Origin: Candidatus Zixiibacteriota bacterium
GTDB taxonomy: Bacteria; Zixibacteria; MSB-5A5; GN15; FEB-12
DNA length: 63,781 nt
Reading direction: 5' to 3'
NCBI GenBank assembly: GCA_041908405.1
Contig: JAYRFH010000250.1
Span: 1 to 63,781, forward strand
Below the pieces are notes generated by a model. The model searched no databases, had not been told where the DNA came from, and worked only from the letters and a program-made list of their open reading frames with translations. Position numbers and translations under genes: made by a program. Of this stretch, positions 1-63,781 are shown piece after piece (position 1 is the first letter of the stretch; each line of letters starts with the position of its first letter).

Positions 1-2343
1 CACCGAAACGCCGGGAGTGAACGGATAGATCTTCATCCTCTGAATCATGAACTTGCAGCTATCGGCGTTGGTGGGGCCGGTAGGTGCCCACCAGGTCACC
101 TGAAGTTTCACTGACGAATCCGCTGAACAGAAGACACCGGAATTGTACCCCTCCCATCGCGAGGTCGAGAACGGGCCCGCTGTGGGCGATTCCGCCATCG
201 GTTTGAACGTGTGACTGAATTGAGCATCGTCAGAATAGACTCCCCAGCTTGCCGCGTAGCTGTCGACGCCGGTCTTCCGGACGATTATCGGTGAAGCCGC
301 GCCGAGGTAGATCGACGCGTCACCCGCATTGAGTCCGCCACCACTAGTGTCGCACTCCGGCGATGGCTGCGGGAAATTGAGGTTTGCCCCTCCCGCGTAG
401 TCATTTCCCATACTCCCGAAATTGCTTACCGAAAGTTTCAGTCCGCACTGCGTGGTCAGCGTGTCCCAGATGGCAAACGGCGGCGAGTACGCCCCCTTGC
501 CGGCCATCAGGGTGACAGGAATGGTCACTGTTTGGGGCAGAGGTTCAAACGCTATCACCACTCGTCCGTAGTAGACCCCGGATTGCTGAATGACATTTCC
601 CGAATTGAGGTGAACGGAAAACTGAGCGGAAGTCCCCTGATCGACCGAGAGTGGGATATCCGAAACGGTCAGCCAACCGGCGCCACCTGCGGCGGTAGCG
701 GAATCCTCGATCGGTGTGATCGAGTTGATCGTTATCGGCCCGGTGCAGAAGTTCTCCAGCGTGATCGTCCTATCTATCGGCCCGGTGGCGCCGGCCAGTT
801 TGTAAAACTGCTCGATCCGCTGTGGCGCATAGGCAAGCTGGCAGGATTGGATCGGCGGAGTGCAGGCTAATCTGATCCACCGAAGTTCATTGTTGGTCAT
901 CAGTGACGTGTTGGTACCGGCATCCCCCGGATAACGGTCGGTCAGGTACCAGACATGGAGATATTTTCCATTCGGTGCGCCGTCATCCAGAACGTAGGTA
1001 GTCGCGCCGGACCAGTCGTTGGTCGGATAAAGCGACTCATCCATGCCATACCGGGAGACCCCTAGAAGCTGGTCATCGGCGCAATCCCCTTGGGCGCAGT
1101 TCGGCGTGTAGCTCTCGGAGATATTCTTCGGCGCGTTCCAACCCACCCCACCGAGATTGTCGGAGACCGAAACAAAGATCTCCCCGTTGGCCACGCGTGC
1201 GTCCGAGCAATCATCGACATGACCGGTAATGGGATCGTTGAAACTTGAAAAGAACGCGAAGAGCTTCCCGTCACACTCCGCCAGAGAGAGCCGACCAATA
1301 TTGAAAATGTAGTCCCACGCGTGCCCCTGTGTGGCTAGTGTGTCCCATTCCGCCGAATAGACCGGCGAGATCACCAATGGACCCCGTTCAGACCAGTGAA
1401 AAAGTCTGCTCTTCCAGAGGTCGTAGTTATCTCCCTTCCATGGCGACGCGTTCCAGAGCAAATGAATTTTCTTATCGGCGTCGATGAGGGCGGAGACTTC
1501 CTGCCAAGCGCGATATGTATTTCCGTTGTACTGGGTCACATTGGTGCCCACAAAAGTGGTTCCATCATTGGACCGGGCGATCCAAATATCGTTCCCTCCA
1601 TTCGCTGACGGTTTCACATAGGCGACACCCACCCGGTTGCTGGCCCGGTCGCACACAATATCACATCCCCCTTCAGCCGCTTCATCAGTATATCGAAGCA
1701 GCCACGTGGCATCATTGGTTGACTCCGACCAACCTGATTTGCGGTAGACCTTGACTTCGCCACCGGTCATGACCGCCTGATAGAACACAGGAGCCCCGCT
1801 GAACTCGCTCATGTCGATCTTCGGCCACTGGACGCTGGATGAGGTGCGAATCGAACCATCGGAGATGTATCCGAAATTCCCTTCCAGCAGCGCCGAGTCG
1901 CGGATCGTATGGTAGCGAATGTGGCCATCGCTCGCGCTGTAATCATTCCCGCTGACATAGGCGATCCCGGTGGAATCGATCGTGATCTGGGGGTAAAGAC
2001 CGTAATGCGTACAACTGCTCGCCGTATCGGCGCACTGCCCGATTTTCCGGCCGCCCGGCGCAATGAACGCGCCGACCGAAGCATCGTATGCCAGCCATGC
2101 CCAGAGAGGCGTATGCGAGGCCGAAGAACTCGCCTTCTCCATATAGACGAACTGGACCGCCGCTTTGCCGCTTGAAGGCGGCGTCACGGCTATGGTTCGG
2201 CCTATCGAACCGAATGATTGCTGGTCCCGCCAGGTATCGGCGACGAGCGTCCCGCGTGAATCGACAGCAAGCAGATGACCGCACAACAAACTGAGGAATA
2301 CCAGTGTGAGGAAAGTAGTCTTCGATGATATCAATCTTTTCAT
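1..2343 (-). CDS. secreted protein truncated at its 3' end by the window edge; signal peptide, BNR/sialidase-like region, then a module shared with the downstream paralog
   Basis: Absent from the ORF track because it runs off the window. Read on the reverse strand from ATG at 2343..2341 (GGAGGAGAAA RBS just upstream), the frame stays open to base 1, giving 781 codons. Starts MKRLISSKTTFLTLVFLSLLCGHLLA. Contains the Asp-box-like ARSNDGTTF. The distal part (WDTLTTQCGLKLSVSNFGSMGNDYAGGANLNFPQPSPECDTSGGGLNAGDASIYLGAASPIIV ... WWAPTGPTNADSCKFMIQRMKIYPF) aligns with ORF 2395..4134. Confidence 0.75.
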   Translation of the reverse strand, partial: MKRLISSKTTFLTLVFLSLLCGHLLAVDSRGTLVADTWRDQQSFGSIGRTIAVTPPSSGKAAVQFVYMEKASSSASHTPLWAWLAYDASVGAFIAPGGRKIGQCADTASSCTHYGLYPQITIDSTGIAYVSGNDYSASDGHIRYHTIRDSALLEGNFGYISDGSIRTSSSVQWPKIDMSEFSGAPVFYQAVMTGGEVKVYRKSGWSESTNDATWLLRYTDEAAEGGCDIVCDRASNRVGVAYVKPSANGGNDIWIARSNDGTTFVGTNVTQYNGNTYRAWQEVSALIDADKKIHLLWNASPWKGDNYDLWKSRLFHWSERGPLVISPVYSAEWDTLATQGHAWDYIFNIGRLSLAECDGKLFAFFSSFNDPITGHVDDCSDARVANGEIFVSVSDNLGGVGWNAPKNISESYTPNCAQGDCADDQLLGVSRYGMDESLYPTNDWSGATTYVLDDGAPNGKYLHVWYLTDRYPGDAGTNTSLMTNNELRWIRLACTPPIQSCQLAYAPQRIEQFYKLAGATGPIDRTITLENFCTGPITINSITPIEDSATAAGGAGWLTVSDIPLSVDQGTSAQFSVHLNSGNVIQQSGVYYGRVVIAFEPLPQTVTIPVTLMAGKGAYSPPFAIWDTLTTQCGLKLSVSNFGSMGNDYAGGANLNFPQPSPECDTSGGGLNAGDASIYLGAASPIIVRKTGVDSYAASWGVYSDDAQFSHTFKPMAESPTAGPFSTSRWEGYNSGVFCSADSSVKLQVTWWAPTGPTNADSCKFMIQRMKIYPFTPGVSV

Positions 2344-2394
2344 TTTCTCCTCCACGGTGTCACCACCGATCCGATCGGGAACATACGTACCTCT

Positions 2395-4134
2395 TCAATC
2401 TGTACTTTGGCGGCAGTTCACTTCCGGCGGGCAAGGCTGCAGTGAAGGCCTAGGAGTCTCTGTAAAGTACGATATGAGCAAGGACAAATCCGAGAGATCG
2501 ATCAGACCTGACGCATTCACGTCCGCTTCCAATTCACAGTAGATTCTTGGTCGAGGCGTTGTGGTCAGGTAGGCAATAAGATACGAGAGGTCAGACAGAT
2601 CTGGAAAGACATGGGAATTGGTGACAATGTTTCCACGGTTGTAATCGCAGCAATCGCCACTGCACGGAATACAGTAGCTCCACACATTCCGGTACCAGGC
2701 AAACGCCTTGTCGATCTCTTTCTTCAGACTATCCAATCCTTGCCCTACTGTTCCGCCAGTTGGTCGCACAACCGCGATCGCAGTCAAAATAGTAAGAGTA
2801 TCGTTTGCCGGTAACGTGTACCCAGCATTGGCGGCGCCGTTTTTGTAGACAAGAACCGAGTGAAGATCTGTAATGCGGGGTTCATTGGAATAGCCTGTTG
2901 ACTGCATATTCTCCCAGAGCTGTTGCGGAACAAAGCCTCCAGTCGGATAGACAAAACTATCGTTGGCCGCGTTGTATCCGGCATAAATGGAAGTCTCCAT
3001 GGAGCAGTTCTTCGTGTGCATGGTGATAAGCGCCGCCCCGGCATACCGAAGCGAATTGGTGTAACAGACTGCTCCCGTATCTGCCGCGTCAAAGCCTCGC
3101 ATGCCGACCAATCGGCGGGTGGGATCAGTGAACGCGACATTCAGCATCTCCCCCGAATCGCTCGGGATATCCCAATCAAACGCATCACCAATGGCCAAAC
3201 CACTCACACTGTAACCAATGACGTACGGGAAGTATCTGGTTCGCATGATCACGAAATGACAACTGTCTACATTAGTTGCTCCGGCCGGTGCCCAAATAGT
3301 GCGTTCGATCTTGACCAGCGAATCAGCCGTCACAAATGTCCCGGAATTATATCCTTCCCACCGTGCGGCGCTGAAATAGCCGCGAGTCGAACTGGGGAAA
3401 AGCGGCTTAAATCCGTTGGGAGAGGTGACATCTCCATCATAGATCGACCACGAGCCTACATAGTCACCCGGAGCTCTTCGCCGGACAACTATCGGTGATG
3501 CGTCAGCCAGGTAGATAGCGGCATCACCCGGATTGAGTGTACCGCCGTTGGTGTCACACTCTGGTGACGGTTGCGGGAAGCCCAGATTCGCTCCGCCAAT
3601 TCCGTGCGCTCCGAGATTACCGTTGGTGCCGACCGTGAGCGGAATCCCGCATTGGGTGATCACTGTATCCCAGACCGGAAAAACGATTGTGTCGGCAACG
3701 GTAAACCGGATCGGCAGATCGAGCGAATCACCTGAAGGGCCATAGTAGAATCGCAATTTGCCATATAGTACCATTGGGATGCTTGAGCAAACTACCCCTC
3801 CCACATTGAGAGTCAGCGTAACCGTAGCTGAATCTCCCGGGGAAATGGTCGGTGGCAAGGACCCATACCCCAGCCAGCCCGGTACTGATTGCACCGATGG
3901 TCTGACTGAGTCCTCAAAAGCAGTTGCATATGGAACCGTGATAGTGATCGGCCCAGTGTTCTTCAGCGTCAACGTGTACTGCTTCTCCACACACGGCATG
4001 GTGTATTCCGGGTAGCCGATGGAGGCAGGTGACACCTGAAGAACACCGTTCTGAATGATTGCATGACGATCCGCGGCGGTTACAGACAGAGCGATGAGAG
4101 TGAGTAGCAGACAAACCAATAGCTTTCGACGCAT
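2395..4134 (-). CDS. secreted protein, paralog of the upstream gene, with a C-terminal dockerin-like twin repeat
   Basis: 579-aa ORF with a GGAGGG RBS and signal peptide MRRKLLVCLLLTLIALSVTAA. The core aligns with the 1..2343 product (WDTVITQCGIPLTVGTNGNLG..GGANLGFPQPSPECDTNGGTLNPGDAAIYLADASPIVV). The C-terminus is CDYNRGNIVTNSHVFPDLSDLSYLIAYLTTTPRPRIYCELEADVNASGLIDLSDLSLLISYFTETPRPSLQPCPP, two dockerin-like segments. Confidence 0.85.
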   Translation of the reverse strand: MRRKLLVCLLLTLIALSVTAADRHAIIQNGVLQVSPASIGYPEYTMPCVEKQYTLTLKNTGPITITVPYATAFEDSVRPSVQSVPGWLGYGSLPPTISPGDSATVTLTLNVGGVVCSSIPMVLYGKLRFYYGPSGDSLDLPIRFTVADTIVFPVWDTVITQCGIPLTVGTNGNLGAHGIGGANLGFPQPSPECDTNGGTLNPGDAAIYLADASPIVVRRRAPGDYVGSWSIYDGDVTSPNGFKPLFPSSTRGYFSAARWEGYNSGTFVTADSLVKIERTIWAPAGATNVDSCHFVIMRTRYFPYVIGYSVSGLAIGDAFDWDIPSDSGEMLNVAFTDPTRRLVGMRGFDAADTGAVCYTNSLRYAGAALITMHTKNCSMETSIYAGYNAANDSFVYPTGGFVPQQLWENMQSTGYSNEPRITDLHSVLVYKNGAANAGYTLPANDTLTILTAIAVVRPTGGTVGQGLDSLKKEIDKAFAWYRNVWSYCIPCSGDCCDYNRGNIVTNSHVFPDLSDLSYLIAYLTTTPRPRIYCELEADVNASGLIDLSDLSLLISYFTETPRPSLQPCPPEVNCRQSTD

Positions 4135-4205
4135 ACACCCTCCATGCCAACGTTAATCCTGCGATTGAGGTATCGGGGCGGGGCTTGCCTGAGTACCGAT
4201 ACTTC

Positions 4206-4234
4206 AGTATAGCATTCGTGGACTAACGTGTCAA
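4206..4234 (-). promoter_or_regulatory. sigma-70-type promoter candidate for gene 2395..4134
   Basis: The minus strand reads TTGACA (4234..4229), a 17-nt spacer, then TATACT (4211..4206). This lies about 70 nt upstream of the ATG at 4134. Confidence 0.4.
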
Positions 4235-4340
4235 CTACAATTTGCTTGTCAGATAGGGACTTAGACCAGATTTGTGGCAACCCGATCGACTGACTTTTAC
4301 GGTTTGACTGCCCGCCTCGCAGCCTGTACCTTGAGCGCCG

Positions 4341-4928
4341 ATGAATACGCCGAACAAGTTGACCCTCACCCGCGTGGCCCTCGCCCCCATCTTCATGATA
4401 TTCTTCCTGGTGGATAATTTCTACATGCGGATGATCGGCCTCTTTCTGTTCCTGGTGGCCGCGTTGACCGATCTGGCGGATGGATACTATGCGCGGAAAT
4501 ATGGCGCCATGACCGGCTTCGGCAAATTCATGGATCCCCTCGCGGACAAGATACTGGTCTCCAGCGCCCTGATATCGTTTGTGTCACTGCATTATGTTTC
4601 GCCGCTCCCTGTGCTGCTCATAATCGGCCGGGAGTTCGGTATCACCGGACTGAGATTGCTCGCGGCGTACCGAGCGGCGATAATCCCGCCCACCTGGTGG
4701 GCAAAAGTAAAAACATTTCTGCAGATGACGGTAGTTTCGGTGATGCTCGGCTATATCAGCCTGGTGACCTGGCTCCGCCATTTCGGACATGCCGATTCAG
4801 TAATCCTGCAGTTTGACTATCGCTTCTATTTCAATATCCTTCTCTGGGTGACGGCGGTGGTGACCGTCTGGACTGGGATCGATTACGTTGTGAAGTATTT
4901 TAGCATGATCAAGAGCGCGTTAAAATAA
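4341..4928 (+). CDS. pgsA: CDP-diacylglycerol--glycerol-3-phosphate 3-phosphatidyltransferase
   Basis: 195 aa, multi-TM. Carries the CDP-alcohol phosphatidyltransferase motif DLADGYYARKYGAMTGFGKFMDPLADK. The stop overlaps the next start (TAATG). Confidence 0.9.
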   Translation: MNTPNKLTLTRVALAPIFMIFFLVDNFYMRMIGLFLFLVAALTDLADGYYARKYGAMTGFGKFMDPLADKILVSSALISFVSLHYVSPLPVLLIIGREFGITGLRLLAAYRAAIIPPTWWAKVKTFLQMTVVSVMLGYISLVTWLRHFGHADSVILQFDYRFYFNILLWVTAVVTVWTGIDYVVKYFSMIKSALK

Positions 4929-5380
4929 TGCCCACCTGGCTGACGAAAATACTGGCCACCGGGCTCGGGACCGGCTACGCCCCGGTAGCAGGGACTGTCG
5001 GCTCGATCCCCGCCTGGCTGATTGCCTGGTTTCTGCTGGGACAGAACCAGTGGCTACTCGCCTGTGCGGCGGTAGTCATCACGTTTGTCTCAGTGTATGT
5101 CGCGACCGAGGCGGAGCATATCTTCGGTCATGATGCCAAGTCGATCGTCATCGACGAATGGGCCGGCATGTGGATCACGGTTATTCTGTTGCCGAAAACA
5201 TTGACCGCCTATATTATCGCGTTCTTCGCGTTTCGCGTATTCGATGTTATCAAACTCCCCCCCGCGGCGCAGGCGGAGAAACTTCCGCGAGGATGGGGGA
5301 TCACCGCCGATGATGTCGTCGCCGGGATACAGGCGAATCTGGTCACCCACCTGATCGTCTGGGGACTGACGAAATTATAG
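4928..5380 (+). CDS. pgpA: phosphatidylglycerophosphatase A
   Basis: 150 aa. PgpA-like LATGLGTGYAPVAGTVGS and DEWAGM motifs. Translationally coupled to pgsA. Confidence 0.85.
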   Translation: MPTWLTKILATGLGTGYAPVAGTVGSIPAWLIAWFLLGQNQWLLACAAVVITFVSVYVATEAEHIFGHDAKSIVIDEWAGMWITVILLPKTLTAYIIAFFAFRVFDVIKLPPAAQAEKLPRGWGITADDVVAGIQANLVTHLIVWGLTKL

Positions 5381-5396
5381 TGGGATGGAGCAGCGC

Positions 5397-6638
5397 ATGG
5401 ATGTTGAGATAGTCACAGTTGGCGACGAGGTGATCACCGGGCACACGGTTGACACCAACTCCGCGCATATCTCGCGAGTGCTGACCGAGGTCGGCCTGAC
5501 GATCAAATACAAATCGTCGGTCGGCGATTCTATCGAATTAATGGAAGAGGTTTTCCGGATGGCCCTCAAGCGGGCGCATCTGGTGATCGTCACCGGCGGA
5601 TTGGGACCGACCGATGATGACCTGACCAAGCGCGCGATCGTCAAGGTCTTCAAGCGCAACCTCATCTTTCAAGAAGATATCCTCGACGAGATCAAAGAAA
5701 GATTTCGGCGTCGCGGACTCGAGATGCCCGCGCTCAACCAGAATCAGGCGCTCCTGCCGCAAGGCGCGACCTTCTTCCCCAACAAACTCGGATCCGCGGT
5801 CGGTATTTGCATCGCCGAGGAAGGCCGTGTGTTTATCGCCTTGCCCGGAGTACCGAGCGAGATGAAGCAGATCCTCAACGATGAGGTTGTCCCCTACCTG
5901 CGGAATATCCACACGACCCAGGCTATCTCGGTCATCAAACTGCGAACGACTGGCATATTTGAGTCAGCTCTCGCCGAGTTGATCATGCCCGGCCTGAAAC
6001 TCGAGTCCGGTGTCAAACTCGCCTATTTGCCGTCGTATAGCGGTGTTGATCTGCGCATCGTCGCGACTGCCGCGAGTGGCGCTGAGGCCGATGGCAAAGC
6101 GGTCAAGCTCGCCAATCATCTTGAATCGATTTGCGGCAAATACATTTATGGACGGGATACCGACTCACTCGAAATGGTGGTTGGCCGTCTCCTGCGCGAC
6201 AGAAACGCGACGCTCGCTGTCGCCGAATCATGCACCGGCGGTCAACTCGGTATGGTGATGACCTCGACTGCGGGATCATCGGATTATTTCCTCGGCGGTG
6301 TCCTTGCCTACGCAAACGAGATAAAAGAGAGTCAGCTCGGCGTCAGCAATGAGATACTGGACACGCATGGCGCGGTCTCTGAAGAGTGCGCGATCGCGAT
6401 GGCCCAGGGAGTACGCGCGAAATTCGGCAGCAGCTATGCCGTCTCTGTCACCGGCATCGCCGGACCGGGCGGCGCGACCGAATCCAAACCGGTCGGTTTG
6501 GTCTATGTCGGGATAGCGTCCGAGAAGCGGTCATTCGCGAAGAAGTATTCATTCGGCGTCGATCGCGATATCAACCGCACGCGCGCGACCTACACGGCGA
6601 TAGAACTTCTGCGCCGCGAACTATTAGGGATCGACTGA
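5397..6638 (+). CDS. cinA: competence/damage-inducible protein CinA (MoCF-binding domain plus PncC-type nicotinamide-nucleotide amidase)
   Basis: MDVEIVTVGDEVITGHTVDTNS is a typical CinA N-terminus. The C-terminal half reads TLAVAESCTGGQLG...VSVTGIAGPGG. ATG 5397 has GGAG 6 nt upstream. The alternative start is 5385. Confidence 0.9.
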   Translation: MDVEIVTVGDEVITGHTVDTNSAHISRVLTEVGLTIKYKSSVGDSIELMEEVFRMALKRAHLVIVTGGLGPTDDDLTKRAIVKVFKRNLIFQEDILDEIKERFRRRGLEMPALNQNQALLPQGATFFPNKLGSAVGICIAEEGRVFIALPGVPSEMKQILNDEVVPYLRNIHTTQAISVIKLRTTGIFESALAELIMPGLKLESGVKLAYLPSYSGVDLRIVATAASGAEADGKAVKLANHLESICGKYIYGRDTDSLEMVVGRLLRDRNATLAVAESCTGGQLGMVMTSTAGSSDYFLGGVLAYANEIKESQLGVSNEILDTHGAVSEECAIAMAQGVRAKFGSSYAVSVTGIAGPGGATESKPVGLVYVGIASEKRSFAKKYSFGVDRDINRTRATYTAIELLRRELLGID

Positions 6639-7189
6639 TGCGGATCTTCATCGCTTTTCCACTTGAAGACTCCGTCACTCGCCGACTGGGTGAGATCGTG
6701 ACTGATTTCGAGCGGAATGGCGGCCCGGTGAAATGGGTCGAACCCAAGAATATGCACCTGACCGCACGGTTTCTCGGCGAAACACCTGATAATCAACTCG
6801 ACCAGCTTATCAAAGTAGTTACCACAGCAGGTGGAAAAGGAACCGTTATCCGCACAGTCATTCAACAGATCGGCGGATTCCCGAACCTTCACCGCCCGCG
6901 TGTCATCTGGGCCGGGATGGACAACGAAGTGAACAAGCTGGTGCCGATCGCCGTGGAGATTGAACGTTACGTTCAGCAACTCGGATTCCCTGCGGAGAAC
7001 AAGCCATTCAAGCCGCACCTGACACTGGGGCGCGTTCGCGAGGGAGCCAAGATAGGCAACTCATTGGATTTTCTGATGCGCTACCAGTTGACGCCGATAC
7101 CGGTTCAGTTTGATCGACTGGCATTGATCAAATCGACTCTCACTCCTCGCGGACCGATCTACGACACACTTCACGAAGTGAAGCTTTGA
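6638..7189 (+). CDS. thpR: RNA 2',3'-cyclic phosphodiesterase (2H phosphoesterase, LigT/ThpR)
   Basis: Starts MRIFIAFPL. Two HxT motifs are present (HLTARFLG and HLTLGR). The ATG overlaps the cinA stop (TGATG). The track ORF 6386..7189 carries a spurious N-terminal extension inside cinA. Confidence 0.85.
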   Translation: MRIFIAFPLEDSVTRRLGEIVTDFERNGGPVKWVEPKNMHLTARFLGETPDNQLDQLIKVVTTAGGKGTVIRTVIQQIGGFPNLHRPRVIWAGMDNEVNKLVPIAVEIERYVQQLGFPAENKPFKPHLTLGRVREGAKIGNSLDFLMRYQLTPIPVQFDRLALIKSTLTPRGPIYDTLHEVKL

Positions 7190-7272
7190 CCTCCCCTGCC
7201 CTTTAATAGATACCAAAATAAAAAGCGACCTCGTGGGAGGCCGCTTTCTGAGGAATTTGCTGCGAGAGGAAC

Positions 7273-7962
7273 TTACTTCTTCGAGTAGCGACGCGCTATC
7301 GCGCCACCGGCGATACCGAGACCGAAGAGCAGCATGCTGGCCGGTTCGGGAGTCGGGGTCGGATGTCCCGCGAAATCGTGCGAGAATGGCGCGAATTTGT
7401 CGACCACCAGGTTGTTCCGGTTGTCGAACTTCAAATTGTACGCGTCGAAATGGACGCTAGCCGCGCCGATGATCTCGATCGCGAAGTGGCGATTCTGGCC
7501 GAGCGTGTTACCGCCGGGCAGATAGCCATTGCTTGGATCGTATCCATCGTTCACATCGCCGATACCGCCCATCGCGGCAAAACTGCCGGCGCTGAATTCG
7601 GTGTACCAGGCGGGGAACACGCCATGCTTGGGGAGGTCGCCGCGGGTCGTCTCAAGAGTCGCCATCGGCGGGATACCCCAGACAAAGTTGGCGTAGTCGA
7701 ATCCATTGACGCGGATCGAGATGCCGCTCAAGTCGGCATTCTCATCCAGACCGCTGAGCGCCATACTGACCAGAACATCGTTGATGCCACCTTTACCAAT
7801 GACATACAGGTCAAAGGTCGATGACGTAGTGATCCAGGTCTCCGGATCATCGCCGCCGGTGTGGTAAGTCGAGCCGGGGGCATAAAGCTGAAGATCCGGG
7901 ACGGCAAATGCGCTGGCGGAAAGCAGAAAAACCGCAATCGCGCCTAACAGCAATTTCCTCAT
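7273..7962 (-). CDS. PEP-CTERM sorting-domain secreted protein
   Basis: Signal peptide MRKLLLGAIAVFLLSASAFA. The C-terminus PTPTPEPASMLLFGLGIAGGAIARRYSKK has the PEP motif, a TM helix and a basic tail. The start is taken at Met15 of track ORF 7273..8004. Confidence 0.85.
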   Translation of the reverse strand: MRKLLLGAIAVFLLSASAFAVPDLQLYAPGSTYHTGGDDPETWITTSSTFDLYVIGKGGINDVLVSMALSGLDENADLSGISIRVNGFDYANFVWGIPPMATLETTRGDLPKHGVFPAWYTEFSAGSFAAMGGIGDVNDGYDPSNGYLPGGNTLGQNRHFAIEIIGAASVHFDAYNLKFDNRNNLVVDKFAPFSHDFAGHPTPTPEPASMLLFGLGIAGGAIARRYSKK

Positions 7963-8041
7963 ACAAGTAACCTCGTACTGTTTGTGCCGGTCGCCGCGAC
8001 GCAACGAGCAGGTGATAGAATTATGCTACTCTGCCCATAAA

Positions 8042-8057
8042 AGCAAGCCATGTGCCC
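8042..8057 (-). promoter_or_regulatory. sigma-54 (-24/-12) promoter-like element upstream of the PEP-CTERM gene
   Basis: The minus strand reads GGGCAC-ATGGC-TTGCT with the correct GG-N10-GC spacing. It lies about 80 nt upstream of ATG 7962. The core is identical to the element at 59571..59586. Confidence 0.45.
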
Positions 8058-8107
8058 TACAGTGCCTATCTCCATGCAAATCTTGCGTATTCAGCGTACC
8101 AATTTGT

Positions 8108-8137
8108 ATGACAACACGTTACGCCGTCGAATATAAT
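8108..8137 (+). promoter_or_regulatory. sigma-70-type promoter candidate, distal, upstream of recA
   Basis: ATGACA (8108..8113), an 18-nt spacer, then a perfect TATAAT (8132..8137). This lies about 260 nt upstream of recA. Confidence 0.3.
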
Positions 8138-8306
8138 TGCTCCAGAATCGCCGGATTTCGCCCTCCGAAGCCGCTAAGCGCAAATCGCTTCACAAGTTCG
8201 ATGACTCCCTGCAGCCCGAATCTGGCTTTTGGAGGCTGTCTTTTGGCTCCGTGGATGGTTCAGAGGCCGCCCTTGCAGCCAAAAAAAGTTGAGAGAACTC
8301 ACTTTT

Positions 8307-8327
8307 CACTGACAGCCCCTGTCAGTG
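8307..8327. promoter_or_regulatory. perfect 9-bp inverted repeat (operator or leader hairpin) upstream of recA
   Basis: CACTGACAG-CCC-CTGTCAGTG, 68 nt upstream of the recA ATG. Confidence 0.3.
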
Positions 8328-8394
8328 GGTTTCTCTATTTATGAGGCGTAGCGAATGTGATATACTTAGGCGAACCTCTATCGGAGATTAGCCT

Positions 8395-9483
8395 ATGGAA
8401 AGCAAGAAAATCGACATAAAGAAAGGGAAGCCGGAGATGGCAGCTACCGCGACAGCCACGCCCGACCGCAAGAAGGCGCTTGATGCCGCCCTCACGCAGA
8501 TCGAACGGGCGTTTGGCAAAGGTTCAATCATGCGACTGGGGGATGACCATGTCGCCGAGGTCGAAGTTATCCCGACCGGATCGCTCGGTCTGGATTACGC
8601 CCTCGGTGTCTGGGGGATCCCGCGCGGCCGCATTGTCGAAGTATTTGGTCCGGAATCATCCGGTAAAACGACCCTCGCTTTGCATGTCATCGCCGAGGCA
8701 CAACGCGCCGGCGGCGTGGCGGCCTTTATTGATGCTGAGCATGCGTTTGACGCCAACTACGCCAAAGGGCTGGGGATCGATCTTGGCAACCTGCTCGTCT
8801 CTCAGCCGGACAATGGCGAGCAGGCGCTTGAGATCGTTGAAACACTCGTTCGGTCCAGCGCGGTCGATCTGATCGTGGTCGACTCGGTCGCGGCGCTCAC
8901 GCCGAAATCCGAGATCGAGGGTGACATGGGTGACTCACATATGGGTCTGCAGGCTCGCCTGATGTCGCAGGCGCTCCGCAAACTCGCCGCGATCACCAAC
9001 AAATCTCACACCGCAATCATCTTCATCAACCAGATCCGTATGAAGATCGGCGTGATGTTCGGCAATCCCGAAACGACGACCGGTGGTAACGCCCTCAAGT
9101 TTTACGCGACGATCCGTCTGGATATCCGCCGTATCGCTTCGATCAAAGAGGGGGATGAAGTGATCGGCTCCCGCACGCGTGTGCGCGTGGTGAAAAACAA
9201 AGTCGCGCCGCCATTCCGCGAGGCGGAGTTTGATATCATCTACGGTAAGGGGATATCCGGCTCAGGCGAACTCTTGGATATGGCGGTGAACTACAATATC
9301 ATCGAGAAATCCGGTTCCTGGTTCAGCTACAAGTCTGAGCGACTGGGGCAGGGACGGGAGAACGCGAAGAAGTTCCTCGAAGAGAATTTCCCGATCCTCG
9401 ATGAAGTGATGCACGCGGTGAAAGACAAACTGGGCGCGGCCGGAGCAGCGGTGCGCTCGGGGAATGGTGCTGAAGAAGACTAG
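8395..9483 (+). CDS. recA: recombinase RecA
   Basis: Walker [10 protein letters not shown]. Also [32 protein letters not shown] and [30 protein letters not shown]. Confidence 0.97.
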
Positions 9484-9520
9484 CGCCTTGATTTGAAAGA
9501 TGTCTGATATTCAAAAAGAA

Positions 9521-9546
9521 ACCCCGGTGTGAACCGGGGTTTTTTG
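9521..9546 (+). terminator. rho-independent terminator after recA
   Basis: ACCCCGG-TGTGAA-CCGGGGT hairpin followed by TTTTTT. Confidence 0.7.
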
Positions 9547-9631
9547 TTGGGGAAAATGGCTTGCACAACATGAGGAGTGAATCGTATATTAAAGGTAGGA
9601 GCGTCCACATTGTGTCTCGGGTGGGAACAAC

Positions 9632-12229
9632 GTGCTGAAAGTTCGATATCTCCTTTCTTGTTTCTACTTTTTTCTATGTCTGACTATAGTCAGCCTCGTC
9701 TCCGGGGACGTGCGATCAGCAACGGAATTTATCGAGCCCGATTTCTGTACCGCTGTTCACTCGATAGGTAAAATCACTATCTCTCCAACCAACGGTGCCA
9801 ATACCGGTGGCTGGTATTTCGGCAAAGATAAGACTATAGAATGCCTACTCGGTGACCACACAGTTTTAGGTGAGTATCCGAAAGGTAGCGGCATCAAGTA
9901 CTTTGATGATATGGCCGTTTGGGTTGGCGGCATTCTTGGAGGGGACACCTTGGTTTCAACTGGCTGGGACGTAGTTTGGGCTGGAAGATATGAGTTTTTT
10001 CCGGACATGGCGCCATTCGGCGAAATGGAATATAGATCAACATTGGACCCAACATCGGAGGCTTATGCAGGCGCTTTCGCAGAAGAGGAATATGTGGCTG
10101 CATGTACAGACACGTTTACTGGTAGCGTCCCTGGACTGTACCCTGATCAGATGAGCAATCGTGCACACAAACCTCTCCATGTCAGGATTGATCAACGGTC
10201 AATGTCTTGGTCACCTGGTTACGCTGATGACTTTGTTCTTTTCGAGTTCCGAATTGCGAACATTGGACCTACTTTTCTCGAAGGGGTCTATGTGGGTTTT
10301 CTACTGGATGGACAAGTTTCTAACGTATTTTGTGAAAGTGAGGACCTCTGCGAACCCTGGCGAAATGACGATATTTGTGGAATGCTTCGTATCTGGGTCG
10401 ACCCGACAAACTGCAATTTTGCAGATACACTGAACCTGGCTTGGGCCGCTGATGGAGATGGTGACCCGTTGAACGGCTCCTGGGTATACCGTGGACTACA
10501 CCATTCGAGTCGCAATGTGACCGGTATCCGTTTGCTCAGCTCGCCTGATGAGTTACAGTCACTCACTTTCAATTGGTGGACGTTCTCTTTCACCAGCCCT
10601 TTATTCGATTTTGGGCCACGTGCCAGACCGACACCTGGTCACCCATATCGCGACTTCAATACCGGTGGGGGAACCGGCACGCCGGTTGGCGACCTGAACA
10701 TGTATAATGTGTTGAGTAACCATGAATGGGATTACGATCAGGTTCACATCAGTAAGATATCAATGACCGACCCAAAGTGGATGTATCCGCACCCGTCTGT
10801 TTCAACACGGGTTGCGCAGGGTGGCTCACCTTTGATGCTCCTCTCTGTCGGTCCGTTTGACCTTCATCCAGGCGAATCAATGTCATTTCCTCTGGCGTAT
10901 GTCGGTAGCGAGAATTTTCATATCGAACCAAATAATTTTCAGCACTTACTTAACGATAGACCAGACGACTATCTTTCCAACTTGAACTTTTCTCAGTTGG
11001 CAACCAATGCCCGCTGGGCGGAGTGGGTCTATGACAATCCCGGCGTCGATACTGATTCCGATGGCTACGCCGGAGCCTACCGCGTCTGCGTGCTGGATAG
11101 CCAGTTCATCGATGACCACTGGGTCATCATGGCCGCCGATACTACCTGGTACAAAGGGGATGGTGTTCCCGATTGGCGCGCCGTGCAACCACCCCCGGCC
11201 CCAACCTTCTGGCTTGAGCCTACGCTCAATGGTATTCGTGTCCGTTTCAACGGTCAGCGAAGCGAAACCACCAAAGATATCTTCTCCGGTATAATTGACT
11301 TTGAAGGGTACCGTATCTACATGGGGCGCGATGAACGGGAGTCCTCGCTTTCACTCGCCGCCAGCTACGACAAAGAGAACTATGACATCTATGTCTGGAA
11401 TCCAAAACTGTATCCTTCGGGAGATTTTGAGATCCAGCATAGGCCATCGACCCTGACAGAACTTCGCTGTCGCTTTGGCGCGGGAATGAACCCCTGCGAT
11501 GATTCGACTTTCGCGCCACTGGCATATACACGGACCAGTCCGTGGCGGAGCAAGTTCTTCGCGGATTCTGTCTTCTACTTCATGCCGCACGAAAACAATG
11601 TTTCGAATCTCGGTGTGGCCACGCCGATACGGAAAGTCTACCCTGAGGCTCTCCCACCTGGTCCGACTGACACCGTCACCGCAGACGACCTTTCTCCCGA
11701 AGGGTACCTCAAATGCTATGAATATGAGTGCTTCATTGAGAATCTGCTACCGACAGTTAGCTACTACGTGAATGTCACCGCGTTTGACTTTGGATCACCC
11801 GAGGCCGACCTTGAGGCTCTGGAAACGAGCAAACTGCTCGGAATCCAATCTGCCTATCCGTTCGCGGACATCAACCAATCCGACTCCACTCTCCCGCCGG
11901 TCTATATCTATCCCAACCCGTATCGCTATGACGCGCACTACCGGGACATGGGGTACGAGGGGAGAGCCAGCAACCGGATCGATGACCGCGAGCGGCGGGT
12001 GCATTTTGTCAATGTCCCCGCCAAATGCACTATCCGCATCCACACACTCGATGGCGATTTAGTGAGAGAACTTCGTCACGACGAAGATCCCTCCGACCCG
12101 AATAGCCACCATGCGACCTGGGATCTGATCAACCGGAATGTCCAGGCGATCGTCTCGGGGCTCTACTACTGGACAGTGGAGTCACCGGACGGCTCGGTGC
12201 AGATGGGGAAGTTAGTAGTGATACAGTAG
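9632..12229 (+). CDS. large secreted protein of unknown function with a T9SS-type (FlgD-Ig-like) C-terminal domain
   Basis: 865 aa with a GTG start and signal-like MLKVRYLLSCFYFFLCLTIVSLVSG. Has an acidic DTDSDG loop and an FN3-like stretch. The C-terminus is VYIYPNPYRYD...CTIRIHTLDGDLVRELRHD...ATWDLINRNVQAIVSGLYYWTVESPDGSVQMGKLVVIQ. Confidence 0.8.
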   Translation: MLKVRYLLSCFYFFLCLTIVSLVSGDVRSATEFIEPDFCTAVHSIGKITISPTNGANTGGWYFGKDKTIECLLGDHTVLGEYPKGSGIKYFDDMAVWVGGILGGDTLVSTGWDVVWAGRYEFFPDMAPFGEMEYRSTLDPTSEAYAGAFAEEEYVAACTDTFTGSVPGLYPDQMSNRAHKPLHVRIDQRSMSWSPGYADDFVLFEFRIANIGPTFLEGVYVGFLLDGQVSNVFCESEDLCEPWRNDDICGMLRIWVDPTNCNFADTLNLAWAADGDGDPLNGSWVYRGLHHSSRNVTGIRLLSSPDELQSLTFNWWTFSFTSPLFDFGPRARPTPGHPYRDFNTGGGTGTPVGDLNMYNVLSNHEWDYDQVHISKISMTDPKWMYPHPSVSTRVAQGGSPLMLLSVGPFDLHPGESMSFPLAYVGSENFHIEPNNFQHLLNDRPDDYLSNLNFSQLATNARWAEWVYDNPGVDTDSDGYAGAYRVCVLDSQFIDDHWVIMAADTTWYKGDGVPDWRAVQPPPAPTFWLEPTLNGIRVRFNGQRSETTKDIFSGIIDFEGYRIYMGRDERESSLSLAASYDKENYDIYVWNPKLYPSGDFEIQHRPSTLTELRCRFGAGMNPCDDSTFAPLAYTRTSPWRSKFFADSVFYFMPHENNVSNLGVATPIRKVYPEALPPGPTDTVTADDLSPEGYLKCYEYECFIENLLPTVSYYVNVTAFDFGSPEADLEALETSKLLGIQSAYPFADINQSDSTLPPVYIYPNPYRYDAHYRDMGYEGRASNRIDDRERRVHFVNVPAKCTIRIHTLDGDLVRELRHDEDPSDPNSHHATWDLINRNVQAIVSGLYYWTVESPDGSVQMGKLVVIQ

Positions 12230-12235
12230 GTGTGG

Positions 12236-12255
12236 TTCCCAGCTTTCGCTGGGAA
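12236..12255. terminator. hairpin between convergent genes, a weak terminator candidate
   Basis: TTCCCAGC-TTTC-GCTGGGAA. No clear T-run follows. Confidence 0.3.
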
Positions 12256-12302
12256 GAGGCGGTTAGCTGTCACCGTCAAATATGGCGTGTTACCAGATCA
12301 AT

Positions 12303-12749
12303 TTACTTAGGGTTCGGCGAGACCAGCGGGCTGGTGTGGCGAGCCTGGTGTTTCTGGTACTCGATCCCGATCTTGCGGTCCTCACAGAGGATATGATTTA
12401 TCAGCCAGTCACGGAGGAAATTCATCAGTTCAAACGCGTTGACCGCGCCGCCGTTTTTCATTCGTAAAAGGATCGCCTTTACCTGCGCGACAAACAGTCG
12501 GTGTGATTCGCAATGGGATTTATGGTCGGTGAAGCCGATCTGTTGCTGGACTTTCTCTTCATCCGCGAAATGATACTGGGTGTACTCCACCAATTGCACG
12601 AGGACCGAACCGATCTCTTCATTGATCGCCCCTTTGCCGGAGGTCAGGGCATCCTCAAGCTGATTGATCATGCCGACCAGTTTTTTGTGCTGCATGTCAA
12701 GCGACGGGATACCGATCTCAAACATCGCCTGCCACTGTATTTTTGACAT
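12303..12749 (-). CDS. hemerythrin-like metal-binding protein (bacteriohemerythrin)
   Basis: 148 aa. WQAMFEIGIPSLDMQHKKLVGMINQL, then HFADEE and DWLINHI. The His/Glu/Asp spacing is typical of hemerythrin. Confidence 0.85.
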   Translation of the reverse strand: MSKIQWQAMFEIGIPSLDMQHKKLVGMINQLEDALTSGKGAINEEIGSVLVQLVEYTQYHFADEEKVQQQIGFTDHKSHCESHRLFVAQVKAILLRMKNGGAVNAFELMNFLRDWLINHILCEDRKIGIEYQKHQARHTSPLVSPNPK

Positions 12750-12837
12750 TCTAACCCCGGAAAAATTGGTTCACCAACACTCCAGAGAAATATCGGCAGA
12801 ATAGTCGAATTTGATGAGCGAGGGCGAAATGCTGAAA

Positions 12838-13629
12838 TCAGGTCTTGGTAACCACGAGGTCAACCTTGGAGCCGACAGTCATTTCCGTCCCTTCCGGCTC
12901 GGATTGCTCAAGCACCGTATCAGGGAGGAAATTGTCATTGGTACGGTAGGAAACGACGCCGACCTTGAGTCCTTTTTTCTCGATCAGCTTGACCGCGTCT
13001 TCCAGCGGCATCCCGATCACTTTCGGGACATAGGTGTATTCCGACGCGCGGCCGCGGTTGACCATCAGGTTGATCTTGGTCCCTATCGGTACTTCGGAGC
13101 CGGCCGCGGGATACGAAAAGACGACCACACGTTCGGGAATCGTGTCTGAGAATGCCCAGGAAACTTCGCCGAGCAGAAGTCCGGCGGCTTCAAGATCGAG
13201 TGTCGCCTGACGGACAGATTTTCCACCGACTTGCGGGATCTTGATATATTTCTGTCCCATTGAAATGACAAACTTGACCTGGCGGCCCGGCTTGACGCGG
13301 GTTCCGGCGATGGGGAATTGATTGATGATCATCCCCTTCTCTTTACCGGGAGCGTACTCTTCGCCGGCTATCGTATAGCTGAGTTCGAGATCCTCGAGCT
13401 GCATCTCAGCTTCGATGACTTTCATATCGACGAAGCTGGGGAGCGGGAAATCGGCTCCCTGGCGCGTGATGATAGGCATGATGACCTGGTCGAATATCCC
13501 GGCCAGAACCAGCAGAACAAGAAAGGGGATGCCAATATAGAAGAAAAGCTTGCGACGGAGTGAGCCGACGGAAAGATATTTCCCGAGGAACACTTTGACA
13601 TTGGGATCGCTGATCGTTATCTGGCCCAT
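12838..13629 (-). CDS. membrane-anchored protein with three PASTA domains and no kinase or PBP domain
   Basis: Short cytoplasmic N-terminus and one TM helix (FFYIGIPFLVLLVLAGIF). Three repeats of about 65 aa end in VKFVIS, INLMVNRG and VDLVVTK, each with a PxV.G...eA...L motif. Confidence 0.85.
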   Translation of the reverse strand: MGQITISDPNVKVFLGKYLSVGSLRRKLFFYIGIPFLVLLVLAGIFDQVIMPIITRQGADFPLPSFVDMKVIEAEMQLEDLELSYTIAGEEYAPGKEKGMIINQFPIAGTRVKPGRQVKFVISMGQKYIKIPQVGGKSVRQATLDLEAAGLLLGEVSWAFSDTIPERVVVFSYPAAGSEVPIGTKINLMVNRGRASEYTYVPKVIGMPLEDAVKLIEKKGLKVGVVSYRTNDNFLPDTVLEQSEPEGTEMTVGSKVDLVVTKT

Positions 13630-13716
13630 TGGATTCTGCCTGCTCCGTTATACACCCTGCCCGGGGTTCTGTGGCAGCATCAGAAAATTCTCTTTCAGAT
13701 GCAAGCTAAAAGCGGA

Positions 13717-15084
13717 CTAGCCCTCAAGACGGCATTTGAAGCGGGCCGAGAAAGCGCCATCCAACCCTTCGATAGCAGGATAGGTCTTCACAAAGCCGCG
13801 TTCAGAGACCAGCTCGGGCGGGAAATATTGCGCGGCTGACTCCAGTTCGAATTTCGGGTTGCGCAGCAGGAACTCTTCAACCACCTGGTCATTCTCTTTG
13901 CGGATGATGGTGCAGGTGGAGTAGACCAGGATGCCGCCCGGTTTGACCAGTTTGGCGGCACGGTCGATCATTTTTGCCTGGATCCTGGCGAGGTTCTCAA
14001 TATCCTCTGCCGACTTGGCCCAGCGAAGATCCGAATGTTTCCCGGCGGTTCCCCACCCGGAGCAGGGAGGGTCGATGATGACCCGGTCGAATGGACCGCC
14101 CTTGAATTCGGCAAGGTCGGAGACGACCGGCGCGATTATCTTTATTCCCAGGCGCTGCGCGTTTTCAACCACCAGTTGCAGTCGCTGCTGCGATTTGTCG
14201 AGAGCAGTGACTCGACCCTTGTTACGCATGCGGATCGCGGCGTAGGTCGCTTTGCCGCCGGGAGCGGCGGTCAGGTCGATGATATTCTCACCCTGCCGTG
14301 GATTGAGCAGTCGCACGGCGACGCCGGCGGATTCATCCTGCACCAGTACTTTGCCGGTCGCGATCAGCGGTTCCTCGAGCGGCAGCCCGGGACCATCGAT
14401 ATGAATGAACTCGGGTAGATATTTGCCATACCGGAAATCGACATGGTTCTCCTGCAGTAGATGCGCGACTTCGTCCGGTTTCGCCTTCAGGAAATTGACG
14501 CGATAGGTGACCCGCGGCGGCTGATTGTACGTGATCAACAGCTGCTGCGTTTTGTCGACACCGAATTCGTTGACACAGTATTCAACAAAGTAATCGGGGA
14601 ATGAGTAATACTCGGCGAGATGTTTGACCGGGTTGTCATCGATCGACGCGAATTTGACTTTCTCCGGCTCGCGCAGACGGGCGCGCATGACGGCATTGAC
14701 CAGTTTTGCCTGGGCATCATCTGTGAAATGCCGCGCGAGATTGACCGATTCAGAGACGGCGGCGGCGGCCGGAACCTTGTCGGTGAATAGTAGCTGGTAG
14801 AAGCCGAGGCGCAGAATGTTCGATAGTTTTATCGGGAGGGTCATCGCCGGACGCGCCAGATAGAAGCGGATCTCGTAATCCAAACGACGGCGCATTTTCG
14901 TGGCGCCATTGACCAACTGCAACAGGAAGCGGGTATCGATCGGGCGGAACCGCTTTCCGTCGGTTACCTGATGGATCGCGGTCTCGGTCTGGTCACCCTG
15001 TTCGATAAGGATGAGCGCTTCGAGCGCCGCCGCGCGCACGCGGTCGTAGTTCTTGTCCGCGGATTGTGAAGTCGTGTCGGTCAT
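13717..15084 (-). CDS. rsmB: 16S rRNA (cytosine967-C5)-methyltransferase
   Basis: NusB-like N-terminal domain. SAM motif DLTAAPGGKA. Catalytic DPPCSGWG and YSTCT motifs. Confidence 0.9.
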   Translation of the reverse strand: MTDTTSQSADKNYDRVRAAALEALILIEQGDQTETAIHQVTDGKRFRPIDTRFLLQLVNGATKMRRRLDYEIRFYLARPAMTLPIKLSNILRLGFYQLLFTDKVPAAAAVSESVNLARHFTDDAQAKLVNAVMRARLREPEKVKFASIDDNPVKHLAEYYSFPDYFVEYCVNEFGVDKTQQLLITYNQPPRVTYRVNFLKAKPDEVAHLLQENHVDFRYGKYLPEFIHIDGPGLPLEEPLIATGKVLVQDESAGVAVRLLNPRQGENIIDLTAAPGGKATYAAIRMRNKGRVTALDKSQQRLQLVVENAQRLGIKIIAPVVSDLAEFKGGPFDRVIIDPPCSGWGTAGKHSDLRWAKSAEDIENLARIQAKMIDRAAKLVKPGGILVYSTCTIIRKENDQVVEEFLLRNPKFELESAAQYFPPELVSERGFVKTYPAIEGLDGAFSARFKCRLEG

Positions 15085-15085
15085 C

Positions 15086-17584
15086 TTACAGATCCATTGC
15101 GTCTATTCGTCGGCCATCGGTTTCAAGTCGATACATCTCTCTCCGGTGGAACGGCAGTCCGTTTATCGGAAGTAACAGCCCGGTGGTGAGAAACTGCGCT
15201 ACTTCAGTCGGACGGGCGTAGCCTGCCTCGCCCAGACCCAGCAGCATTGATACTTTGTCGTCAGCTATCGACAGTTCGTACAGTGCCGGGCGGATATCCA
15301 CCGGCTTGGTGTAATCTTTGCTGGGCCTCTCTATGACCAGCGTGTCGGAGGTGAGCGCGCGTTCAATCATTTCCTGTAGGGGCGCGTCTTTCGCCCAGCA
15401 GTCGAGTGACAGCTCATAGCGTACCCGGTTGAGCGCGGCGGATAGTGACGTTGATTTGCCAAGCACTACTTTCGCGTCGGCCACATTGAATCCATCAGGC
15501 AGCGCCTTACGCAGGCTCTCGATCATGTAGGCCATGAGGGTCACTTCGAGCGTGATATCGACATACTCGGCTTCAGATGTGAACCCCAGCGGGAGCGGCG
15601 GGCCGAACGAGAGTTTCGGCGTCGGATTAAAGCCTTGGCTATATGAGACTGGGACACGGGCGCGCCGAAGGGCGCGCTCGATCATCCGAAGATTATCCAG
15701 ATGGGACATGAAACGGTAGCGCGCGGTTTTCCCCCACCGTAACCTCGCGCGATTTTTAGTCGGAGCGGCGGCATTGCGTGATACGACCATTTTCTTACCG
15801 CGACCATACAGCATGGAATCAGAACTCTCTTCGGTCGCTTCCCTCACCATTGGCGTGTAATCGCGTAGGGTCGTGGAGGTCCGCTGACGTTCCGCCACCA
15901 GTGATTCGACCGATCTCCCCTTTTCAATATGCGACCAGGGGAGGTCGGCCGAAAAGGGGATCGCGCGCAACGTCGCGGCGACATCGATGCCGTGCTCATC
16001 CATCGCGGAGAGCCAGAGATTGAAATGGAACTCCTCGCTCCACCCCTCGAAACGGCACCCCTTGCGATAGGCGGTTTCGATGACTTTGCCGATCGAGCGA
16101 CCTCCCCGTCCGAGGATGGTCGAAAGTATTGCAAGTTGCGGATTATTGATCTTGAAAGAAACGCTGTTAATGCGTGTATGCCGTTTGATGAATCCTATCT
16201 TGTGGCCGACTGCCTCTTCGCCGAATGATTCGTCCCATTGAAACGGCGTATGTGCTTTGGGGATGAAGGGCGAGAGCGTCACGTTGATGGTCTTCTTGTG
16301 CGGATACTCCTGCCCTATCTGATGGATGGCGTGAATGATATCCGTAATCCCCTTTAGATCTTCTTCGGTCTCGGTCGGCAGTCCGATCATGAAATAGAGT
16401 TTCACCGTCTGCCACCCTTTTTCAAAGGCGAGACGAACCGTGTCAAAGATGGCGGCATCCGGAAAATCTTTACGGATGAACAGGCGCAGTCGTTCGGTGC
16501 CGGCCTCGGCGGCCACGGTCAGCCCCGATTTGCGCACTCGTTTGACCGACTCGAGTAGAAGAGGACTCACGGAACCCGGTCGCAGCGAAGGGAGCGCCAC
16601 CGATGTCCGCTGCGGTTCAAGTCGCCGCGAGAGTGTTGAAGCCAGTTGGTCTATCTCTGGATAATCGGTCGTCGAAAGCGCCGTCAGACTGACCTCGTCA
16701 TATCCGGTGTTATTGAGCTGGGCCTCGACCTGGCGCATGATATCATTCTGCGTGCGGATCCGTATCGGACGGTAGATAGTCCCGGCAAAGCAGAACCGGC
16801 AGCCCTGCGGGCATCCGCGCATGATCTCGACACCGAGAAAATTGTGCACGGTCTCTATCAGCGGCACGATCGGTTTGTCGGGATAATACTCCGGCTTCAG
16901 CTCACGCGTCACTCGGGCTTTGATAGTAGGCGGCGCGAAGTCCACGGTCGGTTTGCGATGGTCATCGTAGAAACGCGGGACATACACAGACTCTACGCGG
17001 CGCACGAGGGCTTCAAGTTTCTGCTGCCGAGATGCGGAGCGCATTTCGCCGAGCAAGGCCAACATCTCCGGCAGGCCATCCTCGGCATCGCCAATGAAAA
17101 ACAGATCGACAAATTCAGATAGCGGCTCAGGATTATATGCGGCCGGACCACCGGCGAGAACGAGCGGATCTGTATCAGATCGATCCACCGCGCGCAACGG
17201 GATCTGCGCGAGGTCGATCATCGCGAGAACGTTGGTATAAACCGTTTCGTCGACCAGCGTGAATCCGATAGCGTCGAAATCCTTCGCCGACCGCCAGCTT
17301 TCCAGCGAAAAGAGCGGGAGGTTCTCTTTGCGCAGCATCTGTTCAGCGTCACGATCGACCGCGAAGGCGCGCTCGCAGAGGAAGCGGTCATCTTTGTTGA
17401 TGATATGATAGAGGGTCTGTAGTCCCTGGTAGGAGTGCCCTATCTCATACTTGTCGGGGTAGCAATGGAGATAATTGACGCGGCCGTTTGGATCTTTTAC
17501 GATCTGGCCGATCTCACCGCCGGCGTAACGGCCCGGCTTGATGACAAACGGAAAAAAGCGCTGTTCGAGATCTTTCTTAAGCAT
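15086..17584 (-). CDS. radical SAM protein of unknown function, a fusion of the TIGR03960-like and TIGR03936/DUF2344-like halves
   Basis: 832 aa. The CPQGCRFC cluster motif (CxxxCxxC) sits in MRGCPQGCRFCFAG. The C-terminal ~230 aa (RYRFMSHLDNLRMIERALRRARVPVSYSQGFNPTPKLSFGPPLPLG) is DUF2344-like. Confidence 0.88.
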   Translation of the reverse strand: MLKKDLEQRFFPFVIKPGRYAGGEIGQIVKDPNGRVNYLHCYPDKYEIGHSYQGLQTLYHIINKDDRFLCERAFAVDRDAEQMLRKENLPLFSLESWRSAKDFDAIGFTLVDETVYTNVLAMIDLAQIPLRAVDRSDTDPLVLAGGPAAYNPEPLSEFVDLFFIGDAEDGLPEMLALLGEMRSASRQQKLEALVRRVESVYVPRFYDDHRKPTVDFAPPTIKARVTRELKPEYYPDKPIVPLIETVHNFLGVEIMRGCPQGCRFCFAGTIYRPIRIRTQNDIMRQVEAQLNNTGYDEVSLTALSTTDYPEIDQLASTLSRRLEPQRTSVALPSLRPGSVSPLLLESVKRVRKSGLTVAAEAGTERLRLFIRKDFPDAAIFDTVRLAFEKGWQTVKLYFMIGLPTETEEDLKGITDIIHAIHQIGQEYPHKKTINVTLSPFIPKAHTPFQWDESFGEEAVGHKIGFIKRHTRINSVSFKINNPQLAILSTILGRGGRSIGKVIETAYRKGCRFEGWSEEFHFNLWLSAMDEHGIDVAATLRAIPFSADLPWSHIEKGRSVESLVAERQRTSTTLRDYTPMVREATEESSDSMLYGRGKKMVVSRNAAAPTKNRARLRWGKTARYRFMSHLDNLRMIERALRRARVPVSYSQGFNPTPKLSFGPPLPLGFTSEAEYVDITLEVTLMAYMIESLRKALPDGFNVADAKVVLGKSTSLSAALNRVRYELSLDCWAKDAPLQEMIERALTSDTLVIERPSKDYTKPVDIRPALYELSIADDKVSMLLGLGEAGYARPTEVAQFLTTGLLLPINGLPFHRREMYRLETDGRRIDAMDL

Positions 17585-17662
17585 ATCTAAGTGCTACGGA
17601 TTCAGTTGCCCAGGTCAACAGCATAACGAAATCGTGTGGTTTCGGCAAGGAGAGAAAACAGG

Positions 17663-18661
17663 CTAATCGAGGGCCAAATACGGCACGGCATCGACCGCCA
17701 ATTCCCCCGCGCCATGTTTCTGGAATCGATAATACCCGGCGGCCGCGATCATAGCGGCATTGTCCGTACAGAGCGACATGCGAGGATAGAAGAACCGCTT
17801 GCCGATCTTGGTCAATTGCTCAGTCATGGCCACGCGAAGGCGGCTGTTGGCAGCGACACCACCAGAAATTGTGATATCTCTCACCCCAGTTGATTCAGCC
17901 GCGCGAACGGTCTTTTCGACCAGCACCTGCACTACGGCTTCCTGGAACGAGGCGGCGATATCTGCCTTGTGCGCGATGAACTCTTCATCGCTCAGCTTTT
18001 CTATATACTGCGCCACTGCTGTCTTGAGTCCGGAAAACGAGAACTGATACGGTTCCTGCAAGACGGCGCGTGGAAAGCGGTGATACTCACGGTTCCCCTG
18101 CTGCGCCAGTTTGTCGACCTGTGCGCCACCGGGATACCCAAGCCCCATCACTTTCGCCACTTTATCGAAGGCTTCACCGGCCGCGTCATCTTTGGTTTTG
18201 CCCAGCAGAGTGTACTCGCCGAATCCCTTTACCTCGACGAGCATGGAATGTCCACCGGAGACTACGAGGGTCAGATGATGTGGGTCGAGGTCGGGGTGTT
18301 CCAGCAGATTGGCCGCGAGATGTCCTTCCATATGATTGACACCGATGAACTTCTTTCCTGTGGCAAACGCCAGACCTTTGGCAAAAGTCAGGCCGACCAG
18401 CAGCGGCCCAACCAAACCCGGCCCCATTGTTGCCGCAATGAGGTCGATCTTGTCGAGTGTCACACCAGCGGTAGAGAGTGCCTCCTGATAAATCGGCACG
18501 ATAGTCTTGATATGTTCGCGACTCGCGACCTCCGGGACCACCCCGCCGAAGCGCGAGTGAATGGCCTGGGAGGAGATGATATTGGCGAGAATAGCGCGGC
18601 CATCCTCGATCACCGCCGCGGAGGTTTCATCGCAGGATGTTTCAATTCCGAGTACGAGCAT
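17663..18661 (-). CDS. tsaD: tRNA N6-adenosine threonylcarbamoyltransferase
   Basis: MLVLGIETSCDETSAAV, HMEGHL and VSGGHS motifs. Confidence 0.95.
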   Translation of the reverse strand: MLVLGIETSCDETSAAVIEDGRAILANIISSQAIHSRFGGVVPEVASREHIKTIVPIYQEALSTAGVTLDKIDLIAATMGPGLVGPLLVGLTFAKGLAFATGKKFIGVNHMEGHLAANLLEHPDLDPHHLTLVVSGGHSMLVEVKGFGEYTLLGKTKDDAAGEAFDKVAKVMGLGYPGGAQVDKLAQQGNREYHRFPRAVLQEPYQFSFSGLKTAVAQYIEKLSDEEFIAHKADIAASFQEAVVQVLVEKTVRAAESTGVRDITISGGVAANSRLRVAMTEQLTKIGKRFFYPRMSLCTDNAAMIAAAGYYRFQKHGAGELAVDAVPYLALD

Positions 18662-19580
18662 TTCGGGTAGCCAGGATCCTTACTGAATCGACCGAGACCG
18701 CTTTTACTCTGAAGTTGGCGGGGCAATCGACCGAAACACCGGCCATCCCCTCTCTCGTCATTTTGCGGTAGTCGACTGCCACAGTCAGGGCGTTTTTGTT
18801 GAGCAGATCAATATCTTCGGGCGGACCGGTCAATTCAACGCGGACCGCGGGGGGATTGGTTTTGGCCAGGTAATCCGGCGGCAAATTGTAGACCGCAATC
18901 GGGAGATTGTCATACACGCGCGTCTTGACGGGGACAACATCGATCCGCACCATCACGGTCTCCGGCTCGACTTTCATCCCGATTCCCGCGGGCGCGGCAA
19001 GTCTGATCGCGACGGTCACGCTGTTGCGAAGGCCGGTCAGTTCCTTCTGTTCGGTCAGTATGCTTGAGAGCACCCTGATAACCGAGCGCGGCCCGGTCAA
19101 TTTAGCGCGCGAAGGCGTCGCCACTACTCGACTGCTGACCGCGAAGCCGTCATCGGGACTGGCGATAATATTCGGTGTGACCGGCAACTCGACCGTCCCT
19201 TTCGGGTCGATCTCAATTTCCCATTGGATCGGCGACAGTACTTCCTCAACCACCACATTCTTGTGCGGCGCGTAGAGCTGAACATTTTCGGGAGAGAGAT
19301 ATAGCGTGTGACGACCGGTCGGGAGTTTGGAAATATTGATACGGACTCCCCGCTCACGCCAGGCGGTCTGCACCAGTTGTTTCCCTTTGGCGGAAACTAC
19401 GATCATAATGGAATCCGGCGGGAGAGTAGCCAGTGTCAGATCATCGCGCAGGTCAACATCGGTCACCGGTACAGTAACCTCGTAGTTGTACGTCTTTTCG
19501 GTAACCACATGGAACCAGACCAGGACTCCGACCAGGAGTGCCAGGAACTTGAGCCAGATATTGTTCAGGAGCTTCTTCAT
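18642..19580 (-). CDS. YbbR-like domain-containing membrane protein
   Basis: N-terminus MKKLLNNIWLKFLALLVGVLVWFHV followed by repeated beta-rich YbbR-type segments. Start taken at Met8 of the track ORF. Overlaps tsaD by 20 nt. Confidence 0.72.
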   Translation of the reverse strand: MKKLLNNIWLKFLALLVGVLVWFHVVTEKTYNYEVTVPVTDVDLRDDLTLATLPPDSIMIVVSAKGKQLVQTAWRERGVRINISKLPTGRHTLYLSPENVQLYAPHKNVVVEEVLSPIQWEIEIDPKGTVELPVTPNIIASPDDGFAVSSRVVATPSRAKLTGPRSVIRVLSSILTEQKELTGLRNSVTVAIRLAAPAGIGMKVEPETVMVRIDVVPVKTRVYDNLPIAVYNLPPDYLAKTNPPAVRVELTGPPEDIDLLNKNALTVAVDYRKMTREGMAGVSVDCPANFRVKAVSVDSVRILATRNARTRN

Positions 19581-19679
19581 CTTTGTTGGATGCCCACCCA
19601 CAACTTATCGTTGGCGGCCCGATTGGATACTACGCGATTACGCCCAGGGAATCAACTGATAATATCATCCAGACCTGCA

Positions 19680-21155
19680 TCAGTCTATCCGGTTCGGATT
19701 GTTCCAATAGAAGCGGGTCAATCCTTTGTTGGTCCCTATCCAAAGATAGTCACCCTCGAACAGAAGGTCATATACATAGGTTGAGGCAAGACCGTCTTCG
19801 ACCGAGAAATCGCGGGTTACCGTCCCCTCTTTGTCGAGAAATATGAAAGTCACGCCGCGCTCCGAGGTTACCACCGCGATACGGTCATTGACCGCCAGTG
19901 CGCGATAATCAAGCCGGCTGGAACTGACGCGATACGCTATAGTCGAGGCATCCTCAAGGTCAAGCCGCACCAGTCCATTGTCCGAGACAAACCAGATCGC
20001 CCCGCCGTATGCCTGTACTCCAAAAACACGATTGAACAGCAGTTGATCCGGATCCTGGTATTTCTGCAACCTTCCGGAATCGAGCGCGAAGCGATACGCG
20101 CCGACATCGGAACCGATCCAAAGATACCCCTCGGTCAGCGCAAGATCGTAGATGATGCGATTGTAGAACTGCTTCTGTGCGACATACCGGATGACATCAT
20201 CCTGGAACAGATAGATAAGTAATCCGCTCGTTGTCCCGACAAAAAGCGTATCCTCTCCCACCGTCTGAAGGCTGGTGATGTTGTCGTCGGAGAAACCGCG
20301 CCGCCGGTCGACTCGCTTAATCTGGCTTTGGTCTTGCCTATCGATGAAAAACAGCCCGGACTCGGTCCCGAGGATGATAAACTTCTGGTTGCCGGCGAGG
20401 CAGTTGATATCCACGACAGGCAACCCCGGATGAACACCGGTTTCGATGTAGCGATACGCGCCGGATTGAAGATCCAGGCCGGTCACTCCGGTTCGGCTGC
20501 TCGTCAGTGTCGGGCCGCTGGTCCAGAGGGTGCTGTCATCGCGATACAGACTGTACGCCGCGCTCTGCAGTAAACCATAGGGCAAATGAGTCAATACCTG
20601 GGTAATCGTCCCGCTCCGAAAAAGTCCATATCCCCAACTTCCGAGCCACATGTTGCCGTCACCGTCGTCTACGACATCGGTGATAGTGAACGAGCGAGCT
20701 TCGGGATCGACAATCACGCCGTCGCCGAGATAGTTGAAACCGAACGGCGGCGCCAGCGACACTGGCGCGGCGACGTGTTGGTCGCTTGTCTCAACCGAAG
20801 GAGGATCGAACTGGGTCAGCCAGCGCTTGAAAGTGAAATTGTATTCGTAGTATTCGTTATTCACTTGAGCGTACAGATGCTGATCGAATCGGTCGACCCA
20901 GATGCGTTGAATATCGGACGCCGATATCCCTTCCGCGCCGGTGAGCGGCTCCTCCCACTGGTTCATCTGCTTGTTGTAGATGATAATCCCCGAAGTAGTG
21001 GCGACATACACTTTCGCCTGCGAGGTCGCGATGTAATTCACGTATTGAAAATTGGCGTACGTGACCGCCTGATCGTCAGGGCGTAACGCGTACGCCTGCA
21101 GATTCAATAGGAGCGTGAAGGCCAGCCAGCCGAACCAGCGAACATGTTTCATCAC
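19680..21155 (-). CDS. secreted beta-propeller protein (two-component-regulator propeller-like repeats)
   Basis: Signal peptide MMKHVRWFGWLAFTLLLNLQAYA. Repeats include GNMWLGSWGYGLFR, IYDLALTEGYLWIGSDVGAYRF and VYDLLFEGDYLWIGTNKGLTRFYW. Confidence 0.7.
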   Translation of the reverse strand: MMKHVRWFGWLAFTLLLNLQAYALRPDDQAVTYANFQYVNYIATSQAKVYVATTSGIIIYNKQMNQWEEPLTGAEGISASDIQRIWVDRFDQHLYAQVNNEYYEYNFTFKRWLTQFDPPSVETSDQHVAAPVSLAPPFGFNYLGDGVIVDPEARSFTITDVVDDGDGNMWLGSWGYGLFRSGTITQVLTHLPYGLLQSAAYSLYRDDSTLWTSGPTLTSSRTGVTGLDLQSGAYRYIETGVHPGLPVVDINCLAGNQKFIILGTESGLFFIDRQDQSQIKRVDRRRGFSDDNITSLQTVGEDTLFVGTTSGLLIYLFQDDVIRYVAQKQFYNRIIYDLALTEGYLWIGSDVGAYRFALDSGRLQKYQDPDQLLFNRVFGVQAYGGAIWFVSDNGLVRLDLEDASTIAYRVSSSRLDYRALAVNDRIAVVTSERGVTFIFLDKEGTVTRDFSVEDGLASTYVYDLLFEGDYLWIGTNKGLTRFYWNNPNRID

Positions 21156-22366
21156 TAGAGCCTTTGACCCGTAAAGTTGAGAGTGGCGGCAGTCAGCAAC
21201 GCGGCGGCGCAGGGTAACGCGGCTTCATCCGCCACAAAACGGGGAGAGTGCCACGGCTCAGTCGCCTTGATCTTCGGATTCCGGATGCCAAGCCGGAACA
21301 TGGCCCCCGGTAGTTTCTGCAGGTAGCAGGCAAAATCCTCGCCGCCCAATGAGGCCGGCGTCTGTACGACTTTCCCCGCCCCAAAGAGTGACTGATATTG
21401 CCTCTCTATGTATTCATTCACTCGTCCACTGTTGAACAACACCGGATAGTGCGCCTTTGCTTCGATTGTGCAGCTTGCCCCGCGCGCCTTGGCGATATTC
21501 GTGGCGATTCGTTTGATGAGTGATGGCACCTGTTTTTGCAGTTTAGGTGACAGAGTGCGCGCCGTCCCGGTGATAAGCACTGTGTCCGCGATCACATTGC
21601 GGGCGATCCCCCCCGATATCTTGCCGAACGTGATGACGACCGAGTCGATCGGGTCGGTTTCGCGTGAGACTATCTTTTGTAACGACTCTATTATCTCCGC
21701 GGCGGTGGCAATAGCGTCAACAGTCAGATGCGGTTTCGCGGCATGCCCTCCACGACCATGCACAGTGAGGTCGAAGTCGTAGACCGAGGCCATCGCTACG
21801 CCATCGCGAAGACCGATCTTGCCAGTCGGGATATCCGGATCGACATGCAGACCAAAGATGACATCGGCATTCTTGAGCGCGCCATTGGCGATCATCGGGA
21901 TCGCCCCGCCCGGAGGCATCTCTTCGGCCGGTTGAAAAATAAAACGGACAGTTCCGGCGAGTGATTGTCGGAAATGCGCCAGAAGATTGGCGGTTCCAAG
22001 AATGGAGGCCATATGCATATCATGTCCGCAGGCATGCATGCGGCCCGATCGCTTGGAGGCAAACGGTACACCGGACTTTTCAAGGATCGGCAGGGCATCG
22101 ATATCGGTGCGGATCACGACTGTCGGTCCGTGATGGGCGCCACGCAGTTCCGCAAGCAGACCAGTGGGCATGCGAAGCGGAAGGATCTTGAGCCCCAGCT
22201 TGGTGACCTCTCTGTGCAGGAATTTCGTCGTGTCAAACTCCTGATTGGAAAGTTCCGGATTTTGATGCAAGTGTCGCCGCCAGGCAATCTGTTTATCTGC
22301 AAAGCGAAGCGCTGTGCGCCGGATATCTTCGGAGGTCGGCAAATTCTGGTTCGTTACTTTACGCAT
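21155..22366 (-). CDS. M20D-family amidohydrolase (aminoacylase / hippurate hydrolase-like)
   Basis: WRRHLHQNPELSNQEFDT, MHACGHDMH and FQPAEEMPPGGA motifs. Start taken at MRKVTNQ (22366). Its ATG overlaps the nfi stop (TGATG), so the track ORF extension into nfi is rejected. Confidence 0.85.
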   Translation of the reverse strand: MRKVTNQNLPTSEDIRRTALRFADKQIAWRRHLHQNPELSNQEFDTTKFLHREVTKLGLKILPLRMPTGLLAELRGAHHGPTVVIRTDIDALPILEKSGVPFASKRSGRMHACGHDMHMASILGTANLLAHFRQSLAGTVRFIFQPAEEMPPGGAIPMIANGALKNADVIFGLHVDPDIPTGKIGLRDGVAMASVYDFDLTVHGRGGHAAKPHLTVDAIATAAEIIESLQKIVSRETDPIDSVVITFGKISGGIARNVIADTVLITGTARTLSPKLQKQVPSLIKRIATNIAKARGASCTIEAKAHYPVLFNSGRVNEYIERQYQSLFGAGKVVQTPASLGGEDFACYLQKLPGAMFRLGIRNPKIKATEPWHSPRFVADEAALPCAAALLTAATLNFTGQRL

Positions 22367-23091
22367 CAGGCGGGTGATCCATTCAGATGATTGTGATTTG
22401 TCTGAGATTTGTCTCGTTCGCATTTCTGGCGATACCTGTTCGCCAGAAGGTGGGCAATTCGGAGTGGTTCGGGCTGACGGAATCCGCGGAGTGACCGCTT
22501 GACGATATCGATTGCGATCCGTAAGTCGCACTTATGTCCCGGCGAGACATAGATCGGTTTAACATCATCTTTGCTGCGCAGAACCAGTCCGACTTCCCTG
22601 CCACCAACCAGTATAGGTTGCGTACTTCCTTTGACCGAGTCGATCGGCCGGTGCGTGCCGGACAGAAGTTTCCTGGCACAGCCGATCGTTGGCATATCAC
22701 ACGCGAGCCCAATATGGGAAGCGATACCACAACGGGAAGGATGCGCGATTCCATGACCATTGACTATTATAACATCGGGGCGGCTGGTAAGATTGCCGAG
22801 TGCCTCAAGAATCGCGGGACCTTCGCGGTAGAAGAGCAAGCCGGGGATATACGGAAACGCGACTTCGACCGCGGCGTACGACCGCTCGACCTCCTCAAAC
22901 TCCGGGAATTGAAGTACCACCGCGGCGGCGTAGAGGGTTTTTCCTTCGAATCCATAATCGGTATCAACCGCCGCGATAGTCTGGGGCGCGGTCAGATTGC
23001 TGGTGAGCACGACGCGGTCGGCGGCCAAAGCCTGTGCGGCCTGGGCTGACTGACGGTCGGTCGGCCAGCGATCTGGAACCTGATAGTTCAT
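22366..23091 (-). CDS. nfi: endonuclease V
   Basis: AAVDTDYGFEG, FPYIPGLLFYREGPAILEAL, IVNGHGIAHPSRCGIASHIGL, PTIGCARK and YVSPGH align with E. coli Nfi motifs. Confidence 0.9.
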   Translation of the reverse strand: MNYQVPDRWPTDRQSAQAAQALAADRVVLTSNLTAPQTIAAVDTDYGFEGKTLYAAAVVLQFPEFEEVERSYAAVEVAFPYIPGLLFYREGPAILEALGNLTSRPDVIIVNGHGIAHPSRCGIASHIGLACDMPTIGCARKLLSGTHRPIDSVKGSTQPILVGGREVGLVLRSKDDVKPIYVSPGHKCDLRIAIDIVKRSLRGFRQPEPLRIAHLLANRYRQKCERDKSQTNHNHLNGSPA

Positions 23092-23204
23092 GCAGATAAC
23101 CTTTCATTCAGCGGAAAGTTGCGCTGAGGGCTGAATGAACCAACATAGAGCAGTTCAACAGCGACTGTCAACTGTTCTGACAGACCGCCTAACAGGTTAT
23201 CGCG

Positions 23205-24185
23205 TTATGAGTTAGTCGCACTCTCCTGCGGCTTTTTAGGCCAGATGAGCGACGCTATGACCGAAATAGCCAGCACCAGGAAGATCACTCCCAATGACCA
23301 TGTGACCGGAATCTTGTAAACCTCAGCTAAGAGCATCTTGATACCGACAAAAATGAGAATCACCGACAGGCCATAGTGAATGTGGTGGAACAGCCGCATC
23401 ACGGCAGCCAGCGCGAAATAAAGCGAGCGCAATCCGAGAATGGCGAACACATTCGCGGTGTAGACGATGAACGGATCCTCGGTCACGGCGAAGATCGCCG
23501 GAACTGAGTCGACCGCAAAGATGATATCCGAGGTTTCAATCAACAATAGCACCAGGAACAGCGGTGTAGCTACCCACTTCCCCGCTTCCCTTATGAAGAA
23601 TTTCTTGCCGTGATATTGGTTGGTCACCGGCATCAGCTTGCGGAAAAGCCGCAGCACTGGGTTGCTCTCCGGATGGATCTCCTTGTCTTTCGCCCAGGCC
23701 ATCTTGATGCCGGTGAAGATGAGGAACGCTCCAAAGATATAGATGATCCAGTGGAACTTGGCGATAAGGACCGCTCCCAGCCCAATGAAAATCCCACGGA
23801 AGATAAGCGCCCCAATAATTCCCCAGAAGAGTACCCGGTGCTGATATTGTGTCGGCACCTGGAAATAGGCGAACAGTAGGAGGAAGACAAAGACGTTGTC
23901 GACTGAAAGCGATTTTTCTATCAGATAGCCGGTCAAAAACTGAAGCGCTATTTCCGTGCCACGTTCTGGACCATACAGGCCGGATTTCCAATAATAGAGT
24001 CCGACATTGAAGGCGATTGCCAGCGCTATCCAGACGAATGTCCAGGTGAGAGATTCGCGCACACTGACAACATGGTCGCGACGGTGAAAGATGCCGAGGT
24101 CAAGCGCCAGCATCAGCAAAACAAACAGATTGAATCCGATCCAGAGATAAACTTGGTTCGCTTCGAGAAACTGAATGGTGTCCAT
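23205..24185 (-). CDS. TerC/Alx-family integral membrane protein, a candidate metal (Mn) exporter
   Basis: Multi-TM with TerC-type LSVDNVFVF and SDIIFAVDSVPAIFAVT motifs. Start taken at MDTIQFLEANQ, which is Met25 of the track ORF. Confidence 0.88.
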   Translation of the reverse strand: MDTIQFLEANQVYLWIGFNLFVLLMLALDLGIFHRRDHVVSVRESLTWTFVWIALAIAFNVGLYYWKSGLYGPERGTEIALQFLTGYLIEKSLSVDNVFVFLLLFAYFQVPTQYQHRVLFWGIIGALIFRGIFIGLGAVLIAKFHWIIYIFGAFLIFTGIKMAWAKDKEIHPESNPVLRLFRKLMPVTNQYHGKKFFIREAGKWVATPLFLVLLLIETSDIIFAVDSVPAIFAVTEDPFIVYTANVFAILGLRSLYFALAAVMRLFHHIHYGLSVILIFVGIKMLLAEVYKIPVTWSLGVIFLVLAISVIASLIWPKKPQESATNS

Positions 24186-24381
24186 GGTCCTCTTGGGTTG
24201 ATTTCCTTTTGCCCGATTAAACGGCCTTAAAAAAATCGAGTTCCGACAAAGCGACAAGTCGACTTTCCGATTCGACCGATTTTGTTATCTAATTATAGTG
24301 CAATCGCTTAACCGTACTTTTTTATCTTGTTAGACGGCGCTGGGAACATTATTATCCGAGGGTAATTACTAATAGGTAACT
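24186..24381. promoter_or_regulatory. divergent promoter/operator region between TerC and the DtxR-family regulator
   Basis: The minus strand has a perfect TATAAT (24297..24292) but a poor -35. An AT-phased imperfect palindrome GGTAATTACTAATAGGTAAC (24361..24380) abuts the regulator start codon. Confidence 0.35.
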
Positions 24382-24897
24382 ATGCCGACCAAGTCACACC
24401 CTACCATATCCCTGACCGCCGCTCAGGAAGACTACCTGGAAGTGATCTTCCAGCTTTCGCAACAGGAGCCATATGGCCCGGTGCGAATTACAGATATCGC
24501 GCGCGAACTGCAGACCAAGCTGCCGACCGTCACACGGACTGTCCATAAACTTACTGAACTTGGTTTGCTTGAGCACCCGCACCGTCAGGGCGTGTCCTTG
24601 TCGGAGATGGGGCGAAAAGTGGCATCTGATATTCGTCACCGTCACACCGACCTGGTCGCTTTTTTTACCGGCGTGCTTGGTTTGGATCAACGCGACGCGG
24701 AGCTGGATGCCTGCAAGATAGAGCATGGCATTTCGCCGCGGACCGCCGAGCGACTGCATGATTTTCTTGAGTATTTCCAGACACTGTCAAAGACCGATCA
24801 GGAGAGACTGACCGGTTCTCAATCCATAGCATCTGTAACACGCGAGCGGCAGTTCAAAAATCTGCTGCAAAACCGAGTCCGGGGATGGAGAGGATAA
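24382..24897 (+). CDS. DtxR-family metal-dependent transcriptional regulator (short TroR/MntR-like form)
   Basis: 171 aa. AQEDYLEVIFQL and an HTH VRITDIARELQTKLPTVTRTVHKLTELGLLEH. Metal-site region RHRHTDLVAFF...AELDACKIEH has the DtxR-like H, E, C, E, H positions. Confidence 0.85.
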   Translation: MPTKSHPTISLTAAQEDYLEVIFQLSQQEPYGPVRITDIARELQTKLPTVTRTVHKLTELGLLEHPHRQGVSLSEMGRKVASDIRHRHTDLVAFFTGVLGLDQRDAELDACKIEHGISPRTAERLHDFLEYFQTLSKTDQERLTGSQSIASVTRERQFKNLLQNRVRGWRG

Positions 24898-25838
24898 TGC
24901 GTCCGATGAGACAAGCTGCCTTGCTTATGATGATACTTGGAGTCCTTGCCGCCGCGCTGTTTGCCGGATGCGGCGGACAAAAGGAGAGCGCGACCGCGGA
25001 TGGGAAAGTGATCGTCGTGACGACGATCGGGATGATCGCTGACGCGGTAAAGAATATTACCGGTGACTCGGTCACCTTATATGGCCTCATGGGGCCGGGG
25101 GTTGACCCCCACTTGTATAAAGCGACCAAGGGAGATATCGACCGCCTCAACAGCGCAAATATCATTCTCTATAACGGGCTCAACCTTGAAGCGAAAATGG
25201 CGGAGATATTCAAGCAGATGTCCGCCAGCAAAGTCGCGGTGCCGGTCGGTGAGGCTGTTCCGGATTCGTTGCGCCGCCATCCGGCGCAATTTCAGGGGCA
25301 TCCCGACCCGCATATCTGGTTTGATGTCTCTCTATGGGAAATGGCCGTCCGCGAGATCATCGCGACGCTGACGAAGTACGATACCGCGCACACCGATATG
25401 TATTGTCTCAACGGCGCCGCGTATCTCGACTCACTACATGCCCTTGATATCTGGGTACGGGAGCAGATGGCAACTATCCCGCAAGACCAGCGGGTACTGG
25501 TGACCGCGCACGACGCGTTCGGCTATTTTGGCCGCGCGTATGGGATCGAAGTGGTCGGACTGCAAGGCATATCAACCGTCACCGAAGCCGGACTTTATGA
25601 TGTCACGCATATGATCGATATGCTCGTCGAACGGAAGATCAAGGCGGTCTTTGTGGAATCTTCGGTCCCGAGGAAATCTATTGAAGCAGTGGTGGCTGGA
25701 TGCCAGTCGCGTGGACATGAGATCGTCATTGGCGGTGAACTTTTCTCCGACGCCATGGGGCAGGCCGGCGCGCCGGAAGGAACGTACCTTGGCATGGTCC
25801 GGCACAACGTCAACGCGATCGTGAAAGCACTGAAGTAA
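24897..25838 (+). CDS. metal ABC transporter substrate-binding lipoprotein (cluster A-I, TroA/ZnuA/MntC family)
   Basis: Lipobox LFAGC. Ligand motifs are [23 protein letters not shown] and FSDAMG, giving a His/His/His/Asp set as in TroA. No His-rich loop. The ATG overlaps the regulator stop (TAATG). The alternative start is 24885. Confidence 0.9.
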
Positions 25839-25839
25839 C

Positions 25840-26601
25840 ATGGAATCACAGATACCGATCGAAGTCCATGACCTGACGGTCGCCTATCGGCGCAAGCCGG
25901 TGCTCTGGAATGTCGATTTCACTCTGCCGGAGGGAAATCTGATAGGTCTGGTCGGCCCGAATGGCGCGGGCAAATCCACGCTGATAAAAGCGATTATGGG
26001 ACTGTTGCCGCTCCTGTCCGGATACGTGAAGATATACGGAGAGCCGCTGGAGAATATGCGGCACAGGGTCGGCTATGTACCCCAGCGCGAGTCGGTCGAT
26101 TGGGATTTCCCGATAAACGCCCTCGACGTCGTGACAATGGGTCGCTACGGCCGACTCGGCCTGTTCAGTCGTCCGTCCAAGGAAGACAAGCAAATCGCCA
26201 TGGCCTGTCTCGAGAAAGTCGGGATGCAGGATTTCGCGCATCGTCAGATAAGCCAGCTTTCCGGTGGTCAGCAGCAGCGGGTTTTCCTGGCGCGCGCGTT
26301 GACGCAGGATGCCTCGATATACCTCATGGATGAACCATTCGCGGGTGTCGATGCCGCGACCGAAAAAGCGATCATCGACCTCCTCAAAGATCTCAAAGCG
26401 CACAAGAAGACCGTCATGGTAGTGCACCATGACCTCCACACGGTGACCGAATATTTCGATTGGGTTATGCTCCTGAATATGCGCTTGGTCAAGTTTGGAC
26501 CGACCGATCAGATATTCACCGACGAGAACCTTCGCCTCACCTACGGCGGCAAGTTGCTGCTATTGAGTGAAGCGGCCGAAAAAGTGGCGCGGCATCGATA
26601 G
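25840..26601 (+). CDS. metal ABC transporter ATP-binding protein
   Basis: Walker [10 protein letters not shown], signature LSGGQQQR, Walker B IYLMDEP. Confidence 0.93.
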
Positions 26602-26607
26602 GCTGAT

Positions 26608-27924
26608 ATGGATTGGTTCGACCTGACAATTCGTTTTTTCTCGCTCGCCGACGCCAATGTCCGGTGGGTGGTTTTTGGCTCGATCTTTTTAGGAGGAGCG
26701 GCCGGCGGCCTGGGATGTTTCGCCTATCTGCAGAAACGCTCGCTCCTGGGGGACGCGCTGGCGCATGCCGCCCTGCCCGGTGTCGGGTTGGCATTCCTGA
26801 TAATGGGGCGAAAGGATTTCCTCGCTTTGCTGATCGGCGCGTCCATCACCGGGTGGCTTGGCGCCATGGCAATCAATTATATCGTGCGAGAGTCAAAGAT
26901 CAAGCTCGATGCCGCGCTGGGGATCGTGCTGACGGTCTTCTTCGGGCTCGGCATCGTAATCCTGACACACATTCAGAAGTCTGGCTCCGGGGCGCAGTCC
27001 GGTCTCGACAAGTTCCTCTTCGGACAGGCCGCCGCGATGGGGCGAGATGATGTCATGATCCTCGGTGTGGTCGCGCTGATCATGCTAGCGGTTGTCTCAA
27101 TCGGGTTTGGCAGATTCAAACTGATCTCGTTTGATGCCGCATTCGGTCGGTCCCTCGGGATGCGAGTCGGGTTACTGCAGTTTGCGATGACCACGATGAT
27201 GGTTTTTGCAGTGACGATCGGTCTTCAGGCGGTCGGCGTTGTGCTGATGGCCGCCATGCTCATCACTCCGGCCGCGGCGGCACGACAATGGACCGACAAA
27301 CTGCACCTGATGGTGATACTGGCGTCGATATTCGGAATCCTCTCCGGTCTGTTCGGCGCGTATATCTCGTTCCTGGCGCCGCGTTTTCCGACGGGGCCGT
27401 GGATGGTGATCGTCGTAACCGCCCTATTCGCGTTTTCTATGCTCTTTGCGCCAAACCGCGGGATAATCAGTTTTATCCGGCAGCATTACGCGAACCGTCG
27501 CAAAATGACGCGTGAGCATGTGCTGAAAGTTCTCTTCAAAGCCGGCCAGGAGAGCAAGCAGTGGCGCACGTATTATCCGTTCGAGCAGATCAAACGGATG
27601 TGGTCCTTCACCCAGCATGAACTTCAGGCCGCGCTCAAAACACTTCAGCGCCAAGGGATGCTCGAGAGATCGGGAACGATGTATCGACTGTCCGAGTCCG
27701 GCGTGACCGAGGGGGCACGCGTGACCCGCCTCCATAGACTGTGGGAGGTCTACCTCTCACGCTACCTCGAATTGCCGGAAGATCATGTGCACCGCGACGC
27801 CGAGGATATGGAGCACATTATCACGCCGGAGATGGAAGAGCGTCTCGAAGAGATGCTGGATCATCCGGCATACGACCCGCACCGTCAGGAGATCCCCTAT
27901 ATCGGGCGGGAGGAGAAACGATGA
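26608..27924 (+). CDS. metal ABC transporter permease (ABC-3 family) fused to a C-terminal DtxR/MntR-like domain
   Basis: 438 aa. The first ~290 aa are a TroC/MntC-type multi-TM permease (LGDALAHAALPGV). The last ~135 aa read ...LQRQGMLERSGTMYRLSESGVTEGARVTRLHRLWEVYLSRYLELPEDHVHRDAEDMEHIITPEMEERLEEMLDHPAYDPHRQEIP. This aligns with the DtxR wHTH end plus its metal-binding/dimerisation domain. Confidence 0.9.
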   Translation: MDWFDLTIRFFSLADANVRWVVFGSIFLGGAAGGLGCFAYLQKRSLLGDALAHAALPGVGLAFLIMGRKDFLALLIGASITGWLGAMAINYIVRESKIKLDAALGIVLTVFFGLGIVILTHIQKSGSGAQSGLDKFLFGQAAAMGRDDVMILGVVALIMLAVVSIGFGRFKLISFDAAFGRSLGMRVGLLQFAMTTMMVFAVTIGLQAVGVVLMAAMLITPAAAARQWTDKLHLMVILASIFGILSGLFGAYISFLAPRFPTGPWMVIVVTALFAFSMLFAPNRGIISFIRQHYANRRKMTREHVLKVLFKAGQESKQWRTYYPFEQIKRMWSFTQHELQAALKTLQRQGMLERSGTMYRLSESGVTEGARVTRLHRLWEVYLSRYLELPEDHVHRDAEDMEHIITPEMEERLEEMLDHPAYDPHRQEIPYIGREEKR

Positions 27925-28796
27925 CCCCGGATCTTTGGGTAATTGTGACCGGCATCCTGGCGGCGGCGTCATTGGCGCTGATCGGCTCGTTCCTGGTGCT
28001 TCGACAGAACGGTATGTTGGGAGATGCCATCTCACACGCGGTTCTCCCCGGTCTGGTGATAGCGTTTCTTATCACCAGTAGTCGGAACGTCGTGCCGATG
28101 GTGATAGGCGCCGGTCTATTCGGGCTGCTGACCGCATACCTGACCGAATTGTTGAGCCAGACGCGCAGAGTCTATTCTGACGCCGCGATGGGGATAGTTT
28201 TCACATTACTCTTCGCGATCGGCGTGATCATGGTCGCAATGTTCACCGAGCAGGTGGATCTCGACCAGGAATGCGTACTGTACGGCGAGATAGCGTACAC
28301 GCCCTGGAATCGACTTGTCGTTGGAGGAGCGGATCTTGGCCCGCGCGCGGTCTGGATACTCGGGGCGGTTCTGTTGGCAAATATAGGGTTCATCGCGCTC
28401 TTCTTCAAACAGCTCAAAATAAGTTCGTTTGATCCGCAAATGGCCGTGGCGGTAGGAATCAAAGAGAAGCTCTGGCATTATCTATTGATGACCATGGTCT
28501 CTCTCACTGTGGTCTCCGCATTTGAGTCGGTCGGCGCTATACTGGTCGTGGCGATGCTGATAATCCCCGGCGCGACAGCCTATCTTTTGACCTCCAAATT
28601 ACATGTGATGTTGTCCCTGTCAGTTGTGATTGGTATTCTTTGTGCTTTAGGTGGATTTTATGGCGCGTCCTGGCTTGACGCGTCCATCGCCGGGATGATG
28701 GCTGTGGTCGGGGGCGTGTTGTTCGGCGCGATTCTGGTTTGGAAACAGGTGTCCCGTAAGGTGCACCAGATGAAGTATTCCACAAACCGCGCATAG
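27921..28796 (+). CDS. metal ABC transporter permease (second subunit, TroD/MntD-like)
   Basis: Starts MTPDLWVIVTGILAAASLALIGSFLVLRQNGMLGDAISHAVLPG. ATGA overlap with the upstream stop. The track ORF 27741..28796 extension lies inside the previous gene and is rejected. Confidence 0.9.
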   Translation: MTPDLWVIVTGILAAASLALIGSFLVLRQNGMLGDAISHAVLPGLVIAFLITSSRNVVPMVIGAGLFGLLTAYLTELLSQTRRVYSDAAMGIVFTLLFAIGVIMVAMFTEQVDLDQECVLYGEIAYTPWNRLVVGGADLGPRAVWILGAVLLANIGFIALFFKQLKISSFDPQMAVAVGIKEKLWHYLLMTMVSLTVVSAFESVGAILVVAMLIIPGATAYLLTSKLHVMLSLSVVIGILCALGGFYGASWLDASIAGMMAVVGGVLFGAILVWKQVSRKVHQMKYSTNRA

Positions 28797-28835
28797 GGAA
28801 TCGAAGAGGCGGCGTAACCGAGAATCGGGGGATCA

Positions 28836-29927
28836 ATGGCAGAACGAGCTGCCATACTCATTTCACGACAGTCATTGCGACCATCGGGGAAAACACCCTG
28901 GGTGGCCAATGCGGTGAAAACAGTACACTGGGTCAAAGAGCACGGGCTGTCGCTTAACAGTTCGATCGGCATGCAGACCTGGGAATTGGTAACGGCGCTG
29001 GCCTCACGCGACCGAATCCCTCTCACGGTATATATCCCAAACAGCTCAAAGCAGGTGAATTCACCTGACGAAATTGTGCGTCAATTCGCGCTGACGGCTG
29101 ATCATGTCGAATTCATTCCAGTGCACTCAGCGGAGAAAGATTCCAAGGAGGGAGAACTGTCTGCGCGGGATACACAGGTTGTGAGCGAGGCTGATATCCT
29201 CTTACCTATCTCGGTCAGGCCCGGTGGGCATATGCATATGCTCATCGAGGAAGCGCGGGCACAAGGGAAGCAGATCATTGAAGAGTTCACTGTTCCCTGG
29301 AAGCAGCCGCGAGAAGAGATCATCTCGCACTTTGACCGATGCTCAATCAATCCTGAGATAGACGCGTACTCATCAGAATTGCTCACACACTGGACCCGGA
29401 CACCGCATGGCCAATGGCCGGGCGAACGGGCGATAGATTATTATCTGGAGATGTCGCAAAGCGAGCGGTTTCCTCGAAGTGCCTTTGAAACGCTGCGGCG
29501 AATTGCGCGCACTAGTCGCCTACTGGCTTCGCCGCGACATATGCCATCGAATATCCCCACAGTCGCATTCAGCGCCCTCGCGCCGAGGGATTTGATACCA
29601 CTGATGCGCTGGCGCGCGCGATACGCGGAGATGAGTTTCGAGCCGTACGGGATCGGCATCCGTAAGGCGAGAGCGGCCGAGATCGGTATTAGGCCGGTTG
29701 TCTACTACGAGCGTACGAAGCCAGCGGAGTTTGAATTTTCCCCATGGCTTTGTCAGTCGATAGGATCCAAGACTGATTGGCGGCAGGAAGCAGAGTATCG
29801 GCACTACAGTGATCTGGCTATGGACATTTCGCCGCGTGACATCGTCCTCTTCTGCAGAACTGCTGAAGAAGCAGCTCAGTTGAGGCAGGAGTTTGGCATT
29901 CCCGCGATAAACCTCTTCGTAGAATAA
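28836..29927 (+). CDS. hypothetical protein: N-terminal DprA/SLOG-like Rossmann module plus C-terminal Abi-like module
   Basis: 363-aa ORF with a GGGGGA RBS, 39 nt after the permease gene. N-terminal AILISRQSLRPSGKTPWVANAVKTVHWVKEHGLSLNSSIGMQTWELVTALA...PLTVYIP...ARDTQVVSEADILLPISVRPGGHMHMLIEEARAQGKQI resembles the DprA fold pattern. C-terminal motifs are LTHWTR, VAFSAL, EPYGIGIRKARAAEIGIRPVVY and EAEYRHYSDL. Confidence 0.7.
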   Translation: MAERAAILISRQSLRPSGKTPWVANAVKTVHWVKEHGLSLNSSIGMQTWELVTALASRDRIPLTVYIPNSSKQVNSPDEIVRQFALTADHVEFIPVHSAEKDSKEGELSARDTQVVSEADILLPISVRPGGHMHMLIEEARAQGKQIIEEFTVPWKQPREEIISHFDRCSINPEIDAYSSELLTHWTRTPHGQWPGERAIDYYLEMSQSERFPRSAFETLRRIARTSRLLASPRHMPSNIPTVAFSALAPRDLIPLMRWRARYAEMSFEPYGIGIRKARAAEIGIRPVVYYERTKPAEFEFSPWLCQSIGSKTDWRQEAEYRHYSDLAMDISPRDIVLFCRTAEEAAQLRQEFGIPAINLFVE

Positions 29928-29932
29928 AGAAA

Positions 29933-29954
29933 GGGCCGGTCGCAGGACCGGCCC
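29933..29954. terminator. bidirectional hairpin terminator between convergent genes
   Basis: GGGCCGGTC-GCAG-GACCGGCCC, flanked by AAAGAAA on one side and TCTGTATTAT on the other. Confidence 0.65.
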
Positions 29955-29977
29955 TCTGTATTATCTCAAGATTACTG

Positions 29978-32900
29978 TCACTTCAGTAGAAGCATCTTCC
30001 GAGAGGCGCTGAACTTACCCGCGGTGAGTCGATAGAGATAGACGCCGGAGCCTTCGCCCCGACCATCCCACCGTATCTCCGTTCGTCCGGCGCGTGCCGA
30101 TCCATTCCGCTGAAATACTTCGCGACCGGTCACATCATACACGGTTAATTGATATTCCGACGCGCGCGGCAGTTCAAACGCAATAGTCGTGTTTGGATTG
30201 AACGGGTTCGGGTAGTTCTGCATCAACGCGAAATTCCGCGGCAAGGTTGGATCATCGCCGGGAACATCGGTGGAGATGTCGGTTGAGAACATCCGTATCG
30301 GGGAACTGGAAGACAAACCGACATTATCTTCCGCTACCACTTGCCAGTAATACTCCGATAGATCCAGGAGTGAATCGGTGAGCGTGACAGTTGTATCGGT
30401 GATATCGGCGATCTCTGCCGCGGGAGACAGGCCAGGGTCGCTGCCATAGCGGAGTGTGTAGTGGACTACGTCGTTGGGATTCGGGTCGGTCGATCTGTGC
30501 CAGACAAAGGTCGGCAAGAGAGATGGGACAACGCCATCGGCCGCTGGAGAGATCTGAGTCGCCACTGAAGGCGCCTGCCCCGCAACCAAGGCGTAGGCGA
30601 ACGGCGCTCGCGTGGCGGCATCCTTAATGAGCGCGAGATCCGCTCCTCCGATGATCGCTATCACGACTGTATCCAATTGCCCTGCCGCCAAAGTCAGCGG
30701 TCCGGCCGCGATCGTCTGCACCAGATCATTGATGGAATCTCTTAACACAACCGGGTTGCTGACACCGGCATTCAGCATCTGGTATTTTTCGACATCGGTG
30801 TAGCCATTCGCGCCGGTCCCCCACCAGGCAAGCCAGACAGTGAACGCCTTTGACGTTGCTGCAGTTGCCAACGGCCCTTCAAGAAGTTTCGCGCCACGGA
30901 AGCGCGAAAGATTGGGGTCAAAGTATGACCCGGAATTGTACGCCGACCAGAGGAATTGCTCTGCGGATTCCCAGCCACCGGCATTACGCGAGTAAGCCGG
31001 CGAGATATCCCAGTCGAGGCTGAGACCGAATTTCAGATTGTTGAGCGTGCTTCCTGAATTATTCTTGAGGATGAACTGCAGCACCGCGATATCACCATAG
31101 GGCGGGGCAAAGCTGTATGCGTTCTGCGTGACTTCGAGACCGATAGGCAGACTCGCGCCAGAGTCATCAAACCTGCAACGGCTGACTTCGTCGATACCGG
31201 TTCCGACCACCTGGAAGGTCATGTCGCCATTCGGCGCGACCCGGAAATCAAGCTCCGGCTCGGGTAATTGAAAACGCAAGGCCGCCGATATTTTGGTTGG
31301 TCCGGTCGACGCCATAACGCCGCCTTCGTAAAGATCACTCCCGAGACCATCCAAATTGAAACCGGCGCCTCCAGCGGGGAAGATCGACGCGGCACCCAAT
31401 CCGATCGCGCCGAAGTTCGAGACGGAGTAGGTCAGTCGGCTGGTCTGGTGCGTGGCAAGCGCTTTGGAATTGCGTGGCTCAACCACAAACGCAAGACTTG
31501 TGTTGACGGTATAGGGGCCATTGGTGATCTGGAAGGGGACCGTGATCACCTGCCCTTGCGCGACCGAGTTGGAGATAGTCACGCTCAGATTGTCGGACGA
31601 TGTGTCTACCACATTCGGCCCTACTGTTCCAAAGCCAACAGTGCCATCGGTGATGGTCAACAGCGGATGAGTTCCGGTGATAGTGCCGGTCAATCCATTG
31701 ACATTGCTTCCCAGATTCTGTACGACCACCGGACCGGTCACAATATCACCTGGTTCTATCGTAATATGAATGAAATCATATAACCGTACCTGCGGTGTGC
31801 CCGGAGCAGACGGGAGCGCGTTGAGCGCGGCGAGGCAATCGATCTCTCCCCAGCCGACATCGTTATTCGGGGTCGACCAGCTATAGGTCTGCGTGGTATT
31901 CAGGATCGCCTGCTTTATCTGCGTAACGGTGGCGGCGGGATTCTTCTGGCGAAGCAGGGCCACAAGTCCGGAGACATGCGGCGCGGCCATCGAAGTACCG
32001 GTCATTACGCCATAGGTCGAACCAGGGAGCGTTGAGCGCACCTGATATCCCGGCGCCATGACATTGGGTTTGATAGCGCCGTTGCAGGTGGATGGACCGC
32101 GCGAGGACTGGACATCGACCGTGGGTACGATCGTTGTGAAGCGAAGCATTCCGACCGCAAAGCAGTCGAGCGAGTCATTCGCGCGATTCGCCGGATTGTA
32201 AATCGTGGAGGCCGTCGAACCTGTGTTACCGGCGGCGAAGATATTGACGATTCCCAGAGCTTCGGTCGCATCAATGAAATCATAGAACATATTTTCGCAG
32301 CCAACCCATCGATTCTCATACCCCCAGCTATGATTAATAACATCGGGACGGTCGGAGATCGTGTTCGGGTCGCTGTCGGGGTCAACCGCCCACTCGAAGG
32401 CATCGGCCACGGAGGCACCAGGAATATCGATCACCGCGGCGGATATCCATTTGGCATCGGGGGCGACACCGTAGGCTCGATCATTGACCGAATCCAGACC
32501 AACCATGATCCCCATGGTGTGCGTGCCGTGCATCGGGGCGTAGGAATTGTTGAACGTGTGCGGTGCAAGCTGCTTGGCGGTCGGGTCAAACCAGGAAGCA
32601 AGCGAATCCTGGCGACTTCCACCACGGCCGCGCCAGCTTCGCTGTAATGCCGGATGGTCGCCTTGTACGCCGGTATCAAATGAACAGATAACCCGCCCGG
32701 CTCCGGTCCAGCCGGCATTCCATGCCTGCGGGGCCTTGATATGCTTGAGATTATCCATCACTGAGTCGGCGGCAATATCGGCTTCCGACAAAGCGGCTTC
32801 GTAGATCGGTCGAATGCCCTGAATCTCGGGCTCGGGATAGATCACGTCGATATCTGACCGGGCGGCCAGCGCGTTCAGTTCCGAGGCGGAGATATCAACC

Positions 32901-33256
32901 TCGACCATATTGACCAGCCAGTGGGGCTTAATACGCGAAACCTGATTCCGCCGCTCAAGAGTCTCAAGGTAGCCGATCAGTTCGCGTTGCGCGCCTTGGT
33001 GTGCCAATTTGAGATTGGTGATGGCATCGCGATGTTGCTCCGCCGCACTTGCGGAAGGTGGCATGGTCTTGAGCGCGCTGGCTGTTGGCGATTCCGGGAG
33101 CCTGATCCAGACACGGAGAGTCTGGTCCGCATCGAGCGCGGCTATCTTCTGAGCAAGATGGGGAGAAAGCTGACCCGCCATGAGGTTGGCGCAGAAGAGG
33201 ATCAGGAACAGGGCGAGAAGCAGGGTCAGGCGAGTGGTCATTGGTTTCTCCATCAT
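29978..33256 (-). CDS. S8-family subtilisin-like serine peptidase with a T9SS-type C-terminal sorting domain
   Basis: 1092 aa. Signal peptide and an I9-like propeptide. Catalytic triad motifs FDTGVQGDHPAL, HGTHTMGIMVG and GTSMAAPHVSGLVALL. C-terminus MQNYPNPFNPNTTIAFELPRASEYQLTVYDVTGREV...SGVYLYRLTAGKFSASRKMLLLK. Confidence 0.93.
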   Translation of the reverse strand: MMEKPMTTRLTLLLALFLILFCANLMAGQLSPHLAQKIAALDADQTLRVWIRLPESPTASALKTMPPSASAAEQHRDAITNLKLAHQGAQRELIGYLETLERRNQVSRIKPHWLVNMVEVDISASELNALAARSDIDVIYPEPEIQGIRPIYEAALSEADIAADSVMDNLKHIKAPQAWNAGWTGAGRVICSFDTGVQGDHPALQRSWRGRGGSRQDSLASWFDPTAKQLAPHTFNNSYAPMHGTHTMGIMVGLDSVNDRAYGVAPDAKWISAAVIDIPGASVADAFEWAVDPDSDPNTISDRPDVINHSWGYENRWVGCENMFYDFIDATEALGIVNIFAAGNTGSTASTIYNPANRANDSLDCFAVGMLRFTTIVPTVDVQSSRGPSTCNGAIKPNVMAPGYQVRSTLPGSTYGVMTGTSMAAPHVSGLVALLRQKNPAATVTQIKQAILNTTQTYSWSTPNNDVGWGEIDCLAALNALPSAPGTPQVRLYDFIHITIEPGDIVTGPVVVQNLGSNVNGLTGTITGTHPLLTITDGTVGFGTVGPNVVDTSSDNLSVTISNSVAQGQVITVPFQITNGPYTVNTSLAFVVEPRNSKALATHQTSRLTYSVSNFGAIGLGAASIFPAGGAGFNLDGLGSDLYEGGVMASTGPTKISAALRFQLPEPELDFRVAPNGDMTFQVVGTGIDEVSRCRFDDSGASLPIGLEVTQNAYSFAPPYGDIAVLQFILKNNSGSTLNNLKFGLSLDWDISPAYSRNAGGWESAEQFLWSAYNSGSYFDPNLSRFRGAKLLEGPLATAATSKAFTVWLAWWGTGANGYTDVEKYQMLNAGVSNPVVLRDSINDLVQTIAAGPLTLAAGQLDTVVIAIIGGADLALIKDAATRAPFAYALVAGQAPSVATQISPAADGVVPSLLPTFVWHRSTDPNPNDVVHYTLRYGSDPGLSPAAEIADITDTTVTLTDSLLDLSEYYWQVVAEDNVGLSSSSPIRMFSTDISTDVPGDDPTLPRNFALMQNYPNPFNPNTTIAFELPRASEYQLTVYDVTGREVFQRNGSARAGRTEIRWDGRGEGSGVYLYRLTAGKFSASRKMLLLK

Positions 33257-33533
33257 ATCGACGGTGCACTGTGACGATCAGTTGAGAGGAATCTGCGGCA
33301 TTTCCGAGTCACCTAACTTCTCACTAATCGTATGCATTCCAGTATCTTATTTGTAGTAAACACCGGGCGGCCGGTCTGGTTCAAGGGTGTGACGCATTTC
33401 GTCGCACGGCTGTCGTGAGCGGCGCTAACCTCGAACAGATAACAAGATACATTAGAATCGACCACTTGTAAAGCTGGGCCCAATTATCTACCTTCAGGCG
33501 GATTATCACGACGACAGAAGGAACAAAACAGAT

Positions 33534-34043
33534 ATGGATACTACCTCCCTCTCCCCCGAACTGATGCGCGCGATGCTGGATGATTTTGCCAAAAACTGGC
33601 TGGCCCACGATGGCCTCTGGTTTCAGGCGGTCGAAAAGCACTATGGGATGGAGAAAGCGATCGAACTGGATACCGAGGCCTGGGAGCAGTTCACGGTTAT
33701 CGAAGCGAAGCGGATAATGGCGCTGCACAAGATACCGGCTAACTCCGGCCTTGATGGCCTGAAGAAAGCTTTGGGATTCAGGCTCTACGCGTTTCTCAAT
33801 GAGCAGACGATTCGGAATGAGACCTCAAACTCGTTCGAATTCTATATGGATGATTGCCGGGTGCAGTCCGCGCGAAAGCGCAAATCACTGCCACTGTTTC
33901 CGTGTAAGTCGGTCGGGTTGGTGGAATACGCCGGATTCGCGAGAACTATCGACCCGCGGATCGTGACGGAGTGTATCGGTTGTCCGCCCGATGCCCACGC
34001 GGGGAATGAATATTTTTGCGGGTGGCGCTTTAGCATCAAATAA
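33534..34043 (+). CDS. hypothetical cytosolic protein, possibly DUF6125/ATC-hydrolase-like (family assignment uncertain)
   Basis: 169-aa ORF followed by a strong terminator. Contains NWLAHDGLWFQAVEKHYGMEKAIELD and a Cys-containing C-terminus (CKSVG...ECIGCPPDAH...FCGWRF). Confidence 0.65.
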   Translation: MDTTSLSPELMRAMLDDFAKNWLAHDGLWFQAVEKHYGMEKAIELDTEAWEQFTVIEAKRIMALHKIPANSGLDGLKKALGFRLYAFLNEQTIRNETSNSFEFYMDDCRVQSARKRKSLPLFPCKSVGLVEYAGFARTIDPRIVTECIGCPPDAHAGNEYFCGWRFSIK

Positions 34044-34073
34044 TCCCTGACCACGTACTGTCAAAGAATCCAA

Positions 34074-34101
34074 ACGGCGCCTGCGAGCAGGCGCCGTTTT
34101 T
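34074..34101 (+). terminator. rho-independent terminator
   Basis: ACGGCGCCTGC-GA-GCAGGCGCCGT followed by TTTT. Confidence 0.75.
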
Positions 34102-34164
34102 CCGTGTGCGTTGGTCAGCGGCGAGTGCGCGACTAGTCCAGCCGCTCGCTGCCAACGAGAGGGC

Positions 34165-35007
34165 TCACGCGGGGCAATTTGGCAAAGTAGGCTTCGGCGT
34201 CACGGTCAGAAACGCGATCAGGAGTGACAGGTCGGAAAGATCCGGCGTTGTCGCAACTGAACCATTCACATTCGCCTCAGCAAGGCACGGCAAAGTCGGC
34301 TTCGGAGTGACTGTCAGATAGGCTACGAGCAGCGACAGATCCGACAAGTCCGGCGTCTCCGAGACAGATTTGTTGACATTCCCCCGTGTCCCGGTGCAGC
34401 AGTAGAGTGGATTGATGCGCAGGGTGTCCTTCATGAATGTCGCGTGCGGAGTGCAGACATACGGGAATGGCCCCATGCCATCGCCTGCGGTAAAGACCAA
34501 ACTGAAAGTCTCCGACGTGAGCAACAGGTCGCTGTCCCAGGTTTTGGGCGAGCCGGGCGCGGAGGTCGAGGTGTGGATCATGGTACCATTGTTGGTCCAG
34601 ACAACTGTGTCGCCTGGATTGATAACGAGGCCAGAGGGCTGGAACTCGAAATCAACGATACTGATCTGATGTTTGGTCTGCACAAAGATGGTGTCGATCA
34701 TCCCCAGATGGATCGTACAGGTATACGGGAACGGCCCCTTCCCATCGGCAGGATTAATGACGATCTGGTATGTCCCGGCAGAATTTATTAAACCGGAGTT
34801 CCAGGTCTTGGGTGAGCCGGGGTCGGAGACCGAGTTGTGCGCAAATCCATCCATGTTGATCCATCGGACCGTGTCGCCGTAGCTCGCTTTGGTTTTGAGC
34901 GGAACGAATTGTGAGCCCATGATATGGATCTCGTGGATGGTCGCGTGCGCAAGCGTTGGAAGAACCAACGCCGCAATCAGCACAGTAGATAATAGAAGTC
35001 GCTTCAT
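34165..35007 (-). CDS. secreted protein with two type-1 copper (cupredoxin) domains and a C-terminal dockerin-like twin repeat
   Basis: Signal peptide MKRLLLSTVLIAALVLPTLAHA. Domain 1 has FAHNSV...YTCTIHLGM. Domain 2 has IHTSTS...YVCTPHATFM. Both carry the full H/C/H/M ligand set, amicyanin/plastocyanin-like. The tail is CCTGTRGNVNKSVSETPDLSDLSLLVAYLTVTPKPTLPCLAEANVNGSVATTPDLSDLSLLIAFLTVTPKPTLPNCPA. Confidence 0.85.
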   Translation of the reverse strand: MKRLLLSTVLIAALVLPTLAHATIHEIHIMGSQFVPLKTKASYGDTVRWINMDGFAHNSVSDPGSPKTWNSGLINSAGTYQIVINPADGKGPFPYTCTIHLGMIDTIFVQTKHQISIVDFEFQPSGLVINPGDTVVWTNNGTMIHTSTSAPGSPKTWDSDLLLTSETFSLVFTAGDGMGPFPYVCTPHATFMKDTLRINPLYCCTGTRGNVNKSVSETPDLSDLSLLVAYLTVTPKPTLPCLAEANVNGSVATTPDLSDLSLLIAFLTVTPKPTLPNCPA

Positions 35008-35196
35008 TGAATCCTCCTCTGACGCACGGCTTGCCCCGCCGGAGCATCACGATGATCGGGTGTGAACGGACAGTGTGTTGGAAGACAGAGTAGATTGGTC
35101 GATGTTTCGTACAGCCAACCCCCACTGCGCGACAGACGTCCCCGTCTGCCCGGCCCAAGCACTTGACCGTGCCGCACAAAACCACTTACTTCCCCC

Positions 35197-36054
35197 ATGC
35201 CCCCGATTGCCACACTCGTTGATTCACACACGGTTACACTCAAGCCGGTCCCGGCCTCGATTGTCGAAAAGATGTACGACCGGTCGGTCCTGACCGAGAC
35301 CGTTGTTGAAAAGATCACTTACCTCTCGGACGGCTACAAAGTGAAAGGGTATATCGCGCGGCCTAAAGCGGAAGGGCGGTACCCGGTGATAATCTGGAAT
35401 CGCGGCGGATATGGTCTGCACGGGTCGCTGGAAGACCTCACCGCGTATCTGATTCTCGCCTCGACGGCCGTCTGGGGGTATGTGATGCTGGCGACGCAGT
35501 ACCGCGGCAATCATGGAGGCGAAGGAGTCGAAGATTGGGGGGGCGAGGATGTCCGCGACGCGTACAACCTGATCGGTCTGGCGGAGACTCTCCCCTATTG
35601 CGATCCGAACCGCATCGCGGTCGAAGGCGCCAGTCGTGGCGGGATGACCACCTATCGGTTGCTCACGATGTATGACCGCTTTAAGTGCGCAATCGTCCAT
35701 GCCGGAGTTGCCGATGTCGACAAATTGTGCGAAGTGCGCGAGGATTTCTGCAAGCTGTTCGACAAACTGTTTGGGGATTTGCCCGTCTCACAACGTTTCG
35801 AAGAGATTCGGAAGCGTTCGGCGACGCAGATAGCATCGCAGTTCCCGAAGACCACTCCCATCCTTCTGCTACATGGGACGGCCGATAAAAAGGTGCCGAT
35901 TGAGCAGTCGATCGCGCTGGATGCGGTGCTGACGAAGTTGGGACATCCGCACGAGTTTGTCACGATCCAGGATGGCGGGCATGTGTCATTGAAGGACGGC
36001 TCATATCGGGAGATAGATAAGTATCGCAGGGTTTGGTTGGAGAGGTATCTGTAG
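35197..36054 (+). CDS. S9-family / dienelactone-hydrolase-like alpha/beta serine hydrolase
   Basis: Nucleophile elbow VEGASRGGMTT. Also LLLHGTADKKVP and a late GGH, consistent with a Ser/Asp/His triad. Confidence 0.8.
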   Translation: MPPIATLVDSHTVTLKPVPASIVEKMYDRSVLTETVVEKITYLSDGYKVKGYIARPKAEGRYPVIIWNRGGYGLHGSLEDLTAYLILASTAVWGYVMLATQYRGNHGGEGVEDWGGEDVRDAYNLIGLAETLPYCDPNRIAVEGASRGGMTTYRLLTMYDRFKCAIVHAGVADVDKLCEVREDFCKLFDKLFGDLPVSQRFEEIRKRSATQIASQFPKTTPILLLHGTADKKVPIEQSIALDAVLTKLGHPHEFVTIQDGGHVSLKDGSYREIDKYRRVWLERYL

Positions 36055-36087
36055 GCGATGGGATGGGGATAGGGTTGGTGTTGGTCT

Positions 36088-36891
36088 TCATCCCCTCTGC
36101 ATCATAAGGAACTCATACCCGACATACGCCTGGTATTTTCGCGAGATATCGAGTTCATGCTCAATCGACTCGATCTTCTCAATCTTCCACTGCTCGTTCG
36201 CGTACTTGGCCCGAAGCATCGCAAGACGAGCCTCTAGTGGTCGATAGCAGTCGGTCCACCAGGATGATTCCGGCAGTGTGAAGTGATCGAGCAGGTGAAG
36301 TCCGCACTCCCGGATTACCGCGAGGTTCTCCGAAATCCCTTGAATCGCAGGATACTCGTTCATCCAGAACTGCAGGCACTCCTCAGGCGGCTCAGAGCGT
36401 GTCCAGGCAACCTCGGTGATCGCCATCGTGCCACCTGGCGAGAGCAGGTCGCGGCAGATCGACAATCCATTGCGAAAGCCCAGATTGTAGATAGCGCCTT
36501 CCGACCAGATCAGGTCAAAACTTCCAGGTTGAAACGGCATCTTCCGTATATCCAGACAGAGCGGCCTAATTTGCGAGGCCAGTCCGGCGGCATCGGCGCG
36601 GCGCATCAATTCATCGAGATACGGCTGGTGAAAGTCGATAGCGGTAATGTTTGCTTGGGTTTCCCGGGCGAGCCAGATAGTCTGCGCTCCAGTGCCGCAT
36701 CCGATATCGAGAATGCGGAGAACGGACGGATCAAGCGCAGGGCTGAGCTGTTGCATCGCCGAGAGGATCGTGCACAGCGCGCGAGTTGCGGACTGCTCAT
36801 CCCCCGGCCCCAGGCGCGGAAGCGACGGGTCGAAGATCTCAAAGAAAAAGGGGGACAGAGCAGATTCGGTCATGTTTGGCTTCTTCCTCAT
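36088..36891 (-). CDS. class I SAM-dependent methyltransferase
   Basis: Motif I ILDIGCGTGAQT and post-I ITAIDF. The start could instead be the internal MTESALS. Confidence 0.85.
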   Translation of the reverse strand: MRKKPNMTESALSPFFFEIFDPSLPRLGPGDEQSATRALCTILSAMQQLSPALDPSVLRILDIGCGTGAQTIWLARETQANITAIDFHQPYLDELMRRADAAGLASQIRPLCLDIRKMPFQPGSFDLIWSEGAIYNLGFRNGLSICRDLLSPGGTMAITEVAWTRSEPPEECLQFWMNEYPAIQGISENLAVIRECGLHLLDHFTLPESSWWTDCYRPLEARLAMLRAKYANEQWKIEKIESIEHELDISRKYQAYVGYEFLMMQRG

Positions 36892-37003
36892 CGAGCGAGC
36901 AGTTGAAAGACACGGACGTGGGCAACATAATCCACGACGCGAGATGGGTCAAGGAGGGCAATCGCAATCATATCCGATACCCAGCAACTCCGAGAGAATC
37001 CTC

Positions 37004-37032
37004 TTGAATTAATGGCCTTACGTATCTATGAT
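37004..37032 (+). promoter_or_regulatory. sigma-70-type promoter candidate
   Basis: TTGAAT, a 17-nt spacer, TATGAT. This is followed by an AGGAGGAG RBS and ATG 37050. Confidence 0.35.
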
Positions 37033-37049
37033 ATAGTTCAGGAGGAGTT

Positions 37050-38081
37050 ATGCGGCCAATCCTATCAATCTGCAGTGTCCTGATTTTGGCTCTGTTGTCA
37101 TGCGAAGGCGACAATCCTGTAAGGCCAGTGCCTGTAAAAGATTACAGTTTTTATGCGTGGTGTGGATGTGATAACGACTGGTACTATGCCGTTCATACGG
37201 TAGCAGATTCGATAGATACCATTCCGTTAGTTCCATATTATGCATGGTATGGCCTGCAGGTGTCCGCAGACGGCGGCGAACTGTATGTCGCGATGCGCGA
37301 ATCAGTTAAGGTCATTCAGATCTCAGACTACACAGAGATTGCTTCGATCTCACAAAAGGCTTACGAGTTCCTCGAAGTGTCCAGCGATGGAAATTACATA
37401 GCAATCGGCGGTGAAAGTCTTGCAGTCTATACTACCGGCGATTATTCGATGGTTTATCACAAGTCAGGCGAGATCTATGCCGCGGCCTTCGCAGGCAATA
37501 GCAGTGTCTTTTATTACGCGGACAGGACAGTCTCGCCAAATGTGGTTCGGCGAGTCGACTTGCTAACGGGCAACGAAACGGATTATGAGTGGCCATCAGG
37601 CGGAATCACCGAGATGAGAGTAAGACAGGACGAGTCGACCTGGTACCTGTATTCCCAGTCCATTTCCACGACAGGAAGGTTTGAAGTGTACGATGTTGCT
37701 TCGGACTCCATCGTCTTTCGAGAATGGTTGTCACCGAGTTACGGTACCCTTCAGCTATCCCCAGATGAACGATGGGTAGCGTATTCCTATCCAGGAACAC
37801 CCTTTGACGGCTACAACGGTCCATCGCAATTCACATTGTTTGATGCTACTGAGAACAGAATCAAGATGATCGTCAGCACCGCAGCGATAGAAGACGGCTT
37901 GAACCCGGTCTATATGCCAATCGGTGAAATCGAGTTTGCGCCTGATGGTCGAACACTTCTGGCCGCGGAAGCTGGTGGTGCGGGCTCGTTTCTAATGTTC
38001 GATCTGAGAGAACTTGAGATCATACGTTACACCAAAATGGCCGGGATGATTGGTAGCTTCTCCTGTCAACAACGGCCGTAG
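37050..38081 (+). CDS. lipoprotein of unknown function, predicted beta-propeller
   Basis: Lipobox MRPILSICSVLILALLSC. Repeated blades read ELYVAMRE, NYIAIGGESLAVY, VFYYADR, WYLYSQ, RWVAYSY and RTLLAAE. Visibly more AT-rich than its neighbours. Confidence 0.72.
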   Translation: MRPILSICSVLILALLSCEGDNPVRPVPVKDYSFYAWCGCDNDWYYAVHTVADSIDTIPLVPYYAWYGLQVSADGGELYVAMRESVKVIQISDYTEIASISQKAYEFLEVSSDGNYIAIGGESLAVYTTGDYSMVYHKSGEIYAAAFAGNSSVFYYADRTVSPNVVRRVDLLTGNETDYEWPSGGITEMRVRQDESTWYLYSQSISTTGRFEVYDVASDSIVFREWLSPSYGTLQLSPDERWVAYSYPGTPFDGYNGPSQFTLFDATENRIKMIVSTAAIEDGLNPVYMPIGEIEFAPDGRTLLAAEAGGAGSFLMFDLRELEIIRYTKMAGMIGSFSCQQRP

Positions 38082-38244
38082 AGTGTGCCCGTCAAATCGA
38101 AAATAGCACGTCTGGATTCCCGCCTGCGCGGAATGAGGCTTGTAGCAATATTAGTGAGTGACGAGCCTCTAAGATATTCTCGTTCGAAAAAGTTATATAC
38201 TTATTCTACAATCACTTAACTGGGGGGATACGGCAAAATATCCC

Positions 38245-38272
38245 TTGCCAATTTCCCTCAATCCTCTATATT
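38245..38272 (+). promoter_or_regulatory. sigma-70-type promoter candidate for the ffh operon
   Basis: TTGCCA, a 16-nt spacer, TATATT. Lies about 115 nt upstream of ffh. Confidence 0.35.
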
Positions 38273-38386
38273 GCTTCGCTCTGACGGTGACGATTCCCCG
38301 TTTGAATTAGTTCATGTCGAAACCTGCGCTTCGCGCACCGGCTACGCCGACAAGGGTTTCGACCTACAATGTTTGGATGAGTTAGA

Positions 38387-39715
38387 ATGTTTGACGGTCT
38401 GTCGGATAAACTAGAGTCGGTATTTAAGACCCTGCGCGGCGTCGGGAAACTCTCGGAGAAGAATATCCGGGATTCCATGAAGCAGGTCCGCCAGGCTCTG
38501 CTCGAAGCCGACGTGAATTACAAAGTCGCGCGCGATTTCGTCAAGGCGGTCGAGGAGAAAGCGGTCGGGACCGAGGTCCTCACCTCGATCGAGCCGGGGC
38601 AGTTGATCGTCAAGATCGTGCATGACGAGCTGGTCGCCCTGTTGGGCGGGAAAACCGCGCCGCTTGCGCCGATCGACAAAAGCCCGACTGTCTACATGGT
38701 CTGCGGCTTGCAGGGTTCCGGCAAAACCACCCTTACCGGCAAGATCGCCCTGATGTCGAAGAAAAAAAACAAGAAGGTGCTGGTGGTGGCGGCCGATATC
38801 TATCGCCCGGCCGCGGTGAAGCAACTCAAGGTGCTCGCGGACCAGATCGCGGTGGAGCATTTCTTTATCGACGGGAAACAGCCGCCGGATATATGCAAAG
38901 AGGCGGTTGCGTACGCATCGAAGAATTTTGTCGACCTGGTAATCCTCGACACGGCCGGACGGCTGCATATCGACGATGACCTGATGGTCGAGCTTGAGCA
39001 GATAAAGGCGCTGGTCAAGCCGGATGAGATACTGCTGGTGGCGGATTCGATGACCGGTCAGGACGCGGTCAATGTCGCGGACCAGTTCCACAAGCGACTG
39101 GCGATCACCGGCGTGGTGCTCTCCAAGCTGGATGGCGACGCCCGCGGCGGCGCGGCGCTGTCGATCCGACAGGTGACCGGTTGTCCGATCAAGCTGGCGT
39201 CGGTCGGCGAGAAGCTCTCCGACCTGGAGCCGTTCCATCCGGATCGTTTGGCCTCGCGCATACTCGGGATGGGTGACATTGTCACCCTGGTGGAGAAGGC
39301 GCAGGAAGCGGTTGATGCCAAGCAGGCCGCCAAGTTGCAGGAGAAACTGCTCAAGGCGGAGTTCAATTTTGAAGATTTTCTCGAACAGATGGCCCAATTG
39401 AAGAAGTTGGGGCCGCTGGAAAATGTCATCGGTATGATCCCGGGGATGGGGAAACAGCTTAAAGGGATGAAGATCGATGAGCGGGAGATGGAGCGGACGA
39501 CGGCGATCATCAAATCGATGACGATCGAGGAGCGCCGATATCCGCGGATCATCGACGGGTCGCGCAAGCGACGGATCGCGAAGGGTTCCGGGAACACGGT
39601 GCAGACCGTGAACCAGTTGTTGAACCAGTTTTTCGCGATGCAGAAGATGTTCCATTCGTTAGGAGGCAAGAAAATGAAAATACCAAAAGGCTGGTCCGGC
39701 TTAGGGGCCAGGTAA
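38387..39715 (+). CDS. ffh: signal recognition particle protein
   Basis: MFDGLSDKLESVFKTLRG, GLQGSGKTT, DTAGR, LSKLDGDARGGAALS and a Met-rich M domain. Confidence 0.97.
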   Translation: MFDGLSDKLESVFKTLRGVGKLSEKNIRDSMKQVRQALLEADVNYKVARDFVKAVEEKAVGTEVLTSIEPGQLIVKIVHDELVALLGGKTAPLAPIDKSPTVYMVCGLQGSGKTTLTGKIALMSKKKNKKVLVVAADIYRPAAVKQLKVLADQIAVEHFFIDGKQPPDICKEAVAYASKNFVDLVILDTAGRLHIDDDLMVELEQIKALVKPDEILLVADSMTGQDAVNVADQFHKRLAITGVVLSKLDGDARGGAALSIRQVTGCPIKLASVGEKLSDLEPFHPDRLASRILGMGDIVTLVEKAQEAVDAKQAAKLQEKLLKAEFNFEDFLEQMAQLKKLGPLENVIGMIPGMGKQLKGMKIDEREMERTTAIIKSMTIEERRYPRIIDGSRKRRIAKGSGNTVQTVNQLLNQFFAMQKMFHSLGGKKMKIPKGWSGLGAR

Positions 39716-39729
39716 ACGGAGGCATTGAT

Positions 39730-40098
39730 TTGGCGGTTCACATCAGACTTCGCCGTATGGGCTCGATGAAGCGCCCATTCTATCGTATCGTCGCCGCGGA
39801 TTCGCGGACCGCGCGGAATGGCGCGTTCCTGGATATTCTCGGGACGTACAACCCGATCACCAAACCGGCGGTGGTGGAGATCGAGGAAAAGAAAGTAACC
39901 AAGTGGCTGGAAAACGGCGCCGTGCCGTCGGACACTGTCCGCACTCTGCTCAAGCAGGTCGGCTTCTCGTCCAAAGCGCAGCGCGCAAAGAAGGGTGAAG
40001 ATGTTTCCGGGACGGTTCTGAACAAGACCATCAAGGAACGTCCGAAGAAAACCCGGAAGATGAAGAAAGCCTCGGCCACGGCCGAAGCGGCCAAGTAA
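39730..40098 (+). CDS. rpsP: 30S ribosomal protein S16
   Basis: AVHIRLRRMGSMKRPFYRIVAADSRTARNG with a basic C-terminal extension. Confidence 0.95.
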   Translation: MAVHIRLRRMGSMKRPFYRIVAADSRTARNGAFLDILGTYNPITKPAVVEIEEKKVTKWLENGAVPSDTVRTLLKQVGFSSKAQRAKKGEDVSGTVLNKTIKERPKKTRKMKKASATAEAAK

Positions 40099-40190
40099 GA
40101 CAGTCCCGGCGCGGGAATGCGCCGGAAGTTCGGGCGGAAACCTGGTCATGAGGAGACTTGTGACCAACTGACGACTACGGGAGGCGAAGG

Positions 40191-40421
40191 ATGAAAGAGT
40201 TCCTCGAGTATGTCGTCCGGGCGCTCGTGGATCGTCCCGATGCGGTGACGATCAGTGAAGTTGAAGGCAGTCGCACGACCGTGTACGAACTACGCGTCGG
40301 CCAGGGAGATCTCGGCAAGGTGATCGGGAAGAACGGGCAGACGGCACGGTCGCTCCGCACGCTCCTGGGCGCGGTTAGCGCGCGACAGGGAAAGCGGGCG
40401 GTTCTGGAGATCTTGGAGTAG
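40191..40421 (+). CDS. KH domain-containing protein (UPF0109/YlqC family)
   Basis: 76 aa with GKVIGKNGQTARSLRTLL. Conserved position between rpsP and rimM. Confidence 0.85.
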   Translation: MKEFLEYVVRALVDRPDAVTISEVEGSRTTVYELRVGQGDLGKVIGKNGQTARSLRTLLGAVSARQGKRAVLEILE

Positions 40422-40940
40422 GTGAACGAGGAGCTGATCACAGTCGGGAAATTGGGCAAGACGCGCGGTCTCCATGGTGAGCTGTACGTCACGCCGCTGA
40501 CCGACTTCCCGGATCGCTTTCTCGAACTGACCGAGATCTATGTCGGGAGTCGCGGGGTCTGGGAGAAGATGAAGATCGTCTCTTCCCGATTGGTCGGCGG
40601 ACGGCCGGTGTTGGGGTTTGAGTCCTTCACCAGTCCCGAAGCGGCCGCACGGTTGACCAACCGTGAACTGGCGGTGCCGCGCGATGAAGTGGTGGAATTG
40701 CCGGAGGACACGTACTACGTGTTCGATATCATCGGTTGCGCGGTCTTCGGCGATGCCGACGGCCCGCAGTTGGGTGAAGTGGTCGATGTGGAGACCTATC
40801 CGGCCAACGACGCGTATGTCGTGCAGATGACGGATGGTTCCCGACGGATGCTGCCGGCGACCAAGCAGGCGGTGAAGACGGTCGACCTGAAAGACAGACG
40901 GATGGTGATAGACGCGGACAGCCTGTTGGAATTCGAGTAG
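40422..40940 (+). CDS. rimM: ribosome maturation factor RimM
   Basis: GTG start. ITVGKLGKTRGLHGEL with a PRC-barrel C-terminus. Conserved synteny. Confidence 0.9.
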   Translation: MNEELITVGKLGKTRGLHGELYVTPLTDFPDRFLELTEIYVGSRGVWEKMKIVSSRLVGGRPVLGFESFTSPEAAARLTNRELAVPRDEVVELPEDTYYVFDIIGCAVFGDADGPQLGEVVDVETYPANDAYVVQMTDGSRRMLPATKQAVKTVDLKDRRMVIDADSLLEFE

Positions 40941-40954
40941 GTGTCCGGAGAGAT

Positions 40955-41722
40955 ATGAAGTTTGCGATCGTCACGTTGTTCCCTGACTATTTTGGTCAAT
41001 CGCTTGGCCAATCACTGTTAGGCAAAGCGCGTGACAAAGGGCTCTTTGACATCGAGATAGTCAATCCGCGGGATTTCGCCACGGACAAACATCGCACTGT
41101 CGACGACACGCCCTTTGGCGGCGGCGGCGGGATGGTGATGAAAGTCGAACCGATCGATCTCGCGCTGCAGCATCTGGGGTACCGGCATCGAACTCAGGGT
41201 GAGCCGCCTTCGGAGAAGGATCGGATCATTTTGACTTCGGCCGCCGGACGCCAGTTCAATCAGGAGATGGCGATACGCTACTCCCTGTGCGACCGGATAA
41301 CGGTGATATGCGGCCATTATCTGGGGCTGGATGAACGGTTGCTGCGGTTGTACGACATGGATGAGGTCTCTATCGGAGATTACATCCTGACCGGCGGAGA
41401 GCCGGCGGCGGCGGTGATGGTGGACGCGGTGGCGCGGTTGATCCCTAAGGTGCTCGGGAATTTCGAGTCGGCGCTGAATGATTCATATATGAATCAGATG
41501 CTCGGCTCCCCCTGTTACACGCGACCGGCGGAATACGCCGGGTTGGAAGTGCCGGAGATATTGCAGCAGGGGAATCATGAGGCGATACGGAAATATCGCC
41601 GGATGGAAGCGATAAAGAAGTGTTTGATGCATCGGCCGGAACTGCTCGACAGTGCCGATCTGGATGCGACCGAGATAAAGTTCGTTGAGAAGTTGAAAAA
41701 AGAGATTAAGAATACAGAGTGA
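40955..41722 (+). CDS. trmD: tRNA (guanine37-N1)-methyltransferase
   Basis: [38 protein letters not shown] and [11 protein letters not shown]. Confidence 0.95.
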
Positions 41723-41730
41723 GGTGTAGC

Positions 41731-42090
41731 ATGAAACAGATAGCGATCATCGAAAAAAGCTACATGCACGACAATCACCCGAAGTTCGCTCCGGGTGACA
41801 CGATCAAAGTGCATGTGAAGATCAAAGAAGGCGACAAAGAGCGCGTCCAGGTCTTCCAGGGAACGGTCATTGGCATGCGTGGCTCCGGCACCGGCGCGAC
41901 GTTTACCGTGCGCAAGATGTCCTCGGGTATCGGCGTGGAGCGTATTTTTCCGCTCTATTCGCCGAATATCGCGAAGATCGAGCATGTCCGCGCGGGACAG
42001 GTGCGTCGCGCGAAGCTCTATTATCTGCGGAATCTGACCGGTAAGTCCGCTCGAATCAAAGAAGAGATGGCGGATACCGGAAAAGAGTAA
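41731..42090 (+). CDS. rplS: 50S ribosomal protein L19
   Basis: [35 protein letters not shown]...TFTVRK. An AGGTG RBS precedes ATG 41731. Confidence 0.95.
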
Positions 42091-42116
42091 GCGGAGAGTC
42101 TCTGCTGGATATTACA

Positions 42117-42144
42117 GGCGCCCCCCATGGGGGCGCTTTTTTTA
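42117..42144 (+). terminator. rho-independent terminator after rplS
   Basis: GCGCCCCC-CAT-GGGGGCGC followed by TTTTTTT. Confidence 0.75.
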
Positions 42145-42726
42145 TTTTACTGGAGGGCGGAGAATCGTAAACGTCGTATGGCCGTATTTCCGCTGTTGGT
42201 CGATCGGCAGGACATCAAACAACAGCACCTTCAGCTCTGAGGTATCATGCTGGCAGATGATCTTGGTCTCATCGGTGAAGAGCGGATAGTGGCGGAAGAG
42301 CTCAAGCGTGCGATCCATCAGCCCGACATACTGCGGCGGCGCGATCATGATGATATCAAAGACTCTCCCCTCTTTGTGCAGGCGGGGGACGGAGTCAAAG
42401 ACATCCTCGCACAGGCAATTGAGTCTGTCCGAAACGCCAAAACCTTCGGCCTGGCGGTTGATGGCATCGGCAAGTTTCGGCTCCATTTCAACTCCGATCG
42501 CCTCCGATGCCCCGCGCGAGACGGCCTCGAACAGATAGGAGCCGGTACCGGAGTAAAGGTCGAGATAGCGGGCATCGGTGATATACGGCATCAGGTAATC
42601 AAAGATCGATCTGCGAAGACGACTGAGCGGTGGGCGGGTGATGCCGAGATTGGGGGTGATGATCTTCCGCCCTTTGAGCGACCCGGCAATGATATTGAAC
42701 TCAAATTGCTTTTCCTGTGCGGCCAT
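42142..42726 (-). CDS. rsmD: 16S rRNA (guanine966-N2)-methyltransferase
   Basis: IIAGSLKGRKI, DLYSGTGSYLFEAVSRGA and an IAPPQY (DPPY-like) motif. Start taken at MAAQEKQ, which is Met20 of the track ORF. Confidence 0.85.
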   Translation of the reverse strand: MAAQEKQFEFNIIAGSLKGRKIITPNLGITRPPLSRLRRSIFDYLMPYITDARYLDLYSGTGSYLFEAVSRGASEAIGVEMEPKLADAINRQAEGFGVSDRLNCLCEDVFDSVPRLHKEGRVFDIIMIAPPQYVGLMDRTLELFRHYPLFTDETKIICQHDTSELKVLLFDVLPIDQQRKYGHTTFTILRPPVK

Positions 42727-42847
42727 GGCAGTATGATATGTCGTGGAATGCGGTAATAAAAGGGGTTTGCGTGGTCGATACATTATATGTGCAGTCAGAA
42801 CTTGCGCATCGGATTTGAAACCGCTTATCTATCAGGCAGGTAGGACC

Positions 42848-43507
42848 ATGGCCAAACAGAAAAATCAGCTCGTTGAATTATTCGACCTCTCCGGTCTCGA
42901 AGAGAATCTCTACGGCATGGGGCACCAGGCTATCTGCGGGGTTGACGAAGTCGGGCGGGGTCCGTTGGCCGGGCCGGTTGTGGCCGCGGCAGTGATACTT
43001 CCGCGCGGTGTGGAACTACCGGGTATCGACGACTCCAAAAAGCTGACTCACGACAAGCGCGAAAAGATCTGCCGGCTGATCTTTGAAGCCGAGATCCCCT
43101 GCGCCATTGGCATTATTGACAACAAGACCATCGACGAAGTCAATATTCTGCGCGCAAGTCTCCTGGCGATGCGCAAAGCGGTCAGTGAACTGAAACAGAC
43201 ACCGGATTGTCTATTGGTCGACGGCACTTACTGTATCCCGAATCTCAAACAGGCGCAATACGCGATCATCGGCGGCGATGCCCGGGTCAAATCTATCGGC
43301 GCGGCCTCGATCGTCGCCAAGGTGACGCGCGACCGGATCATGGAAAAATATCAGGAGCTGTATCCGCAGTTCTCTTTCTCGGTCCACAAAGGGTATCCGA
43401 CCCCGCAACATCTGGCGGAGTTGGAAGAGCATGGCCCCTGCGCAATCCACCGTCGGTCGTTCGGCCCGGTGATGCGTCGCATCGAACAGTATGCCCTCTT
43501 CGAGTGA
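42848..43507 (+). CDS. rnhB: ribonuclease HII
   Basis: ICGVDEVGRGPLAGPVVAAAV, DDSKKL and HKGYPT motifs. Start at MAKQKNQ. Confidence 0.93.
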   Translation: MAKQKNQLVELFDLSGLEENLYGMGHQAICGVDEVGRGPLAGPVVAAAVILPRGVELPGIDDSKKLTHDKREKICRLIFEAEIPCAIGIIDNKTIDEVNILRASLLAMRKAVSELKQTPDCLLVDGTYCIPNLKQAQYAIIGGDARVKSIGAASIVAKVTRDRIMEKYQELYPQFSFSVHKGYPTPQHLAELEEHGPCAIHRRSFGPVMRRIEQYALFE

Positions 43508-43871
43508 TAGAAAAAAGCCCGGCAACCGTCGGGCGATTGGACGACGCTACGAAGACGCGGCAGCGCAGTTCCTCATTCAACACGGTTACTCAATCCTCGA
43601 CAGAAATTATCAGGCGGGACATAAAGAGATCGACATCGTCGCCGGCAAGCCGGGACTGATCGTTTTTGTGGAGGTCAAGGCCGCGCGCTCGGATCGTTTT
43701 GGACATCCGGCCGAGTGGGTGAGTCCGCGGAAGATGAGATTGCTGACTCAGGCGGCGCAGGAGTATATCGAGAGGAAGAAAATCAGCGGACGGGATATAC
43801 GGTTTGATGTGATCTGTTTTGTGAAGGGAGAGTTGGAGTATTATCCGGGGGCGTTCGAGGGGATAGAATAG
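43491..43871 (+). CDS. yraN: YraN-family endonuclease (UPF0102)
   Basis: GRRYEDAAAQFLIQHGYSILDRNYQAGHKEIDIVA...VFVEVKAR. Conserved rnhB-yraN pairing. Confidence 0.85.
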   Translation: MPSSSDRKKPGNRRAIGRRYEDAAAQFLIQHGYSILDRNYQAGHKEIDIVAGKPGLIVFVEVKAARSDRFGHPAEWVSPRKMRLLTQAAQEYIERKKISGRDIRFDVICFVKGELEYYPGAFEGIE

Positions 43872-43876
43872 CTTCG

Positions 43877-43896
43877 GGCAGACGAGGACGTCTGCC
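43877..43896. terminator. hairpin between convergent genes
   Basis: GGCAGACG-AGGA-CGTCTGCC. The T-run is weak. Confidence 0.4.
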
Positions 43897-43904
43897 GCGC
43901 AATT

Positions 43905-44654
43905 TCACGAGTCTGAGCGGGGGAGTTTATCCAATATCTCCAAAATCGATCCCAGGTTGAATGGCTTCTGCAGGTAGCCGGCGAAGGGAGCCGGTTCAGC
44001 GGCTGTTTCTAGCAGCGACGGGTCATCCGCGCCGACCGCGATGACGGGTGTATTCGGGAATCGCTCGCGCAGTTTGAGCGTCAGTTTGTGGCCGTCGAAG
44101 TGCGGATCGGCGACATCGGCTATCACTGCCGCGAACTCACCATGCTCCATTTCGCGCATTGCCTCCGCTTCGTCGGTGGCCGAGAACGGGATATACTGAC
44201 TGTAGTTCAGGGCATCGGCAAGATTGGAGCGAAAGTCATCATCGTGGTCGATAAGCAGGACTTTACGCACCGAGCGCGCGGTCAGGCCGGACTTGCGGGC
44301 CAGTGTCTGCTCGATCAACGCTTCGATATGCTGGATGCGGAATGGCTTGGCGAGGAATCCATCCGGGTGGGCTTCACCGATCATCTCAGGCGAGGCGTAG
44401 CCAGTGATGAAGAGTACCGGCATACCGGGATAATGACGGCGGACTTTTTTGAGAAGTTGCAGACCGTCGATATCCGGCATCTTGATATCAGTTATCATCA
44501 GGTCAAAGCGGGTGTGTGACAAATGATCGAGCGCCTGTACTCCCCCCTGCGCCCCGGTCACGTGGTAGCCGATAGTTTCGAGGGTATCGACCAGCAGCCC
44601 CAATAGCATCGGGTCATCATCGACAACCAGCACTTTCGCTTTGCCCTGTTCCAT
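43905..44654 (-). CDS. response regulator with two receiver domains and no output domain
   Basis: REC1 is KVLVVDDDPMLL...DLMITDIKMPDIDG...KP. REC2 is KVLLIDHDDDF...AAVIADVADPHFDG...KP. Confidence 0.8.
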   Translation of the reverse strand: MEQGKAKVLVVDDDPMLLGLLVDTLETIGYHVTGAQGGVQALDHLSHTRFDLMITDIKMPDIDGLQLLKKVRRHYPGMPVLFITGYASPEMIGEAHPDGFLAKPFRIQHIEALIEQTLARKSGLTARSVRKVLLIDHDDDFRSNLADALNYSQYIPFSATDEAEAMREMEHGEFAAVIADVADPHFDGHKLTLKLRERFPNTPVIAVGADDPSLLETAAEPAPFAGYLQKPFNLGSILEILDKLPRSDS

Positions 44655-44655
44655 A

Positions 44656-45999
44656 TCACGACCTTATGATAGAGAGTATCTCCGCGGTTTTTTCTTCAAG
44701 GATGTGACGGTCATTGGCCTCGACATTGAGCCGGATCAGCGGCTCGGTATTGGATGCCCGGAGATTGAACCAGAAAGTGGGAAACTCGACCGTGAGGCCA
44801 TCGATCGTTTCCTGCTTTCCTTTCGCGTATTTCTGCTTGATCTGCTCGATCTTTTGCGGGATCGAGTCGACCCGGCTGTTGATCTCGCCGGAGCGGACAT
44901 AGGGGTCGATCTCTTTCACCATGTCGTGCAACGGGCGATCCTCGACCGATATCAGTTCGAGGCAGACGAGCATGGCGATAAGACCGGAATCGGCGAACCA
45001 GTTGTCGCGGAAATAGAAGTGGCCGGAATGCTCGCCGCCGAATATTGCGTTATGCTTTTTCATCAGCGGTTTGATGATGGCATGGCCGACTTTGGTCTTG
45101 ACCGCGGTGCCGCCCATTTTGGTCACCAGTTCCGGAACGGCGTGCGAACAGATGAGATTGTACAGAATCGTCTCGCCGTGATGTTTTTGCAGGAGAGATT
45201 TGGCGACCAATGCGGTGGTCATGTCTCCGCCCAGTTGACGGCCGAACTTGTCGACCAAAAACATGCGATCAGCATCGCCATCGAACGCGACGCCGAAATC
45301 GGCGTTGGTTTCGTTGATCTTCTGCTGGAGATCGACCAGGTTTTCCAGTTCGATCGGAGAAGCAGGATGATTGGGGAAATTGCCATCCAATTCGAAAAAG
45401 AGTTTGGTAACTTTGATAGGGAGTTTCTCGAGCACTGGACCGAGCGTCGCACCAGCCATGCCATTGCCGGCATCGATAACGATATGGTACGGTTTTACCT
45501 TCTTCACATCGATGAATGACAGGCAGTGCTGCGCGTATGCCTCGCTGATATCTTTGCGGACGATAGAGCCACGGCTGGGGGATTTGGCCAGCCAGGTACC
45601 ATCCTGGATCATCTTGAGCATCTGCGAGAGGCCATCCTCGCCGGAGAGCGGTTCGGCATTCACGCGGCAGATCTTAAATCCATTGTACTGTTTTGGGTTG
45701 TGACTGGCGGTGATCATGACGCCGCCCTCGTAGCCGAATTTTCCGACGGCAAAATAGAGGCCATCGGTGGAGACGAGTCCAAGATCAATTACATCAACGC
45801 CGCTGTCATTCAGGCCACGGGCGAGATGCTCGAACAGATCATCGGAGTGGACGCGCATATCGCGCCCGACGGCGATGGATCGTGGTTTGAGGTAGTTGGC
45901 GAGAGAGGCACCGATCATGTAGGCGATCTCGCCGTTGAGCTGGTCGGGGACTGTGCCGCGAATATCGTAGGCTTTGAAAATGGTCGGGTCAACAGACAT
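44656..45999 (-). CDS. phosphomannomutase/phosphoglucomutase
   Basis: Active-site TASHNPKQYNGFK. Mg loop FDGDADR. GGEHSGH sugar-binding loop. Confidence 0.92.
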   Translation of the reverse strand: MSVDPTIFKAYDIRGTVPDQLNGEIAYMIGASLANYLKPRSIAVGRDMRVHSDDLFEHLARGLNDSGVDVIDLGLVSTDGLYFAVGKFGYEGGVMITASHNPKQYNGFKICRVNAEPLSGEDGLSQMLKMIQDGTWLAKSPSRGSIVRKDISEAYAQHCLSFIDVKKVKPYHIVIDAGNGMAGATLGPVLEKLPIKVTKLFFELDGNFPNHPASPIELENLVDLQQKINETNADFGVAFDGDADRMFLVDKFGRQLGGDMTTALVAKSLLQKHHGETILYNLICSHAVPELVTKMGGTAVKTKVGHAIIKPLMKKHNAIFGGEHSGHFYFRDNWFADSGLIAMLVCLELISVEDRPLHDMVKEIDPYVRSGEINSRVDSIPQKIEQIKQKYAKGKQETIDGLTVEFPTFWFNLRASNTEPLIRLNVEANDRHILEEKTAEILSIIRS

Positions 46000-46262
46000 C
46001 GTACGCGATTCCTTCTACACAATTCGAGTTAGTCTCAGTCGCGAAGGCGACTATCGATAATACACCGTATATGGGGAGGCGAGGCAAATCAATATTAAAA
46101 TCATCCAGCCGATTGCGTATCAACGAGGTACGTTGACAAAAGACGAGCGCGGACAGAGGATATTATCGGCCCGATATACCTAACCAAAAAAACCGATTTA
46201 GTGGTTGCAGTCTATCTGTTTAGACGTAAGTTACCTCTCCTTACATTATTGAGGTAGCTGCT

Positions 46263-47987
46263 ATGAATCGCTTCGAAATGAGAGTCGACCCCCTGACACA
46301 TGAGGTCTATTATTCGGTCCCGCTGAAGGGGTACGCCCTGATGCATGACCCGCTGTTGAACAAAGGCCACGCCTTTCCGGCCGAAGAGCGAGCGGAGTTT
46401 GACCTGGAGGGATTACTTCCCGACCCGGTCGGCTCACTGGGTGATCAGGTACAACGCGATCTGGAGATATATCGAAACAAGGATACTGACCTTGGACGAT
46501 ATATCGGTCTAATGGCGCTGCAGAACCGTAACGAAACGGTCTTCTACAAATTACTTCTTGAGCACATTGAGGAAATGCTGCCGATTGTCTACACCCCGAC
46601 AGTCGGGCAGGCCTGTCTCAAGCTGTCGCATATGACCCGGCAGTATCGCGGACTCTATGTGACGCAGGAAAACGTAAATGAAATTGAGCGGATGTTGGCC
46701 AATGTTGGACTGCCGAATATCTCGCTGATTGTGGTGACCGATGGCGAGCGGATTCTCGGGCTCGGTGACCTTGGTTCCGATGGCATGGGGATCCCGGTCG
46801 GGAAGATCGCGCTGTATGTAGCGGCGGCGGGAATACACCCGGCCTCAACTTTGCCGGTCTGTCTCGATGTCGGCACCAACAACGAACGGCTGCTCAATGA
46901 CCCGCTCTATTTGGGTGTGCGCAAGCCGCGTCTCACTGGCGACGCCTACTACGAAGTCGTTGAGCGGTTTGTCCAAGGGATCAAGCGGTCATTCCCGAAC
47001 GCGCTGTTGCAGTGGGAGGATTTCGGCAAACAGCATGCGTTCTCACTGCTTGAGACCTACAAACATCGCATTCTCAGTTTTAATGACGATATCCAGGGGA
47101 CCGGCGCAACCGCGGCATCGGCTCTAAGGACCGCGTTGAAAGTTGCCGGGAAAAAGGCATCGGAACAAAAGATCGCGATCCTTGGATTCGGCCAGGCCGG
47201 TAATGGCGTGGCGAACGCCATCTGCTACATGATGCATATGGAAGAGGGTATTCCGTTGGCGGAATGCCGACGTCGGGTTTTCGCGCTCGATATGCCGGGG
47301 TTGATGCTCGAAGGGATGCCGGCGGAGGCGTACCAGAAAGATTTCCTGCAACCGAAAGCAACTATCGCGGACTGGCCGATCCCAAAGGATCGGTCGGCGA
47401 ATCTGTCCGAGGTGGTAAAGCATGCGGGCATTACCACGCTTATCGGGCTTTCCGCGCAGCCGGGAGCATTCACCGACGAGATATTGAAGCAGATGGGGAA
47501 AAATGCCGAGCGGCCGATCGTTTTCTGTCTCTCCAATCCAACGTCGAAATGCGAGGCGAAGCCGGAGGATATTCTGCGGGCGACCGAGGGTCGCGCGCTG
47601 GTAGCGACCGGAAGTCCATTCCCGCCACAGACCCTTCCCGATGGACGGCAGGTGAAGATATCGCAGTGCAATAACCTATATGTATTCCCCGGGACAGGAT
47701 TGGGGTCGATAGTCTGCCAAGCGACTCGTGTGTCGCCTACCATGTTCCAGGCGGCCAGTCGGGCGATATCCGATATGGTGACCTCGGATCAAATGGCCAA
47801 CGGCGAACTGCTTCCGCCGCTCACACATATCCGAAAAGTCTCGTTCCAGGTTGCTCTCGCAGTCGCCAAACAGGCGCGCGCGGAAGGGATCGGGATGAAA
47901 GTTACCGATGACCGGCTGGCATCGCTGATCTACGCGGCGATGTGGGAACCGCACTACTATCCATACCGGTATCAGCCGTCGAGATGA
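46263..47987 (+). CDS. NAD(P)-dependent malic enzyme (long form)
   Basis: 574 aa. VYTPTVGQAC, VVTDGERILGLGDLG, FNDDIQGTGA and the GFGQAGNG Rossmann motif. Confidence 0.93.
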   Translation: MNRFEMRVDPLTHEVYYSVPLKGYALMHDPLLNKGHAFPAEERAEFDLEGLLPDPVGSLGDQVQRDLEIYRNKDTDLGRYIGLMALQNRNETVFYKLLLEHIEEMLPIVYTPTVGQACLKLSHMTRQYRGLYVTQENVNEIERMLANVGLPNISLIVVTDGERILGLGDLGSDGMGIPVGKIALYVAAAGIHPASTLPVCLDVGTNNERLLNDPLYLGVRKPRLTGDAYYEVVERFVQGIKRSFPNALLQWEDFGKQHAFSLLETYKHRILSFNDDIQGTGATAASALRTALKVAGKKASEQKIAILGFGQAGNGVANAICYMMHMEEGIPLAECRRRVFALDMPGLMLEGMPAEAYQKDFLQPKATIADWPIPKDRSANLSEVVKHAGITTLIGLSAQPGAFTDEILKQMGKNAERPIVFCLSNPTSKCEAKPEDILRATEGRALVATGSPFPPQTLPDGRQVKISQCNNLYVFPGTGLGSIVCQATRVSPTMFQAASRAISDMVTSDQMANGELLPPLTHIRKVSFQVALAVAKQARAEGIGMKVTDDRLASLIYAAMWEPHYYPYRYQPSR

Positions 47988-47994
47988 CCTCACA

Positions 47995-48022
47995 GGGCGG
48001 GGCTTTCGCCCCGCCCTTTTTC
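47995..48022 (+). terminator. rho-independent terminator
   Basis: GGGCGGGGC-TTTC-GCCCCGCCC followed by TTTTT. Confidence 0.78.
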
Positions 48023-48096
48023 GCTTTTCGGGGAGATTGCCAAGATAATCCGGGCATCGTACATTGACCGTAGAACCGCTCTCTTTGGAGTATGAC

Positions 48097-48951
48097 ATGC
48101 CTGTTGGATTTATTGGATTGGGGAATCTGGGAAGCGCGATGGCCCGTCGGCTGGCAGCCGAAGGGATTGAGCTACTGGTTTGGAATCGCACGCGCTCGAA
48201 AGCCGAAGCGCTCGGTCTGCCGATTGCCGATTCTCCCTCCCAAATCGCAAATCGATGCGAAACGATCATCCTCAACCTGTTCGATAGCGTAGCAGTGCGC
48301 GCGGTCTTGACTGGCGAAAATGGCCTGATGAAAGCGGATCTTGCCAGCAGGACGGTGATCGACACCACGACGAATCACTTCCGGCAAGTGCTCGAGTTAC
48401 ATCAGATGGTGAAGGCCGCAGGCGGGAAATATCTCGAATCGCCGGTCCTTGGGTCGGTCGTCCCTGCCTTGCAGGGAGCGCTCACCGTGCTGACGAGCGG
48501 TGAAAAGTCGGCTTATGAGGCATCGCGGTCACTGTACGAGAAATTTGGCAAGCAGCTTTTCTTTTTGGGTGAGCCGGGGTTGGCGAGCAAAATGAAGTTG
48601 ATCAACAATCTGGTGCTGGGGACATTCATGGGGGTGCTGGCGGAGGCGACCACGCTGGCCGAACGTTCTGGATTATCGAGAGAGCAGGTACTGGATATTC
48701 TCGCGGCGGGGGCAGGGAATTCGGCGGTGTTGAACGCAAAACGCCAGAAGTTGTTGACCGAAGATTTCTCACCGCATTTTTCGGTCGCGGCAATACATAA
48801 GGATCTGAAATATCTGGCGGATCTGCTGCAGGAAATGAATCGCTCAAGCGACCTCAGGTCGGCAGTGGAAGCGCTTTACGATCAAGCTATCTCGAATGGA
48901 ATGGGAACTCAGGATCTTTCGGCGGTCTTTGGATTGCTTTCCAAGAAATAG
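48097..48951 (+). CDS. NAD(P)-dependent beta-hydroxyacid dehydrogenase (3-hydroxyisobutyrate dehydrogenase family)
   Basis: MPVGFIGLGNLGSAMARRL Rossmann motif. MKLINN catalytic-Lys region. GGAG RBS before ATG 48097. Confidence 0.85.
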   Translation: MPVGFIGLGNLGSAMARRLAAEGIELLVWNRTRSKAEALGLPIADSPSQIANRCETIILNLFDSVAVRAVLTGENGLMKADLASRTVIDTTTNHFRQVLELHQMVKAAGGKYLESPVLGSVVPALQGALTVLTSGEKSAYEASRSLYEKFGKQLFFLGEPGLASKMKLINNLVLGTFMGVLAEATTLAERSGLSREQVLDILAAGAGNSAVLNAKRQKLLTEDFSPHFSVAAIHKDLKYLADLLQEMNRSSDLRSAVEALYDQAISNGMGTQDLSAVFGLLSKK

Positions 48952-48956
48952 TTCAT

Positions 48957-50120
48957 TCACGCCGATGTCTTTATCGAAAACTTCGTGTATTCCCTCATCG
49001 GCTCGGGGATCGCGAGTTGCCGCCGCTCATCCTCAGAATACAAAGCGAGCCTGAGAGCATCGACTCTCCCTTCCCGAACTTTGGTCGCCCAGTCAGCATC
49101 GAGCAGCAGAGCCCGTCCCAACGCGACCAGGTCAACTCCATCCGATTGTACACGGATCGCCTGATCCGGATGCATAATGGAACCGACACCGATAACCGGA
49201 ATTCGGGATGGAATAGAATCGCGGATAAGTTTGGTCGGGTGTGAACCTTCGGGCCAATCATTCCGCACTCCCTTGCCATAGTCCCAGCTCGAGACATGGA
49301 CGATATCGATACCATGCGGAATAAGAAGGCCGAGCAATTGGATCGCTTCATAGGTTGAGTAGCCGTCGGGATCGGCTTCTTCCGGCGAGATGCGATACGC
49401 GACGGGATAATCCGACCCAACTTCTCTTCTGACCGCCTTGATAACTTCGATAGCAAATCGCGCGCGATTCTCCAGCCGGTGACATAATTCGAGTCGATCA
49501 TGCTCCTGGTGTCGGTCGCATCGGTCACAGCGCAGATCCCCGCCCCATTTGTCGGTTCGTTTGTTGGTGAAGGGTGAAAAGAATTGCTGAAAGAGATAGG
49601 TATTGGCGCCGTGCAGTTCGATTCCGGTGAAACCGGCCCGTTTGGCCCGACCCGCCGCTTTGGCGAATGACTCGATGATCATCCAGATCTCGTCCTCGGT
49701 CATCGCGATTGGCATTTCAGAACTACCGCGCCGATTGATCACCGCTGATGGCGCCATCGGCAGACGACCGGTGAACTGCGAGCGCGCGGCATTGCCGCCA
49801 TGGTGAATCTGCAGAAACGATGCCGCGCCGTGGCGATTGATCGCGTCGGCACAAAGTGAAAGTCGGGGAAGCATCGCATCGGTATGACAGCCGACCTGAT
49901 GGTCAAACGCCTGCCCCGATGGATGGACATAACAGGCGGGGGTCATCACCAAGCCGATTCCGGCCCTGGCGCGATACTCGAGATACTCTATTTCAGCGTC
50001 GGAGAAACTGCCGTCACCATTTCCGGAAACAGTGGTCATGGGAGCCATGACCAGACGATTCTTGAGAGTCAGTTTGCCACTGATCTCGAGCGGCCGAAAG
50101 AGCGGAGAATAATCAGTCAT
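48957..50120 (-). CDS. NADH:flavin oxidoreductase (Old Yellow Enzyme family) with a 20-aa Cys/His-rich insertion
   Basis: LKNRLVMAPMTT, IELHGANTYLFQQFFSPFTNKRTDKWGG...LENRARFAIEVIKAVR. The insert LRCDRCDRHQEHDRLELCHR sits between GGD and LENR. Confidence 0.85.
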   Translation of the reverse strand: MTDYSPLFRPLEISGKLTLKNRLVMAPMTTVSGNGDGSFSDAEIEYLEYRARAGIGLVMTPACYVHPSGQAFDHQVGCHTDAMLPRLSLCADAINRHGAASFLQIHHGGNAARSQFTGRLPMAPSAVINRRGSSEMPIAMTEDEIWMIIESFAKAAGRAKRAGFTGIELHGANTYLFQQFFSPFTNKRTDKWGGDLRCDRCDRHQEHDRLELCHRLENRARFAIEVIKAVRREVGSDYPVAYRISPEEADPDGYSTYEAIQLLGLLIPHGIDIVHVSSWDYGKGVRNDWPEGSHPTKLIRDSIPSRIPVIGVGSIMHPDQAIRVQSDGVDLVALGRALLLDADWATKVREGRVDALRLALYSEDERRQLAIPEPMREYTKFSIKTSA

Positions 50121-50137
50121 TCCAAAGCCCGGTTTAT

Positions 50138-50533
50138 CTATTTGGCCGAATACTCCCTGACAACGGTTGTCTGGATACCACCGCGCGAGTTGAAAATACC
50201 CTCGAGGCGGGCGCGTCGTGGCTTGATGGTGGCGACCACATCATCCAGCACGCGATTGACGACATTCTCGTGGAATATCCCCTTGTTGCGATACGCCAGC
50301 AGATACTCTTTAAAGCTCTTCAACTCGATACAGAGCTGGTCGGGGACGAAGGTCAGTTTCAGTTCGGCAAAATCCGGCATGCCGGTCTTGGGGCAGACAC
50401 AACTGAACTCCTGGATATTCATCTGGATCTCGTAGTCGCGGTCGGGATAGATATTGACGAACGCTTCGATCGCGGGAGTGGCCCAGGACCGGATATCGGT
50501 CTGCAGATTTTCGTAGTCGGATGGCTTATTCAT
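50138..50533 (-). CDS. queF: NADPH-dependent 7-cyano-7-deazaguanine reductase (unimodular type)
   Basis: EFSCVCPKTGMPDF catalytic Cys motif and the QueF motif IELKSFKEYL. Confidence 0.9.
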   Translation of the reverse strand: MNKPSDYENLQTDIRSWATPAIEAFVNIYPDRDYEIQMNIQEFSCVCPKTGMPDFAELKLTFVPDQLCIELKSFKEYLLAYRNKGIFHENVVNRVLDDVVATIKPRRARLEGIFNSRGGIQTTVVREYSAK

Positions 50534-50640
50534 GCAGGTATGAAATGGCTCATGGGGGTCTGACGCAATCGAAATCAGGATGAAATTGTGGTGCCGCCGA
50601 CTCCTGATTTGCTATATTGTCCGCCAGAGAGATATCACCC

Positions 50641-51345
50641 ATGCAGACCAAGCCGAAAGCCATCTCCCTCCTCTCCGGAGGGATCGATTCAACCACCGCC
50701 ACGGCCATCGCCATAGCGGATGGTTTCGACATTACCGCGCTCAGTTTCGACTACGGGCAGCGGCATTTTGTCGAGTTGATCGCGGCGAAACGAGTGGCGG
50801 AGGCACTGAGAATAGGCGAACACATAATCTTCCCCCTTGATCTGGACGCGGTCGGCGGGTCCGCCTTGACAAACAAAGGGGCGGAGATTCTTAAGGATAG
50901 GTCAGGAGATGAGATCGGGCATGGTATTCCCAGCACGTATGTGCCGGCGCGGAATATCGTTTTTCTGTCGATAGCCCTGGCATTCGCCGAATCGCGCGGC
51001 GCACGCGCGATCTACATCGGCGCAAACGCGATAGATTACTCCGGCTATCCGGACTGTCGTCCGGAATTTCTGCGCGCGTTTGAACTGATGGCGAACCTTG
51101 GCACCAAAGCCGGGTCTGAAGGACAAACACTCCGAATTGTCGCGCCTCTTTCTTCCATGACCAAGGCAGAGATTGTTGCCATGGGAACGCGCCTTGGCAT
51201 TGATTATTCGCTGACATTCAGTTGTTATGACCCGGATGATATCGGCTTGGCGTGTGGGCATTGCGATAGCTGCCAACTTCGGCGCAAAGGATTTGTCGAG
51301 GCAGGCCTGGCTGACCCGACACGCTATCAGCCGGGAGTCCGATAA
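50641..51345 (+). CDS. queC: 7-cyano-7-deazaguanine synthase
   Basis: [12 protein letters not shown]-loop. C-terminal Zn Cys cluster SCYD...[11 protein letters not shown]. Start at MQTKPKA. Confidence 0.93.
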
Positions 51346-51348
51346 CTC

Positions 51349-52095
51349 ATGCGGCAGTATACGCCAGAGATTGAGCCGTGGCCAAGCACGGGAGACAGTC
51401 GTTTGCCGGTCAGCGAGATGTTCTACTCGATTCAGGGGGAAGGACGCTATGCCGGGACTCCCGCGCTGTTCATCCGCTTCAAATACTGCAATCTCGGATG
51501 TATCTGGTGCGATACTCGGTTCACCTGGGATAAGCGGAAGATCGAGCCGGGCGAATGGTTGAGTATCGACGCAATCACGACCAGAGCCGCATCGCTGGTG
51601 TTTGAATCTGAGCGTGGACAAACGCATATTGTGTTGACTGGTGGCGAGCCGATGTTGCATCAGGAGCAGATACCATCGCTGATTCGTGCTCTGCGGGAGA
51701 TCGGTTTTTCGTTCGCGGAGATCGAAACGAACGGGATGTATGCGCCGACTGAGGCCATGCGAAGCGCCATCGATTGGTGGAACTGTTCCCCGAAGTTGAC
51801 CAATAACGGGATGCCAAGAGAGACCAATATGGTGCCGACGGCGATACTGGCAATCCGGGATACCGACAAGGCGGATTTCAAGTTCGTGGTGCAGGCGGAG
51901 AACGATATCGATGAGATAGTCGGCGACTATCTTCTGTTGATCCCGCGCAAGCGTGTCATCCTGATGCCTGAAGGCGTCACGCGGGAACGTCAACTGGCGC
52001 TGACTCCGTGGGTGATGGATGTATGTCAGAAGCATGGTTTTCGCTTCTCCCCCCGATTGCATATTCTGGCGTACGGGAATGAACGAGGAAAGTAG
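51349..52095 (+). CDS. queE: 7-carboxy-7-deazaguanine synthase (radical SAM)
   Basis: EMFYSIQGEG and the CNLGCIWCDT cluster motif. Position between queC and queD. Confidence 0.9.
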   Translation: MRQYTPEIEPWPSTGDSRLPVSEMFYSIQGEGRYAGTPALFIRFKYCNLGCIWCDTRFTWDKRKIEPGEWLSIDAITTRAASLVFESERGQTHIVLTGGEPMLHQEQIPSLIRALREIGFSFAEIETNGMYAPTEAMRSAIDWWNCSPKLTNNGMPRETNMVPTAILAIRDTDKADFKFVVQAENDIDEIVGDYLLLIPRKRVILMPEGVTRERQLALTPWVMDVCQKHGFRFSPRLHILAYGNERGK

Positions 52096-52101
52096 GACGC
52101 G

Positions 52102-52464
52102 GTGAAAGTTCGATTGACCAAACAGTTTTTGTTCGAGGCTTCGCACCGGTTGGATCACCTCCCGTCGGATCATCCGTGCTACAACCTCCATGGCCATAGT
52201 TACCGGGTCGAGGTTGAGATATATGGCGAGGTGAACGAACAGACCGGCTTCCTGATAGATTATTCAGATATCAAGAAAGCGGCGGCGCCGGTTATCGCGC
52301 AGTTGGATCACCGCCATCTCAACGATATCGCCGACCTTCCGACCACCACGACCGAGCATATCTGCCGGTGGATATGGGTACGCCTGAAGCCGCAGCTTCC
52401 GTACCTCAGCCGCATCACGATCTTCGAGACGCATTCAACAAGCTGTACGTATGAAGGGGAGTAA
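52102..52464 (+). CDS. queD: 6-carboxy-5,6,7,8-tetrahydropterin synthase
   Basis: GTG start. FEASHRL, LHGHSYRVEV and a late ETHSTSC region. Confidence 0.9.
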   Translation: MKVRLTKQFLFEASHRLDHLPSDHPCYNLHGHSYRVEVEIYGEVNEQTGFLIDYSDIKKAAAPVIAQLDHRHLNDIADLPTTTTEHICRWIWVRLKPQLPYLSRITIFETHSTSCTYEGE

Positions 52465-52468
52465 GACG

Positions 52469-52834
52469 TCAGTCTACGAGTTTCTTGAGAACGTCGTTGG
52501 TGCCGGTCAGTTTCATCCAGCGTTTTTCTGACAGCAGGAACAAAAGCGCGATCGCTGGGACCAGGAGATAGATAAATCCTATCACCAGGCCGACTATCGC
52601 TTTGGTCTCGGGCTGCCACGGCATGAAGAGCAACAGGGCGAGCGGAATTAACACCAGCCCCGCGCCGATAAGCGTGATAACAAAGATAAGCAGGCAGAGC
52701 AGGATGAGGATCTGTCGCGCGGTCTTGATCCCCTGAAGATAATAGGTAGCCGCGCGAATCTTGAGGAGCCGAAGAGTCGGCTCCAGATACGCCTGCTTGA
52801 GCCAGTCAATGAATCCCTGGAATATCGCGTTCAA
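52469..52834 (-). CDS. YqjE-like (DUF1469 / holin-X-like) small membrane protein
   Basis: 121 aa with two long TM helices. Sits directly downstream of a DUF883 gene, as in the E. coli yqjD-yqjE arrangement. Confidence 0.6.
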   Translation of the reverse strand: MNAIFQGFIDWLKQAYLEPTLRLLKIRAATYYLQGIKTARQILILLCLLIFVITLIGAGLVLIPLALLLFMPWQPETKAIVGLVIGFIYLLVPAIALLFLLSEKRWMKLTGTNDVLKKLVD

Positions 52835-52839
52835 GGGTC

Positions 52840-53151
52840 TCAGTCCTTACGGGAACGTCCCAACAGGAAGCCGAAGATCAGGGCCGCGAATGCCGCGCCG
52901 CCAATATAAGCGTACGGATTTTTGTGCACCGACTGGTCGATATCCGAGGCAACATCGGCGACCTTCTTTTTCCCGGCTTCATACGTCTCCGAGGCTTTGG
53001 ACTTCATCTGGTCGGAGAAAGATGAAATGACCGAGCCGAGGTCGGAATACTTGTTTTCCATGGCGGCCTGTAGTTCGGCCTTTTTGTCGCGCGCGGCAGC
53101 GTTGAGCAACTCGAGCGCTTCATTGATCCGTTTGTCTTCAAAGCGATCCAT
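52840..53151 (-). CDS. DUF883 (ElaB/YqjD/YgaM-like) C-tail-anchored stress protein
   Basis: 103 aa. Helical N-terminus. Ends HKNPYAYIGGAAFAALIFGFLLGRSRKD, the typical family C-terminus. Confidence 0.75.
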   Translation of the reverse strand: MDRFEDKRINEALELLNAAARDKKAELQAAMENKYSDLGSVISSFSDQMKSKASETYEAGKKKVADVASDIDQSVHKNPYAYIGGAAFAALIFGFLLGRSRKD

Positions 53152-53395
53152 ATATCATCTCCATCGGTCTACTGCCATTATCGGCGCACTTGGAAAAGCT
53201 GCTTAGAGTACTATCAATATATGGTACGTCGGCAGGGGGAGTAAAGTCGATGAACAGGGATAATTGACGGAAATTGCCATTTTCAAAGGAATGCTTTGGG
53301 CGACAATACATTAACTTGACCTGTCTGGCGGCCGATACTAGCTTGTGCCGGTGAAGCAGAGGGCTCTTATCTGAAACCGACGGTTACACAGAAAT

Positions 53396-53989
53396 ATGTC
53401 AGAACCAACTACACGACCACTTGCTGAACTTCTGGCTTTCGGGCCGATCGAATATCAGCGCTTCCTCTATTATGCCGGGCAGTTGGCGCGACTGCTCGAG
53501 AAGATGCATGCTGAAGGAAAAGCGCATGGGGCGATCAATCCGCTCAGTCTTCGAATCTCCTCGGAGAACGAGCTATCACTGGATGCTCCATCCGCCTACC
53601 GCGAAAGCACGGTGGAGAATGTGCGCGAGGATCTCTACCAGGTTGGAATGGTCTTTACACAGATGCTGGTAACCTCCGGCGCGGGGGCGGGTCAGCCGAT
53701 ACATCCTATCGTCTCTGAGCACGCGCCGCTCGAAAGCGCTACCGCGCTGATCCCGGTCGAAGCGAAGCTTATCCTGGAAGAACTTCTGGCGGCGGACCCG
53801 AAGGATCGGATCAGCACTGCCCGGGAGTTGGTATCGACTCTTAGTGAGATGAATGAACTGGCGCGGATGCCGATTGAGCCATCGGTACCGGAAAAGAAGG
53901 ACCGGTCGCGGCTCTATTTCGCCTTTGCGATGATGATCCTGGTGGCGCTGGTGGTCTGGGTGCTGTTAGAGGTCTATCACAAGCTGTAG
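53396..53989 (+). CDS. C-tail-anchored protein resembling only the C-lobe of a Ser/Thr protein kinase, a predicted pseudokinase remnant
   Basis: MHAEGKAHGAINPLSL replaces HRDxKPxN. DLYQVGMVFTQML is subdomain IX-like. LLAADPKDRISTARELVSTL is subdomain XI-like. No Gly-loop or VAIK N-lobe. C-terminal TM helix LYFAFAMMILVALVVWVLL. Confidence 0.6.
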   Translation: MSEPTTRPLAELLAFGPIEYQRFLYYAGQLARLLEKMHAEGKAHGAINPLSLRISSENELSLDAPSAYRESTVENVREDLYQVGMVFTQMLVTSGAGAGQPIHPIVSEHAPLESATALIPVEAKLILEELLAADPKDRISTARELVSTLSEMNELARMPIEPSVPEKKDRSRLYFAFAMMILVALVVWVLLEVYHKL

Positions 53990-54027
53990 CTGTTTGATCG
54001 GGGGATGCAATCGGGGAGAATCTTCCA

Positions 54028-54148
54028 CAAAAAAATAACCCAGACAGGTTGCTCGGCCTGCCTGGGCGGACGATATTAGGTAATCCACAGAAAGAGTAAC
54101 ACTTTCCGATTGCACGAGTAAAATACCTAAATATGTTGATATGTCAAG
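54028..54148 (-). ncRNA. candidate small RNA unit: orphan promoter plus intrinsic terminator, transcript about 85 nt
   Basis: The minus strand reads TTGACA (54148..54143), a 17-nt spacer, TATTTT (54125..54120). Then comes the hairpin CCCAGGCAGG-N8-CCTGTCTGGG (54066..54039, 9 of 10 pairs) and TTATTTTTTT. No ORF lies between them. Confidence 0.25.
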
Positions 54149-54250
54149 GGGAAAAGCCGGGATTTTTGAAAAAACTTCGTATTCTCAGCGAGGTCTTTCG
54201 GTAACCATTTTTGCCATTTCAATGTATTGTATTACAACTGCTTAGCCATT

Positions 54251-55069
54251 TCAGGCTAGCCAGACTTTCCCCCCACTCCGTCGAATCAACCCTTCCGCCA
54301 CCATCCGGTCAGCAATTTTTTCCACTTCCGAAATCTCCCGACTCATCCCCCTGCAGATCGTGCGCAAGGTAACGGGCTGGCGCTGAACCAGCCGGCGAAT
54401 AATCTCCCCTCTCACCTGACGAGCGGAGCCCTCGAACCTGGATTGTCGCGAGAGCGGGGGGATAGACGCGATCTGTTTGGGAAGCATCAATCGGGAGTAA
54501 TCCATCAAGGCGTTGTGCCAATCGCACGCGCGTCTTTTGGGAAGCACTCGTTCAGCGAACTCGCACACCGCTTTCGGCGACAGAGTTGATGGCAACCCGA
54601 AAGAATGAAGCAGTACTCGGCGGATATTAGTATCGATCGTGGCCAGCGGCTGGTTGAACGCGAAAATGAGGATCGCCCTCGACGTGTACGGACCGATACC
54701 CGGAAGTTTTTCGAGCAACTCCGGTGTCTGCGGTACTCTGCCGCCATGGTCATTCACAATCGCGACCGCAAGTTTTTGGAGGTACAGAGCGCGTCGGTTG
54801 TACCCCAGGCCTGACCAGGCGCGGAGAATCTCTTCATTCGAGGCTTGTGCGAGAGCTCGCCAGTTTGGCCAGAGAGATATCCACTCCTCGTACTTGGGCA
54901 AAACCCGCTCGACCTGCGTTTGCTGCAACATTATTTCGGCCACAGTAACGCAGTACGGATCGGTGGTGTTGCGCCAGGGGAGGTCGCGGCGATGTTTGGC
55001 GTAGAACCGGAAGATCTTCCGTCGAAACGAAATTATCTCCTGTTGAGTAACTGAATGGAGAGAGCGCAT
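54251..55069 (-). CDS. HhH-GPD base-excision glycosylase, MutY-like catalytic core without the Fe-S cluster loop or NUDIX domain, with a wHTH-like C-terminus
   Basis: DLPWRNTTDPYCVTVAEIMLQQTQVERV (catalytic Glu). HhH LLEKLPGIGPYTSRAI. IDTNIRRVL (catalytic Asp). No CX6CX2CX5C motif. The C-terminus reads RGEIIRRLVQRQPVTLRTICRGMSREISEVEKIADRMVAEGLIRRSGGKVWL. Confidence 0.78.
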   Translation of the reverse strand: MRSLHSVTQQEIISFRRKIFRFYAKHRRDLPWRNTTDPYCVTVAEIMLQQTQVERVLPKYEEWISLWPNWRALAQASNEEILRAWSGLGYNRRALYLQKLAVAIVNDHGGRVPQTPELLEKLPGIGPYTSRAILIFAFNQPLATIDTNIRRVLLHSFGLPSTLSPKAVCEFAERVLPKRRACDWHNALMDYSRLMLPKQIASIPPLSRQSRFEGSARQVRGEIIRRLVQRQPVTLRTICRGMSREISEVEKIADRMVAEGLIRRSGGKVWLA

Positions 55070-55072
55070 GGA

Positions 55073-56545
55073 TCAAAGTTCAGAGCGGTCTGTGCATTCA
55101 AACCACCAGGCGGCGGTCATCCCGAAGATCATCGCCATGACATACCCTTCCTGCGCCCAGGTCCAGGCTCGCATAAAGAAAATGGAGAGAGCGAACACGA
55201 TCATCGCGATCATCAGTGCGGCGGAAACCTGCGTATCCGAGCGGGAGAGTGCTTTTCGGAAGGCTGCTCTCGCCATACGCAGGCCGGCTCCGGTGACCGC
55301 GAGAAGGGCTGTTACGCCGATTATGCCGGTCTCCGCGAGATAATGAAGGACTACATTGTGGGCGGACATCCCTTTGATGTAGTACCAGACCGGGGCGGTC
55401 TTCATCGACGGAACCACCTGGTCGACCAAGTTGAAATTGCCGATGCCAATGCCGACCAGCGGGCTGGTCAGCCAGCCTTTGAACGCGGCTGTCCAGAGGA
55501 CAATACGCAACGCAATCGAACCCTGGGGATCCGATACAGAAGCAAACATCTCCTGCACGCGACCGAAGAAACCAACCAGCAGCGTGCCGCTGATTCCGAT
55601 TATCACCACGGTTATCACGCCTGCTACTGCCAGCACCTGGTTAAAAGCATGACGGACATCGAATGTCCGGTCGCGATTGATCTTGCGCCAGGCGATCCAG
55701 ATGAGGATAGGAATAGCCAACGCCACGGCAACTAGTGTTCCGCGCGAGCCGGAAGCAATGATCGCCATGGCAATCGCCATAATAATTAGGGCGAAGCGGA
55801 TCCGCTCTCCCCTGCTCCTGGACCAGATGAAAAAGGCCAACGCCATGGGGAGGGCGGTCATGGAGTAGTTTTCAAACGCCAGCCAAGCCGGGCCGAAAAC
55901 ACGTTCCGCGCCGCCGTAATAGAGAAAAATCGCAATGTTGAAGACCGAGAGTACCGCGACAAGATTGATGTAAAACAGGACGATCCGTCGCACGCCCAAT
56001 CGGGTTGCCATGGTGAAGATCGCTCGGAATGCCAGGAGGATCACCAGGATGCGTATGGACGGGACGAGTGATTCGTTAGTCCGATAGGCGAACAGTGCCG
56101 AAAGCCAGGTAGCGAGAACCAGCATGAGCATAGGGAGGTCGGCCGGGGTCCGGCGAATCTCCGTCTCCCCCTTCAGCATGAACTGTAGGACCAACCCCGC
56201 CAGGAGCATCGCCATGCAGAGATCGAAAGCCCAAACCGCACCGCCCGTCAGATGATACGGTAAGTAGACTGGCACCGTCAGCATGAACAGGTAAAACGAG
56301 AGCTTCGGCGAAACGAGCATGGCGAATATAAGCGGGAGAGGGAGGAGTACGGCTGCCGGGAGATTTTTTCCCATGAGCAGCAGTCCGCCAATCGGCACCA
56401 CCCAGCAGGCGAGGGCGATGAGGGTCGCGGCCTGAAGGGAGAGGTGTCCGTTTTCAAACGTTTGGGTGAGTCGGCTCGTCATTGGTATAAACATAGGTAA
56501 ACATTTACGGTAGGTCAAATCATCGTGTGCGGCGCACTCGCTCAT
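55073..56545 (-). CDS. O-antigen ligase/polymerase-like (Wzy_C family) polytopic membrane protein
   Basis: About 11 predicted TM segments. A central loop region around IASGSRGTLVAVALAIPIL resembles the Wzy_C signature. The exact start is uncertain. Confidence 0.62.
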   Translation of the reverse strand: MSECAAHDDLTYRKCLPMFIPMTSRLTQTFENGHLSLQAATLIALACWVVPIGGLLLMGKNLPAAVLLPLPLIFAMLVSPKLSFYLFMLTVPVYLPYHLTGGAVWAFDLCMAMLLAGLVLQFMLKGETEIRRTPADLPMLMLVLATWLSALFAYRTNESLVPSIRILVILLAFRAIFTMATRLGVRRIVLFYINLVAVLSVFNIAIFLYYGGAERVFGPAWLAFENYSMTALPMALAFFIWSRSRGERIRFALIIMAIAMAIIASGSRGTLVAVALAIPILIWIAWRKINRDRTFDVRHAFNQVLAVAGVITVVIIGISGTLLVGFFGRVQEMFASVSDPQGSIALRIVLWTAAFKGWLTSPLVGIGIGNFNLVDQVVPSMKTAPVWYYIKGMSAHNVVLHYLAETGIIGVTALLAVTGAGLRMARAAFRKALSRSDTQVSAALMIAMIVFALSIFFMRAWTWAQEGYVMAMIFGMTAAWWFECTDRSEL

Positions 56546-56582
56546 CCCGGCGAAAACTCTGTGCGCGGGTCCACATTAGACC

Positions 56583-56612
56583 TTGACATCCGAGGGGCGC
56601 GTACGCTATATT
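56583..56612 (+). promoter_or_regulatory. sigma-70-type promoter candidate
   Basis: TTGACA, an 18-nt spacer, TATATT. Lies about 110 nt upstream of ATG 56725, which has an AAGGAG RBS. Confidence 0.35.
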
Positions 56613-56724
56613 TACGCATGAAGGAAGTACTATTGTCCTTCACCACCCCTCACCCCTCTCCGTCTGGACAAACAGGCTTTGCGCTGCAAGGCTTTCAAAC
56701 TCTTATAACCAAGGAGTTCGTATC

Positions 56725-57084
56725 ATGCGTAGGATCATCTGCATCATGGCACTGGCGTTGCTGCTGGTGGCGACCACCGTTGACCTGGGTCAATCGCGAT
56801 CGCGCCCGTACAATATCGCCGACATCACCAATGGCTCAAGTGGCACAGCCGACGACCACCCGTGGGGTGGCGACGACACTGGCGGTGGCGGGACGAACGG
56901 CAGCGGTCTGGACACGCGTCCGACCCTGATTGTATCGACCGGCAATCCGATCATCGACTATTTCACCTCCCGATTCCTGCGCAGCGGCTTCATGTTGAGA
57001 TGGCATCGGCAGGTAACGACGACAGGAGAGACGACGACTTCGACCACGGGTACCACGGTACCGTCGAACACTCAAGCCAACTAA
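56725..57084 (+). CDS. small secreted Gly/Thr-rich protein of unknown function
   Basis: 119 aa. AAGGAG RBS. Signal peptide MRRIICIMALALLLVATTVDLG. Low-complexity GGDDTGGGGTNGSG and TTTGETTTSTTGTT. Ends 12 nt before the sigma-54 activator gene. Confidence 0.55.
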   Translation: MRRIICIMALALLLVATTVDLGQSRSRPYNIADITNGSSGTADDHPWGGDDTGGGGTNGSGLDTRPTLIVSTGNPIIDYFTSRFLRSGFMLRWHRQVTTTGETTTSTTGTTVPSNTQAN

Positions 57085-57096
57085 GGGTAGCACGTT

Positions 57097-59340
57097 ATGA
57101 AGATGCATGAAACCACAGGCCAGGGATTCTGCGAATCCGTAGCCCATTTCATGACGGCGCTGCTCGAACAACGAGATTTCGCGGCTGTCGTGAAGCAGTA
57201 CGAGCTCCATCGCTCGCTGCTCGATGACGTGGGTGGATCCGCAGCCGGTACGGTCTTGCACCGTGCCGCTACTGCCTATGCGTCTCTTGGCAACTACCCG
57301 ATGGCGTTGCGTGTGGCACGTCTGGCACAAGCGATGATCGCGGCTGAAGGAGACTCTCTCCTTCTGGCGGAGATCTTCGTCACGCTGGGCGGCGTCCTGC
57401 GCGACCTGGGTCAGTTGAAAGAGGCGGAGAAGGCGTTCCGGGATGCTGAGTCTATCTTCCGTCGCAAAGACCACCTTGAAGGACAGAGTCGTGCGCTTAA
57501 CCATCTGGCCGGATTGTATTATCGCCAGACGGATTATCGGAACGCGCTGGCCGTCCTGATGGACGCGGTTGAGATCGCCCAGAAGAACGGCGACAAAAAG
57601 AAACTCGCGTTCATGATGGGGAATATCGGTCGTATCCACACCTTTACCGGTGATATGGCGGAAGCTGAAAAGCACCTGAAGATCAACATTGACCTCTCGC
57701 TCGAGCTCGGCGACCAGATCGAAGTTGCCCGGGCGTATCTGTCGTTCGCGTATGTGTACATTCAGCAGGCTGACTATGCCTCCGCTGAACAGGCGCTAGG
57801 CGAAGCGTACCCCCGCATCCTGATCAGTGTCAGCAAGCGGGATGAGGTCATCTATTACACGTATCTCGGCGAACTGCAGTATCGGGCAGGTCGTCTTGAG
57901 GAATCGCGCGTCGCGTTGGAGCGTGCGTTGCATCTGGCCGAAGAGATCGGCCCGAACACAACGCTCGCGGCCCGCGTCCTGCGCCACCTGGCGGAACTGG
58001 CGATCCGGACAAAGAACCATCGTCTGGCCCAGCGCTACGTCGCCAAAGCGATCCCGGTCTTCCAGAAAGCCGACGACAAAGTCGAGATGGGCGCGCTCTG
58101 GAAACTGAAAGCACAGATAGCGGATATGACGGAACAGAAAGAGGAGTCGGTCGCGTCGTTCAAACGCGCGTTGGATCTTCTGGCTGAATCCGGTGTCCGA
58201 TGGGAGAAAGCGGAGGCACTGGTCGCGGCCGGTTGCTCTCGTTCATTCTCGGCGCGTGAGCGGATGACCTATCTTTTCCGCGCGGAGGAGTTTTATGCCC
58301 GGTGCCATATGGTACGGAAGCATGACGAGATCGGGCGCTTGATCCATGAGCAGGATGACCGGATGGATGTCCCCAATCTTGGGCCAATCCCCAAATCCGC
58401 GGTGGATACCGAGTATTACACGAACTGCGAGAAGATCAAGCAGTTCAAGGCGCAGATCCCGATCCTTGGACGTTCCGACCTGCCCATTCTCCTGACTGGC
58501 GAGACCGGTGTTGGCAAGGATCGTCTGGCGAGTTACTTCCACAGTGTCGTCAGACCGGGGACTCGTTACGTGGCGATAAACTGTGCGTCCATTCCGGAGA
58601 CCCTGCTTGAGTCGGAGCTGTTCGGTTACCGTAAGGGAGCTTTTACCGGCGCTCAGGAGCACAAAGACGGGCTGTTTGTGGAAGCGAATGGCGGCGTACT
58701 CCTCCTCGATGAGATCGGCGACATGCCGCTCGCCCTACAGGCGAAGTTGCTCTCCGTTCTGGAGCACCGTCGCTTGACTCCGCTCGGCGGCACGAAAGAG
58801 GTCGAACTCGATATCAAGATCGTGGTCGCGACCAACCAGAATCTGGAAGAGATGGTGGAGCAAGGAAGATTCCGCCGCGATCTTTACTATCGTTTGAGCG
58901 GACTCTCGTTCCACATCCCGGCGCTCAGAGAGCGGAAAGAGGATATCCCGCTGTTGCTGCAGACCTTCATGCGAAAACGGAAGATGTGCGGCGATGGTCA
59001 GAAACTCCCCGCCGAACTGGTCCGTCAGTTCCTTGAATATGACTGGCCGGGGAATATCCGCGAGCTGGACAACAAGGTGAAACGCCTTGAGGTGATGGCT
59101 CAGATGGTGGCGGAAGGAGATCTGGTTGAGTTGGCGCGGACTATCTTCGCGCCGACCAAGCAGCTTCCCGATAAAGGAAACCTGTTTGACCGGGTCGAAG
59201 AATATGAGCGTCAGCTCATCATGGATGCGTTGATGGCGGCACACGGCAACAAATGCGAGGCGGCTCGGCTGTTGGGTGTGCATGAAGCGACCGTCCGGAT
59301 GAAGCTGAAGCGATACGGGACTCACGGCACGATGCATTGA
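57097..59340 (+). CDS. sigma-54-dependent transcriptional activator with an N-terminal TPR array
   Basis: 747 aa. About 400 aa of TPR-like repeats. AAA+ core with LLTGETGVGKD, ESELFGYRKGAFTGA (GAFTGA) and LLLDEIGDM. Fis-type HTH NKCEAARLLGVHEATVRMKLKRYG. Confidence 0.92.
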   Translation: MKMHETTGQGFCESVAHFMTALLEQRDFAAVVKQYELHRSLLDDVGGSAAGTVLHRAATAYASLGNYPMALRVARLAQAMIAAEGDSLLLAEIFVTLGGVLRDLGQLKEAEKAFRDAESIFRRKDHLEGQSRALNHLAGLYYRQTDYRNALAVLMDAVEIAQKNGDKKKLAFMMGNIGRIHTFTGDMAEAEKHLKINIDLSLELGDQIEVARAYLSFAYVYIQQADYASAEQALGEAYPRILISVSKRDEVIYYTYLGELQYRAGRLEESRVALERALHLAEEIGPNTTLAARVLRHLAELAIRTKNHRLAQRYVAKAIPVFQKADDKVEMGALWKLKAQIADMTEQKEESVASFKRALDLLAESGVRWEKAEALVAAGCSRSFSARERMTYLFRAEEFYARCHMVRKHDEIGRLIHEQDDRMDVPNLGPIPKSAVDTEYYTNCEKIKQFKAQIPILGRSDLPILLTGETGVGKDRLASYFHSVVRPGTRYVAINCASIPETLLESELFGYRKGAFTGAQEHKDGLFVEANGGVLLLDEIGDMPLALQAKLLSVLEHRRLTPLGGTKEVELDIKIVVATNQNLEEMVEQGRFRRDLYYRLSGLSFHIPALRERKEDIPLLLQTFMRKRKMCGDGQKLPAELVRQFLEYDWPGNIRELDNKVKRLEVMAQMVAEGDLVELARTIFAPTKQLPDKGNLFDRVEEYERQLIMDALMAAHGNKCEAARLLGVHEATVRMKLKRYGTHGTMH

Positions 59341-59407
59341 GTGGATGTGAGTTTCTGATAGTGAAGAAGTCGTGATTTAGTACGATTTCCGTTAGTTCTC
59401 CTTGGTT

Positions 59408-59445
59408 ACGGTAAGTGTTTCGTTAAGAGGCACTTACCGTTTTTT
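59408..59445 (+). terminator. rho-independent terminator after the activator gene
   Basis: ACGGTAAGTG-N13-CACTTACCGT followed by TTTTT. Confidence 0.7.
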
Positions 59446-59482
59446 ATGGTCGGCGGTTCGTATGAACATACGAATGGGAGCG

Positions 59483-59498
59483 TGTGAAAAACCGCACA
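59483..59498. promoter_or_regulatory. TGT-N10-ACA dyad, a possible enhancer-binding (UAS) site
   Basis: TGTGAAAAACCGCACA, about 75 bp upstream of the -24 element at 59571. Confidence 0.25.
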
Positions 59499-59570
59499 GG
59501 GTTCGGCGCACATCAGACATATCACTGCACTGCAATATGTTACGAAGGTGATAGCGAAGCGTGCGAAGTC

Positions 59571-59586
59571 GGGCACACGCATTGCT
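59571..59586 (+). promoter_or_regulatory. sigma-54 (-24/-12) promoter-like element
   Basis: GGGCAC-ACGCA-TTGCT with canonical spacing. Lies downstream of the activator terminator and about 190 nt upstream of the BMC-domain gene. Confidence 0.5.
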
Positions 59587-59773
59587 ATTAGGTTTGATGT
59601 CATTTTTACTCCTGAGCGCTGTGTTGGTGCTTAGTAGGTCCTCTTTTCTTTGGTGTATCGAAGCCGTCTGTGCTCGAGGGGAGTACAGGCGGTTAATTTT
59701 TGGTGGCATGCGACCAATGCTCCGCTATATTTGCTCCCGAACAATCTGATTGAAACTACAGGATGGCGCACGG

Positions 59774-60337
59774 ATGGACGCACTCGGGCTTATAGAGACA
59801 ACGAATCTGGCTGGCGCGATGGAAGCATCGACCGCCGCATCGCAGGCCGCCGCGGCTTCGGTCAGTTCAGTCACGTTGATCGATGCTTCGTTTGTGGTGG
59901 TGAAGATCGAAGGAGATATGCCCGCGGTAAGGGCGGCTGTCGAAGCGGGAGCACACGCGGCCCAGCAGTCCGGCTCGCTCATATGCGCGAGAATAATCCC
60001 GCATCGCGAAGGGCCCGGCAAGACAGTGGTCACACGCAAGCGGAGCACTCCGATCGTCGCCAGTTCTCCCACTCCGAAAAAGACATCTCCTCCGGCCAAA
60101 GCTCAGAAAGCGCGGGTGGCGCCAGCCCCGCGCCCTGCGCCCGCTCAACCATCCGCGCCTGCCACTGTCGCGCCGCGCGCAACATCCGGCTCCATGTCGA
60201 TGGAGCAGCTTGAAGCGATGCCGGTCTCCAAGCTCCGGCAGTATGCGCGTGGATTGGCGGGGCTCCCGATCCAGGGACGCCAGATATCGATGGCGAACAA
60301 GCAGCAGTTGCTGGAAGCAATCCGGAAGATCGCCTGA
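59774..60337 (+). CDS. BMC-H (Pfam BMC) domain protein fused via a Pro/Ala/Lys linker to a Rho_N/HeH-like C-terminal module
   Basis: MDALGLIETTNLAGAMEASTAASQAAAASVSSVTLIDASFVVVKIEGDMPAVRAAVEAGAHAAQQSGSLICARIIPH matches the BMC-H consensus. The linker is SSPTPKKTSPPAKAQKARVAPAPRPAPAQPSAPA. The C-terminus MEQLEAMPVSKLRQYARGLAGLPIQGRQISMANKQQLLEAIRK resembles the Rho N-terminal HeH. The alternative TTG start is 59750. Confidence 0.8.
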   Translation: MDALGLIETTNLAGAMEASTAASQAAAASVSSVTLIDASFVVVKIEGDMPAVRAAVEAGAHAAQQSGSLICARIIPHREGPGKTVVTRKRSTPIVASSPTPKKTSPPAKAQKARVAPAPRPAPAQPSAPATVAPRATSGSMSMEQLEAMPVSKLRQYARGLAGLPIQGRQISMANKQQLLEAIRKIA

Positions 60338-60601
60338 TTACTCACAGGTGCCCTGGGCTGTATTCATTGGTGAATTGAACGCGAAACGATGCCAAGCTCG
60401 TCGCCTTCGCGCGTGCTTGGTTGACGGCTAATCCACACAAAATCAATCCCTTTATCCTGATTTATCTTCATCCCCCTTGCGTTACTCTTGTGATTTTTGT
60501 AACTTAGTTCCCGACTGCTCGCAGTCTCGTTTGTGGTGTCCCGCATCAAAGTCAAAGAGGACTGCCGCGGGTAACGTTCTGCTGATAAAGGACTTTCGGA
60601 T

Positions 60602-61573
60602 ATGAAGAAGATGATGGTGACCGGGGCGATCGGGCAGATCGGATCCGAGTTGGTTTCCGCGCTTCGCGCTCGATATGGGGCAGATATGGTTGTAGCGACC
60701 GATATCCGGATGCCCACCGACAAAGAACTTCGCGACAGGGGCCCGTTCGAATTCCTCGATGTCACCGACTCGAATCATATCACCCGCGTCATGTCGATAC
60801 ACGAGATCGGGACGATCTTTCATCTGGCAGCGGTTCTCTCCGCAGTCGGCGAGTCGCGCCCCAATATCGCCTGGCAGATCAATATGAACGGTCTGTATCA
60901 CGTGCTAGAAGCGGCCCGCCAGTACAAATGCCAGATCTTCTTCCCCAGCTCCATCGGCGCATTCGGTTCGAGCACACCGCAGGATCAGACACCACAGGAT
61001 ACGATTCAACGCCCGGACACAATGTACGGCGTCACCAAGGTCGCCGGCGAACTGCTGTGCGATTACTACTTCAAGCGATTCAATGTGGATGCCCGCGGTG
61101 TCCGTTTCCCCGGCCTGATATCTTATGTCGCCGAACCGGGCGGCGGGACGACCGACTATTCGGTCTCGATATTCTATGAAGCTATCCGCCACAAAAAGTT
61201 TGTCTGCTACCTGAGACCGAATACCTATCTCGATATGATGTATATGCCGGACGCGTTGCGCGCGATGATCCAGTTGATGGAAGCCGATGGCGCCAAGCTG
61301 GTCCATCGGAACGCGTTCAATGTCTCGGCGATGAGTTTCACGCCGGATATGCTGGCGGCCGAGATCCGCAAACATATCCCGGAATTTGTGATGGAGTATG
61401 AGATCGATCCGGTCCGTCAGGCGATCGCCGATTCCTGGCCGAATTCGATGGATGACTCCGCCGCCCGCAAGGAATGGGGCTGGAAACCGGAGTATGATCT
61501 GAAGTCCATGACCTCGGATATGCTCAAAGAGATCTCCGCCAAGTTGCAGGGCGAGGTCAAGATCACGCGATAA
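60602..61573 (+). CDS. NAD-dependent epimerase/dehydratase-fold enzyme, SDR-type L-threonine 3-dehydrogenase-like
   Basis: MMVTGAIGQIGSEL, GPFEFLDVTD, FHLAAVLSAVGE and the YGVTKVAGE (YxxxK) motif. Confidence 0.75.
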   Translation: MKKMMVTGAIGQIGSELVSALRARYGADMVVATDIRMPTDKELRDRGPFEFLDVTDSNHITRVMSIHEIGTIFHLAAVLSAVGESRPNIAWQINMNGLYHVLEAARQYKCQIFFPSSIGAFGSSTPQDQTPQDTIQRPDTMYGVTKVAGELLCDYYFKRFNVDARGVRFPGLISYVAEPGGGTTDYSVSIFYEAIRHKKFVCYLRPNTYLDMMYMPDALRAMIQLMEADGAKLVHRNAFNVSAMSFTPDMLAAEIRKHIPEFVMEYEIDPVRQAIADSWPNSMDDSAARKEWGWKPEYDLKSMTSDMLKEISAKLQGEVKITR

Positions 61574-61598
61574 ATATGGCTCTGCGTGGGAGAGCCAC

Positions 61599-62009
61599 GT
61601 GTCTATAGGGATCGGCGTTGATGTAGTCGACGTCGACAGGCTGATCCGAGAGATCGACCGGCAGCCTGAGATCATGCATGATCTGTTCACCGACTCGGAA
61701 CTCGCTGCAAGTCGGGCGGCAGGTCATGCCAGCGCGTTCCTGGCTGGGTGCCTCGCTGTGAAGGAAGCCTTCCTCAAGGCCACCGGCACCGGGTTGCGCG
61801 ACGGAATCGCATTTAGAGATATAGAAATAGTAAGTAACGCTGCAGGTATTTCCGGGATTCGCCTGCAGGGAAAACTCCGTCTTCGGTACGGCGACATCGC
61901 TGCGTCCGAGTGTCGGGTATCCGCCGCGTTCACTGACCATGTGGCTTGCGCTGTAGTAGCGTGGTCACAGGAGGAACGTAGTACGGATGAGCCATTTCGG
62001 AAACTATGA
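61599..62009 (+). CDS. acpS: holo-[acyl-carrier-protein] synthase
   Basis: GTG start. IGIGVDVVDVDRL, FTDSEL and LAGCLAVKEAFLKATGTG. Confidence 0.85.
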   Translation: MSIGIGVDVVDVDRLIREIDRQPEIMHDLFTDSELAASRAAGHASAFLAGCLAVKEAFLKATGTGLRDGIAFRDIEIVSNAAGISGIRLQGKLRLRYGDIAASECRVSAAFTDHVACAVVAWSQEERSTDEPFRKL

Positions 62010-63690
62010 GAACCGCGTAAGGAATTTCTCCTGGTCGCTCGCCGAACAGGAACTTGAGTACACGCCGGGGGGCGTCATCAACATCGGTTGGTACTGCAGC
62101 GACCGTATCTGCAAAAAGGGATTCGGACAGAAAAAAGCCCTCATCTGGGAAGGGACCAGCGCCGAACCCAAGACCTACACTTACAACGACCTTCGACTCA
62201 CCAGTAATACGATCGGGGCATTTTTGCGCTCGCTCGGGATCAAACCCGAAGACCGCGTCTGCCTGTTCATGGATCGCATCCCTGAACTGTATCTCGGATT
62301 CCTGGGTGTGCTCAAGATCGGCGCGGTAGCGCAGCCACTATTCTCCGCGTTTGGCGAAGAGTCGTTGTTTGTCCGACTCGATGACGCCAAAACGCGCGCC
62401 ATCATCACCCAGCGCAAACATGTCGGCAAGGTGCGTAAGATCCTCGACCAGATGCCGTATTTGGAGCATATCATCGTGGTCGACCATGACGGCAAAAAAG
62501 AGCTGAAAGAGCGCGAGATCGCGTTTTCGCTCGAACATGCAAATCCAGTCGAAAACCTCGAATGTCATCCGACCAGAGCGGAATCACCATCGGTATTGCA
62601 TTACACTTCGGGCACGACCGGTCGTCCGAAGGGAGTGCAGCATGTGCACTACTCCCTCATTTCGCAGTACCTGACAGGCAAGTGGGTGCTGGATATTCAT
62701 GATGATGACATCTACTGGTGCACCGCCGACCCCGGTTGGGTGACGGGGACTTCATACGGCATCATCGCGCCATTCGCGCTGGGGGCGACCCAGTGTGTGC
62801 AGGATATCGGTTTCTCCGCGGACAACTGGTACAAGTGGATCGAGAAACAGCGTGTGACTGTCTGGTATTCTGCGCCGACAGCGATCCGTTCGCTGATGAA
62901 AGCAGGCGACGATATCGTGAAGAAGTATGACATGTCTTGCCTGCGGCACCTCGCGTCGGTTGGCGAGCCGCTCAATGCCGAAGCGGTCATCTGGTCGCAG
63001 CGCGTTTTTGACAAGCCATTCCACGACACCTACTGGCAGACCGAGACCGGTTCAATTGTCATCACCAATTTCCCCGGTATGAAAGTCAAACCCGGTTCGA
63101 TGGGCCGTACATTTCCCGGAGTCACCGGCGCGGTGCTTGATCTCAAAACTTATGAGCCGATCACTGAGCCGGGGCGTATTGGCCTTATCGCTCTCAGACC
63201 GGATTGGCCCGCTCTCATGCGCGGCTACTGGTGCAACAAAGAGACCTATGACAAGAAGTTCGTCAATGGGTGGTACTTGCCGGGCGACAGATCATCCATC
63301 GACAAAGAAGGGTACTTCTGGTTCGCGGGACGCGATGATGATATCATCAACACCGCAGGGCATCTAGTTTCGCCATTCGAGGTTGAGTCGGCGCTGTTGG
63401 AGCATCCATCGGTGGCGGAATCCGCGGTGGTCGCCAAGCCGGACGAAGTGAATATGGAAGTGGTGAAAGCGTTTGTCACACTCAAGCCGGGCTTCACGGC
63501 CAGCGACGATCTTGAACTCGATATCATGAATTTCATACGGAAGAAACTCTCCTCCCTGGCGATGCCGCAGGAGATAGAATATGTCCCGACCCTTCCGAAA
63601 ACACGCAGCGGCAAGATCATGCGCCGCCTGCTCCGCGCGCAGGAGTGGGGGGAAGAGATCGGCGATATTTCCACATTGGAAAATGACTAA
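61987..63690 (+). CDS. AMP-forming acyl/acetyl-CoA synthetase (AcsA-type, ~570 aa)
   Basis: YTSGTTGRPKGV, YWQTETG, GDRSSIDKEGYFWFAGRDDDIINTAGHLVSPFEVE and LPKTRSGKIMRR. Overlaps acpS by 23 nt. Confidence 0.85.
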   Translation: MSHFGNYENRVRNFSWSLAEQELEYTPGGVINIGWYCSDRICKKGFGQKKALIWEGTSAEPKTYTYNDLRLTSNTIGAFLRSLGIKPEDRVCLFMDRIPELYLGFLGVLKIGAVAQPLFSAFGEESLFVRLDDAKTRAIITQRKHVGKVRKILDQMPYLEHIIVVDHDGKKELKEREIAFSLEHANPVENLECHPTRAESPSVLHYTSGTTGRPKGVQHVHYSLISQYLTGKWVLDIHDDDIYWCTADPGWVTGTSYGIIAPFALGATQCVQDIGFSADNWYKWIEKQRVTVWYSAPTAIRSLMKAGDDIVKKYDMSCLRHLASVGEPLNAEAVIWSQRVFDKPFHDTYWQTETGSIVITNFPGMKVKPGSMGRTFPGVTGAVLDLKTYEPITEPGRIGLIALRPDWPALMRGYWCNKETYDKKFVNGWYLPGDRSSIDKEGYFWFAGRDDDIINTAGHLVSPFEVESALLEHPSVAESAVVAKPDEVNMEVVKAFVTLKPGFTASDDLELDIMNFIRKKLSSLAMPQEIEYVPTLPKTRSGKIMRRLLRAQEWGEEIGDISTLEND

Positions 63691-63717
63691 CCTTACATCC
63701 GGTTGACGGAGGAATAT

Positions 63718-63781
63718 ATGGATGAAATGAAAGATGTCGTATTGAAGTATGTGAGGAACGAATATCTCGAGGACGAAGACC
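63718..63781 (+). CDS. partial ORF (5' end only), possibly an acyl-carrier-protein-like protein
   Basis: GGAGGAATAT RBS, then ATG. MDEMKDVVLKYVRNEYLEDED resembles an ACP helix-1 start. Only 21 codons are visible. Confidence 0.35.
   Translation, partial: MDEMKDVVLKYVRNEYLEDED

Follow-up and report, generated by a model that had tools for sequence, protein, structure and literature searches.

A conserved chromosomal protein of Zixibacteria in which a DprA/SLOG-like Rossmann domain precedes a putative ADP-ribosyltransferase-like domain

The fusion gene and its surroundings

The window, that is, the whole stretch of DNA analysed here, comprises 63,781 nucleotides of contig JAYRFH010000250.1 from a Candidatus Zixiibacteriota bacterium. 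At 28836..29927 on the + strand, its list of open reading frames contains a complete gene of 363 codons plus stop (the fusion gene), whose product appears to combine a DprA/SLOG-like domain with an AbiGi/DarT-like, ADP-ribosyltransferase (ART)-like domain. An earlier sequence-only reading had described this frame, and all the peptide motifs that it quoted are found in the translation. Direct reading of the sequence places a Shine–Dalgarno-like GGGGGA (28827..28832, + strand) 3 nt 5′ of the ATG at 28836. The NCBI-annotated product (P0001) has 341 aa and starts 22 residues later. We favour the 363-aa start because residues 4–22 of this form, including S10, Q12, P16 and W22, are conserved across homologues and because the ATG context, contained in the block gggggatcaATGGC, is kept in two other loci (L002 and L003).

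With a dN/dS of 0.16–0.18 (0.157 and 0.181 against close relatives) and hundreds of full-length homologues, the fusion gene is a genuine selected gene and not a chance open reading frame; 77 of 78 complete copies are intact. Among 12 genes of the region it has the highest dN/dS, with a rate of evolution about three times that of its flanks, and its copy is disrupted in one close relative. When the single sequence was scanned against Pfam, NCBIfam and PDB sequences, nothing significant matched, in line with the earlier statement that the protein belongs to no recognizable housekeeping family; nor did it match any PADLOC model at a convincing level. A 659-aa relative (P0144) was considered as a further fusion architecture and set aside, its extra 295 residues being low-complexity read-through.

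Directly upstream lies an mntR–troABCD metal-uptake cassette (24382..28796, + strand), recognized from its open reading frames and from the Pfam families Fe_dep_repress, ZnuA and ABC-3. It consists of mntR (24382–24897), troA (24885–25838), troB (25840–26601), troC (26608–27924) and troD (~27921–28796), all on the + strand. The gap from the troD stop at 28796 to the fusion gene is 39 nt, as counted earlier, and holds no terminator-like or promoter-like site. Just 5′ of mntR are two tandem MntR-type boxes, TTATCCGAGGGTAA and TTACTAATAGGTAA (24352..24379, + strand), with a predicted operator function; the family consensus of this box is ATTACC-N4-GGTAAT, and the palindrome is kept 5′ of mntR in cassette-bearing loci. 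Judged by this sequence pattern, the tandem boxes are the probable control point of an mntR–troABCD–fusion gene transcription unit, and in this genome transcription of the MntR-controlled troABCD operon probably runs on into the fusion gene as its final member. On the other side, a GC-rich hairpin with a 12-bp stem and 8 G–C pairs (29930..29957, both strands) is terminator-like both ways and is common to the convergent fusion gene and S8 peptidase gene, which agrees with the bidirectional terminator proposed before.

Across 80 loci the fusion gene stands directly 3′ of an MntR-type cassette in about 24; for importers the count is about 23, on the same strand and with gaps of 7–89 nt. The upstream slot holds TroABCD in 8 loci, ZIP in 10 and NRAMP(+Usp) in 5, and mntR itself in L050. 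Most loci have no importer, and in at least 15 of these the fusion gene is divergent from a gene for a beta-helix protein. Because three non-homologous importers share the slot, we take the importer cassette, not the fusion gene, to be the variable element. The ATTACC-N4-GGTAAT box occurs only 5′ of mntR or importers and never directly 5′ of the fusion gene where the cassette is absent, so that the tro link is one of operon position only. Co-occurrence with tro/mnt operons had been named as a sign against a defence role; the adjacency is real in about 24 of the 80 loci, but it is positional, and the fusion gene has no operator of its own. A functional tie to manganese uptake was dropped after this comparison of MntR operators across loci, and the placement in the tro operon is an accident of position, not a sign of a role in metal homeostasis.

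Predicted folds and motifs of the two domains

The full-length AlphaFold (AF2) model of the fusion protein has a pLDDT of 92.1 and a pTM of 0.88. The N-terminal domain (residues ~1–147; 28836..29276, + strand) is assigned as a Rossmann domain of the DprA/SLOG type from its beta-alpha-beta secondary structure and from Foldseek, and its conserved residues are S10, Q12, P16, W22, S43, G45, T48, W49, R111, D112, P124, S126, R128, G131 and M133. In the PDB its top match is ShosA (8zva, E 4.7e-5, probability 1.00), with DprA (4ljr, 5mll and 3uqz) at about 1e-4. The DprA core can be superimposed on the domain (4ljr, 5mll, 3uqz and 3maj; E 9e-5 to 3e-3, probability 1.00), at a target-normalised TM of 0.41–0.50. 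YpsA (2nx2, E 2e-3), the SLOG domain of ThsA (7uxs, E 4e-3) and LOG (5wq3, E 1e-2; 5zbl also among the top matches) follow, so several independent SLOG families match the N-domain by fold. The DprA/SLOG Rossmann fold that had been read from the letters for this half is thus present in the AlphaFold model and borne out by Foldseek, with probability 1.00 and E 4.7e-5 to 4e-3.

By sequence the domain stands apart from the annotated families. No member of the 52- and 97-member sets matched DNA_processg_A (PF02481) at E ≤ 1, and there was no NCBIfam match either. SAM and winged-helix domains are absent, the Rossmann domain beginning at residue 4 and being followed by the ART-like domain. The LOG catalytic motif PGGxGTxxE is absent as well; the equivalent stretch reads P124-[IV]-S-x-R128-x-G-G131-x-M133, without a conserved Thr or Glu. 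The N-domain is near-neutral, with a median pI of 7.8. One family member showed a weak match to LDcluster4 (E 0.19). LOG proteins are lysine-decarboxylase-like phosphoribohydrolases, and nucleotides or ADP-ribose derivatives are the ligands of other SLOG members. In the ShosTA defence system, ShosA is the DprA-like antitoxin. Both ShosA and DprA bind ssDNA (PMC11961720). We treat ssDNA binding by the N-domain as an analogy only, because this domain is near-neutral, shorter than DprA, and without the SAM and winged-helix domains.

A variable linker of low conservation (residues ~148–170; 29277..29345, + strand), with pLDDT blocks of 74–82 and no regular secondary structure in the model, leads into the C-terminal domain (residues ~171–363; 29346..29924, + strand), which we describe as distantly AbiGi-like or ART-superfamily-like. 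This domain is basic (median pI ~9), bears most of the invariant residues of the protein, and is modelled at a pLDDT of 91.7. AbiGi forms the first part of AbiG, an abortive-infection system of lactococci; it has been known since 1996, carries the label 'antitoxin', and is not known to have enzymatic activity. In DarTG toxin–antitoxin systems, DarT ADP-ribosylates thymidine or guanosine of ssDNA. A likeness of the C-terminal half to AbiGi had been suggested from the sequence. We found AbiGi to be the only family that recurs in both PADLOC and Pfam, in two independent member sets, with DUF2971 giving single weak matches. PADLOC AbiGi (PDLC02331) matched 17 of 52 and 15 of 97 members (best E 1.9e-5, sub-threshold), and Pfam AbiGi (PF10899) matched 9 of 52 and 11 of 97 at E ≤ 1 (best E 5e-3), or about 31 and about 20 of 148 members overall. 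These recurrent matches support the suggestion, but all are sub-threshold, and no member reached the gathering score of PF10899. The window copy matched PADLOC AbiGi at E 0.044 over residues 268–323, the AbiGi matches covering ~268–323 only, and had no Pfam AbiGi match.

When the C-domain model was compared by Foldseek with 350,542 PDB chains, DarT took ranks 1 and 2, with matches that are individually not significant (7omu, E 0.18, TMq 0.40; 8baq, E 0.42, TMq 0.45). Neither the DarT profile (PF14487) nor Tpt1 PTS_2-RNA was matched in Pfam among the 52- and 97-member sets. Profile searches of PDB sequences with the full-length and C-domain alignments returned AriA, a lysine methyltransferase and NusG, which we rejected as spurious. 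Viral structures were uninformative, the C-domain fold matching unnamed proteins there at E ~5e-3. AbiGi itself has been placed in the R-S-E clade of ART families, near DarT and DUF2971 (PMC12522546).

The published ART signature is [R/H]x[D/T] – [S/Y][T/x][S/x] – [Q/E]x[Q/E/D] (PMC12522546), and the C-domain offers a candidate for each of its three parts. Candidate motif I, H185-W-T187-R188 (29388..29399, + strand), lies on the first beta-strand of the domain (E182-186); it is invariant in 52 of 52 sequences, and H185 and T187 are invariant in the 97 divergent representatives. Candidate motif II, T242-V-(S/A)244-F-S246 (29559..29573, + strand), occupies strand E242-246 and is followed by a helix (250–256), with invariant R260 and R262 on the helix following the motif. 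Its columns in the 52 sequences are V243 in all 52, S39/A10/C3 at 244, and S47/T4/A1 at 246; the window copy reads A-F-S, not S-F-S, as do 10 of 52 members. Candidate motif III, E318-x-E320-Y-R322 (29787..29801, + strand), falls at the start of a strand (E320-324), with E318, E320 and R322 invariant in both the 52- and the 97-member set. The predicted strands that bear H185/T187, S246 and E318/E320 correspond, in this order, to beta1, beta2 and beta5. A tripartite ART signature (HxT / SxS / ExE) is present and nearly invariant in the alignments and the model, as a pattern-level match only. We read the C-domain as a probable, divergent representative of the ADP-ribosyltransferase superfamily, closest to AbiGi in sequence and to DarT in structure.

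Distribution and vertical inheritance

The sequence-only reading had regarded the protein as an orphan. Searches overturned this view: the fusion protein has 326 matches at 90% clustering and 1,675 representatives at 50% clustering, and the gene is carried by 107 species genomes. The family occurs in MAGs of Zixibacteria type and in a few lineages close to them. A profile search across all of 1.84 billion representatives, aimed at other architectures or bridging families, showed none among its best 150 of the 1,675, which all belong to the same family and have the same two-domain layout; a walk outward from a divergent member met the same architecture only, with no annotation. The family is an undescribed, lineage-conserved one.

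The position of the gene beside an unrelated operon had also been taken to suggest an inserted accessory gene, a suggestion that the genomic evidence contradicts. Five Zixibacteria chromosomes, complete or near-complete, each carry one copy of the fusion gene. Downstream of it, 53 of 80 loci have the S8 peptidase gene and 33 have DUF6125, and the synteny persists across relatives of only 35–47% identity. GC and GC3 are inside the range of the window, so the proposed comparison of GC with the flanks gave no sign of insertion, and dS equals that of the flanking genes. The window contains no tRNA and no RNA family that might point to an integration site. On native composition, a dS equal to that of the flanks, and conserved synteny we rejected horizontal acquisition; the fusion gene is a stable, vertically inherited chromosomal gene under purifying selection.

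Neither 72,556 plasmids nor 50,697 phage records contained a relative of the fusion protein. In about 85 contexts there were no adjacent restriction-modification, CRISPR, Abi or other defence genes, the neighbours being housekeeping or metal-transport genes, and the clustering of homologues in defence islands that had been proposed as a test was not recognizable in the contexts examined. One distant member adjoins a transposase. Within 6 kb on either side in 80 loci, no partner gene is conserved, including any AbiGii-like or macrodomain-like neighbour, and there is no conserved NAD+-related or ADP-ribose-processing neighbour (macrodomain, ARH, NUDIX).

Possible function and relation to known systems

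Our leading interpretation, for and against which we find the balance about even, is that the fusion protein is an NAD+-dependent ART whose target may be nucleic acid and whose DprA-like domain serves targeting or regulation, and that it is encoded by a vertically inherited chromosomal gene. It would consist of two tightly packed domains, a DprA/SLOG Rossmann domain and a divergent ART. The C-domain would spend NAD+ to move ADP-ribose onto a substrate, and the N-domain would pick the substrate or gate the reaction; the most plausible substrate would be a nucleic acid in single-stranded form or some nucleotide-linked molecule. A DarT-like DNA modifier would be expected to have an ADP-ribose-processing partner, and the lack of one conserved nearby weakens this reading. 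The nearest studied nucleic-acid ARTs (DarT, scabin-like) are toxins of mobile defence or toxin–antitoxin loci. We consider it improbable that the protein is a 'domesticated' DarT/AbiGi-type ART with a DprA-like ssDNA module, which would modify ssDNA or RNA in normal metabolism without a DarG-type eraser, as a lineage-wide fixed housekeeping gene with a role in replication, repair or competence control.

Among the alternatives we give most weight to a single-gene anti-phage or conflict module, an unlikely reading all the same, in which a SLOG-like sensor of a nucleotide signal or of phage nucleic acid would trigger the ART-like effector and bring about abortive infection through NAD+ depletion or ADP-ribosylation of host or phage targets. 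A defence or conflict role retains some probability, since both domains belong to families whose best-known members serve in defence or toxin–antitoxin systems (ShosA, ThsA-SLOG, AbiGi, DarT) and since the rate of evolution of the gene is about three times that of its flanks; its dN/dS, the highest of the 12 regional genes, the disrupted copy in one close relative, the transposase beside one distant member, and weak matches of a few members to the PADLOC candidate system PDC-S31 point the same way. The defence module envisaged from the sequence nevertheless accords poorly with a single-copy gene of native composition, under purifying selection with flank-like dS, syntenic across relatives only 35–47% identical, absent from plasmids, phages and defence islands, and set among housekeeping and metal-transport genes. 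No PADLOC model convincingly matches the window protein, and its domain architecture is invariable, unlike that of typical modular defence proteins. On balance a defence or conflict role is less well supported than our leading interpretation. The fold matches to an antitoxin could instead speak for a fused toxin–antitoxin-like stress module, in which the DprA-like domain would restrain the ART-like enzyme in cis until released by stress, for example metal limitation. AbiGi and DarT belong to toxin–antitoxin pairs, no separate antitoxin gene is conserved nearby, and the pTM of 0.88 suggests a fixed packing of the modelled domains. This argument is purely analogical; ShosA, which neutralises ShosT in trans, works through DNA binding and repair and not through toxin binding (PMC11961720), the mobility and copy-number variation usual for such loci are lacking, and the MntR operator is not tied to the fusion gene itself, all of which leaves this reading quite improbable.

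Somewhat less doubtful, though still below the domesticated ART in our estimate, is a role in nucleic-acid end-processing or RNA repair, as a Tpt1-like NAD+-dependent phosphotransferase or an RNA/DNA end ADP-ribosylase with a nucleotide-binding SLOG domain. Tight same-strand neighbours in a few distant lineages would suit it, namely Archease–RtcB–methyltransferase in L083 and CYTH with an EEP phosphatase/nuclease in L053 and L057, yet such neighbours occur in only 3 of about 85 contexts. Endonuclease V is often near the fusion gene, but on the opposite strand and as part of the general synteny block. DarT-related ART families have been placed near RNA 2′-phosphotransferase (PMC12522546). Against a Tpt1-like role, there is no PTS_2-RNA/Tpt1 Pfam match and no Tpt1 structure among the Foldseek matches. 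Least probable of all is a supporting role in manganese, zinc or iron homeostasis, under joint regulation with the importers that MntR controls. It would explain the same-strand position directly 3′ of TroABCD, ZIP or NRAMP(+Usp) in about 23 of 80 loci, the mntR of L050 and the terminator-free 39-nt gap in the window. Most loci are importer-free, however, with at least 15 of them divergent from the beta-helix gene, the operator box is missing directly 5′ of the fusion gene in cassette-free loci, three non-homologous importers in one slot indicate cassette turnover beside a fixed neighbour, and neither domain resembles a metal-binding or transport-related family.

If the fusion protein is enzymatically active as an NAD+-dependent ART, then the ART branch of AbiGi and DarT also serves a non-conflict, housekeeping use. 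The family would be a tractable target for AbiGi-like biochemistry, being single-gene, non-mobile and probably not strongly toxic. Defence-like domains in an unannotated protein need not mean a defence island.

Several known systems resemble the fusion protein in part. DprA and ShosA provide the best fold matches of the N-domain (8zva, 4ljr and 3uqz; probability 1.00, E 5e-5 to 1e-3), and in sequence SS.G..TWEL of the fusion protein resembles SG.A.GID, and RD..V..AD.L.P.S.R.GG.M resembles RN..I......vvE....SG...T. In contrast to DprA, the N-domain has ~147 aa and 5–6 strands rather than 9, has no SAM or winged-helix domain, is near-neutral and not strongly basic, and is fused to an enzyme-like domain, whereas DprA acts with RecA. 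ThsA of Thoeris likewise carries a SLOG-type ligand-binding Rossmann domain and an NAD+-utilising domain on one polypeptide; the predicted effector of the fusion protein is ART-like and not a Sir2 or TM domain, the domain order is reversed, and the fusion gene has no ThsB/TIR partner, lies outside defence islands and is vertically inherited. AbiGi is the sole recurrent family of the C-domain, the aligned stretch being the FEPYGIGI...ExE region, and neither AbiGi nor the C-domain has a significant PDB match. AbiGi, however, is a stand-alone protein of ~250 aa that is found with AbiGii on plasmids and mobile elements, whereas the fusion protein carries an additional DprA/SLOG domain at its N-terminus and lacks any AbiGii-like partner, and its gene is chromosomal, syntenic and vertically transmitted. 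DarT differs in its weak structural match (TM 0.40–0.45), in having no Pfam match in the fusion family, and in that the fusion gene has no fused or adjacent DarG macrodomain and lies outside mobile or defence loci. It would share with the predicted C-domain a small ART fold, a histidine-type motif I and a catalytic Glu on beta5, and its substrate, ssDNA, is of the class bound by DprA and ShosA, the closest relatives of the N-domain.

Gene model and domain architecture

The target open reading frame lies at 28836..29927 on the + strand and encodes 363 residues from an ATG start, exactly where the sequence-only reading had placed it, and all peptide motifs quoted in that reading are found in the translation. 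Its 39-nt spacing from the metal-transport operon (troD ends at 28796) is likewise correct. Within the gap, a Shine–Dalgarno-like element on the + strand, GGGGGA, stands 3 nt 5' of the ATG, and nothing resembling a promoter or a terminator was detected. Because the gap is short and carries no such signals, transcription of the tro operon probably continues into the gene in the window genome. Where a strong bidirectional terminator had been read, there is a hairpin of 12 bp with 8 G–C pairs (29930–29957), between the target and its convergent neighbour (29978..33256). In the database, the product (P0001, 341 aa) starts 22 residues after the window ATG at 28836, at ~28902. Since residues 4–22 are kept family-wide (S10, Q12, P16, and W22 are nearly invariant) and the ATG context is also kept in two close relatives, L002 and L003, the 363-aa form is by conservation the better gene model, and the public start of P0001 was probably mis-called.

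Scanned as a single sequence against Pfam, NCBIfam, and the PDB, the window protein has no significant match. An AlphaFold2 model from a 52-sequence alignment (mean pLDDT 92.1, pTM 0.88) contains a β–α–β Rossmann domain (residues ~1–147), a poorly conserved linker (~148–170), and a mixed α/β C-terminal domain (~171–363). In a Foldseek search of the PDB, the best match quoted for the N-domain is ShosA (8zva, E 4.7e-5); many DprA chains also match (4ljr, 5mll, 3uqz, and 3maj, E 9e-5 to 3e-3), as do YpsA (2nx2), the SLOG domain of ThsA (7uxs), and the LOG proteins 5wq3 and 5zbl. The Foldseek probability is about 1.0 for the DprA- and SLOG-family matches, so the DprA/SLOG assignment of this half is right at the fold level. 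PF02481 matches none of 148 family members, and by sequence the N-domain is not a member of the DprA family.

Evidence on the C-terminal domain

The C-terminal half had been associated with AbiGi-like or other abortive-infection-type domains. The window protein alone has a faint match to the PADLOC AbiGi model (E 0.044, residues 268–323). This model matches 17 of the 52 aligned members and 15 of 97 more divergent representatives (best E 1.9e-5), and Pfam PF10899 (AbiGi) matches 9/52 and 11/97 (best E 5e-3), all below the curated cutoffs. AbiGi is the only family matched by many members in both independent sets; other families, DUF2971 included, are singletons, except for a few weak PDC-S31 and Ser_hydrolase matches. 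The PDC-S31 matches, to PADLOC candidate-system models, come from a handful of divergent members of the alignment A4 (best E 2e-4) and may lie in either domain.

AbiGi has been assigned to the ADP-ribosyltransferase (ART) superfamily, near DarT, DUF2971, and Tox-ART-HYD1, and the active site of the superfamily follows the general pattern [R/H]x[D/T] – [S/Y][T/x][S/x] – [Q/E]x[Q/E/D] (PMC12522546). We found that invariant residues of the family match this signature, on strands in the expected order. Candidate motif I (H185-W-T187-R188) lies on the first C-domain strand; candidate motif II, T-V-(S/A)244-F-S246, occupies the next core strand, after which comes a helix that carries the invariant residues R260 and R262; and candidate motif III (E318-x-E320-Y-R322) opens a later strand. 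When the 97 divergent representatives are compared, with identities as low as 29%, only D112, H185, T187, R260, E269, Y290, W315, E318, E320, and R322 stay invariant; conservation in the protein is thus highest at the putative catalytic positions.

Modelled separately (pLDDT 91.7), the C-domain has no significant match in a fold search of 350,542 PDB chains. The two top chains are both DarT (7omu, E 0.18; 8baq, an NAD+ complex, E 0.42; TM 0.40–0.45), the closest solved relative, at a non-significant level. With moderate confidence we assign the C-domain to the ART superfamily as a divergent member, nearest AbiGi and DarT; it lies outside PF10899 as currently defined. The AbiGi-like reading has its support in the recurrent sub-threshold matches, and no Pfam or PADLOC family match reaches a curated cutoff in any of the 52 + 97 members.

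Distribution, selection, and chromosomal setting

The protein had been called an orphan, which it is not. A word-indexed search recovered 326 clusters of full-length relatives (~365 aa, 41–82% identity), whose named sources are almost all Zixibacteria MAGs, and an exhaustive profile search with the C-domain returned 1,675 representatives at E<=1e-3, 394 of them at E<=1e-30. Among the best 150 of these 1,675, every sequence is either a fragment or laid out in the same way, and the divergent subclade around P0251 retains the two-domain architecture. In a species-level genome set, 107 genomes carry a relative; a single locus was returned for each of five Zixibacteria genomes among them (four complete chromosomes and an assembly of 3.8 Mb), and some carrier MAGs are labelled Ignavibacteriales, Fibrobacter, Chitinivibrionales, or Desulfobacterales (labels as given). 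The homologues are annotated 'hypothetical protein' throughout, and none has a Pfam domain.

The ORF has not arisen by chance, as there are hundreds of full-length homologues in the database search and dN/dS is 0.157 and 0.181 against the two closest relatives. These values are the highest of 12 regional genes (others 0.014–0.136) and similar between the domains (N 0.19, C 0.13); the gene is under purifying selection, roughly three times more relaxed than its flanks. The L003 orthologue (8001–8926), whose flanking genes are 89–98% identical, has lost residues ~49–97 of the N-domain to a frame-shifting internal deletion of 163 nt, and represents a pseudogene or else an error of assembly. Given the relaxed purifying selection, this disrupted copy, and the remaining 77 complete copies, all intact, the gene is probably useful but dispensable.

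The window neighbours were mapped onto 80 loci and all neighbouring ORFs were clustered. A convergent gene for an S8 peptidase that carries a Por secretion tail lies downstream of the target in 53/80 loci, with DUF6125 beyond it in 33/80, and many of the remaining loci are on truncated contigs; the syntenic relatives share only 35–47% identity with the window protein. The GC content of the target is 0.545 (window mean 0.557 ± 0.019), its GC3 is 0.598 (0.661 ± 0.053), its codon-adaptation score of 0.622 is low but the same as that of troD, and its dS against L002 is 0.63, within the 0.27–0.70 of neighbouring genes. Relatives were absent from plasmid and phage collections (tblastn). The synteny, composition, dS, and lack of plasmid or phage relatives argue against an inserted accessory gene. 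Scans of the window for tRNAs and Rfam families came back empty. The S8 subtilase (1,092 aa, 29978–33256, −), with its Por/T9SS C-terminal sorting domain, and the DUF6125 protein (33534–34043, +) form a very stable gene pair adjoining the target; the latter is 62–82% identical in most related genomes and 97–98% in the two closest, strikingly high for a protein of unknown function.

The variable side of the locus is upstream. In about 24/80 loci an MntR-type repressor and/or importer stands directly upstream on the same strand, with gaps of 7–89 nt, and the importers are of three non-homologous types: TroABCD at 8 loci, the window included, ZIP at 10 (L010, L024, L025, L032, L039, L047, L049, L070, L075, and L076), and NRAMP at 5 (L006, L008, L016, L028, and L034), the last two in the slot corresponding to window 24382–28796. 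At the NRAMP loci a Usp protein or some other small ORF comes after the importer, at L050 the target directly follows mntR alone, and at most other syntenic loci the target is divergent from a gene for a NosD-like β-helix protein. Conserved genes flank the slot across genomes while TroABCD, ZIP, and NRAMP+Usp alternate in it, so that an uptake cassette under MntR control has clearly been replaced in situ by non-orthologous ones. In essentially all cassette loci a palindrome, ATTACC-N4-GGTAAT, immediately precedes mntR, among them L002, L003, L021, L050, L052, L064, L070, L075, and L076. It often occurs as a tandem pair with a spacing of 14 nt, and the two boxes of the window are at 24352–24365 and 24366–24379. 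The palindrome is a candidate operator, probably the MntR/DtxR-type box of the lineage, and it was never found directly upstream of the target in cassette-less loci. The simplest reading is of a stable gene with a replaceable MntR–importer cassette in the intergenic slot before it, and we saw no evidence for a metal-related function of the target. Within the cassette, troC (26608–27924) encodes a TroC permease (ABC-3) with a C-terminal Fe_dep_repr_C domain (residues 363–430, E 2e-23), the metal-binding and dimerisation domain of DtxR/MntR-type proteins; a metal-sensing domain is therefore fused to the transporter.

Proposed activity and relation to known systems

DarT ADP-ribosylates bases in ssDNA, and SLOG domains other than those of DprA and ShosA bind nucleotides or cyclic ADP-ribose isomers. 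DprA and ShosA, to which the N-domain is closest among solved proteins, are ssDNA binders (PMC11961720). By analogy, the hypothesis on which these relationships converge most economically is an ART steered by the DprA/SLOG-like domain: the protein would be an NAD+-dependent ADP-ribosyltransferase, its substrate choice or activity would be set by the N-domain, and single-stranded nucleic acid would be the leading candidate substrate. Sparse support, perhaps pointing to a role connected with nucleic acids or nucleotide phosphates, comes from a few distant lineages in which the family member closes an apparent operon of tightly spaced same-strand genes, with Archease–RtcB–methyltransferase in L083 (4953–9218) and with CYTH and EEP nuclease/phosphatase in L053 and L057 (~6539–9065).

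Several points stand against this hypothesis. The ART assignment of the C-domain is weak, no conserved ADP-ribose eraser is found near the target, the N-domain is near-neutral (pI ~7.8), and AbiGi itself is, to our knowledge, not an established enzyme. The sequence-only reading had instead proposed a defence module, and its domain anatomy was good. The population-genomic behaviour of the gene is, however, the opposite of that of usual defence genes, which makes such a role unlikely. Distant members have housekeeping neighbours (TsaD, YbbR, M20 peptidase, pyruvate kinase, and ClpB) and no recognisable defence genes in their contexts. The account of an orphan, inserted defence gene is as a whole not supported, and we favour the steered ART.

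A full-text literature search returned no paper linking Zixibacteria to ADP-ribosyltransferases, and the titles and abstracts of the matching literature describe no SLOG/DprA–ART fusion. The N-domain differs from DprA, which has additional SAM and winged-helix domains, and from LOG, which has a PGGxGTxxE motif; the C-domain resembles AbiGi, which has no significant PDB neighbour either (PMC13064643). The parts are of known kinds, a SLOG/DprA-like Rossmann domain and an AbiGi/DarT-like ART, whereas their fixed fusion, passed on vertically as a chromosomal gene in a candidate phylum, appears to be undescribed.

Follow-up and report, generated by a model that had tools for sequence, protein, structure and literature searches.

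An extended BMC-H shell protein with a C-terminal HeH-like domain in a Zixiibacteriota bacterium: a solitary, edge-altered member of a widespread and functionally uncharacterised subfamily

The DNA analysed here, referred to as the window, is one strand of 63,781 nucleotides (63.8 kb) from Candidatus Zixiibacteriota bacterium (GCA_041908405.1 JAYRFH010000250.1). The locus of interest (Table 1) contains a gene for an extended BMC-H protein, which is preceded by a small protein gene, a sigma-54 activator gene and a predicted small RNA, and followed by an SDR gene. An AGGA sequence was found 11 nt before the ATG of the BMC-H gene, and the same start methionine was used in the homologues. Protein searching returned 121 homologue clusters, nearly all of which spanned 97-100% of the query, and their names, where given, were Zixibacteria, GN15 or 'bacterium'. 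The protein consists of three parts: a BMC-H domain, a basic Pro/Ala/Lys linker of about 60 aa and a helical domain of about 45 aa.

Table 1 Features of the extended BMC-H locus, in window coordinates
Feature	Position	Strand	Basis or remark
Small protein, 119 aa, hydrophobic N-terminus	56725..57084	+	Conserved upstream of the activator
TPR-domain sigma-54 enhancer-binding protein, 747 aa	57097..59340	+	TPR_12/TPR_MalT, Sigma54_activat and HTH_8 in orthologous loci
Sigma-54 promoter (predicted)	59571..59586	+	GGGCACACGCATTGCT; GG-N10-GC
Conserved small RNA of ~100 nt (predicted)	59597..59704	+	Alignment, RNAalifold
Terminator-like site in the small RNA	59662-59694	+	
Sigma-70-like promoter (candidate)	59703..59731	+	GTGGCA-17-TATATT; consensus scan only, 9/12 matches
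Extended BMC-H gene	59774..60337	+	ORF list; 187 aa + stop; ATG start
BMC-H domain, aa 3-77	59780..60004	+	PF00936, AF2 and Foldseek
Edge residue T20	59831-59833	+	PduA alignment
Edge residue Q24	59843-59845	+	PduA alignment
Edge residue H77	60002-60004	+	PduA alignment
Disordered basic Pro/Ala/Lys-rich linker, aa 81-144	60014..60205	+	AF2 pLDDT ~50
C-terminal HeH (Rho_N/SAP-like) domain, aa 145-185 (predicted)	60206..60328	+	Motif LE..PV.KLR.YAR....LPIQGRQISMANKQQLLEAI
SDR (threonine dehydrogenase-like)	60602-61573		265 nt downstream of the BMC gene

The first-pass annotation had read the first ~80 residues as a BMC-H domain, and this was borne out when the HMMs were run: PF00936 matched the window protein over model positions 1-74 of 75 with 47.8 bits (E 1.4e-12), well above its gathering score of 24.5, and the NCBIfam EutM, EutK and CsoS1 models gave distant matches far under their cut-offs. 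An AlphaFold2 (AF2) model of the full protein was computed from a family alignment of 104 sequences. The BMC domain was predicted with pLDDT 92-98 and the secondary-structure order E-H-E-E-H-E, which is that of the canonical non-permuted fold. Foldseek aligned this domain with EutM, PduA and CutN at target TM 0.83-0.87 and with an rmsd of ~1 Å over 76-80 residues (35-42% identity), and further matches were obtained with CsoS1 and the Haliangium BMC-H (5v74). These matches identify the window protein as a canonical, non-permuted BMC-H, which differs from PduA, EutM and CutN by its 110 extra C-terminal residues. At the level of the predicted models, both the BMC domain and the C-terminal domain are folded.

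The linker between the two folded domains was rich in Pro/Ala/Lys, as first described, and it was modelled with low confidence by AF2 (pLDDT ~50 for aa 81-140). Its net charge is +10, and P, A, K, S and T make up 72% of it. Across the family, linkers are 93 aa long and carry a charge of +7 at the median, and 86% of them are positively charged. The C-terminal domain, in contrast, was a well-ordered part of the AF2 models, with pLDDT 91-96 for the last 45 residues of the full-length protein and 92.2 for the isolated domain. Its assignment as a Rho_N/HeH-like module was supported at a sub-threshold level. Rho_N (PF07498) was the best sequence match and was found in 29 of 36 diverse family members at E values up to 1 (best E 2.7e-5), with SAP matched by 11 of the same 36; however, the scores of the window protein, 17 bits over the whole sequence and 21.9 bits (E 1.7e-4) for the isolated domain, both stay under the gathering score of 24.9, so the HeH call should be taken as a consistent sub-threshold signal rather than a formal Pfam match. 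The top Foldseek matches of the isolated domain in the PDB were to the N-terminus of Escherichia coli Rho (9ff7_A and 6wa8_B; TM 0.62, rmsd 2-3 Å, 24-30% identity, probability 0.90), with E values of 0.68 and worse that are not significant because the query is so short. A sequence-profile search of the PDB with this domain gave only chance lysozyme matches (E ~0.5).

The pattern L..L...PV..L...A...G......K..L...I is shared with the Rho N-terminal bundle, SAP and LEM domains, from which the window domain differs by its sub-gathering score and by a loop that is 5 residues longer. Unlike the bundle of Rho, it is located at the C-terminus and is not joined to an OB-fold, the part of Rho by which RNA is primarily bound. 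Taken together, sequence and model are consistent with an HeH (Rho_N/SAP-like) fold at a sub-threshold level. No other part of the protein is as constrained as the HeH module, which has a mean pairwise identity in the family of 71.5% compared with 55.4% for the BMC domain. The segment LPIQGRQISMANKQQLLEAI is almost invariant across the family, the invariant residues include R155, R159, G168, R169, S172 and N175, K176 is present in at least 90% of members, and the net charge of the domain is positive in all of them.

The combination of a BMC domain with a Rho_N-like domain proved to be taxonomically broad. When one genome per GTDB species was scanned, a relative was found in at least 554 species genomes, distributed over Zixibacteria, Ignavibacteria, Melioribacter, Chlorobi, Bacteroidota, Rhodothermales, Calditrichota, KSB1, LCP-89, Gemmatimonadota and Planctomycetota, and, among the Firmicutes, Desulfosporosinus, Desulfotomaculum, Desulfitobacterium, Thermincola and Sporomusa malonica DSM 5090. 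Searching with a profile built from the C-terminal domain alone gave 746 cluster representatives (50% identity), of which 296 had E up to 1e-10, and the match was located at the C-terminus in every case. Among the 133 listed representatives that were not previously in hand, a BMC domain was present in 90, and the other 43 were mostly short fragments.

Three genomic settings were recognised for these genes. In Firmicutes (group C) the gene is found within a complete glycyl-radical-enzyme microcompartment (GRM) locus, for which the order in Sporomusa is GRE, activase, BMC, EutP, EutJ-like, BMC, BMC-P, PduS, PduT, EutQ, extended BMC-H, AldDH, PTAC, BMC-H, and PocR kinase and regulator. In group B, which comprises FCB-group phyla, Gemmatimonadota and KSB1, the gene is directly 3' of a canonical 99-aa BMC-H that is itself 85-99% conserved, an arrangement in agreement with the FRAG1 extended BMC-H of Sutter et al. 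2021. Group A (Zixibacteria, GN15 and Calditrichota), to which the window belongs, has it 3' of the TPR sigma-54 activator of about 750 aa. Five group-A loci (L014, L015, L016, L025 and L173) contain activator, small RNA, extended BMC-H, BMC-P, PduS and PduT in this order, and in two others (L005 and L039) the extended BMC-H is followed by BMC-P; in L004, L091, L092 and the clade of the window protein, the extended BMC-H is the sole shell gene within reach. PduS/T co-occur with the gene in 19 loci. In several phyla, the subfamily thus belongs to bona fide microcompartment loci. The suggestion that the fusion was a one-off repurposing did not survive this survey, since the window protein belongs to a large multi-phylum subfamily in ordinary BMC loci, nearly all members of which keep the D-K...R edge residues.

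Upstream of the BMC-H gene, the activator had orthologues in every group-A locus (54-61% identity), and its matches to NCBIfam sigma-54 regulators were all under the equivalog cut-offs. The 119-aa protein that precedes it was also found upstream of the activator in L001, L004, L005, L015, L025 and L089-92, and it matched no Pfam or NCBIfam family. An element YGGCAY-N5-TTGCT was present at the place matching the predicted sigma-54 promoter in L004, L005, L011, L014-16, L025, L039 and L089-92, and its form elsewhere in group A is TGGCAC-N5-TTGCT. Another candidate for a sigma-54 promoter, TGGCATGCGACCAATGCT at ~59705, was rejected for its wrong spacing (GG-N12-GC). The predicted small RNA is composed of a variable hairpin 1, a single-stranded CCUCUUUUCUUUGG stretch, a GC-rich hairpin with the invariant loop UCGAGGGGAG, and a U run. 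Eight stem pairs with compensatory double changes were identified by RNAalifold, the fold z-score of the window copy was -3.65, and the DNA sequence of the RNA element is shared by loci in which the BMC proteins are only ~40% identical. The CCUCUUUUCUUUGG stretch resembles the 16S anti-Shine-Dalgarno tail. An Rfam search of 59300-60650 returned only a chance CRISPR-DR10 match (E 0.68) and no family for the small RNA, and no target of its CU-rich stretch beyond chance was found in the window.

The small RNA was only found in loci with the TPR-sigma54 activator. From JGI metagenomes, 93 matches were obtained by a pattern scan, about 25 of which had the sigma-54 promoter and, where there was room upstream, the activator. 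The extended BMC-H gene came next in most of these; in L149, L162, L163, L130 and L142, however, activator and RNA were present and the downstream BMC gene was absent. An obligatory BMC leader function of the RNA was therefore rejected, and the tight pair is activator and RNA, with the BMC gene as their usual neighbour. The layout of activator and small RNA as a pair is like that of LuxO-Qrr. The candidate sigma-70 promoter is located downstream of the RNA terminator and ahead of the BMC gene, and its TATATT block is conserved in L089 and L090; by its sequence, the BMC gene could possibly have its own sigma-70-type promoter.

The inter-hexamer edge is where the window protein departs from most of its family. 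Alignment placed its T20, Q24, A27 and H77 at D22, K26, N29 and R79 of PduA, so the edge triad K26/N29/R79 of PduA, EutM and CutN is Q/A/H here. The tiling lysine is indeed absent, as the first-pass annotation had stated, and D22 and R79 have gone with it; the turn reported there as changed to DAS corresponds to the pore GSG of PduA. PDB entries catalogue PduA K26A and K26D as 'edge mutation', and in entry 4p2s the Asn-Arg-Lys triad is described as 'essential to assembly of the shell'. When the PduA-equivalent edge residues of all extended BMC-H proteins from more than 80 loci were tabulated, nearly all of the proteins had D-K...R, and T-Q...H or T-H...K was found only in the window, L001-3, L009, L089 and L090. 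These sequences, 91% (L001-3 and L009), 77% (L089) and 59% (L090) identical to the window protein, are referred to below as the window clade.

The clade gene is not decaying. The dN/dS values against the window for L001, L089 and L090 were 0.017, 0.033 and 0.18 for the BMC domain and 0.03, 0.09 and 0.13 for the HeH domain; those of the linker were 0.27 for L001 and 0.48 for L089, with synonymous sites saturated for L090. No clade member has a broken ORF, even at 59% identity, and the derived edge 'EASTAASQAA' is kept in the closer ones. Both folded domains are under strong purifying selection in the window clade. The low dN/dS together with the conserved derived edge suggests that the clade protein was kept working while its canonical inter-hexamer contacts were replaced. 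Standing alone does not by itself imply non-tiling, because other solitary group-A copies (L004, L091 and L092) keep K26. The window lineage is unusual only in that it stands alone and has lost the tiling residues: it is a derived variant, solitary at its locus, with the HeH module intact.

Searches of the 63.8-kb window by tblastn and HMMs found no second BMC domain and no BMC-P, and tblastn found no homologues of GRE, GRE activase, EutP, EutJ, PduS, PduT, EutQ, AldDH or PTAC, in agreement with the earlier statement that BMC-P and signature enzyme genes are missing from the window. Similarly, no other BMC or BMC-P ORF was present within 10 kb on either side of the gene in L001, L089 and L090. 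A BMC-P profile searched against 5.8 billion proteins gave 2038 matches, of which the 120 listed were all 75-100% identical and none was tied to the clade, so that this search had little power. It has been reported that extended BMC-H proteins of the FRAG1 type occur in shell-only loci (Sutter et al. 2021, Nat Commun 12:3809, Suppl. Data 2), where the shell genes of the FRAG type are spread over as many as six places in the genome, no enzyme has been assigned to them, and the extended BMC-H is a regular component. The orphan status of the window gene therefore stands within 63.8 kb, but it does not imply the non-compartment role for which it had been used as an argument, because FRAG shell genes are dispersed over so many loci.

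Several known shell proteins resemble the window protein. FRAG1 proteins come from scattered shell-only loci of Ignavibacteria, Bacteroidota, Chlorobi and related groups; the window protein has full-length homology (97-99% coverage) to those encoded right after a canonical BMC-H, and, as in the FRAG type, its long C-terminal extension carries an ordered domain (pLDDT 92). It differs from FRAG1 in that a canonical BMC-H does not adjoin it, in its place 3' of a sigma-54 activator and small RNA, and in the lack of the D-K...R edge residues. The domain was not recognised as HeH/Rho_N-like in the 2021 catalogue, which does not mention its presence in Firmicutes GRM loci, and beyond this catalogue our literature search found no FRAG1 follow-ups and no Rho_N or SAP on shell proteins. 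EutK is similarly built from a BMC-H, a linker and a small basic helical domain thought to be nucleic-acid-binding, its function is likewise unassigned, and it has been reported to be monomeric or non-tiling. However, its C-terminal domain has an HTH rather than an HeH fold and is unrelated by sequence (EutK_C, PF16365, matched neither the window protein nor any of 36 C-terminal domains), and its range and loci differ. PduK and CmcE are also minor shell hexamers with long C-terminal tails (40-70 aa), but the Cys-rich Fe-S motif in the tail of PduK is absent from the window protein. The extended BMC-H subfamily is thus widespread and already catalogued, and functionally uncharacterised.

The C-termini of BMC-H proteins are on the concave face, which faces the cytosol in solved shells such as that of Haliangium (5v74). 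Since a tail of 60-130 residues cannot pass the pore, the HeH domains should point outward, and each hexamer would present six of them to the cytosol on flexible polycationic tethers. Their most likely role would be to fix the hexamer or shell to a cytosolic partner that is either polyanionic or universally conserved, and the cationic character of both linker and domain suggests a polyanion. Our best guess for this partner would be nucleic acid (the nucleoid), by which the compartment might be tethered or positioned. In its Pro/Ala/Lys composition the linker resembles histone-H1-like and PAKKA tails, and the PAKKA-rich tail of PhaM of Ralstonia eutropha reportedly ties PHB granules to nucleoid DNA. 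Like PhaM, the window protein has a Pro/Ala/Lys-rich cationic tail on a protein coating an intracellular body; sequence and fold are unrelated, however, and PhaM serves only as a functional analogy for nucleoid tethering. For the window clade, the loss of D22, K26 and R79 makes extended homotypic sheets unlikely, and its protein may form free hexamers, small patches or a minor edge-modified shell component instead of the main facet tile. We thus tentatively favour, at somewhat less than even odds, a functional member of an uncharacterised BMC-H subfamily with outward HeH domains that serve for anchoring, probably to nucleic acid, and with altered, non-tiling edges in the window clade.

Several lines of evidence bear against this preferred reading and in favour of others. 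The Rho_N score is sub-threshold, the Foldseek E value is insignificant and the PDB profile search was empty; the near-invariant non-basic residues (IQG.QIS.AN) exceed what backbone-only DNA binding needs, and a specific protein or shell surface would account for their invariance equally well or better. HeH folds mediate protein-protein contacts too, and LEM folds are also known as protein binders. The C-terminal domain could accordingly be a protein-docking module rather than a nucleic-acid binder, which either cross-links or gates the shell by docking on the conserved concave face of neighbouring hexamers or recruits a conserved cytosolic partner such as a redox partner of PduS/T or a positioning ATPase. 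Extreme conservation of the non-basic residues across phyla, the highly conserved partner BMC-H of group B and the 19 loci with PduS/T would all suit such docking; yet the domain is near-invariant in the window clade, whose loci lack a neighbouring partner shell gene, the consistently positive charge of linker and domain favours a polyanion, and no co-varying partner was identified. We consider protein docking rather unlikely, though a serious rival. Somewhat better placed, and a real possibility, is a reading in which the gene is a satellite of the ordinary kind, from a dispersed FRAG-like compartment, and its protein tiles into that shell, with BMC-P, a standard BMC-H and PduS/T elsewhere in the genome and the T/Q/H edge co-evolved with particular neighbours. 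The dispersal of FRAG loci over up to six places with the extended BMC-H as a regular component, the relatives in which BMC-P-PduS-PduT or a canonical BMC-H adjoins the gene, and purifying selection on the BMC domain with its conserved derived edge, which points to a maintained interface, are in line with this. Against it, D22, K26 and R79 are all lost in the clade and kept in nearly all others, dispersed loci included, and no shell gene lies in the 60 kb upstream in the window or within 10 kb on either side in L001, L089 and L090.

In a further reading, the BMC-H of this lineage would have left the organelle altogether: with no other shell gene in the genome and stripped of its tiling residues, the hexamer would act as a free six-armed hub that binds the nucleoid or RNA by its cationic tethers and HeH domains, maybe coupled to the activator and small RNA. 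This is unlikely in our judgement, and such a non-tiling nucleic-acid hub would concern the window clade only; if true, it would be a first case in nature of a microcompartment shell fold co-opted for work outside a compartment. That the gene is a functionless, decaying remnant of a lost microcompartment operon is scarcely credible. The locus lacks BMC-P, PduS and PduT, and the protein its tiling residues, as would be expected of a remnant, but the remnant reading is effectively refuted by the selection analysis, with dN/dS of 0.017-0.18 for the BMC and 0.03-0.13 for the HeH domain and an ORF intact to 59% identity. Equally improbable is a shell component of an amino-alcohol/aminoacetone compartment working with the adjacent SDR. 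The SDR gene is close to the BMC gene, and in L004, L010 and L091 it is also near it and followed by an aminotransferase-class gene. However, four unrelated genes lie between the two in L089 and L090, the SDR is absent from BMC-P-containing loci and reaches no NCBIfam equivalog cut-off, and aldehyde dehydrogenase, PTAC and an encapsulation peptide were not found. In the window the SDR heads a run consisting of ACPS, an acetate-CoA-ligase-type enzyme, an 81-aa (ACP-sized) ORF and an aminotransferase-class gene, and it travels with this ACPS-ligase-aminotransferase cluster. The SDR was rejected as a functional partner for its broken synteny, and the threonine dehydrogenase link to amino-alcohol BMCs, offered earlier as a speculation, fails: the closeness of the two genes reflects lineage synteny rather than a compartment pathway.

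Overall, the original observation of a BMC-H shell domain joined to an HeH-like module was confirmed, and its interpretation was partly supported. The subfamily is present in at least 554 species genomes, including those of cultured Sporomusa, Desulfosporosinus and Melioribacter, and its function is unassigned. An outward HeH-like module on a polycationic tether provides a testable hypothesis, namely that it anchors or positions microcompartments on nucleic acid or a conserved partner, which bears on what FRAG-type compartments do and on the positioning and inheritance of non-carboxysomal microcompartments. With its HeH module kept and its tiling residues gone, the window clade is a natural separation-of-function variant that could show the role of the HeH module alone.

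In the window and in the other small-RNA loci of the table below, the TPR sigma-54 activator gene is directly followed by a putative small RNA, which is preceded by its own sigma-54 promoter. The promoter, YGGCAY-N5-TTGCT, was kept across loci, and the fold (z-score of -3.65) was accompanied by compensatory changes at eight stem pairs. The RNA contains a single-stranded stretch, CCUCUUUUCUUUGG, similar to an anti-Shine-Dalgarno tail, and ends in a terminator hairpin with the invariant loop UCGAGGGGAG; no Rfam family was found for it. The terminator-like hairpin upstream of its promoter, 68 nt past the activator stop codon, sets the transcript of the activator apart from the RNA driven by sigma-54. 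About 25 real copies of the RNA were found in metagenomes. Because some of these copies have no downstream BMC gene, activator and RNA look like a LuxO/Qrr-type pair.

Coordinates of the features and loci described here
Feature	Location	Strand	Remarks
~120-aa protein	window 56725-57084	+	hydrophobic N-terminus
TPR sigma-54 activator	window 57097-59340	+	
Terminator-like hairpin	window 59408-59440	+	strong; 14 pairs + T run
Small RNA + sigma-54 promoter	window 59571-59704	+	unannotated; RNA ~100 nt
Small RNA, other loci	L004 9805-9930; L005 9804-9925		same element
Small RNA, further loci	L011, L014-16, L025, L039, L089-92		
Short hydrophobic ORF, 51-93 aa	L089 10607-10888; L004 10755-10913; L091 10751-10906		
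Conserved gene run	window 60602-63690 and beyond (L001 10828-15467)	+	
Firmicutes glycyl-radical-enzyme locus	L053, Sporomusa malonica DSM 5090, NZ_CP155572.1 251994-272533		
Further Firmicutes glycyl-radical-enzyme microcompartment loci	L028, L032, L054, L057, L065, L074		

In Zixibacteria-like loci the activator is always preceded, at a gap of 0-13 nt, by the ~120-aa protein, which belongs to no known family and may serve the activator as a sensor partner. Upstream HhH-GPD glycosylase and Wzy_C genes were also kept in these loci.

Immediately 3' of the extended BMC-H gene, several group-A loci in which it is the sole shell gene within reach (group A: Zixibacteria, GN15, Calditrichota and the window) carry a short ORF in the place of BMC-P, with a predicted membrane-like sequence; the window has no such ORF there and a 264-nt gap instead. 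The conserved run further downstream comprises an SDR of the epimerase/dehydratase family, holo-ACP synthase, an acetate-CoA-ligase-type enzyme (749.8 bits, which exceeds the NCBIfam cut-off of 729), an 81-aa ORF and a class I/II aminotransferase-fold enzyme. The run has the appearance of an acyl-carrier-dependent pathway for amino-lipids or oxoamines, not of plain threonine catabolism.

Where the extended BMC-H is encoded in a glycyl-radical-enzyme microcompartment locus of Firmicutes, it retains the canonical D-K...R tiling edges, and an additional helical segment (e.g. KEGVDAFVQEFGLEKS) precedes its HeH domain. These Firmicutes hosts are cultured, and the function of the HeH domain is open to testing there.
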